From assembly GCA_951406725.2 (NCBI GenBank), contig OX597837.1, positions 15,686,001 through 15,750,000 on the forward strand: DNA of 64,000 nucleotides. The letters are read 5' to 3'. Source of the stretch: Octopus vulgaris. Its lineage: Eukaryota. Below, in pieces: positions 1 to 64,000 of this stretch. The number at the start of each line of letters is the position of its first letter. Within the stretch, counting starts at the first letter, position 1. The notes beneath the pieces are model-generated. The model worked only from the letters and a program-made list of their open reading frames with translations, was not told the origin of the DNA and made no database searches. The translations under genes and the position numbers were made by a program.

Positions 1-12990: not shown

Positions 12991-13800
12991 TAAACGCTTC
13001 AGAAAACACATTTTTTGTTGTTGTTGTTGGTGTTATCATTTATTTATTTATTTATTTATGTTGCGATTGTTTTTGCTGCTGCTGTAGTCACCCTTGTTGT
13101 TATTGTTGTTGGTGGTAGTGGTGGTGCTAATGTTGCTGCTGTTGTTGTTGCTGTTATTGCTGAAAGATAAATCTGATTGACAAATAACCAGAGATAATGG
13201 TGATCCAACAAATATTGTGACATCTGATAGAAATATATGAGGAGAGCGGGAGAGAGAAGAGGAGGAGAGAGAGAGTGGCAGATGGGGGTGGGGAATGATA
13301 GTAGAGAAAAAAAAGGAAGAAATGAATAATGTTATAATAATAAAAAAAAAGAAGGAAAATAAGATACAAAAAAGAAAAGATCAAAAATCAAAACTAAAAA
13401 AATTCCCCCCAAAATAATTGAATAAAAAAAGACACAAAATGTATGGATGGAACTTTCAAGAAAAGCTAATCTTTGCTATTTTTTTGTCTTTCAAACTAAA
13501 GAATTATTGTTTGTTTGTTTGTGAAAAGCAGTAAATTAACAGAGTGGTTAGAATGCGGATAGAAATGTCTTTTCATATTTGTTCTGGATCTTGGGGTTCG
13601 GAGCACAAATACTGTGAAGGCCAAATTTTCTGTTTTATTTTGCTGGGGTTTCGTTAAAGAGAAAAAAATAAATAAATAAAACCGATTCCAGGAGGTGTGG
13701 CCTGGTTGGATTGGAAGAGGGTCAGGATGTCTTATAGAAAGGCGGTCTGGCTCTTTACGTTTCAAGATCTTCCAAACCGTTTCTGTCCACCAAAAAAGCA

Positions 13801-14343
13801 CTCATGCAGCATTGGTTGACCTGGGGCTATAGTAGAAGACACTGGCACAAGGTGTCATGCAGTGGGTCTGAACCTGGAACCAGGTGGTTGTGAAGCAAGT
13901 TTCTTACCACACAACCATGCCTGCACCTATATATACTCTTTTACTCTTTTACTTGTTTCAGTCATTTGACTGTGGCCATGCTGGAGCACCGCCTTTAGTC
14001 GAGCAAATCGACCCTGGGACTTATTCTTTGTAAGCCCAGTACTTATTCTATCGGTCTCTTTTACCGAACCGCTAAGTGACGGGGACGTAAACACACCAGC
14101 ATCGGTTGTCAAGCAATGCTAGGGAGACAAATACAGACACACAAACATATACACACACACACACATATATATACATATATGACAGGCTTCTTTCAGTTTC
14201 CGTCTACCAAATCCACTCACAAGGCTTTGGTCGGCCCGAGGCTATAGCAGAGGACACTTGCCCAAGGTGCCACACAGTGGGACTGAACCCGGAACCATGT
14301 GGTTCGTAAGCAAGCTACTTACCACACAGCCACTCCTACGCCC
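13801..14343 (-). mobile_element. SINE family A: head fragment (13801-13927) plus full-length copy (13936-14343)
   Basis: The full copy has the same A-box, B-box and (GTAAAAGA)n tail as 8221-8616. Confidence 0.9.
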
Positions 14344-14344
14344 T

Positions 14345-14390
<46 letters not shown>

Positions 14391-15327
14391 CATATATATG
14401 TATATACACATTCATGCCCACCCACGCACACACATTTGACAATAGCTGTAAAAAAGTAATATTTTCTCTCAGAATTCCCACATGCATAGAATCTGTATTG
14501 CAAATGTGAATGTGGAAGCCACTTGTGCATTAGACAACCTGCAGGAGGCATAATGGGTTCAAGGCATACAGATTCCAGCCCCCAAGGGACATCAGACACG
14601 CACACACACACATGTACATAAGTCAGTATGCTTCTATGTATATATATTTATATACATATATGTGTGTATCTATGTATATGTTTGTATATATATATACATA
14701 CATGCATACATATATATATATCTTCTTAACAAGCATACATTCCATGTGCACATCTTGTTTTGTTATTTTTAATGTTTGTTTATTTGATTTGAATATATAT
14801 ATATATATATATACACACATTCACCTTGCCCCCCCCCCCATATCTATATATATAGACAGATGTGCATATAGATATTTATGATCATTATTTAACATATTAT
14901 TTAGGTCAGTATATTTAGTACTTGGGGAGGTTGTGTGTGTGTGTGAGAGGGGGGGATAGGAAATGGAAGTAAGTAGGAGACAGGAAGACATGAGAGCCAA
15001 TACTCCCTCCTCCCCCCCCTCTCCTGATATTTGTCTCCCAGAGAAGATATAAATATGTAAATAACATTATAATTGTTCAGGTGAAAATATTGTTGAAGTG
15101 TGGATGTCAAATGCATTGAATTATATCCATGTATATATGTGTATACACACATATAACTCTATATGTATATACATATGTGTGTGTGTCTGTTTATATATAT
15201 ACATAATATATACACACTTATCTACATTATATATACACACATGCATATATACACACACTCACATATTTGCATATGTGTGTGTCAGTATGTATATATCTCT
15301 TTCTCTCTCTCTCTCTCCCTCTCAATA

Positions 15328-15371
<44 letters not shown>

Positions 15372-16784
15372 AACATATATATATACACACACACATTAGT
15401 GTACACATAGCCTAGTAGTTTATACTTCTCTGTTACTCTATTACATGCATATATAAACAGAGTTGAATGTGTGTGTAGACACACACAGAATTGCAAATCC
15501 GGCTGAGTGATTTATACACCTCTGCCCCACCCCACGTATACAAACATAAACATAGTCGAGTGGTTAAGAAGTTTGCTTTGCAATCAGGAGATTCTAAGTT
15601 CAAAGCCAGTATGTGGCCTTTCGGGCCCCAACGGAATCTCTCTGTAGTTACTGCCGCACTGTCTCAGATTCTGAGAGTTCCCTGCCAGCCAGGAATTGAT
15701 CCCTGGCAGGAGGAGTTGTGGTTGCTGATGATGTTGTCATCAATCAATGATGTCGATGATGATGATGATGATATTCAATTCTACTACATTATCTCCACTG
15801 GCTGCTATTTCTAGCAGGGTGCATGATCACATAGGCGCCACATCATTGCCTTATCAGTGGCTCCTTAGTTGGTCCTTCATATGCCCACACATTGGGTCGT
15901 CATAAAAGCCTCTGTGGCTCACCAGGAACTCCATTGGCTCACACTAAGCTCCCTCAATTAGATCACCATAATGACCCCCCCCCCCACCACCTCATTAGAT
16001 TACCATTAAACTACTTCTCACAAGCTCACCATCTGACTCTTCATAAGATCATCATAAGGCTCTTCCCCCACCTTCCATCAGTGCCAGAGCTAGAGTTGGT
16101 GCTGTGAAGGGCATCCTTTGCGTGCCCCTACTGTCTGCCTCCAGGCCTGAACAGGCTTATACAACAGACCCCAAAGTGCTGCCCTCATAAAAAGCATCAT
16201 CTACGCAGACCCCCCCCCCCCAACTCTACAACCGCCCTCCACTGCATCATCATGGGTCCCTCATAGGTCCCTCACTGGTTCATTAGACACCTGCTCATTG
16301 CTTTACTGCAATAAGACTTTCTCATCAGATGACCCTGGCTGGGCCTTGTCATTGGATTGCTATAAGCCACTCAGGGATTACCATAAACCCATTCGGTGGA
16401 TCACCTCAAGCCCCTTTTGATGGTTAGCAAGAAACTCTTTCTCAGAGACTCACCAGAAACCCTTCTAACCCCTTTATTGGGTTATCAGAAACCCGTTAAT
16501 GGTTCACTAGAAATCTCTTCAATGACTTGGCAAACCCTGCTTAACAAGTGATCCTCAGCGTCTCCCATTCCAGTTGAGTTTTGTTATCATTGTATTAACC
16601 CTAGGTCAATCCTAATCCTGCAACCCTATGATCAAAGATGCTTCGCTCTGTCTCTACTCCAGAAACTGTCTACTTACATTCATATTGTCTAATGTGTCCT
16701 TCTTTCCTATGAAGTGATTTGAGGGAGACTTGGTTGATATTTCTAGCATATCAAGCAGCCACATAGAAGTCTACTCACTGAACT

Positions 16785-17163
16785 TACTCTTTACTTTTAC
16801 ATGTTTCAGCGATTGGACTGCGACCATGCTGGGGCACTGCTTCAAAGGCTTTGAGCCAAACAGATCAACGCCAAGTATTTATTTATTTTCTTTAAAGTTT
16901 GTCATTTATTCTATCAGTTTCTTTTTGCTGAACCACTAAGTTATGGGAACATAAACACTCCAACACTGGTTGTCAATGGTGGGGGACAAACACAGGGACA
17001 TACACACACATGACAGGCTTCTTTCAGTTTCCTCCGACCAAACCCACTCACAAGGGTTTGGTTGGCAAGGAGACTGTAGCAGAAGACATTTACTTGCCCA
17101 AGGTGGGATTGAACCCAGAACCATGTGGTTGGAAAGCAAGCTTCTCTTAACAACACAGCCACA
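16785..17163 (-). mobile_element. SINE family A, diverged full-length copy
   Basis: Colinear with 8221-8616 from the CTCTTTACTTTTAC tail to the ACACAGCCAC head. Confidence 0.8.
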
Positions 17164-17673
17164 GGATTGTTTTATTTGTATAACCCAAAGCGAAACATAA
17201 ATCTGGCAGACCTAACAGATGTAGCCATGTGGCCATCACCCCCGGCACCCCTTCCACCACCACCAATCCATGACCTCAGCACACTCCCAGCCAGCCTCTC
17301 TTCCTCCTCCTCCGCTTCCTCATCGTTTACATAACCAAATATGAATGATTAAATGTTATTACGGTTGCTCTTGTTGTTGTTGCCCTCGCATCCCCTCCTC
17401 CTCCCCCCACCCCCCATTTGACTGATGTTTCAACTGAAATATAAACAGACACAACATGTGCGCCAGGGACACACAGACACACACACGCATGTTTAGCAAC
17501 TGTGTATCACTTATTTATTAGTGATTCACAACTCAAACATCACACACATACACACACACACATACACACACACACACACACACACATGCAATACCAATAT
17601 GCACACATGTAATACATACATATATACACATTCACACATGCAGAAACACACACACACTATATCCACAAATTGT

Positions 17674-17705
<32 letters not shown>

Positions 17706-18423
17706 GCACAATACATGCATAATATAAACATATATATACACACACACATAATACAAAGACATATACAGTGTATACACACACATGTACACATACTACAAAC
17801 ACATTATACACAATGTATACACACACACACACACACACACTTGGAAAGAAAAAGACCCAGGGAGAGAAGTAGATTAATCTTCACTTGCTGTCAGGATAAA
17901 TCAGAGAAAAGATTTATCAAAGATGGAATCTTCTGGATTTCTTGGAGAGAAAAAAAAAAAAAAATAATAAAAATAAAAATAAAAGATGGAAGAAAAACAC
18001 TGATGGATGATGGGAAGGGAGGAGGCGGGGGGGGGAGAAGTTGAAGAAATGAAAACTTCCAGATTAAATAATTGATATACAAATGATAAAAATATACTAC
18101 TACTACTACTAATACTACTACTACTACTAATAATATTATTATTAATCCTTATTGTTATGATTTCTTTTATAGATTATTAATAAAAATAATAATAATCATA
18201 ATAATGAGGTTAATAAAGACAATGTAAAACTGTGGTGGGGGTGGGGTGGGGGCGCAGGGGGTGTGGCGGGATTTGACAAGGAGATGCGTTGATGAAGGGT
18301 GTTCCTTGTGAAGAATTTGTATGGATGTGTGTGTGTGTGTGTATGTGTGTGTGTGTATGTATGTAAGTATGTGTGCCTTTGCATGTATGTGAAGATGTGT
18401 TTGCATAATTATGTATGTTTGTG

Positions 18424-18471
<48 letters not shown>

Positions 18472-18929
18472 ACACACACACATATCTGTGTGTGTGTGTG
18501 TGTGTACATACATGTATGTTTGCACATGTATAAGCATGCGTAGTTTTAATCATGAACCGCTTAGTAAACAAATGAAAGTTTGTGGATTTGTACACTTGTA
18601 AGTACGTGTGTGTGTGTGTGTGTGTAGCTGTGTGCATGTGTGCGTGTGTGTGAGTTTATGTGCCTGTGCATGTGTGTGAGTGTGTGTGTAAGCATGTGAG
18701 AGATGTTTCAATTATGAATCACAAACAAAACATGTGGAAATTAACGAACATGTGTATTTGCATGCGTGTGTATGTGTGTGTGTGTGTTATGTATACATTG
18801 TGTATGTGTGCATGTGTGTGCATTCTAGCATGGAAAATGAACATTAAATGATGATGATGATGATGATGTGTGTGTGTAATATTTGATTAGCATTTCACTA
18901 ACATGCAATAAATACTTAAGCTGAGAGTG

Positions 18930-18978
<49 letters not shown>

Positions 18979-20047
18979 CTAAGCGTATTCAAGCATATAT
19001 ATGTATGCGTGAAAGTAAGGATACATGCACACATGTACATACATTCATACGTGCATGCTCACATTCCTACATAGCTACATGTATGCATGCATACACACAT
19101 GCACACTTACGTACATACAGGTCATGTGCATGTGTGTGTGTAATTTTGTATGGGAGCATTTATGGGGACAGGGCCAATGGTAGAGTCAAACAGGGAAGGA
19201 ATTTAAGAGGTCCACTCCATAATCACAGGGTCCTGGATTCGGGTTCAAGTCTATAATCAGCAGCTGACCGCAGAGTGAAATTAGGCAGACAGAAACTGTG
19301 AGGAAGCCTGCCTGTACTTATGAGACAAAGACCCCAAACTTTCTCACACAGTATATCACACTGATTCCACCCATCGATGACATTAATAGTAAAGGTCTCT
19401 GAGGAATACTCAGCCACTCGTACAAGACAGATTGTGCCTGAATTCAAAGGATCAGTCTGACAAAGATTCTTCCAGAGGATAACATTAATCCTTTTGATAC
19501 CAATCCTTCTGTGACCACCTCTGCTTCCATGGTACAAACTTTATCTTTTAAAATGATTCAAACAAAACCAACGCTCAGAATTTCTGATCGATTTATGTTC
19601 CAAATATCTCTTGAATAATAAAAAGTTATTTTACTGAATTATTCCTTATTTTCAAAACTGACTGAAATGAAGGAATTGTGTTTCAACAGAACTATTATTG
19701 GAAAAGGGTCAGAGACACTCCACAACTTATACTTTAATATAAGGAGTACATTGTTCTGTTGACCAAAATACTAGAATATTCCGCTGCAAAGTTACTGTGG
19801 CATCCATTTAAAGACATCTGTTTGGGTGGACAAATAAAATAGAGGTACCCGGGTAGGTACCAGGATCAATCCATCTGGATCAGATTTTCTAACCCAAGCT
19901 CAACCCCTGCTAAATAGAAGAGTTTTTCTTGTATGCACAACCAAGTCCAGGTCTATGTGGTCTACATTTGGCTTTGTGAACTCAATTGCCTTTTATGAGC
20001 AACGAGAAGCCTTCGGCCGATGTTAAAAGCATTTATTATTATTCATG

Positions 20048-20820
20048 GCTTGGCAGAATCATGAGTTGCAATTATTTTGGCAATTATTTTCGTCTGTCAT
20101 TATGTTCTGAGTTCAAATTCCACCAAGGTCGACTTTACCTTTCATCCTTTCGGGGTCAATAAATTAAGTACCAGATGTGCTCTGGGGTTGATCTAATCGA
20201 CTGCCTCCCCCCAGTCCCTCCCCAGAAATTTCGGTCCTTGTACCTAGAGTAGAAAAGAATAAAATAAGTACCAAATGAGAACTGGGGGTTGGTGTAATCG
20301 ACATGTCTCCCCTCCTCCCTTCAAATTTCCGGCCCTGGGCCCAGAGTAGAATGGATTATTGTTGTTATGAAGGTGGTCAGCTGGCAGAATTATTATTCGC
20401 CTGATGGACAAAATGCTTGGTGACATTTCTTCTGCCTCATTTATGAGTTGAAATCCCTCCAAGGTGGACTTCATCTTTGCAGGGTCAATAAAATAAAGTA
20501 CCAGTCACATACTGGGCTCAACGTTATCAACTACCCATCCCCCTATCTCCCAAATTTTCAGTCATTGTGCCAACAGAACGAAGGGTCACTCAGATTATTC
20601 CGGGCGGTGTGTTGGCAGAATCCTTAAAATATCAGAGCAAATGTCTCGCAGCATTTGTTCCGGCTGTGAAGGTTGTGAGTTCAAATACAGCAGAAGTCAA
20701 ATTTACCTTCCAACTTTGTGTAGGTTGATAAATTAAAATACCAATTAGTGATGGGATTAATTTAATCACAACGAATCGTTTCCTTGCACATTTATGGTGT
20801 TGTACCTTATTTGTGAAACA
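20048..20820 (+). mobile_element. Cluster of three or more SINE family B copies (Nin/Deu-like central domain)
   Basis: TGGCAGAAT heads at ~20052, ~20382 and ~20613, GAGTTCAAATTCC B-box, and central CCTTTCATCCTTTCGGGGTCAATAAATTAAGTACCAG. The Nin/Deu resemblance is from memory. Confidence 0.75.
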
Positions 20821-21509
20821 CTTATTACTTTAATTGGTATTCAATGTTGATTTAGTATAGTTTCTGTGTTTTTGTTTGTTTTTTTTTGTTTCACTAATTT
20901 TATATTGTTTCGTTAATACTAAAAATGAAGAATAAAAACAATTAAAAGTAAAAAGAAAGAATATAAAATGAGGCAACGAATACATAAAAAGCAAAGTTAA
21001 TTAAAGTCACAAAAGGAAAAGTGAAGTAGAAATTATGATGGTAGGACCAAATATTTATGGTTGCTATGGTTACTGTAAATTATATTACAAACAACAACAA
21101 CAACAAAAAGAAACAGTAACAGTTTTTTTTTTCTTTGGAAGTTATAAATATTGATAACAGAAAGGGACAGACAGACAGACATTACAGGAGAGAGAGAGAG
21201 AGAGAATATAAGAAATACGTAAAAGTAGAGAAAGATGAGTAATATATATGTATAGACTTACACATATGTACGTATGTGTGTGTGTGTGTGTGTGTGTGTG
21301 TACGTATGTGTGTGTGTGTGTGTGTGTGTGTGTACATATATATGTGAGAGAGAGAGAGAGAGGTGGGCATTAAAACTATAAAAAAGAAGAGTGGTTGTAT
21401 ATAAATATTTATACATATATATATATATATGAATGTATAGACTTAAACACATACATGTAAATATATATACATACATACATATAAATATATGTGTGTGTGT
21501 GCATGCATA

Positions 21510-21550
<41 letters not shown>

Positions 21551-21632
21551 GGGGGGACCTAATGAAAAATGTAAACAGTTGAACTAATGTCATTTAATTA
21601 CTCTTTTCTTTTATAGTGATTAAAACAACATC

Positions 21633-21685
<53 letters not shown>

Positions 21686-21848
21686 GAAGCCGGACAATAA
21701 AACTACCTACCACCAAACTTGATTTACTGATAAACACTCTTCATACTGAAGTACCAAAAACAGTTGCAGACAGTCAAATGAGAGGGGGAGAGAGGAAGGA
21801 GGGAGAGGGAGAGAGAAGGGAGAGGGAGAGAGAAAGAGAGAGGGGTAC

Positions 21849-21886
<38 letters not shown>

Positions 21887-21945
21887 AAAAATTAAGTTTT
21901 ATATTTAGGACCAAAAAACTAGAAGAGCGAAAGACTGTGACTGAC

Positions 21946-22044
21946 TTGAGTGAAAGGGTTGAGTGAAAGGGTTGAGTGAAAGGTTTGAGTGAAAGGGTTG
22001 AGTGAAAGGTTTGAGTGAAAGGGTTGAGTGAAAGGGTTGAGTGA
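21946..22044. repeat. 13-bp minisatellite (TTGAGTGAAAGG[G/T]) x 7.6
   Basis: Seven full units plus one partial, varying only at the last base. Confidence 0.95.
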
Positions 22045-22726
22045 GAGTAGTGCAGTAAATTTGCTGGTTCAAATTTTAATGAAGGTCAGTAGCAAAGCAT
22101 GGTTGTGTGGTTAAACTACAGAGTCCTGGGTTCAATCCCACAATATGGCACACTCTCAGGTGAAACCTTGTGAATGGAGTGTGGGAATCTGCTGTGTGTG
22201 TGGGTGTGTGGTGAGGCTGTATGTATGCATGGGTGTACAGCATCCTCATCATTTAACATCTCTTCAAACAGGCATCAGTTGGATGGTTTGGCAGGATCTG
22301 ACCCAGTTACAGGACTCTGCTGAGTTCCAATCTCGGCTCTCTAAACACACACAGGTGCTGGCAGGTCTTTGTAGTAAGAAGCTTGCTGCCCAACCAAATG
22401 GTCCTGGATTCAGTCCCACTGCATGGCCCCTTTGGACCAAGTGTCTTCTACTATAACCCCAGGCTGACCAAGGCCTTGTGAGTGGATTTGGCAGATGGAA
22501 ACCCACTAACTTACTCAAGGTACCATATTGTAGGACAAAATCCCAAACCACCCGAGTTGTGAAGCAAATATTAACCAGACACTGGTGACGCCAGAATATT
22601 TTAGGAACAGACATGTTTAGTATTGTGAACATGTACACATGGAAGTATTTATTAATATATAAACATGTGTATCTGTGTGTGTGTGTGTGTGTCTATATAT
22701 ATATATATGTATGTATATATATATGT

Positions 22727-22762
<36 letters not shown>

Positions 22763-23047
22763 ATGTATGCATGTATGTATATATAATGTTACTCATCTGT
22801 GGAATGGTATTTTGATGAGAAGGAAAGAAAGAAAGAAACAAAACGAAGGAATAACTAATTGAATGCAGAGAATGGCTTTCGTTTTTTAATCTTGCGGAAT
22901 ATCTATTTGTGATTTAATTCCATTTACTTATCAAAAATATCTCAGATCTTGTTACTGAAATTTTTCTTTTTACCTCATAACAACAAACTGCTTATAAGTT
23001 GCAAGTCAACTGCTAATCTAAGCTGATAAACTTTTAGATAATCTGAT

Positions 23048-23655
23048 TTAACCCTTCTTGATATAAACCCATCTGAGACCACCACATCTGATTCTGCAAA
23101 ACAAAAAAACCTTTTGTCTTGTGTTTCTATCATTTTGAAATTGAAACTTCCCACCACTGAAATTTTATGCCAGAATCATTTTCTTGAGTTCTATCCCCAA
23201 AAACCATTTTAAACCCTGTAAGACAAACTTATTTCAGACCAACTTCTTGTTCCATGATACAAAAACTGACCTTTTTGAAAACTCTTTTCACACCAACCTT
23301 CCTGGGCCCTCCTCTGATTCTCTGCTGACACAAACTTCATCTGCTAATTTCTTTCTCACACCAGCTTAATGAGGACAAAATTATTTTACTAATATTTCAT
23401 TTTTCTATTTCGTTTACAAGATTCTTGATGTGAACCTGTGTATTGAAACAAATTTTGTAGACTGCTTCTGTTTCACTTCTTTTATTATTATTAGTCAATC
23501 ATTCTACCAATTAACTAATCAATTGTTTCATTAATTGCTCAGTCAATCAATCATTTGTCAAAAGTAATCTACCGCAGGTAATGCTTTGTTATTTTCAAAA
23601 TTAACTGAAATGAATTCAGTGTATTTCGACAGAAACATGGAAGCAAGAGGGTCAA
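23048..23655. mobile_element. Possible decayed piggyBac-type MITE(s)
   Basis: Begins TTAA-CCCTT and ends AGAGGGTCAA (degenerate AAGGG-TTAA). The right part TTATTTTCAAAA..ACTGAAATGAA..TTTC.ACAGAA is shared with ~19650-19710. Confidence 0.35.
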
Positions 23656-23784
23656 GGCTGTTGTTGTCTCTGATGTTGGCATTGCCATATTAAAAAAAAC
23701 AAAAACAAAGAAAAACCATTGCTATCATCACTACTGCTGCCACTGCCCCCACCACTCCCCCCACCACTGTCACTGTTCCCAAGG

Positions 23785-23975
23785 AGATTTAGCATAACAC
23801 AAGGCATGACAAGGCTGGCTCTTTGAAATACAGACACAATTCATTTTCGCCTGCTGAGGGGAGGGGAACAATGTGAAATGAAGTGTCTTGCTCAAGGACA
23901 CAACATGCTACCAGGTATTGAACTTACAACCTTATGATTGAGAGCCGAATCCCCTAACCAGTAAGCCATGCCCCT
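23785..23975 (-). mobile_element. tRNA-headed SINE family E, degenerate
   Basis: Reverse complement of TGTCCTTGAGCAAGACACTTCATTTCACATTG with a tRNA-like head. Same family as 48095. Confidence 0.65.
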
Positions 23976-24934
23976 CCACAAAAGCCATCTCTTCAGCTGC
24001 ATTCCAAACACCAGCCGTCAAAGCTGTCCAAGACCTCCTCTTCTTCAATAAAGCAAAAACTGACCATTTTAAAATGCTTGAAACAAAAACCTTCCATCAG
24101 AATCTATTAAAGTCCCTTTTACTAAGTTGTTGTCCAAACACCAAATCAGTAACAAGGAAATTGGTTATTTTACAAAATTCTTCCAAATTCTTGATTAATT
24201 TCAAAACTATCTGAAACTTTCACATACAAAACAGATGGAATGGTCATGGATAGAATGTCTTTTATCATAAGCCATCTGGATTAGGGTTGATCTATAGATA
24301 CATAACATCACTTTTTAATCACTAAGGTCAAGCATGTCTACCTACCGAAAGTGAGACCGGGTGGCAGTGAGGGTGGTTAGTGTCCGAGTGATGACATCAA
24401 ATTAACAGCTTTGCTGATGAAAAAATATAACTGGACAATTGTGGTTATATTTTTTACTCTTAAACTGATACCAAAATCCACCCCTAATACCACAATGCCA
24501 CCCCTATCACCAAATCTTCATCCCAAATACAAGATTTCGATCTCTAAAACCAAAATACCACCTCTAACATTAAATTTTTATCCCAACACTAGTCCTCCAC
24601 CCCTATCACCAGTCGCCACTCCTATCACCAATCTCCACCCCTTATACTGCCTCTGACATTAAACTTTTACCCCTGAAACCAGATTTCCACAAGACCTACA
24701 CCCCAAACACTAGACCTCCCTCCTCACATCATAAAATCCCCACCCCTATCACTAGATCTCCACCTCTAAAACCTAACACTCCACCCTGTTTTTCTGCCAT
24801 TCATTTGGGTTTTTTTTTTTCAATATTTGCAGTTGTGGATGGGGTGGGGGTACGGCGGGGGGGGGGGACACAAAATACTGACTTGTCATTGTGGAATGAA
24901 TTATACAGAAATGGTGGCGTTGGTGAGGGTTAAC

Positions 24935-24997
<63 letters not shown>

Positions 24998-25099
24998 AAA
25001 ACAGAAAGAAAGAGAAAAATGTTAAGTTAAATGGAAGAAAAGAGAAACATGGGGAATTAGAAAAAATTAAAAAAGAGGGGGGTAAAAATAGAAGGGGAG

Positions 25100-25135
<36 letters not shown>

Positions 25136-26321
25136 TAGGGTGGCAGAGTGTTGTTGTTGTTGGTGGTGGTGGTTGCAGTGGTAAAGAATTTGCATTGCTA
25201 CAAAAACCTGACAGACTTGCTCTCTAAAATACAATTTCAAAGATGATAAATCCTCTGACAAGCCTGGCACAAATTCAATATGTCCATCTACCCCTATTCC
25301 ACCCCTAACACAAACACACACACACTGTATAAAGCAATAATTATGTTTTGGAAAGAGAGGAAGAAAAAGTTAAATAAATAAATCCAACAAAAACAAAAAA
25401 CAAAACAGCAACAACAATAACAATAACAACAGCTGTTACTGCAACAACAACAACAACAACAGCTATGAGACAATGAGGGAAGCTTCTGCTGCTCACTCAA
25501 TCTGCTAGAAATAACAGCTGAATCACCCTCAAATCACACAATATCAGTTTAGAGAAAAAGACTGTGTTGGATAATGTGATCATCTGTTCTCTGTATATAG
25601 GAAAAAGGATGGATGGGCATGGCTGGAATATTTTATTTATTACTGTAGGTTTGCTCGATGATAGCTGACCTAGGACTGAACAACAACCTGGCACCGACTT
25701 CAAGGCTACAACAGCCAAAACCACAACAACAATACAACCACCACCACCACTACCACCACCACAACCACCACCACCATTATGATATCACCACTCACCACCT
25801 CCATGACCACCACCACCATCACAGCTACCACTAACTACCATAACAATCACCACCACCACCATCACCACTACCTCCACAACAATAGCCATCCCTCCCACCA
25901 CAATCATAACAAGCACCCCCCCACTTACCTCCCACCACCACTATTTCTGCAATAACAACAACAACAGCAGCAGAAACAATGCCTACCAATAAAAAAAGCT
26001 GCAATGTTAGAAGAGAGTAAAAGATTTATAGTTTGTTGGTTGTAAAACTGAAATGGACTTCAATTTAAAAATGAAAATAAAACAAAACAACCCCACCCCC
26101 AACTCTGCACCCTCCATTGTTTCCTGTGTAAAGAAGGGGAGGAGGGGTAGGAGGGGGACAGAGACAGATTATTTATGGGTTAAAGATGGAGAGACGGTGG
26201 GGGGAGGGGAGGGAATGAAAGACGTGGGAGTGATTGTGTATGCGTATGTACGCGTGTGCGTCTGTGTGTGAGTGAGTGTGTGTACATGTGTGAATCTGTG
26301 TGTATGTGTGTGCATATGTAG

Positions 26322-26355
<34 letters not shown>

Positions 26356-26516
26356 TTGCGTGTGTGTGTATATATATATATCTCCTATGTGTTTGTGTTT
26401 GAGGCACAGTGCCATTTCAACAGATCTGAAAAAATGATGGAAACGGATATTCAAGTCACTTCTCCGCCATAAATATTCCAGCTGTTCAATCAACAAAACA
26501 ATATTATTTCTAATCC

Positions 26517-26700
26517 AGGTTTCAAATTTTAACACAAGGCCAGCAATTTTTAGGGGAGGGTCCAAGTCGATTACATTGACCCCCAGTATTCAACTGGTAC
26601 TTTTTTTTATTAACCCCTAAAGAATGAAAGTCAAAATCAACCTCGGCAGAATTTGAACCCAGAAAGGAAAGACCGGACCAGATGCTGCAAATAATTTTAT
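26517..26700 (-). mobile_element. SINE family B copy
   Basis: GTTTCAAATTTT..CACAAGGCCAGCAATTT..CTGGTACTT..ATGAAAG..AATTTGAAC is the reverse complement of family B. Confidence 0.7.
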
Positions 26701-27973
26701 CCCTTAGGGTCAGGGTCTTAGTATGTGGCTGGATTTTTAACAGACTTATCTTCTATTTCTTACTTGCTTTCATCATTGGGCTTTGGCCATACGGGAGCAT
26801 TGCCTTTGAAGGGTTTTAGTCAAACGGATCGACCCCCCACCTCCACCCCACCATGACCACTTAAAGTCTGGTACTTGTTCTATCAAGTCTGTTTTGCTGA
26901 AGGACTAAGTTATGATGACATAAACAAACCAACCCAGGTTGTCAAGCAGTAGTGGGTGGGGGCCTTTGTTTTTATACCACCCGGTAGTTGTAAACGAACG
27001 CCATGTCACACAAGCTGTGCCATTCATCTCCAGTCTTCTGTCAAAACATGTCTGGCCATGGGGAAATATTCCCTTATTTGGAAACAAGTGGAGGGTTGGG
27101 GACAGAAAAGGCATCCAGCCCCCAAAAATGAAAACAGCAACAACCTTTAGAATGGAAAACTTCACACACACACACACATACTCTCTCCCTCACACACACA
27201 CACTGACTGATGGTTAGAAAAATGGACAGGTAGAGCCGCCACATAAATATAGGGGACATGTATAATGTAATAGAGCAGTTAAAAAGACAAAAAAAAAGGA
27301 GCCAAGCTGCTGTAATGGGTTCATCTGTTTGTCTTTGGAAAAAAAGGTTATCAAGCATCATTGAGATTTGTCATTATTCCAATATAGAAGTTCAAAAGGA
27401 AGGGGGAGGGAGCAGTTAGTTTTTGAAACAGGAAGGGAGCGTTTATTAGGGGTGCCTGCACAGGGATAGAAAAGGAAAGAAAGTTGGAAAAAAAAAGAAA
27501 AGAACAGAAAGTAAAAAGAAAAAGACCCCCCCCCCAATAAAGGGCTGATGTAATAAATCTTGACAATTAATTGTTTGTTGCTGTGTTGGCCTTTCTTTCA
27601 CAGGATTTCTCATTAACCCCTTCCCTTCTCCCAATTTGCCATCTTTTCCTTAAAAGAAACCCCTCATCTGCTCTGTTGTCTGAAATATGAGACTTAGAAG
27701 AGATTTCAATGTTATCATAAAGGTGTTAATAAAGTATTAATTTCAAATTTTGGCACAAGGCCAGCAATTTTTGGGGAGGGGGAAGTGAATTACACTGATC
27801 CCAGTATACAACTGGTACTTATTTTATCAGCAGTGAAAGGAAATCCAGGTGATGTGAGTCAGGAGGCATAAATCAAAGGTGGGGGGGACTCATATATTTT
27901 TGGTCCAACTGTTATCTTTTGGGGGGATTCTGTGGAGATGAAATATTTACATGTTTTGCATAGATTACACTCT

Positions 27974-28366
27974 CTCTTTTACTCTTTTATTTGTTTCGGT
28001 CATTTGACTGTGGCCATGCTGGAGCACCGCCTTTTAGTCGAGCAAATTGACCCCAGGACTTATTCTTTGTAAGCCTAGTACTTATTCTATCGGTCTTTTT
28101 TGCCAAACCACTAAGTTACGGGGGTGTAAACACACAAGCATCGGTTGTCAAGAGATGTTGGGGGGACAAACACAGACACACAAACACACACACACATATA
28201 TACGATGGGCTTCTTTCAGTTTCCGTCAACCAAACCCACTCACAAGGCTTTGGTTGGCCTGAGGCTATAGTAGAAGACACTTGCCCAAGGTGCCACACAG
28301 TGGGACTGAACCTGGAACCATGTGGTTCATAAGCAAGCTACTTACCACACAGCCACTCCTACACCT
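27974..28366 (-). mobile_element. SINE family A, full-length
   Basis: Colinear and highly similar to 13936-14343. Confidence 0.9.
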
Positions 28367-28766
28367 ATGTGTGGGTATGCGGCGATCCCCTGTTAGGGGC
28401 CCAATACTGCACCACAGCAATTATAGCCGCACATGTAATTAGTTCCGAGTACTTTTTAAAGGATATTATTTTTTTTTCTCTCTAAATGATGATTAGTATT
28501 TTCTATTGTATAAAGGTTTCTTGCTTACATAAGATCACAATCTGTTGGGGCTGCATTGTTTCATGTTATATGATGTACGTCTAGTTTTCAAAGCTCATAT
28601 ATAAGAGGATAGTCATGTTTTTCACTTCTGTCAATATTATGAAATGTGTAGGTATGTTGATTGTAACAAGTTTTGAATGTGTGTGAAGTAAACCCTATAT
28701 ATATTCTGTTTGAGAGTTGTGGGGCTTTACTTCCCATTGATAGGCTTTTTCTTAAGAGTTTAGACA

Positions 28767-28837
<71 letters not shown>

Positions 28838-29279
28838 GAGGGAGAAATAAATTTCCACAAGGAAAATCCAGTAATTAGATGTTTCAATTTTGCAAGTTTA
28901 GAATGACAGAATGTTTACTGTTTAGTTAAAACTTCAAGTGTCACCACAATGAATGAAGTTCAGATAAAATTTATTCAAATCTCTTACAAGTGCACCACAA
29001 TGCTATTATGAACGTTTAGAATTTGGGAAAATCCAAATTAGATATAAGAACCACCCCCACCCACTTACCCATCCACCTTCCCCCCGTTTCTCACTCACTT
29101 CTCAGTCTCTAAAAGCAATAAATGTTGATATATGATAAAATGTGTGTACGTACCTGTGTACATACCTACATACATAATACCTACATACATATATACATAC
29201 ATATATATATATATATACACATATATGTATATATAAGTATGTATGTATATATAAGTATGTATGTACATGTATGTATGTA

Positions 29280-29326
<47 letters not shown>

Positions 29327-30065
29327 ATACATAGAAACACACTCGTTATGTCTAACATGCAATATGGAAAGCTTTTAATATTACATTTCACAAACAATAA
29401 CAAGTTTGTGTAAATATTAATTTGATTTAAGCAGAATGAAAGTTTGTAGCACTTCCACCCCCACCCCCTCCATGGCATGACCTCCACCACCCACTCACCC
29501 CTGCCTCCACCCATTCCATGATTCCTACTCTTAACTTCTACCCATAATTGACAACTCCACCACCATCACAACAGAATGAATAGAATTAACCTGCTAAAAA
29601 TAGCAAATGCCCTCAAACTGCACTCAACTGCCTTTCAGAAAAGGAAGGGCACGTTGGATAATGTAGCCCTAGATACACAACGACTGAAAAAAAGGAAAAA
29701 AAAGGAACATTTTGGAACATTTTTGATCCTTAGTTTGTACTCAAACAGCTGAGGGAACTAAACAACAGGAAAATTATGGATACTTATCACAGAATGTGTT
29801 TGGTTGGCAACGGGCCTGCTGCAAGAATGAGGCGAAAAAGACCTTGTTGAATGCCTCATCTTCTGCATTCCTCATTCCCTTCACTAGATAATCACTTTTC
29901 CATGCAGGGATCACACAGACTTTGTTGAGGCAGATTTTCCAAGGCAAGTTGCCCTTCACTTGTTCCCCAGTCATGATATTTTCCTATGCCCAGACAGGGT
30001 TTCGCTAAATATTGGAAACGATGCAATCAAGTAAAAATACATCTCAAAACATGAGTGTATATATG

Positions 30066-30106
<41 letters not shown>

Positions 30107-30111
<5 letters not shown>

Positions 30112-30453
30112 ATTGAATATGTCCTTTGAAAACAAGGTCTACTGGATGTCAATTAAGTGCTCTTCTATGAAATATGTCTAAAATCTTAAAAGATATTTAA
30201 AGATTCCTGAGAGCGATTATATATTGGAGAGTAAAATAGTGAAATAGTTATATCTTAAAAAATCATAATATGGATGATAAGCATATAATATTAGTAATAT
30301 TATATTAATAGATAAATAAAGTACAGCTATGATTATTTAAAGGTTTTAAAACATTTTAATAATCATAGCTGTACTTTATTTATTAATGCAATATTACTAA
30401 TATTATATACTTATCATCCTTATTATGATTTTTAAGATATAACTATTTTACTC

Positions 30454-30463
<10 letters not shown>
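30107..30463. mobile_element. AT-rich palindromic element embedded in (TA)n
   Basis: Arms ~30218-30347 and ~30348-30463 are reverse complements (e.g. ATAAATAAAGTACAGCTATGATTATT / AATAATCATAGCTGTACTTTATTTAT). There is a ~110 bp unpaired left extension and (TA)n on both sides. Confidence 0.75.
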
Positions 30464-30501
<38 letters not shown>

Positions 30502-31660
30502 GTGTTTCTAATTTATAGTCCGCAGAAGTGACTGAGTGACCCAAGAGAGGAGGGTTTCATGCATTGGCCCTTATCAAGTAAATCATATTCTCTCGCAGCA
30601 ATCAACTGGTGTTAAGACAAGAAGATATAAACACACGCAGGATGGGCTTCTTTCAGTTTCCACCTGCCAAATCCACTCCCAAGGCTCTCGTCAGCTTGGA
30701 GCTAAAGCAGAAGATAGAAGTCACTCGCTCAAGGTGCCATGCAGTTGTTGTAAAGGAAACGATGTCACGTAAACAGGGAGGTTGCATTGTGTTGTGGGGA
30801 AGATGAGAATAATGCAGTGTAAAGATGCAATCACGCAGCTGGGATATTGAAGCATTTAGAGAGATGGTATCATGTGGGAGTGAGATAAAATCATGTGGCA
30901 GGGAGGGTCATGTTATGTAGCGGGGATATAATGGTTATTCCATAGAGTACACAAGTGATTTTGTGGAAAGGGAGGTTTATATTCAATAAATATACATAAA
31001 TACGCATACACACACACATACACATGTATGTATGTGTGTATGTATGTGTGTATATGTGTGTATGTATGTGTATATATATATATATGTATGCTCATCTTCC
31101 CTCGTCTTTCACTTCACTCTGTCTCTCATTTTTTCTCGCCCCTCCTTAATTCTTCTGTTCCTCTGCCTCTACCTCTCTCTCTTCTCACCCCATATGACCG
31201 GTGTTCGGCCAGGCCTGACCTTTCTTTCTGGGTTCCACTACCATCCATGTAACATCTATATTCCTCTCTATGCCTGTCATCTCTTATGTCCCTGCTGTAA
31301 GGCTTTACTTCCATACATCCCAGCTTAATTTAATTCATCCTTAGTTGAAAGACACCCATTGTTAATGTCCCGTTATTTGTATTTCTCTGGGTTTTTTTTT
31401 CCATCCTTGTTTTTGTATACATTTGTTGCTTTCTTCCAAGGAATCTAATGCTCTTAGCTTAGTTTTTCCTTGGGGCTGGCCAGATTAGAGCAATCTTGAG
31501 TATAACCAGCTGAAATTGCAAAGATAATCTGGCACTGGACTGAGGAAAGAAAACTCCGAATGACCTGTCCTGATTTCCTTTGGATTGGCTGTCTGGATGT
31601 TTTGCGTTCTTGTCCCTTTTCTGTATTTTTTATATATAAAACTAAAGCAGTGTACGAACA

Positions 31661-32016
31661 CTTATCTCTTACTTGTTTCAGTAATTGGACAATGGCCATG
31701 CTGGAGCACTGCCTGGAAGGGTTTTAATTGAACAGATCAACCCAAGTTATTATTTTTAAGCCTAGTACTCCATCAGTCTCTTTTGTTGAACTACTAAGTC
31801 ACAGGGAAATAAACAAACCCACACCAAGTTATCAAGTGGATGGGATGGAGACAAACACACACACACATGATGGGCTTCTACACAGTTTCTGTCTTCTTGA
31901 TTCACTCACAAGGCACTGGTTCACCTGGGGCTATAGTAGGAGGTATTTGCCCAAGGTGCCACACAGTGGGACTGAACCTGAAACCATGTGGCTGCAAGGG
32001 AGCTCCTTAACCCACG
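31661..32016 (-). mobile_element. SINE family A, diverged copy
   Basis: GGCCATGCTGGAGCAC tail block and TTGCCCAAGGTGCCACACAGTGGGACTGAACC head block. Confidence 0.8.
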
Positions 32017-35000
32017 GCCGTTTGTGTGTCTGTGGGTAGGTTATATCACATAGTCTGGCATGGAACTGGAGAAGAAGGAGTTTAGTGGACAGCGGGGGGG
32101 GGGAGAGAATAAAGAGTCAATGAAAGGTTTTTATGTATAAATAGTGGAGATGTGAGAGAAAGAGAGAGGGAGAGAGAGAGAGAGAGAGAGAGACGTAGAG
32201 GAAAAGAAAAGGGAAATGGGAAGAGAGAGAGGAGGAGAGAGGGGAGGAGGAGGAGGAGCATTATCGAGTTATCACCATTGAATATATTTCTATTGGCCAG
32301 TGACTGACCAGTCGTTGTTGTTGTTGTCGTTATGAAGCTGATATAAAGGTCAAAGGTATGAAATGCGTAGCTTCAGGCTTCCAACACAGAAATTTCTTGA
32401 CCATGATGAGAAAGATGGATGAAGCAGCAGCAGCAGTAGTAGTAGTAGTAACAGTAACAACCGACTATCTTTGGAATCCTTCCAGAAGTGAGTCTGACCA
32501 ACATTTTCCATTACATTATGTCAATATGTGTGTGTGTGTATATGAATATATATATAGTATGTATATATGTGTGTGTGTATGTATATATATATATATATAC
32601 ACACACACATTTATACATACATATGTGTATGTGCATATATACATTATACATACATATATATACGTACATGTGTGTGTGTGTCAGTGTGTGCATGCATGCA
32701 TGTGTGTGTGTGTGTGTGTGTGTGTGTACATGTATTGGACAGGACAGAAATCAATTCGGACTATAAAACACCCCACTCCACACCATATCCACCCCCTCCG
32801 CCCAACACACAACATCCCTGCCACTACCACCACCACCACCACCACCATTTCCACCAATCAACCAACCGACCGACTGACCAACCTGATTCCACTCCTGTCT
32901 ACCTCCTCACCAGCCCCCCCACTCCCTTCCACACCCACCGGCTGCTGCCAATTATTGCAGAAGCAATGAAGAGTAAGAGGAGAAGGAGGAGCTGAAGGAC
33001 ATGAAGGAGTAGGAGAGAATGATTGAAGTATGGTTACGCTAGTCTCTCAGTGTTTAGTTCCAGTTCTGTTTAGTATCTCTTCTGTCGCTTTCATGAGCGA
33101 CCCTTTACCTTTTGGTACACTGAGTCCTCTCTCTTAATCAGCTGACTCTTGAATCTCAGCTCAGTCGGTTCTCATTGAGCTTATCGCCTGACCCTCAAAC
33201 CTCAGTTCACACCAAGCTCCATCTGACTCCATGCAATGGCCACAAACTTTGGTTGTGTGGTTAAACCTTCCACTTTGCAACTTCATAGTTTCAGTTTCAA
33301 TCCCAATGTGTGAAACCTTGGCCAAAGTCTTCTCGACCAAACCTTTGTTAAGTGGAATTTGGTGGCCAGAAACTGTGCGCAAGTCTATTCTTGACAAATT
33401 GCCCATCCTTTCCTTCCCACCTGACCCCACTGTCTATATTCTCTCTCCCAGAAAGAGGGAATTTGCTGTGAGGAGTGGAAAAATCTAACATTTTACACAG
33501 AGTTCTCCTTCAAGCAAAGATTGACCAAAACAAAATTTTCTCATTTCCCAGGACAGGTTAATTCCAATATATGTGTGTGTGTGTGTGTTGTGTAATTCTT
33601 GATCCAAAAGTGAAGATTGCATTTTAATGAAGGACTCAATACATTGCAAATGTAGTGTTATTTATTTTCTTTTCTAGAAAATGTATGTGACCCCTTGTGT
33701 CATACATAAAGTTGCTTCAATGTTCTCCCTTTTTCTGTCAGGGAACAAATATTTGTTTCTTGAGATAAAATGTGATAAAAACATTGAAACAACTTTTATG
33801 TGATTTAAGGTCCTACACTCCAAATAAAAGTGTGTTTAGTGTGCTTAGACCTTGTGCCTAAATATGTTGTCGAAAGATCAAAACATCCATAAGAAAACTG
33901 ATAGCCCCTTCGTCCATCTGTCAATCTATTTGGAGGAGGGAGTACCTCACAGCTGTTACTCAGAAGAACTTTAATTAGAATCTGGAAGTAGGAAACAGTC
34001 AAAGGCTTGGGAAAAGGGGATGGTGGGGGGCGGGGGTTTGCAAGTGCAGCCCTTAAAATTTGGGAGGGGGGAGTGCAGGGAAAACACTTTGAACATCTTC
34101 CTGAGAAACTTCACTGGATTTGGGTTTGCCCCCTGGAAGCTAATTGTGTTGCTGCACCCATGGAAGCAGCCCCTATTCTTGCCCAAGTCTTTCTTTATGA
34201 AAACATAAATCAACACAGAAGACAATATTTATTCATCCATCTGTCCATCCATAAGAACAAGGGAGTATCTCACTGCTGATACTCAGAGTAACTCTATTTA
34301 TCCTGTGGCAGCAGAAGGCATCTCATATACCTCCCCCCCCCTCACCTTTCATATCACAACATAAAAGAAAATCTCTCTCTCTCTCTCTCTCCATCTGTTC
34401 ATCCCAAAGAACAAAGGAGTACCTCGTGGGTGCTACTCAGGGTAATGATATTTAGGCATTTGCAGGAGAAAGCAGTTCATATTCTGCTCCCCCCCACCGC
34501 CCTTTTTATCCCCGACATCGGCCAATAATCTACCAGGGAGTATTTATTTATCCATCTGTCCCTCTATTTTCCTTGCAGTCCCTTTTATTACATTCTCCCT
34601 ACGGTTTGCTTCTCTCTTTTATTTGTGTTGCCACCACCGCCGCCACCACAGCAGAATCCCCCACTGCCAAAGACAGCGGTAACTCCCCCACCATGCCCAC
34701 AACCGACTACAGAAATAGTAAGACTATCCACACCACCACCACTAGTATCACCTACACCGCCCCCACCAGCACTAATATCATCCAGCTACTGTCATCAAGA
34801 CCACAAATAGCAAGGCATCCACCACCACCGCCGCCGCCGCCACCACCACCACCACCACCACCACCACCACCACCTCCACCTCCGCCAACTTCCATCATGA
34901 CCACAAACAACAACAAAATTAGTAAAGCTGTCACCACCACCACCACCATCAGTATGATTATAAGCTATCATGACCATAACCACCACCACCTTCTCCTCCA

Positions 35001-35484
35001 CCACTAACAAAACTACTACCATCACCACTACCACCACCACCACCAAACCACTTCTCTCTCCTTCCCCTCCCTCACCGCCGCCTCTACAGCCCTCCCCCCT
35101 CCCCATCATCGTGCTATTATTGATTATCAGACTGTATTCTGGCTCTGTGGCAATATTTCATTATCTCAATGGTTGCAATGTAATCTACCTTCATATCAAT
35201 AGCATTACACACACACTCACCTCCCACCTCACCATCCCACCCACCCCACACACACGCACGCACACACACATATATATATAGGCATAAATACATATATACG
35301 TATGTATGTATAATTGTATGTACATATGTTGTATAGGTATGTGTGTGTGTGTGTGTGTGTGTGTGTATACAGAGGGATAAATTATAGATCCATATACATT
35401 TAGTAATTGTATAAAAGTAATCTATAAAACGCACGTATTTGAAATACTACACTGCAAACATATATACACTCACTTTCTAATTAT

Positions 35485-36385
<901 letters not shown>

Positions 36386-36537
36386 ACACACAAACACAGA
36401 CACTTTATAATTATGCGTTCAATTCTATAAAATATAAAGATTCTACCTACATATACAATTGCACACGGAGTTCCCACAAATACACACGGACACACATGTC
36501 TTCGTGTGTATTTATGTATACAAACACACTTCAGTTT

Positions 36538-36574
<37 letters not shown>

Positions 36575-36696
36575 TATATACATATGGAAAGAGAGAAAGA
36601 GAGAGAGAGAGAAATGGTGAAGGAGGCAATGAAAACTAGATATAATTAATATAGCCAATATATGAATGGCTGTATATATATGTATGTATGTGTATA

Positions 36697-36730
<34 letters not shown>

Positions 36731-37432
36731 CACATACATACATATATATATATATGTGAGAGAGAGAAAGAGAGAGAGAGAGAGAAAATGAGAGAGAGAG
36801 AGAGAAAGAGAGAGAGAGAAAGAGAGTGAGAGAGAGAAAGAGAGAGAGAGAGAGAGAAAATGAGAGAGAGAGAGAGAGTAAGTGTGATAATTTGGAAGAG
36901 TTCTGTGATAGAGTAATGAAACAGTTACTTTGATAATAGGAGGTGCAGGCAGAGAACATTTGAAGGAGAAGTAGTAGGAGGAGGAGGAGGTAGTGTAGGT
37001 AGGAAGGTTTGGGGGGAGGAGGAGGGGGTGGATTTAAAGAACAAACGGTGGGTGGGGAGGGAGGGAGGGAGGGAGATGAAAGGGAGGTGGGGAGGGGAGG
37101 GGGGAGAGTATTAGAACAATCTGAATATTGCAAAACAAAACACAAGTGGGGAGGAGGAGGAGGAGGAGGAGGAATGAGAGAGATTTAAATTAAAATATAC
37201 ATAAATATGTATGTATGTACATGTGTGTGTGTGTGTGTGTGTATATGTAAATGTATGTATGTATATATATATATATATGCAAATGTATGTATGTATGTGT
37301 GGAATAAATAAAGACAGAAAAGTTAATGAATGTTATTTTATCTTTTTTTTTTTTTGAAAAAATTTCTTTTTTTAAAAATTGTGCAAATAAACTGTAGCAA
37401 AATATCTTAAAAAAAAACTTGTCAAAACAACA

Positions 37433-37474
<42 letters not shown>

Positions 37475-38389
37475 AAAATAACAAAACCAGTATCTTTGTG
37501 TTTGTGTGTATATGCATGTGTATATGTTATGTATGTATGTATATAAATATGTATATATATAAATATGTATATATAAATATGTATATACTCTTGAACATAA
37601 AAATATTTGAAAATCATACACACATACAGAAATGCAGAGAGAGAGAAAGAGAGAGGGAGAGATGGAGGGGAAGAGAAAGAAATCTAAAATCTGAATCGAG
37701 AAAAAAAAAAATACCAATTTCTGAATTTAATTTATCAATATAATTTAGTTTCAGTCATAATTCACACCACCACCACCACCACTTCTACCACAAACTTCCA
37801 CACTGTCACCACCCTACCACCACCATCATAATAATAATTATTAACATCATAAAAATTCCACATCACCACTGCCACCTTTCCACACCACCACCGATACTAA
37901 CACCACCACCACCAACACTACCACCTCCACCACTTCTACCACAAACTTCCACACTGTCACCATCCTACCACCACCACCACCACACAGTTGCTGCTACCAC
38001 AATCATTAGGCGACTCTTCAAGGTCACCCAACTTGCTAGAAATAACAGTCAAGTCCCTCTCAAATCTTAACCCTTTTTCAGGAGACTGTTCATGGTCATC
38101 TGAATTGTTAGAAACAACAGCCAAGTCTTGTTGGAATTTCATTTCATCACCTTAGAAACATCCAAAGACATTTTAAGGTCACTGAACTTGCCAGAAATAT
38201 TTCGTCTCCTTCAAATTCTGACCGATCATCTTAATTGCATAAAAGAAGTTTAATGGTTGTACGGAATTGGTAAGGGAATCTTCTTGCTGTATTTAGTTTA
38301 GCATGAGGGATTATGAGGGATTACCAGAAACTCCTGGTCTGGCAGGGTTATCAGGGAGTTGTGCCAATCTGAGACAAAATCTCCGGACA

Positions 38390-38650
38390 CAGGAATGCTG
38401 TTGGCCGGTTCTGTCCAAGAAGCACACATAGCAACAAAATGGTTCTGAACATTCTTCTTTCATGTTTGAACACTTCTGACTGATGGCTTTTTTTTTTTTA
38501 CCAAACGACCATTGTTTCTGTAGAAGAGATCCAGCAATTCCTTGTGGTTTTCCTTCGAGTGGGAAGGGCAGGACATTTTCCTCCACTGGAGGATACAGTG
38601 AAAGATGTTGAGGGAGATGAATAAGTTGATGGCTTGGCCAAGGACCCTTT
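38390..38650 (-). mobile_element. Possible frameshifted DNA-transposase C-terminal Cys-rich fossil (piggyBac-like)
   Basis: Minus frames join as ..YPPVEENVLPFPLEGKP../FYRNNGRLVKK/AISQKCSNMKEECSEPFCCYVCFLD. This is a motif resemblance only. Confidence 0.3.
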
Positions 38651-38749
38651 GATCTTTGTCCAAGATTCCACCCACTTTTACAAGTTCCACTTGGAGTGAA
38701 AGGCAATGGTGGAGAAGGCTGTGCTGCCCTCTGGTAAATTCAACAGAAA

Positions 38750-39052
38750 GTGGTTGAGAGCAAGAAGGTTGCTTCCTAACCACAAGGTTCAAGGTTCAGT
38801 CCCACTGCGTGGCACCTTGGGAAAATGACTTCTATTATAGCCTGGATTTGGTATATGGAAACTGAAAGAAGCTCGTCATATATGTGTGTGTTTGGTGTGT
38901 TTATGTTCCTGTAACTTAGTGGTTCAGCAAAAGAGACCAATACAGTAAGTACCAGGCTAAAAAAAAAGGAAATATTGGGGTCAATTCATTCAACTAAAAC
39001 TTTTTCAAGGCAGTGCTCCAGCATGGCCAGTCTAATAACTGAAACAAGTAAA
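38750..39052 (+). mobile_element. SINE family A with internal deletions
   Basis: GGTTCAGTCCCACTGCGTGGCACCTTGGG head through GCTCCAGCATGGCC..GAAACAAGTAAAA tail. Confidence 0.8.
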
Positions 39053-39391
39053 AAAAAAAGGAGGGGGGGGGGGCTAAAGGGGCTATTCCTAGCTTCCTAG
39101 CATGCATTGCCCTTAAAGGTCAAGGAGCTAGAGAAGAGTGGTGGGGGGTCCTTATCCTTGCTAACCAAGGCAATCTAGTATGTGTGGGGTTGCTGCATGG
39201 CACCAAAATAACTCCTCTTGAGACTTTACCAAATCACCATCCTTGCCTTCATCTTCATCTTCCAGTTCATTTATTGTTTTACCTCATTCAATTTCTATGC
39301 AATCCTTACTCACCATTTTTATCCTGTCCATGTTGTGTTCCCCTCAACTGTGGCAAATGAAACACAAGTCTGTTGTTGTTGTTATAATTAA

Positions 39392-39945
39392 GATGGCAAG
39401 CGGGCAGAATCGTTAGCACACTGGGCAAAATGCTTGGAAGCATTTTGCTTGTCTGCATGTTCTGAGTTCAAATTTCACTGAGGTTGACTTTACCTTTCAT
39501 CTTTTCAAGGGCAATAGAATAAGTACCAGTTATGCACTGGGGTCAATGTAATCAACTTACCCCCACCCCTGAAATTGCTGGCCTTGTGTCAAAGTTAGAA
39601 ACCAACATTATTATTCCTATCAAGATGGCAAGCTAGCAGAAGCAATGAGCACACTGGGACAAAATGCTGGACAGTGTGTCTCCTGGCTTTTGTTTCAAAT
39701 TCCACAGAGGTCAGCTTTGTTTGTCATCCATTCAGGGTCAACAAAATAGGGGCTGGTTGAACACTTGGGTTGATGTAATTAACCAACCCCATCTTCCTTG
39801 AATTTCTGGTCTGTGTCAAAATTTGAAACCCTGGTGGCAAGCTGACAGAAGCGTTTGTGCATCGAGCAAAATGTTTTGTGGCATTTTTTTCTGTTTTTTC
39901 TATGACCCAAGTTCTGATTTTGACCCGTGACCAATTTTTCCTTTT
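39392..39945 (+). mobile_element. Head-to-tail array of three SINE family B copies
   Basis: GGCAAGC[GT].[GA]CAGAA heads at ~39395, 39627 and 39836. The first two end in TGTGTCAAA.TT.GAAACC. Confidence 0.75.
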
Positions 39946-40785
39946 GTGCAGGGCAGCAAGCCCACAGCCACATTATCCAAAGTAGAGTGGGATCGAAGAG
40001 ATTTAGTTGTTATTTCTAGCACATCGAACCACCATAGATAGATTTCATCAACTTGCCCCTCAGGTGAAAGAAGAACCTTGCAGGTGTGGGGGGAGGGGGA
40101 GGGAAGGAGGAAGTGGATTAAGGGATGGGGGGAAGGTAGAGTTAATGACACTGGAAAAAGAGAGAGACAAGGAATAAGAGTTGGTGGTGGTGGTGTGAGG
40201 AGGGAAAGTGAAATATGAGGTGGACGGATAAGAGAGATTAGAAAGCAGAGGATGTAATAGAGTCAGAGTAAATTATCAGGTGGGGGTGGGTGGGGGTATT
40301 ATATAGGTAAGGGGGAAGGGTGGAGGAAGACAGAAGGGGAAGAATAAAGAGAAGAGATTAAATCTGGGTTGTGAGATAGAGGGAGGGAGGGAGGGAGAGA
40401 AAGAGGAGGAGGAGGAAGAGGAGCAATAAGATGAACTCAGAGATATAAAAGAGTAAAAAGCAGGATGAGGGCTGGACGAAGAGTTAAATGGATAATTAAT
40501 GAGGTTGACTTTGGCATCAGGTTTGAAATGTTTACAAAGCAGAGGGAACTGCATACACACAAATACATACACACACACACATATATATATAATTCTATTA
40601 GTATGATAAACACAAAATGCAGTTGATGCTGTTTGTTCCCTACGCCTGTTTCGCTATTGTGGCTATTTGCTTTACTCTGCAGTGAATATTCATAGAACAA
40701 TTGGATGCAGATCCACAACTGTTCTCCTGGGAAACACTTTACTACATTATATTGACACAGATTAAATGCTATATGCAATATATTT

Positions 40786-41205
40786 AAGCCACAATATACA
40801 GATTCTGGGCCCCTACATTAATGGGAGCAGTCACTGCAAGTTTTGCATAGCTGAGTGAGCAAGGATCCTCATAGACTCCCTGAAGCCAGGATTACTGTAC
40901 TCTCACCAGCAAATGCTACCTACTGCAAGTATGGGATTCTCTGTTCTTCGAGGATATCTGGAAAGATCCTTATGAACTAAAAGCAGCCTGAGGGAAAAAC
41001 TCCCTGCTCATCGTCTTTTGGCCCAGATGAACTGGTCTAAGGAAGATAACCTATCCTTGCCAACCTGGATTGTTTATTCTTTGGTTGCTTACTAATTAAC
41101 TGACCGTAACAGATTCTTGCCTTCAATAGTCGAAGTGTTATATTTATTTGTCTTTGACTTTAGACTCTGATGAGCCATCACTTTATGACCAGACACAGAC
41201 TTAAC

Positions 41206-41208
<3 letters not shown>
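40786..41208 (+). mobile_element. Penelope-like element 3' fossil: endonuclease-like C-terminus plus pLTR with decayed hammerhead
   Basis: From 40802 translates ILGPYINGSSHCKFCIAE*ARILIDSLKPGLL../YCKY, resembling the recalled PY..G...C..C..E...I...LLN...C.H C-terminal motif of some PLE GIY-YIG ORFs. CTGATGA-GCCAT..ATGAC lies at 41167, and the segment ends at (TA)n. Confidence 0.55.
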
Positions 41209-41245
<37 letters not shown>

Positions 41246-41638
41246 TGCATACATTTGAATAGAAGTATGTTATTTGTCCAGTACCATTGGTTTCCTGTAG
41301 AAATTCCTACATTTTATTCAACTGGAAGTCGAACTGTGAAAGACATCCATGAAATAAATGGCAGAGTGTCACTTGACATTCGAATTCTGGAAGAATGCCA
41401 TTTACACATCAAATTCATGCTTGATCTAATGGTTAGGGATTTGCATTTGCGATTGTCAGATTGTGGATTCGATTCCCAGACTGGGCAGTGTGTTGTGTTC
41501 CTGAGGATTTTATGCTGCTCAGTTGCTGTGGGGAAGGGGACGGGCATGTCAAAGAGCAGACCCAACATTTCCTCTGCAGGTCATGAAAGGCGACTGAAAG
41601 AGGTTGAGGCAGGAAACCAAACAGTGATATTTTGAAAC

Positions 41639-41718
41639 CATTCAATACGTGTGTTTCAGGTCAGTGAGATAATATAATAGGAAATGCATCCATTACGTGA
41701 AACCTTCCTCAGTTAATG
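41639..41718 (-). ncRNA. Minimal type I hammerhead ribozyme, intact core
   Basis: Minus strand reads CATTAA-CTGAGGA-AGGT..(~40 nt)..ACCT-GAAAC-ACAC-GTA^TTGAATG. Stem I pairs 6 bp with one bulge. Confidence 0.7.
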
Positions 41719-42214
41719 TGTGTGTGTGTGTGTGCATATATATATATATATAAAGACAAATGAAACAAGGAAAAGTGATAGGTTGACATTTTGGAAAAAC
41801 TCTTTATCAAAATGGAATAAAAAAATAAACAAAAGAAAATAAACAATACTTGTTTAAAGCATGCATGTATCTTTCAACTACATTCTGTGTAGAATGTGTG
41901 TGTGTATATGTACATATATTTATATGTATATGTATGTCTCTCTCTGTATAAATATATATATATGTATGTATGTATGTATATTTGTGTGTGCGTGTGTGTG
42001 TATTTTTGTTTACTTTGGCACATGATGTGCTGACTGAAGATGATAGCATTTATAACAGTTGTTCATTATTTCAATTAATCAATCAACGGACAGAGTAAAC
42101 GAAGCCAAGAATGCACCTCAAATGCATAACAATAACAGCTGTAAGTCAACAAGGCACAAATAAATGTACAAAGCCCATTATTAATGCCTTTTCTGAGATA
42201 TGCACAGATATATA

Positions 42215-42535
42215 TCATCATCGTTTAATGTCTGTTTTCCATGCTAGCATGGGTTGGACAGTTCAACTGGGGTCTGGGGAGCCAGAAGGCTGTGCCAGGC
42301 TCCAATCTGATCTGGCAGTGTTTCTACAGCTGGATACCTTTCCTAACGCCAACCACTCCGTGAGTGTAGTGGGTGCTTTTTACGTGCCACCTGCACAGGT
42401 GCCAGACGGGGCTGGCAAACAGCCATGATTGGATGGTGCTTTTTACGTGCCACCGGCTCGGGGGCCAGGCGAGGCTGGCAATGGCCACAATCGGATGGTG
42501 CTTTTTACGTGTCACTGGCACGGAGGCCAGTCGGG
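42215..42535 (-). mobile_element. Short interspersed repeat family D with (GAT)n tail and internal repeats
   Basis: TCATCATCGTTTAATGTCTGTTTTCCATGCTAGCATGGGTTGGAC..TTTCTACAGCTGGAT..CCTAACGCCAACCAC, with GGTGCTTTTTACGTG x3. Relatives at ~52728, 55027, 56086, 57843, 59399 and 61880. Confidence 0.75.
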
Positions 42536-42544
42536 GCAGCGCTC

Positions 42545-42915
42545 AGCGCAGGAGTGGCTGTGTGGTAAGTAGCTTGCTTACCAACCACATGGTTCCTGGT
42601 TAAGTCCCACAGTGTGGAACCTTCGCCAAGTGTCTTCTACTATAACCCTGGGCTGATCAAAGCCTTGTGAGTGGATTTGGTAGACGGAAACTGGAAAAAG
42701 CCCATATATTTATATACATATTTGTGTGTCTGTGTTTGTACCCCCACCATCACTTGACAACCGATGTTGGTGTGTTTATGTCCCTGTAACTTAGCAGTTT
42801 GGCAAAAGAGAGCACTAGAATAAGTATTAGAAGTCCTGGGGTCAAATTGTTTGACTAAAGGCGGCGCTCCAGCATGGCGGCAGTCAAAATGACTGAAACA
42901 AGTAAAAGAATAAAA

Positions 42916-42916
<1 letters not shown>
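42545..42916 (+). mobile_element. SINE family A, full-length
   Basis: GCGCAGGAGTGGCTGTGTGGTAAG head to GAAACAAGTAAAAGAATAAAAG tail, then (TA)n. Confidence 0.9.
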
Positions 42917-42962
<46 letters not shown>

Positions 42963-42965
<3 letters not shown>

Positions 42966-43398
42966 GATAATGAATGAAATTATTGTGTATAGTGCCCAGG
43001 TGCTCTACAACTCATTAAAGGTGCATGTACAGCATGTAGAATTATGTAGAAAAGTCAGGAAAGTGAACAGTGTATGAGCCATGATATACAGGTGTGCATG
43101 CATTTGGATGGGGAGGGTATCAGGTGTAGTGTTGGCGAATTTCAGGAAGCATGGTGGTTTTAAAGGATGCAATGTCTGAGCAACTAACAACTGATACCGG
43201 AAGTTTGTTCCATGCTTCAGCAACTCTGAGTGTGAAAAAATGTTTCCAAAAGTCATGAGAGCTGTGCTGTTTTCTTTGTAGGCATGGCCACATGTGTTAG
43301 ACACATGGAGCTTAAAAAGGTGCCCAAAGTGGTTGTTGACACAGTGGTTAATAATTTTGTTGGGGTTTACCAAGTCAGTTGCCAGATGTTGGAGCACG
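42963..43398 (-). mobile_element. CR1/L2-type LINE 3' end (frameshifted ORF2 C-terminus plus 3' UTR)
   Basis: LATDLVNPNKIINH..LFKLHVSNTCGHAYK / RKQHSSHDFWKHFFTLRVAEAWNKLPVSVVS matches the TRGH..K...R..FF..RV...WN.LP signature. Confidence 0.85.
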
Positions 43399-44114
43399 TG
43401 TGAGTGTGTGTGTGTGTGTAGGTATGTATATATATATATTGTTGACATCATAAGGAGTTAGCAACTTTGAAAACATGAAAGAAGAATGCATTTTTGGAGT
43501 TGCGAATCTCAAAGTAAATAAAACTATGAAAAATAACATGGAAACATTGGGTTAAAAACCCCTTGGATAGAAAAAGTCAAAGGCTGCTTGTAGGGCATGG
43601 GGGAGGGGTGTGTGTGAGAGGAGAGTAAAGAGGAAGAGAAAGGAGTTTCCCCAGGAGGAATTACATTGATATAAATGAAACGATTTAGCAATACAGCGCT
43701 ATGACAAGGAACTGAACCAGGTTCACAGATTTGGTCTCAATGGGAGAGTTGCTTCAACACCAAAGTGCAACCACACACACACACACACATACATACACAC
43801 AGAGAAACATACACACACATAAAGAGAGAGACAAACACACGCATGTATATAATATTTGATAAAGTGGGTGGAGCTAATTTCACCCCCTCCCACCACACAG
43901 ACACACCTCCTTTCAATGACATCATCTGTTATGAATTTACTGTTGATGTAGTGTACCATCTATATAAATACCAACCAAGCTTGATGTCGCTACAATTAGC
44001 ACACACACACACACGCACACACACCTACATACACACACATACATTCTTGCATGCATGTATAACTGCACACATTTATGTATGTGTTTGTGTATATAAATAC
44101 ACACACACACACAC

Positions 44115-44117
<3 letters not shown>

Positions 44118-44147
<30 letters not shown>

Positions 44148-44218
44148 TGTATGTATGTATGTATGTATGTATGTATGTATGTATGTATGTATGTATGTAT
44201 GTATGTGTGTATGTATGT
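44118..44218. repeat. (TATG)n tetranucleotide microsatellite
   Basis: Near-perfect run of about 25 units. Confidence 0.95.
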
Positions 44219-45979
44219 AGAGAGACACCCAAACACATAAGATAGGTAGAGATGGAGAGACAGATAATATTTTAATTGATTTTTACCATTCTGGTTGCTG
44301 TTTTTCTGTTTTTTTTCTTTCTTTTAAACATACAATTCTGTTTACAGCTTCAATATAAATTAATATTTATGTGTATATGGATGTGAGCCTGTATCTATTC
44401 ATATCTGTTGTAAATATGTCATTTATATTTGTGTGCGTGTATGTGTGTATGCATGCATATATATATACAAACATATATATATATACACACACACATACAT
44501 ACATATATACATACATGTCTACATACATATATATATACATATATGTATGTATATATACATATATTTATATATATATATATACACACACCCATATAATTAC
44601 ATATTTATAAACAAATACACACGTGTATACAATCTATCTTCCTTCCCTCCCTCCATATCACCACACACACACACAGAACATGAACACAGATATATAAACA
44701 TTTATAATATAGCTACAGAGAAAATTTTATATACTTGAAAAAAAAAAAATTAAGAAAAAGAATAAAAAAATTAAAAATTAACAAAAAATATAAATAAAAC
44801 GAGGAAACAAACAAAAAAAATTATAAGAAAAACCAACAAAATGACATAAAACAAAACAACAAAAATACCAAAAAGACCATTAAAACTACCAGGACACCTC
44901 CCCACCCCGCCATCACCCCTTGAAAGATAATTCAAACGGAAAAAATAAACGATGGAGTGGAGGCTGGGGGTGTTGGTAGCGGTGGTGAGGTAGGGGAGGT
45001 GGGAAAAACCAATTAAAATAATTAGTGTATGAAACAAAGAAGAATCATAATAATTATTAACGTTTATGATGAAAATATATACGTATATCTATCCCACCAC
45101 CCACCCCTCAGAAATAACACATAACTATTGTTGTTGTTATTATTATTATTGTTGTTGTTTTTGTGTTTTTTGGCAAGAATTTCAATTTTTAAGAAATATT
45201 GCTCCATCTCATTTGTCTCAATTCTTGTACGCTTCATCGGTTTCGGAAAAGCTTCTGTTGGAATTTAATTAGAAAATGGATCATTTGCACTGGAACTGGT
45301 CATAGAAATATAAAGTAGCAGCGCAGAGAGAGAGAGACAATAATTTGGTCTTGGCTTCTCTTTACTTCTTTCTTTCTTCCCTTTGTTTCTTTATTTTCTT
45401 TTAACAGACAACTGGGAAGAATTGAAAAGATTTTCAACTATGAATTTGTGTACCTGTACGTGTCTCTATGTCCATGTGTATGTGTGTATTAACACACTAA
45501 CATACACACAAAAATATGTGTATATACATACATATATATTTATATGTAAATATATATATATGTATATATGTAAATATATATATATATAAATGTAAATATA
45601 TATATAAACATATATATATATCAATATATATATATATATACATACATATATAAACATATATATATATATATGCATGTATATATATCAATATACATATATA
45701 CATACATACATATATAAACATATATATATATGCATGTATATATATATATATATCTACATACATGCATATATATACATGTGTGTGTATGTATATATATGCA
45801 AATATGTATATATTTATAATTACATATGTATATACATAATTACACATGTGTAATTATATTTATACACATATATAATGATATATCAACTAAAAATATAAAG
45901 CAGAGAAAAAATGTAAATAAATGCTTCACACATTTATTAGACATATATTTTCATCAAGTTATATACAACACACACACAC

Positions 45980-46055
45980 ACACACATGTATCTAGATCTC
46001 TATAAATGTTTATAAATATATATAAACATTTATAGAGCTATAGATACATGTGTGT
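45980..46055. repeat. ~76 bp near-perfect palindrome
   Basis: ACACACATGTATCTAGATCTCTATAAATGTTTATA / TATAAACATTTATAGAGCTATAGATACATGTGTGT. Confidence 0.85.
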
Positions 46056-46058
46056 ATA

Positions 46059-46113
<55 letters not shown>

Positions 46114-47563
46114 AAGGGAGAGCTAGATATAGATAGATAGCTAGATAAATATATTTTTTATGAAAATTGAATTACTCAGATTAAAAGAAAGAAAGAAAGA
46201 CAGAGACTGAGAAAGAGAAAGAGATAGGGAGAGAAAGAGAGAAAGATAGGGAGGGAGAGATAGACAGAGCGATAGATAGATAGATAGAGAGAGAGAGATC
46301 AAATAGATTCTGTGCTAATAGAAAAAAAAAAGAGAAAAGGAGAATTGAAAAATCAAATAGGAATTGATGAAGAAGAAGAAGAAGAAGAAGACGAAGGAGA
46401 GGGAGGTTGTTGTAGATGTAAATTGTAGAATTGTTGTACAATATTTAATAATGAAGAGAAGAGTAACAATAAGAACAATGCTGAGGCAATGGTTGGGATT
46501 TTATTAAAGAAAATTTCGTGAAGGGGTCGATGGGAGGGGGGTTACCAGAAGGGGCACAAACAGTGTGTGGTTGTGTGTGTATGGATTTATATCATGTATG
46601 TATGTATGCGTGTGTGTATATGTAGATAGATACATACATATCTATATATGTATAGATAGAAATACACACACATTATATATTTATATATATACTCACACGT
46701 GTGTGTGCAAACATATATATATATATATATATATTTACATGCACATATACATATGTAGATATATATAGAAACATACAGACATGCATATGTGTAGGTATGT
46801 ATGTGAGCACATGTAAATATATATATATACATATATATGTATGTATATTAATAATCTATTCCATTGGACAGAACCAATTATGAAATGCATATATACATAT
46901 ACACATGTATGTAATAAACACACACACATATATATAATAAATACAGATGTATGTGTGTGTGTGTATATATATATACACACATCTGTATTTATGTAAATAA
47001 TTCAGTTGGAAACTGATCTGATCAGTTTAGATGGGAGATATTAGAGAAATAAAGTAAAACAATGATAACGAGTGTATATTTGTGTGTGTGTGTATTTGTC
47101 CAGTGGGTGGGAAGATGCAAGTATAAGCGAACAATAGATGAATAATGGATTATGGCTTAATAAGCAATGTAATACCATAATATCGTGTTTGTCCATCTCT
47201 TGTCCTTTTGTGTATGCGTGTTTGTATATATATATATATGTGTGTTTATATTGTTATGGACCCTTCTGTTGTTATGGCGATGAATGAAGGTTTTTTAATG
47301 CCTTGCTCAACAACCACACAATTGATTTGTTTAAAGTGATTAAACGTTTGCGTTACACATAAGCTCCCTCCCTCCCTCCATTAAAAACTGCGATTGATTC
47401 CCACAGGTGCCACGAATGGGTCTCATGTCAGGTGTCCAACTGAGTGTAGAGCAATGCAAAAGGATGTGTTTTGTCGAGGGACACAGTGCATGGCCGGGTC
47501 TGGGAATCAAAACCACAATTTATCAGGAGTGCAACACCCTAACCACTAGGCCATATTATATAA

Positions 47564-47594
<31 letters not shown>

Positions 47595-47611
47595 ATGTCC
47601 ACCATGAGGTC

Positions 47612-48030
47612 CAGTGCTTGTTGTGGTGTGGTGGCTTCTATGCCTCATTGACAATGACAGCCATGCCAAGGCCTCCCAGGCTGGAGAGGTCAAAGGACAG
47701 AGGCCACACTAATACAGACCACCTCTTCCCAGAGGGAGAAATAGGTTTGCGTAGGGCCAGCATCCTTACCAAGAAGAAAGTGAAGTTACAAAAGCATTGA
47801 TGACAATTCAGGACTCAACAGAGACCCTGGGAGAAGAAGTCCCTTGCTTGGGGAAATGCTTGCTTGAAGTATGGGAATCTATGAGGGAGGTGGGAAAAGT
47901 GAATGATTGAAGCAGAACTGAAATGACAGGGATCCATCCGGAGAGAAGCGGAAGTGAGGGCCCAGAGTTGAGAGCAGCAGAGAGATGATGTGAATGGCCT
48001 CCATTGGGAGGGAAAGGGACTAAGTAAATG
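47612..48030 (+). mobile_element. Internally deleted RTE-derived element (5' UTR-like part joined to ORF C-terminus)
   Basis: The 5' part TTGTTGTGGTGTGGTGGCTT..TGCCTCATTGAC..AGCCATGCC resembles RTE 5' UTRs (from memory). The 3' part translates MIEAELK*QGSIRREAEVRAQS*EQQRDDVNGL followed by CTAAGTAA. Confidence 0.6.
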
Positions 48031-48094
48031 ATAATGCATCTGTGTGTGAATGTACTTGTGTGTGTGTGTGTGGTTGTATGGTTTGTGAAGGCAA

Positions 48095-48365
48095 GTAGCT
48101 GAGTGGTTAGGGTATATGGCTTGTGAGTGTAAGGTTATAAGTTCAATTCCCAACAGTGTGTTGTGTCCTTGGACAAGACACTTTATTTCACTTTATTGCT
48201 CCAGTCCACTCAGCTGCCAAAAATGAGTTGTACCTGTAATTCACGAGGGGTCATCTTTGTCACATTCTGTGTCATGGTGAATCTTCCTGAGAACCACAGT
48301 GATGGCATGCATGTCTGTGGAGTACTCAGCCACTTGCACGTTAATTTCATGAGCAAGCTGGGACA
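48095..48365 (+). mobile_element. tRNA-headed SINE family E
   Basis: A-box TAGCTGAGTGG, B-box GTTCAATTCC, then GTGTCCTTGGACAAGACACTTTATTTCAC..CCAGTCCACTCAGCTG. Relatives at ~52473, 57553, 47400 (-) and 41425. Confidence 0.75.
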
Positions 48366-48649
48366 CTCACCATTGTAAGCAAAGGAGTGCCAGAAGTAAT
48401 GCCTAAATGGTTAGAAAGTTCAATTTTCAGTGACAAGGTCACAGGTTCAATTCCACCCACTTCATGGCACCTTAGGTTGCATCTCTCTCAAGACTTAGAA
48501 GACAGAACTGGGGCCCAACCATGGCACACCTTATGCTGCATTGATTCTTCCCAAGAATTAGGCCAGGGGTACGTGTGACAGTGGAACACCAGCTTTTAAG
48601 ACATTGTCTAACTTGGACTACAGCTTTCAATGTATCCTTTCTTGTTGAT

Positions 48650-48990
48650 GTTTGACTCCAGGTCAACAGACCAATGCTCAAATGAGCATCCCATCTTTTA
48701 TTCTGTCACAATGTATCTAAGACTACATTATTGAATGTCCTCTCTTACTGGAGTTTAGCCCCAGGTCAAGCTTCACCCAACAGACCTATGATAAAAGGTT
48801 TTCTAGCCAAGGCCGTCCTCTCCCTTATTCTGGACAGTGCATCAAGACCCACATTATTGAACATTTGTGCTTCTTGTCTTTTAACACCAGGTCAGTCCTG
48901 ATCTAACAGATTTAGGATCAAAGACGTTCTAACTATGACTATCTCATCTTTTGTTCCAAGAGTGCATCTTGAACTACAATTATTGATCAT
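48650..48990 (+). repeat. Tandem triplication of a family C segment (~110-125 bp)
   Basis: The unit TTT.[AG]C[ACT]CCAGGTCA..CAGA...ACATTATTGA starts at ~48650, 48754 and 48880. Confidence 0.7.
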
Positions 48991-49949
48991 GGGTCTGCTG
49001 GATTTGATTGGTGATGACCATGCCAACTTTTTGAGACACAAGTGTACCTTGGAGTACATTAACCAATGTTCTCTACATGCTGTCATTGTTGCTGTTGTCG
49101 TTTGTATCCCAGTAACAGCTGTTTGACACAAACTCCACAAGTCAGCCATGGTTGGATGCTGCTTGCGGATGAGAGTAAAAGAGTGTTTAGTGACGACGGA
49201 TGTTGTTGATGTTGTCACTCTTTGTGTGTTCCAGTGGCCGATGGTGGACGATGACGATGACGACAGACACCAGCCCCTTGGTGAAGGTTATTATAAGGGA
49301 AATAATGGAAGAGAGTGGAGAATAGGGAACACAGGAGGAGGGGGAGAGGAGTTATGAGAGTGGAGAGAGGAAAGGGAGAAGGGTTGGATGAGGTGGAGTG
49401 TGAAGTGAAGGGGAGAGGAAAGGACAAGAAGAGAGGGGGAAGGGTAAGAGTGGAGAGAAAGTAAGAGAAAGGTTTGTAACAAAGATGGAGTGGGGGGAAA
49501 GGAAGAGCTTTGAGAAGGGGGAAGAGGGGGAAAGAGGAAGGGAAGGGGGAAGTGACAAGAGAAGGAGGAGGGGATGAGGGTGAGGCGGTGGCGGTGGTTT
49601 TTTTTTTTGGCCAACAAACAAGAAATAACTGGGAATTATTGTGAAAATTTGTTTTGGTAAAGAGAGAAAGAAAGAAAGTGAGAAAGGAAAGGAGAGTAAG
49701 GAGTTTGGGGCGGGTGGTGGGGAAGCGGGCAGAGAGGAAACAGAAATGGAATTTTCAAATAAAAGTTTGTGGTGGTTTGGGAGGGGGGGTTCAAAATAAA
49801 TGATAATGAAAGCAATAACAAGAGAAATGTGTCTTATTAAGTGAAAATATAATAAAGAATTGGAAATATTAACTAGAAAAGGGGGAGTGGGGGAGAGGAA
49901 GAGAGAGAGAGAGGAGGAGGGAGTTAGCTCAGTGGGGGTTGGGGGAAGA

Positions 49950-50395
49950 GGGGGAGTAGATAGATAGGTAGATGGGCAGATGGAGAGAGAGAGAGAGAGA
50001 ATGAGGGGTAGACAGTTACATAGATAGATAGAGCAATGAACAGCAAGCTAGATAAGTAGATGGATGGATGGATGGATAGATAATAAGGTAGGTAGGTGGG
50101 TAGATAGATAGACTGATAGATAAACAGACAGACAGATAGATAGATAGATAGATGGATAAATAGATAGACTGATAGATAAACAGATAGACAGACAGACCGA
50201 CAGACAGATAGATAGATAGATAAGTAGGTAGGTAGGTGGGCAGGCAGATAGATAGAAAGATATGAATAGATAGATAGATAGACATACAGACAGATAGATA
50301 AACAGATAGATCGATAGATAGCTGGGAAGATAGATAGATAGATAGATAGATAGACAGACATACAGAGAGACAGACATATAGATAGTTAGATAGAG
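49950..50395. repeat. (GATA)/(GACA)/(GGTA) compound microsatellite
   Basis: Directly visible. Source of the YLSI-repeat ORFs. Confidence 0.9.
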
Positions 50396-50669
50396 ATTGT
50401 TGCTAAGCCCAATTCAGCACAAATCCATGAAGGATATGATTGAAGGCCTTCTCATCTTGTTTTTGTCTGTCCACTCTGTTCTACTTAATATAGTTCGGTG
50501 TGATTTGAGGGACATTTGGCTGCTGTTTCGAGCTGATCAGGCAACCACACAGAGGTTTAAATTAATAGAAGTAATAGTATTACTTGTGATTGCAGTTTAA
50601 CCCTAGGTCAGAACTAGCAGTGCGATAATCACAGCCGTTCCAACCATAGCCACCTCATCTTAGTTCCAT

Positions 50670-51082
50670 ATCTTTTACCTTTTACTTGTTTCAGGCATTG
50701 GACTGTGGCCATACTGGGGCACCACCTCAAAGGGTTTTTAGCTGAATGAACCAACCCACCCCCTGCTGTACTTATTCTATTGGTTTCTTTTACTGAACAG
50801 CTAAGTTATGAGGATGTAAACAAACCAACACCACATGTCAAGTGGTGGGGGGGACAAATACAGACAAAAGACACCACACACATGTATGTATGTATGTGTG
50901 TATATATATATATATAAATATATATATATGATGGGCTTCTTTCAGTTTCCATCTACCAAATCCCCTCACAGGCTTTGGTTGGTCTGAGGCTACATTAGAA
51001 GACACTTGCCCAAGGTGCCTTGTAGTGGGATTGAATCTGTAACCATGTGGCTGGGAAGCAAACTTCTTACCACATGGCCACA
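50670..51082 (-). mobile_element. SINE family A, diverged full-length copy
   Basis: Colinear tail-to-head blocks as in 8221-8616. Confidence 0.8.
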
Positions 51083-51921
51083 TCATGGTTTGCTGCATCG
51101 TCTCCAATATTTCTGTCTGAAATTAAGACGTGTGATCGAAGGGGGAGATAGAACTGGCTGCTATTTCTAGCAGGTTGAACACAATGGTGGTTGTGATGCC
51201 AGTGGATTGGTGGTGGTGGTGGTGGTGGATGTTGAGAGAGGGAGGCGGGTGGAGTGGAGAGAATTGAGGAGGCGGGCAAGCTGAAAGGATTTGCAAGTGT
51301 GGAAGACCTGGTGATAATTTTCAAATAAATTAAATAATTGAAAAGACGAGGAAAAGAAAGGAGAGGAGGGGAGGAGAGCAAGGCGGAGGAGGAGATGGTG
51401 ACGGTGGAGGAGGTGGGGACGTCGGGGGGGGGGGGGAAGGGAGACGGAGTGGGGAGAGGGGATTGATTGTTTGTCTGATTGACATCAGAGACTGGGGGGT
51501 TGGGGGTGAGGAATAGGGAGCGAAACTGGGGTCTATGTGACGGGTTATGGATGTGTGTATGCATGCGTGTGCGTGTATGGGGGGGGTGTGGGGGGGGGAG
51601 TGAGTGCTATATTCTTTTGTTCGTTTCATTCATTCAACTGCGGCCATGCTGGAGCACCACTGCCTGCCTTCAAGGGTGTTAGTTGATTAAACCTCCACCA
51701 ATATCTATTTTAAGCCAGCTACTTATTCTATTGATCTCTCTCTGCTGAACTGCTAAGTTATAGAGACACAAATATTCTAATACTATTTGATAAGCAGTAA
51801 AGCATACACACACACACATATACACATACATATATACATGCATACATATACATAGACAAACACACACATATATACACACATCCTAATCAGAGTGAAACTG
51901 GAGATTCAGTGGTAAAAATTC

Positions 51922-51954
<33 letters not shown>

Positions 51955-54066
51955 ATCATAAATGAATTCATGATGTAATTATGGAAACATTTTTCCAACA
52001 GAATCTCCAGTTCCATTCTCGTCTTGGATGTATTGCTTTGCAGTCTATTCAAATGTTTTGAATACCAAATGGAAAAAAAAAAAAAAAAAAAAAGCCTAGA
52101 GAGCAAATCTATTTTGTTTAATATTTTCATTGGAAACTGGATCAGCAGGAATTTAGATGGAGATCTAAGCAAAGGTCAACTATTTCTCTGTCTCATTTGA
52201 AATAACATCATTTCAGTCCATACAAGAGGGTGTTTTGGGGTAAAAGAAAATAGAGGAGGATCAGTTAATTAGGATTTTATTCAACATATTCCCCTCTTAA
52301 ATTCAAATGCTTATTGCAGCAGTCCCTTGGGTTTTCTAAGCCCTGTAAAAGAACTCAGATGGTTGAGCCTCCAACCAGACCTTTCGTGATATCCTTAAAG
52401 CCAGGAAGTTTTCGGCACCCCCTCGTACATACATACATTATCATTATATCATCCATGTTCCATTTTGAGGACGTGGGTGGCTATGGTGTTTTAATTACAA
52501 TTGTAAAATTGAGGTTTCGATTCCTGAACCAGATAATGCATTGCGTTCTTGGACAAAACACCTCTTTCACACTGCTCCTGCCCTCTCAGCCGGCAAAATT
52601 GAGTAATTCTGTGACAGACTGGCATCCTGTTCAGGGGCAGGGGGAATATATGTGTCACAGAAACCAAGAGACTGGCCCCTATGAGTCTATGCGCTCAGCA
52701 AGGACAAGATCTTTATCTTTATCCTGTCATGTTCCATGCTGGTTGGACAGTTCGACAGGATCCGGTGTGTGTCCAAGGACTGCATTGATCTCCAATAAAT
52801 GCTTACTTTGGCAGGGTTCTCTACAGCTGGATGTCCTTCCTAATACCAACCACTTTACATTATAGACTGGGGGGGGGGGTCTACTCATGCCTGCTGCAGT
52901 ATTGGAGTTGCCATGTAGTTTGACCGTTGTTGCTGCAGCTGGGCCTAACACATTGTAAAGCAAATGCCATCAGGAGTGATATACTTCAGTGGAGAAGGCA
53001 AACAAATAGTTTTGGTGTTAAAAAGAAACCATAATTAGAAGAATCCTGAGCGAAACCTTGTAACATTGCTTACTAGGTTTGCTCAATATTCTTCTAGCAT
53101 TTCAGTGGTGGTGGTTGGGTGTTGGTGCACAATGATGCCATCGAGAGGAGGGCCCTGATGTGCATTCTCTCCTGATGACCCCAGGTATTTCAACTAGTGG
53201 CACTTGTATCTGCAAGTTGTTGTTTGCAAAAAAATCTAAAGGGAATATTTTGTGTGTATACAGCTTGATGTATGATTGTTACGGGTGGGTTTAGAGCAGC
53301 ACAAAGAGTGTCACCGTCCTCTGTGCCTCCAGCGAAGGTGGCATGCAGTGAGACTGAACCTGGGACCATGGGGTTGGGAAGAAAGCGACTTACGACAGAG
53401 GCCAAGCCTAAATATATATATATATATATATATACAGATATATATATATACACACACACACACACATATATATATACACAGAGATATATACAGATATATA
53501 TACCTGAATACATACAATACATACATACATATACATATATATATTTACATGCATACATACATACATAGATACATACATAAATACATGCATATATGTAACC
53601 CATCAGTAAAATCCTAAATGCTGTGCTCCTGCCTGCAAATAAACAAATTCAGATTTGTGTGTGTTTCTGCTTCAGAATATACGAGAAGAGAATTACTATT
53701 TTTCAATGACTGAAAACTTCATAAAACTTAGTCATAAATAAAAGATTAATATTTACAATTGAGTTTATTATAATAAATATATTTACTCTACACAATGTAT
53801 TGAGTGCTCTGGCTATTATTCAGGAAACTGCTTAGAAATATATGTGTGTGTGTGTATATGTATATATATATATATATATATTATATACAAATGTATACAT
53901 TATCATATGTGTATATACACACACACATACATACATAGTTTATGAAAAGAAAAAATCTCTCTCTCTCTATATATATATATATCTATATACATACATACTT
54001 TAGAAAAAGCACCTCCATACTTATCTTTCATGTACTGTTTAATATCTAATTTTATCAAAATATAAC

Positions 54067-54105
<39 letters not shown>

Positions 54106-55026
54106 TTGTATTCATTTAAATGTTTATCTCTGTTTATAATTATCTTCTGCTCTCTCTCTCTCTCTCTTTTTCTCACTTGAACCCAGGTCCTCCCCCTCTT
54201 CTTCTCTCTCTCTCCCTCCTCCTCCACATAAACACATCATCATACACTATTTGTATTGGATATTATTTATCTATATAATTATCTCTCTCTCCCTCTCTCT
54301 CTCTATGCACACATACTTTATAACTCTCTCTGTATTTGCTACTCTCTTTTTACCTCTTTCTCCCTATTTATACAGACATGCACACACATACATGTGCATA
54401 TTTACATATACATACATATCTGTACATGCATACACATATATGTATAAGTGTGTGTGTATATATATATATATATATATGTATAAGTGTATGTATATATATA
54501 TATAAATATATATATGTATGTATAAGTGTATATATATATATATATGTATAAGTGTACACACACACATATATACACATATATACATATACATACTTACACA
54601 CATATACACGCACATACATGCACATATACACATCAAGGTGTTACTCATTACAAAGGTAGATAAAACATAAATGAATTCTGAAGAACAGAAACAACAAACA
54701 AAAAACAAACAATAAAAACGCCACCACCACCACCACACCAACAACAACAACAACAACATCACAACAATAACAACGCCTCAGCTCCTGTGTTGTTGGTGAA
54801 TAAACAGTTGTGAATCTGAGATTTAATTAAATTCACTCTGTTTAGAAGCAATTTTATTAAAATTAATTTCACAAAGCCTGTACGATAGATCTGAGTGAAG
54901 GTACCCACCACCTCCACCACCACCACCACACATGTTTGGGCTCATGCCAGCCCTGATCCAGCAGATGCTTGATCAAAGCTATTCCACTCATGACCATCAC
55001 ATCTATTTCTTTATGTTTATATATAT

Positions 55027-55510
55027 ATCATCATCATCATCGTTTAACGTTGGATGGTTTGGTAAGCGCCGGCCATCCAGGGAGCTGTCCAGGCTCTTGA
55101 TTGTCTGTTGTGGCAGGGTTCCTATCACTGGGTGCCCTTCCTAACATGCCAATCCCTTTACAGAGTGTGGACTAGGTGCTTTTATGTGGCACCAGCATCT
55201 GTGCTGTATTTGCGAAACTGGCACAGGTGCTCTATATGTGGCACTGGCACAGGTGTGTTTTGCATAGCACCAGCACCTGTGAACCCGCAAGACAAGGACC
55301 TCTCTGTTGACAAAGGGACATGCCTGGATGTATGGATGGCCACGCGTACATGTCTCTGTCTTCTTTCAGTTTCCGTTTCCATCTACCAAATCCACTTAAG
55401 GCTTTGGTTGTCCTGGGACTATAGTAGAAGACACTTGCCCAAGGTGCTGTGCAGTGGGACTGAACCCAAGGCCACATGGTTACAAAGCAAACTTCTTAAC
55501 CACACAGCCA
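55027..55510 (-). mobile_element. Family D copy (55027-55310) followed by a SINE family A head (55358-55510)
   Basis: TCATCATCGTTTAACG..GCCCTTCCTAAC..GGCACAGGTG repeats, then ACTTGCCCAAGGTGCTGTGCAGTGGGACTGAACC. Confidence 0.7.
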
Positions 55511-55635
55511 TCTCTGCTTTCATTTGTTCACCTATCACATTGCTTTTTACACAATTCTTGGTTGCCTGGATTCCATCTCCCAATTATTTATTTGGTCTGA
55601 GCACTAATCCAGCTGTATCCAGGCCTTTCGGTCTA

Positions 55636-55667
<32 letters not shown>

Positions 55668-57552
55668 GATGATGTTAGTGAATGTATTTGTTCATTGGTT
55701 TTAATGTCCATTTTTGTTGATGCCGGCATTGGTTGGACAGAAGTCTAGTTAAGCCGCCATTCAGTGGATGACCTTCATGTCATTAACCCTTATCTGTTTT
55801 TTTCAAATGAAGAAATTTTGTAATCCACTGGTCTTTGAAATTGCAGAGCAACTGGCTGCAATGTCATCAAATAACGAAAATATCACATCACCATTTTTTT
55901 AGTCTCAAGAACTGGTGAGAAAGGAAACTGAAGAATGTCAACATTCACATGTGCAAGCACACACAGGATGAGCTTTCATACCATTTCTGTCTACCAATGC
56001 AACTCACAAAGCATTGCTTAGCCCAGGGCTATAATGGAAGATATCTATCCAAGGGACTGTGCAATGGAACTAAACCAAAGACCATATCATCATCATCATT
56101 TAACATCCTCCTTCCATGACGGCATGGGTCAGATGGTTTGATGGGAGCTGGCAAGTCAGGGGATTTCACCAAGATTCACTGTCTGCTCAGGCCTTATTTC
56201 TACAGCTGGATGTCCTTTCTAATGCCAATCACTCTGCAAGGGGTGGACTGGGTGCTTTCTATGTGGCACCAGCAGCAGAAGCAGCAGTGGCGGCCCCAAG
56301 TAACTTGCAAGACAAAAAACCCTCAACTGGGAGGGGAGAGTAATATTGAAGGAGTTGACTTTGTGTCAGGAGAAGAGAGTATAGAGAAAGAGGGAGAGAG
56401 AATGGAGAGAAAGAGAGGGGGAGAGAATGAAAAGAAAGAGAGATGAGGAAATAGGGGAGGGGGGAAAGAAAGGAGAGGGAGGGGGAGAGTGCTCTTTAGT
56501 CGTCCTCAATGGGAAATACTAAAGAGTGATAACTCTGGTCAGATTCAAAGTCATAGCTTCAACCGAAAATGTTGGTCAAAAGGACCAGAAACATGTGTCT
56601 GAGAATCCACTAGAGGGAAGCACCAGGCAGATATGGTGTTTTTACACCTTTTACCAGAAGAGAGAAACTTGCTCAATGACAACAGTCACAAATTTGCCTT
56701 CAGAAGTTGAAATACGTTGCAAACATATTTTAACTAACCTGGAATTGATTTATTCTTCGTCACAGATTGGCACTGGTGCTGCTTTATATACATACACACA
56801 CACACACACATATATATATACATACACATACATAAATATATGTACATATACACACACATACATACATACATACATACACATACATATATATATATACAAA
56901 AATGTGTATATACATATAAAAATAATAATATATGTATACATATATACAATTTCATTTGTATATAGACATGTACATGGGTATGTGAGTATATATATATATG
57001 TATACATATATATATGTATGTATGTATGTTTATGTGTGTGTGTGTGGGTGTGTATGTATATGCATGTTGTGTATATAATGAATGGAATGAAGATAGGGAA
57101 ATAAGTGATGGAGGAAGATAATTGGCCAAGAAGAGAAATTTTAATAAGTATTCTTTATTCGGGTTTTGGTGCGTGTTGATTTTGCCGTTAATGAAATGTT
57201 TAATAAGCCAACGAAATTACAGAGAAGCCTTGGCAAATATGAGAGCCAATGTTTGGATTGCTTGCGTTTCTATGTCGGTAGCCATTGTTGGCTACACTGA
57301 AAGAGGAGAAGAGGCCGACAAGATGAAGAGGAAGGAGAGGAAGGAGACAAAGGAAGACACTTGAAGAGGAAAACAAAAGAAAAATATGAATAAATTGTTG
57401 AGATATTTGAATAAAAAATAAAGATTTGCATCTGGGTATTGTCATGATAGCTTTTTAAAATACACACACGTATATGTATATACACATAAACCCACACACA
57501 CATATATATATATATAGATTGATATATATATATACACACATTATATGTCCAT

Positions 57553-57785
57553 GTGGGAGTGTGTGGTTTAGTGGTCAGGGTGTTGCATCTAAGATTGTAA
57601 GATTGATGTTTCAATTCCTGGACCAGGCGATGCATTCTGTCCTTGAGCTAAACACTTCACTTCACGTTGCTCCAGTCCACTCAGCTGACAAAAGTGGTTA
57701 ACCCTGTCACAGACTGGCACCCCATCCAAGAGGGGAATATATACACCACAGAATCTGAGGAAGTGATATTTTTAGCCTATGACTT
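57553..57785 (+). mobile_element. SINE family E copy
   Basis: TGGTTTAGTGG A-box, TTTCAATTCC, and TGTCCTTGAGCTAAACACTTCACTTCACGTTGCTCCAGTCCACTCAGCTG. Confidence 0.7.
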
Positions 57786-57889
57786 GGGAAGGACACTTCA
57801 TCCTTTGACACATGTGTGAGAGTGTACATACATACATACATCGTCATCATCGTTTAGCATCCATTTTCCATGCTAGCATGGGTTGGACG

Positions 57890-57944
<55 letters not shown>

Positions 57945-58012
57945 TAGAGAGAGAGATAGATAGAGATAGATAGATGGAGAGAGAGAGAGACAGACAGACG
58001 TGTGTGTAGTGT

Positions 58013-58069
<57 letters not shown>

Positions 58070-58120
58070 GAGAGGAAGGAGCAAACTGCAACATATATGT
58101 ATACATGTGTGTGTATATAT

Positions 58121-58154
<34 letters not shown>

Positions 58155-58965
58155 CCTTTTGTGCATTCTATTGTCTGCGCTATTTCTTGTATGAATTTAT
58201 TTTTATATAATTTTTTTCTCTCGTCTTTTCTTAAGTGAAGGATTTGCTTCTTACCATTTATTTTGGTTCTTCAGTCAACATCAATAGTGTAAACATTTTC
58301 TCCATTAATTCTATTGATTCCCCCAAAAAACGAAAAACAATAAAACAAAAACCAAAAACTAAAAAAAAAACACAATATAAATACATAAAAATAAAAGCAA
58401 CAACAAACAACAATCTTACTTTACATAAGTAAAAGAAAGAAATACAAAGATAAAACACACCACCAATAACAACACCCTGACTCAGCAATAAATCTATAGA
58501 AATATAGAAAATTATCTTTAGTTGCTTTTGTTGTTTTTTGTTGTTGTTGCTTATTATTTTTATATTGTATGTTAGTTTTTGTTTTTTTATTGGTTGTTAC
58601 AAGATAAAAAAAATAAAAGTTTTTACATCGCTGAGGAGGAAAATATTCATGTCATTGTTTTTAAAGTATCATGTTGGGTTGCTTGCTATATATGGGGTTT
58701 TTTTTTATTGTTTTTATCATCCTGGGTTTGGTTATTTTTATCTTTTGCTGTTGTTCTTTTTATTTCCATTCCCTCCCCCCCGACCCACCCCCCACACGCC
58801 ACCTTTTAGCACAGCAGCCTTCGGAGATTGGCAAACATCGCGGATTTTTATAGTTGTTTGACATCGGATCCTACAGAATGGTAAATGTGCAGCACAGAAT
58901 TATGATGGACAGGCTGCATCCGCATCCGTGGATGCGTGCAATTATTTGAAACAATACATCCATGC

Positions 58966-59241
58966 AATGTGTAGCACAGCCATGACATGAGCAGTAGGTT
59001 CTCAGGGTAAATACAGAATATTCATGATATATGAGCAGTATGTTTATGATATATATGCAGAGTATAAATTATATGTATATTTATGAAATGTGTACAGTGT
59101 ATACACACACACATGTAATGTGTAGCATATCCATGACATGAGCAGTATGTTCTCATGATATGGGCAGTATATTCATGATATATATGCAGTGTATAAATTA
59201 TATGTATATTCATGGAATGCGTGCAGTGTATACACACACAC
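58966..59241. repeat. Imperfect tandem duplication (~130-150 bp period)
   Basis: AATGTGTAGCA..CCATGACATGAGCAGTA at 58966 and 59117. ATGATATATATGCAG..TATACACACACACA occurs twice. Confidence 0.8.
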
Positions 59242-59507
59242 ATATTTTTAAGTTCTTTATTTCTGTTTATTTATAAAATATATATATATATACACACACA
59301 CACCTTATTAATAAAGCTGCAAAGACATCGCAAAAACTGTTACTCAGAGTTGGATGGATGGATAGACAGATAGATAAATAGATAGATGTGTGTATATATC
59401 ATCATCATCACCATCATTTAATGTTTACCTTCCATGCTATCATGGGTTGACAAAAGCTGGCAAGCAGGAGGGCTAAGCCAAGCTCTCTTTTTTTCTCGCT
59501 CAATCTC

Positions 59508-59565
<58 letters not shown>

Positions 59566-59670
59566 CCGGAGTAAACACATAAATGTGAAACAAGGTGGAC
59601 AAAAGAGTACTCAAATACCAGTGGTAGAGTAATATGCTTTATTTAAAAGCAGCTGAAAATTCAACAAAAC

Positions 59671-59708
59671 CTGTTACTCTGAGTTTCACGTTCCTGTTCG
59701 TCGGACAG
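59671..59708 (-). ncRNA. Minimal type I hammerhead motif (U4C core variant)
   Basis: CTGT-CCGACGA-ACA GGAA CGT-GAAAC-TCAGA-GTA^ACAG. Confidence 0.7.
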
Positions 59709-59729
59709 TTTTTGCTAGAATAGCAAAAA

Positions 59730-59767
59730 CTGTCCGATGAACGGCAACGGGAAACTCAGAGTAACAG
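59730..59767 (+). ncRNA. Minimal type I hammerhead motif (U4C core variant)
   Basis: CTGT-CCGATGA-ACG GCAA CGG-GAAAC-TCAGA-GTA^ACAG. Stem I CUGU/ACAG is perfect. Confidence 0.7.
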
Positions 59768-59819
59768 GTTTTGTTGAATTTTCAGCTGCTTTTAAATAAA
59801 GTATATATATACAGGTATA

Positions 59820-59961
59820 GGTATGGTGGTGTGGTCAAGACGTTTACTTCCCAAACTCCATGGTTTCAGGTTCAATATGACTGCATGGCATCTTGGGGAA
59901 GTGGGTGTCTTTTATTATAAGCCATGAGAGTGGATTTGATAGAGAGAAACCGAAAGAAACC

Positions 59962-59996
<35 letters not shown>

Positions 59997-60117
59997 ACAG
60001 GCTTCCTTTAGTTGGCCTGAGGCTGTAGTAGAAAACACTGGCCCAAGGTGTCACGTAATGAGACTGAACCCAGAACCATGTGGTTGGGCAGCTTGCTTCT
60101 TACCACACAACCATGCC
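59820..60117. mobile_element. Two SINE family A heads in convergent inverted arrangement
   Basis: A plus-strand head at 59820-59962 and a minus-strand head at 59993-60117 are separated by (CA)n. Confidence 0.7.
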
Positions 60118-61448
60118 AGCCACCACATAGTCGTACACATCTGCAACGTTAGTTGAGCAATAATTAGAAATAATTTAAACGAGACATAAATATCCAAATC
60201 TAATTTTCTACCAAAGTTTTTATCGTGATTATTATTATTGTTATTATTATTATCATTTTTTTCAACCGAGAGTTTATAAAATTTTATCTAATTAAAAGAA
60301 TTAATGAAGAAAAACAAGACTATTCAACAAAAGCATATTTTCTAATATTGACCCAATCTTAAAATACAGAAAGCATTGAATTCTGAAAGTATTCCATTAT
60401 CAACTTTCTTAACACCACCACCACCACCACCACCACCACAAAGTACTACTACTACTACTGTTCCAACCACTACCACCACCACCAGTTTCAAGACTTGCAT
60501 CACCACCACTGTTGTGAACACCACAACTACCACCACCATGAACTACTACTACTACTACCACCACCACCACCACCACCACCACCACGAACAACAACAACAA
60601 CCATTACACTGCCACCACCAACACCACTGCTGCTACTACTACCAATTCTCCCCCGCACCACCTCCACCACCGCACCACCTCCACCACTGCCCCCCCCCAT
60701 CTTCCTGCTTCTTCTCCACCCCTCAAAGAATCGCTGCAAAGAAGCCTTGTCTCTCCAGAGTTACTACAATGCCACAATGTCATTTAGTTGAATTCTAATC
60801 ACCAATTATAGAAATTAACATTAAACTATATCCAATTTGCAGAATAATAGGATAAACTCAAAATTAGCAAATCAATACTTTCTGCAAATTTTCATATAAT
60901 CTAATATTATTTATTTATCATTAGATTGAAAATTATTAGGTTTTGTCTATTTTTTTTCTCCTTTCCAAGAATTTTTACCGTTGTTGTTTAACTTCAGGTT
61001 AGTCGAGCAGACAAACCTGAAACAAAATGGATTCAAGCTGTGACCATCCTGTCGTATTTCTATGTACAGGAAATCCAAAACCCATATTATAAAATGTGTC
61101 CTTTTCTAAAACATGTTAAGCAATCCAGCTGTGACCATCCAGGCTTGTTCTTAAGTATAGGGAATCCATGATCAAATTAATCCAATGTGTACTTTTCTAT
61201 AACATGAAAAGCACTCCAGCTGTGACCATCACATCTTATTTCCTAAAATAAAAAAAATGGTGTAATTTGAAGGAAATTTGGCTGCTATTTTTAGAAGGTT
61301 GAGTGACCACAAAGAGGCTTATTCATTGATTCATCATGAAGTTACCAATGGTGAAGCAGAGGTGAAAGCCCCCCCCCCCCCCCCCCCCAATAAATTGATA
61401 GGATTGAAAAAATTGAACAGTAACATATTACATTATTTAATTTTGACG

Positions 61449-61678
61449 GATATTTGTCCTCATCTTGTTTGTTGTTAACACAGCTTTTCGGCTGATGTAC
61501 CCTCCAGCCTTCATCAGGTGTCTTGGGGGAAATTTGGAACCTGAGTTCTCATTCCTAAGGTATTTTTCAATGTTATTATTATTCAGGTCACTGCCTGGAA
61601 TCGAACTAAAATTCACTCCATAATTGCCCGCAGACATATGGCGTACTGGTTAAGAGTGTGGACTACTAACTCCAAGAT
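61449..61678. mobile_element. tRNA-headed element with hammerhead motif (rearranged or collapsed palindrome)
   Basis: Minus strand has B-box GTTCGATTCC (61597-61606) upstream of the HHR motif at 61477-61522. Plus strand has A-box TGGCGTACTGG (61639) and a tRNA-Ser-like GTTAAGAGTGTGGACTACTAACTCCA. Confidence 0.6.
61477..61522 (-). ncRNA. Hammerhead motif with damaged stem III
   Basis: GACAC-CTGATGA-A-GGCTG..CAGCC-GAAA-AGCT-GTGTT. Stems I and II pair 5 bp each, but the cleavage triplet is degenerate. Confidence 0.6.
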
Positions 61679-62027
61679 ACTGATGCGAAATGCTGATGAC
61701 ACACAGACACACACACACGACAGACTTCTTTCAGTTTCTCTCTTCCAAATCCACTCACAAGACTTTGGTCAGCTGAGGCCATAGTAGAAGACACCTGACC
61801 AAAGTGCCCAGAACCATGTGGTTGGGAGACAAACTTTGTACCACAGAACCTTGCCTGCATATATATATATATACATATCATGAGCCTGGTGCTGCCATCT
61901 GCCTCACCAGTCAAACTGTCCAACCCATGCCAGCATGGAAAGCGGATGTTAAAATGATGATGATGATATATACATATACATGAGAAAGTGAGATGACAAA
62001 AGAATAAATGATGTCATGAACTCCATT

Positions 62028-62107
62028 AGCTTACAGCTGTTTCTGCTATATGATGCAGTGGACTTGTGGTTGAGTGTCTGAGTAACAGCTTATAGCTTCA
62101 TCAGAGC
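62028..62107 (-). ncRNA. Minimal type I hammerhead ribozyme, intact core
   Basis: GCT-CTGATGA-A GCTATA..TATAGC A-GAAAC-AGCT-GTA^AGC, with a 6-bp stem II (A.A closing mismatch) and palindromic stem III ACAGCTGT. Confidence 0.7.
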
Positions 62108-62991
62108 ATATGTATGTATTATATTATATGTACCGACACATACAATGGATTTCTCTACTGGATTCCACACACACACACACACTGGCACTGATTGACTTAA
62201 GCGTAAAGCAAGACACCCTTGCTCAGGGTGGCACAATCCAGCAGGGTCCCACATGACACCACACTGTGCCAAACAGAACCTCTTAACCACACAGCCAAAC
62301 CTATGCAAATCTACATGATATGAATGTTAATACAAACAGCAATGTAGGTTTATTGCAGAGAATTCCAGATTAGGAATTCGATGATAATCCAGCTTCCACT
62401 AATCGACTTCCTGGGATTTTATTTGTTCTTTTTCCAGACAACAAAATCAACTGCAAAACCATTCATGCCATTATAATACATTTCTTTGAAATGTCTTAAT
62501 CCAAGCAACTTAGATGGGATTAGCAGGTAATATAATCTGAAATCTATACAGCAAATGTCATCACCAAAGTGTCACGAGAAAGCTTATATGTGGCCACCCA
62601 ACCTGTTAGCAATAGCAGTCAAATCTCCCTCAAAATCACACCACAGTGTCTTAAAGAGAAGGAAACACTGTTCAGGGCTCCTTGCACTTTTATCTTGTTT
62701 CAGTCATTGGGTTGTGGCCATGCTGGAGCACTGTCTTGAATGACTGAGTCAAACAATTCAACCTCAATGCTTATTTTTTAAAGTCTGGTACTTACTTTAT
62801 CAACTCCTTTTTGCTGAGCTACTAAGTTACAGGGACAGAAACCAACTAACACCAGCATGGGTCAGCAATGGAAGGTGTACAATGCACCTCCTCAGGTGAC
62901 TGTTTTAAATAAGCCCTTTGTCAGGGCCCTACTGTCATTTCACTCAGCCTGACTATGCAGACCCAAAGCGATGTGTCCTTTTCAGTAGTTC

Positions 62992-63061
62992 ACAGACAAA
63001 ACTAAACCCATAAATACAGTGACAGACAAAACTAAACCCATAAATACAGTGACAGACAAAA
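62992..63061. repeat. 30-bp perfect tandem repeat x 2.3
   Basis: ACAGACAAAACTAAACCCATAAATACAGTG is repeated. Confidence 0.95.
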
Positions 63062-64000
63062 TGCAAAAAAAAAAAAAAGAAATGGACACAAAAGAGGGAG
63101 GGGAGGGGGTAGGCAGGTTGACAATAAATTACAATTCTGTCTTCATGGTCAGATTGTGAACGAAGAAAGTGTTAAAGAGAATGGAGAATAAAAGTAAGCA
63201 TTTAGAGATGATGAAACGATAAAGTGATGAAGACTGGTCATTTCAGTAGTTATTCAGAAACTGTTTCTTTATTTCTGTGAAGGATGTTTATATATATATA
63301 TATATATATATATAGAGGTTGCGTACGGATGAGGACAGTTGTGTGAAGTTTCTGTTTATCAAATACACTCAAAACGCATTGGTCTAGCCAGGGGCTGTAG
63401 TAGAAGACACTTGACCAAGGTGCCATGCAGTGGGACTGAACCCAGAACCATGAGGTTGGGAAGTGAGTTTCTTAACAGCCAAGGTAAAATGAAATAAGTG
63501 GGATGGCCCCATTTGGAATGCTTTTCGTCATTGGTCTATATGATGAGACGGTACCAGGATGGGGTGGGGGTAAAATCAAAGAATAAGAAAAGCAACAGAG
63601 CCATGAGCCAGCCAGAGTAGACTCCTTTGGTGGTTGCTTGATATGCTAGAAATAGCAGTCAGATCTACCTGAATTGAAACCAATGTGTTTGACAAGGATA
63701 GATATATTTGAATTATTCAGAGCCTCAGTACACCACCTCAAAAAAAAATATCCGTCACCCACCCCATTGAACCCCCCACCCAGAAAAAATACACGGTCAC
63801 GAATGAAAGAGCTTTGATCATATGTCTGCTCAAAGTTGACCTACAGTTATACAACATATATACTACAACACATACACATAGATACACACACACACACACA
63901 CACGTGCCTGTGTATGAGAGAGAAATGTGTGTGTGTGCATGTTTATATACACGTATATATATATATATATATATTTCAACTTGTTCCTGTGGTAGGTTTT

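Follow-up and report, generated by a model that had tools for sequence, protein, structure and literature searches.

Near one end of the window, by which we mean the whole 64,000-nt stretch of Octopus vulgaris DNA analysed here, two hammerhead-like motifs face each other in a nearly perfect palindrome, and both carry C instead of the canonical U at core position 4 (C4). This raises the question of what kind of sequence the palindrome is, and whether ribozymes with such a core do anything. The inverted repeat comprises two arms of 86 nt each (59632-59717 and 59721-59806), which are 94% complementary and separated by a 3-nt spacer. Five pairs are mismatched: 59738/59700 at core position N7; 59743/59695, 59745/59693 and 59750/59688 in the stem II region; and 59802/59636. 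An earlier note on this DNA, which had described 86-bp arms with five mismatches, four of them at N7 and in stem II, is borne out by this comparison. The fifth mismatch, however, lies outside the element, at the insertion junction where the left arm continues into the tail and the right arm reaches (TA)n, so that the true arms of the element are 81 nt long with four differences.

We found that the palindrome belongs to a Hydra-clade Penelope-like element (PLE), of which two 5'-truncated copies were inserted head to head in a (TA)n microsatellite, with a total length of 237 bp. The left flank of the target microsatellite (59512-59564), called from the sequence and like the flanks at the 30 best-matching loci, is followed on the minus strand by a 72-nt 'tail' (59565-59636), which lies between two fixed 3' ends and leads to the open reading frame (ORF) in full-length copies. 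The left arm (59637-59721, minus strand) is 5'-truncated and of the subfamily A type (C4, C7, GGAA loop, U11.1); its 5' end falls 47 nt upstream of the cleavage site, at a stop hotspot of the PLE family. It carries type I hammerhead motif 1 (59671-59708, minus strand; C3 at 59704, C4 at 59703 and A17 at 59675), in which a CpG-type change at 59695 breaks one C-G pair of stem II. The right arm (59721-59801, plus strand), likewise 5'-truncated and without the tail, joins a subfamily C core (C4, U7, GCAA loop, G11.1) to an A-type 3' part and carries type I motif 2 (59730-59767, plus strand; C3 at 59734, C4 at 59735, G12 at 59751, a palindromic stem III at 59754-59762 and A17 at 59763), beyond which the sequence returns to the (TA)n microsatellite (right flank, 59802-59811, also called from the sequence). 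A separate 48-nt fragment about 210 nt from the palindrome (59304-59351, minus strand) belongs to an older subfamily of the same PLE and retains only stem III and the part downstream of it; its 21-nt pattern has 13 exact matches genome-wide.

The parent PLE resides in the same genome and was reached by following copies spaced ~3.36 kb apart. Its unit of ~3.36 kb contains a 727-codon frame directly behind the same motif and 72-nt tail, with the ORF starting ~170 nt downstream of the cleavage site. The frame displays the reverse transcriptase (RT) motifs DIIDFYP, PMG and YRDD and a C-terminal VVY...YTG endonuclease region (GIY-YIG-type), and its homologues are 43-58% identical. Since Pfam and PDB sequence searches with the parent ORF yielded no relevant match, the RT and endonuclease calls rest on these motifs and on the precomputed Pfam labels of the homologues. 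Partial tandems (pseudo-LTR), inverted 5'-truncated copies and a tail at one end are the PLE hallmarks found. The clade assignment is based on marks, namely RWK, DKT, a CxCX5C linker, CxxC and CxH around conserved E and N, and the (TA)n target, compared with the list in section 11 of Craig et al. 2021 (PMC8557442). RWK, DKT, CxCX5C, the (TA)n target, inverted 5'-truncated copies and a one-end tail are likewise described for Hydra-clade PLEs in that paper, although the tail, 72 nt in the octopus PLE with its ~3.36-kb unit, measures 30-40 nt there. A non-LTR retrozyme was considered and rejected, because the repeated unit forms the terminus of a 3.36-kb element that encodes protein, and there is no monomer array at the locus.

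ORF matches are free of stops in 59 of the 61 scored. They include a very young subfamily that is probably active at present, as its ends are nearly identical and at least 59 of its ORF copies are free of stops. Its hammerhead differs from that of Hydra-1_oBim, the octopus family given in the available part of PMC8557442, as does the hammerhead of the window PLE, so that by its hammerhead the young subfamily is not Hydra-1_oBim. When a homologue of 48% identity was used as the query to reach more distant families, only the young subfamily was recovered.

The palindrome itself is an ordinary insertion product of this PLE, one among thousands of short back-to-back copies. A first look for the 243 bases of the locus in its own genome returned 1,675 candidates, and the best 30 of the 40 that were scored match at 89-100%, lie in (TA)n and have variable centres; the downstream pattern places at least 8,516 arms genome-wide. 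The arms have two fixed 3' end points, 72 nt apart, and exactly one arm bears the tail in 36 of the 38 head-to-head pairs of a position-ordered contig-1 sample (72 of 76 overall, a total which includes 30 loci chosen by similarity to the window). At the other side, not one of the 95 arms examined out of the first 100 listed (48 U4-tagged and 47 C4-tagged) ends at the cleavage site, the shortest true extensions being ~4 nt, which indicates that the insertion templates were uncleaved. Instead, arms tend to stop further upstream: in a set of 111 arms, taken from contig-1 loci that had been picked by pattern, 64 extend as far as -43, and 35 of these end within 6 nt (by -48), whereas over the following 11 nt only 3 of 29 do so (p = 4e-5). 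At -47, where the left window arm ends, there is an A in a YYANWYY context, which we take to be the initiator consensus. Judging from these DNA ends and from the consensus, the zone 43-48 nt upstream of the cleavage site is likely the RNA start; in addition, joining by microhomology may be favoured by a CTAG palindrome located at -44 to -41. In four presumed RNA runs, represented by contigs, no position emerged at which many molecules start or end, data of this kind being silent on start sites and cleavage. Five of the seven arms ending exactly at -47 have a G in front of them, which is what copying of a cap would leave; the G may also stem from the opposite arm.

Under the mechanism that we propose, the protein of the element would nick both (TA)n strands and thereby prime two cDNAs, one from each of the two fixed start sites 72 nt apart, so that the tail would be present on one arm only. 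Both cDNAs would copy uncleaved RNA through the hammerhead, stop at or near position -47, where the RNA is likely to begin, and be joined there by their ends. The one-arm tail pattern matches what is reported, in the portion of the paper available, for the green anole PLE PAc Poseidon (Frangieh et al. 2024, PMC11167929), in which two internal RT starts define the tail and both strands are nicked and extended. The main substrate of PAc Poseidon is, according to the same text, uncleaved RNA, and its hammerhead is protein-assisted; the lizard element differs in belonging to another clade and in its ORF, which begins inside the hammerhead rather than ~170 nt past the cleavage site.

Of the four differences between the arms, three are subfamily-diagnostic letters and one is a CpG transition; they are thus largely inherited and do not represent drift tolerated after the inversion, as had been suggested. 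Since a class C core is joined to an A-type 3' part, the right arm is a mosaic, which may have arisen by a template switch, from a source with two different ends, or by later conversion. Of the 76 head-to-head pairs, 4 have arms that disagree at a minimum of two diagnostic sites. One letter common to both window arms occurs in only 25 arms genome-wide; this private letter (TTCAG) was rejected as a subfamily mark, given that the 25 arms carry mixed haplotypes and that both arms have it at only 2 loci. One stem II letter is over-represented on one arm in the top 30 loci, but these loci had been selected for their similarity to the query, which accounts for the excess. As to the age of the palindrome, which the earlier note called young, the description is apt in part: pairwise divergence is 3.3-3.4% in the subfamilies of the window, compared with 1.4% in the youngest subfamily.

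Each arm follows the type I layout, with CTGT of stem I, CCGANGA, a 2-3-bp stem II capped by a GNRA loop, GAAA, a palindromic stem III, GUA and ACAG. CCGANGA and the GNRA loops, correctly recognised in the earlier note, are common to both arms, as are ACTCAGAGT and the GUA triplet with A17. C3, G5, A6, G8, A9, G12, A13, A14, A15.1-U16.1 and the NUH site are all present in both, and each of these core positions is conserved in at least 93% of 294 motifs gathered by a pattern allowing 5 substitutions. Canonical U4, by contrast, is absent from both window arms, and across the 294 motifs position 4 is C in 199, U in 89 and another letter in 6. The canonical G10.1-C11.1 closure of stem II is missing as well: the 10.1-11.1 pair is A-U in 134 motifs, A.A in 75, A.G in 70, A.C in 14 and G-U in 1, with two C-G/G-C pairs and the GNRA loop persisting. 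At E <= 10, the Rfam hammerhead model matches neither the right window arm (C4) nor a canonical U4 copy, and hammerhead is absent among the matches listed for the whole window (150 of 375). We therefore base the hammerhead call on the anatomy of the motif and its likeness to published Hydra-clade motifs.

Apart from double CpG decay, compensatory covariation is absent from every stem of the 294 motifs, in which pairs are either invariant or decaying. The covariation of stem II raised in the earlier note is accordingly not seen, the 10.1-11.1 pair being open in 159 of the 294. The stem II proposed there (ACG-GNAA-CGT) is the one that older subfamilies possess. In the distal part of stem I, strands taken from one subfamily do not pair better than strands from different subfamilies. 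The predicted hammerhead fold lies 3-5 kcal/mol above the predicted minimum for the two window arms as well as for the U4 copy. Stem III is predicted to self-pair between molecules (-7.4 to -7.9 kcal/mol, the value for the parent RNA being -7.4), and its palindrome is retained across three loop letters (U, C and A); the idea of dimerisation through a near-palindromic stem III fits dimer-type PLE hammerheads. It does not extend to the two motifs as a pair, which lie on opposite strands and hence never occur in one RNA, leaving no dimer in cis. Read-through RNA of the locus is predicted to fold as a long hairpin (-133 or -122 kcal/mol); with this predicted hairpin and the opposite orientations, the two motifs of the locus are likely inert. 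Elsewhere in the genome (C18:57016889-57017195), a single strand carries two directly repeated hammerheads at a distance of ~60 nt, which could dimerise in cis.

To what extent is C4 a feature of the whole family? An 18-nt pattern has 2,860 exact genome-wide matches with C4 and 3,904 with U4, compared with 0 and 1 for the reversed control patterns, and these numbers are far beyond chance. In the position-ordered contig-1 sample, the 93 arms divide into 45 with C4, 45 with U4 and 3 with other letters, and position 4 is linked to position 11.1, A11.1 being found in 41 of the 45 U4 arms but in only 3 of the 45 C4 arms. Whether C4 is fixed, a question raised in the earlier note, is thus answered in the negative: it is a subfamily trait. 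A U or C in loop III marks older subfamilies, and these are C4: the cores of 94 non-young copies among the matches listed (100 of 556, minus 6 of the young type, counted by eye) are CCGA in 69, CTGA in 13, CCAA in 11 and CTAA in 1, and the symmetric CTGA/CCAA minority points to CpG decay from a C4 master. Consistently, 25 of the 28 readable cores at 30 loci chosen by the tail alone are C4, whereas all 57 motifs at the 30 intact-ORF loci retrieved are canonical U4. Thus, C4 at this locus was inherited from older subfamilies and predates the inversion, as proposed earlier; the proposed core-variant hammerhead family is indeed natural and of high copy number, although it does not stand alone but forms part of a PLE insertion. 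At C1:121193266-121194696, a C4 palindrome and its flank occur twice in identical form at a distance of 1,332 bp, through local duplication or as an assembly artefact.

Nested diagnostic sites arrange the subfamilies in a ladder, in which pairwise divergence falls from 14.1% in the old subfamily (28 arms) to 3.3-3.9% in A, B and C and to 1.4% in the youngest one, which has U4 (15 arms), with class D (7.5%, 11 arms) out of ladder order. In a tree of 30 ORF-end sequences, which is midpoint-rooted, lacks the oldest subfamilies and has one U4-core copy with a C-type stem labelled in the U4 group, C4 branches are long and U4 tips are short. Given the ladder, the tree and the U4 found in all 26 published Hydra-clade rows (available part of PMC8557442), the most likely history is one in which U4 gave way to C4 for a long period before being regained, and the return of the youngest subfamily to U4 likely took place by a CpG transition. 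Five changes separate old from young in the 38-nt motif. None of them affects another core position, stem I, stem III or a C-G pair, and 3 of the 5 fall on 4 freely variable sites (p = 0.005, with only five changes), a pattern that hints at selection on the fold.

What, then, does the C4 hammerhead do for the element? We consider it reasonably probable that the C4 core inherited by each arm cleaves slowly, and only as a dimer or with the assistance of protein, and that cleavage is not needed for insertion. A natural viroid hammerhead with U4C is far slower in vitro and yet sufficient in vivo (Ambros and Flores 1998, cited in the available section of Perreault et al. 2011, PMC3088659), and cleavage was dispensable for insertion in one in vitro study (PMC11167929, available portion). 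The occurrence of C4 throughout older subfamilies, and its reversal in the youngest, suggests that the element may be able to spread with a weakened ribozyme.

Rather unlikely, in comparison, is the possibility that the C4 motif does not cleave at all and is kept as a structural element, e.g., as a stem III dimerisation signal or a protein-binding fold, which would unite two RNAs in one particle for twin priming. The self-pairing stem III, palindromic through all three loop letters, would be expected of such a signal, and ribozyme-dead mutants of another PLE do insert in vitro (PMC11167929, available portion). That the cleavage site is never an insertion end in the 95 arms also agrees with it, but U4-tagged arms equally lack such ends, and hence this test is blind to C4 versus U4; similarly, the 4 of 76 pairs with arms differing at two or more subfamily sites look as if copied from two templates, but the pairs are mostly concordant. 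A purely structural role is further opposed by the retention of the other catalytic residues and the GUA site along the lineage, including G5 and G8, which are unchanged in every subfamily majority although both lie in decaying CpGs. A more elaborate and similarly unlikely scenario is that the lineage switched its hammerhead off (U4C) over several successive subfamilies and later on again, with the palindromic stem III retained because it signals the dimerisation by which two template RNAs come together for twin-primed insertion. If this were true, the genome would hold a dated natural series, from old C4/A-U through C4/A.G to young U4/A.A, which would directly test whether PLE hammerheads need to cleave.

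It is improbable, in our judgement, that the motif is a neutral relic which the element does not need, with C4 acquired by drift and U4 regained through the commonest mutation, CpG to TpG. CpG decay at this position is common in old copies (the 13 and 11 of 94 given above, among the matches listed), the younger subfamilies have lost the 10.1-11.1 pair, the motif has changed about as much as the tail, and Naiad PLEs thrive without canonical hammerheads (PMC8557442, in the part available). Nevertheless, the changes avoid constrained sites, with the p value and the small number of changes noted above, and both stem II CpGs are kept in every subfamily majority except in the query-biased class A sample. 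Finally, a locus-specific young palindrome in which the hammerheads act as a pair and the arm differences reflect selection after the inversion is very improbable: the clustering of four differences within 13 nt and the rare private letter in both arms, which implies a common template or partial homogenisation, are outweighed by the placement of the motifs on opposite strands with a stable predicted hairpin, by the identity of three differences with pre-existing subfamily letters and the breakage of a stem II pair by the fourth, and by a layout which is the normal insertion product of the PLE family.

The element type, the inverted layout and the dimer-type hammerheads are already known; what is new, modestly so, is the C4 core variant. 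The minimal PLE hammerheads of the dimer type that Cervera and de la Pena described in 2014 (PMC4209133) are likewise of type I, with a short palindromic stem III, massive copy numbers and close opposite-strand pairs, and Hydra-2_aMil (PMC8557442, File S2 as available) shares with the octopus PLE the ctgt/acag stem I, the actc-N-gagt stem III and A at the cleavage site. By contrast, all 26 Hydra-clade rows of that file have U4 and longer stems II, whereas in the octopus PLE the older subfamilies have C4 and stem II is 2-3 bp. The 56 motifs in Fig. S3 of PMC4209133 have CUGA or a U3-A8 variant, CCGA occurring in none, and possess the G10.1-C11.1 pair that is absent here. The C4 core is accordingly lacking from the 56 and 26 PLE motifs in the available parts of these two sources, and our literature searches returned no report of a C4 PLE hammerhead, although one may exist; the accessible portions of PMC3376415, PMC11014351 and bioRxiv 10.64898/2026.07.22.740005 add nothing on position 4. 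Whereas U4C in the viroid motif is a variant (PMC3088659, available section), in the octopus PLE it characterises several successive subfamilies, which comprise thousands of copies and were succeeded by one that has U4 again. The role of hammerheads in PLEs is stated to be unclear (PMC8557442, in the part available), and a lineage with thousands of C4-core copies and then U4 again offers matched natural ribozymes for addressing it. Searches based on CUGANGA overlook about two fifths of the motifs in the octopus PLE family.

As for the surroundings of the palindrome, no long host ORF is evident among the 40 window frames of at least 130 aa, which give the impression of reading through microsatellites. 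The surroundings also include degenerate tandem repeats at 61025-61242 and 58956-59243 (periods of ~91 and 129-151 nt). To the right of the palindrome, short interspersed repeat fragments lie at 59818-59990 and 60000-60120, with partial copies near 61700-61880, and may resemble cephalopod SINEs.
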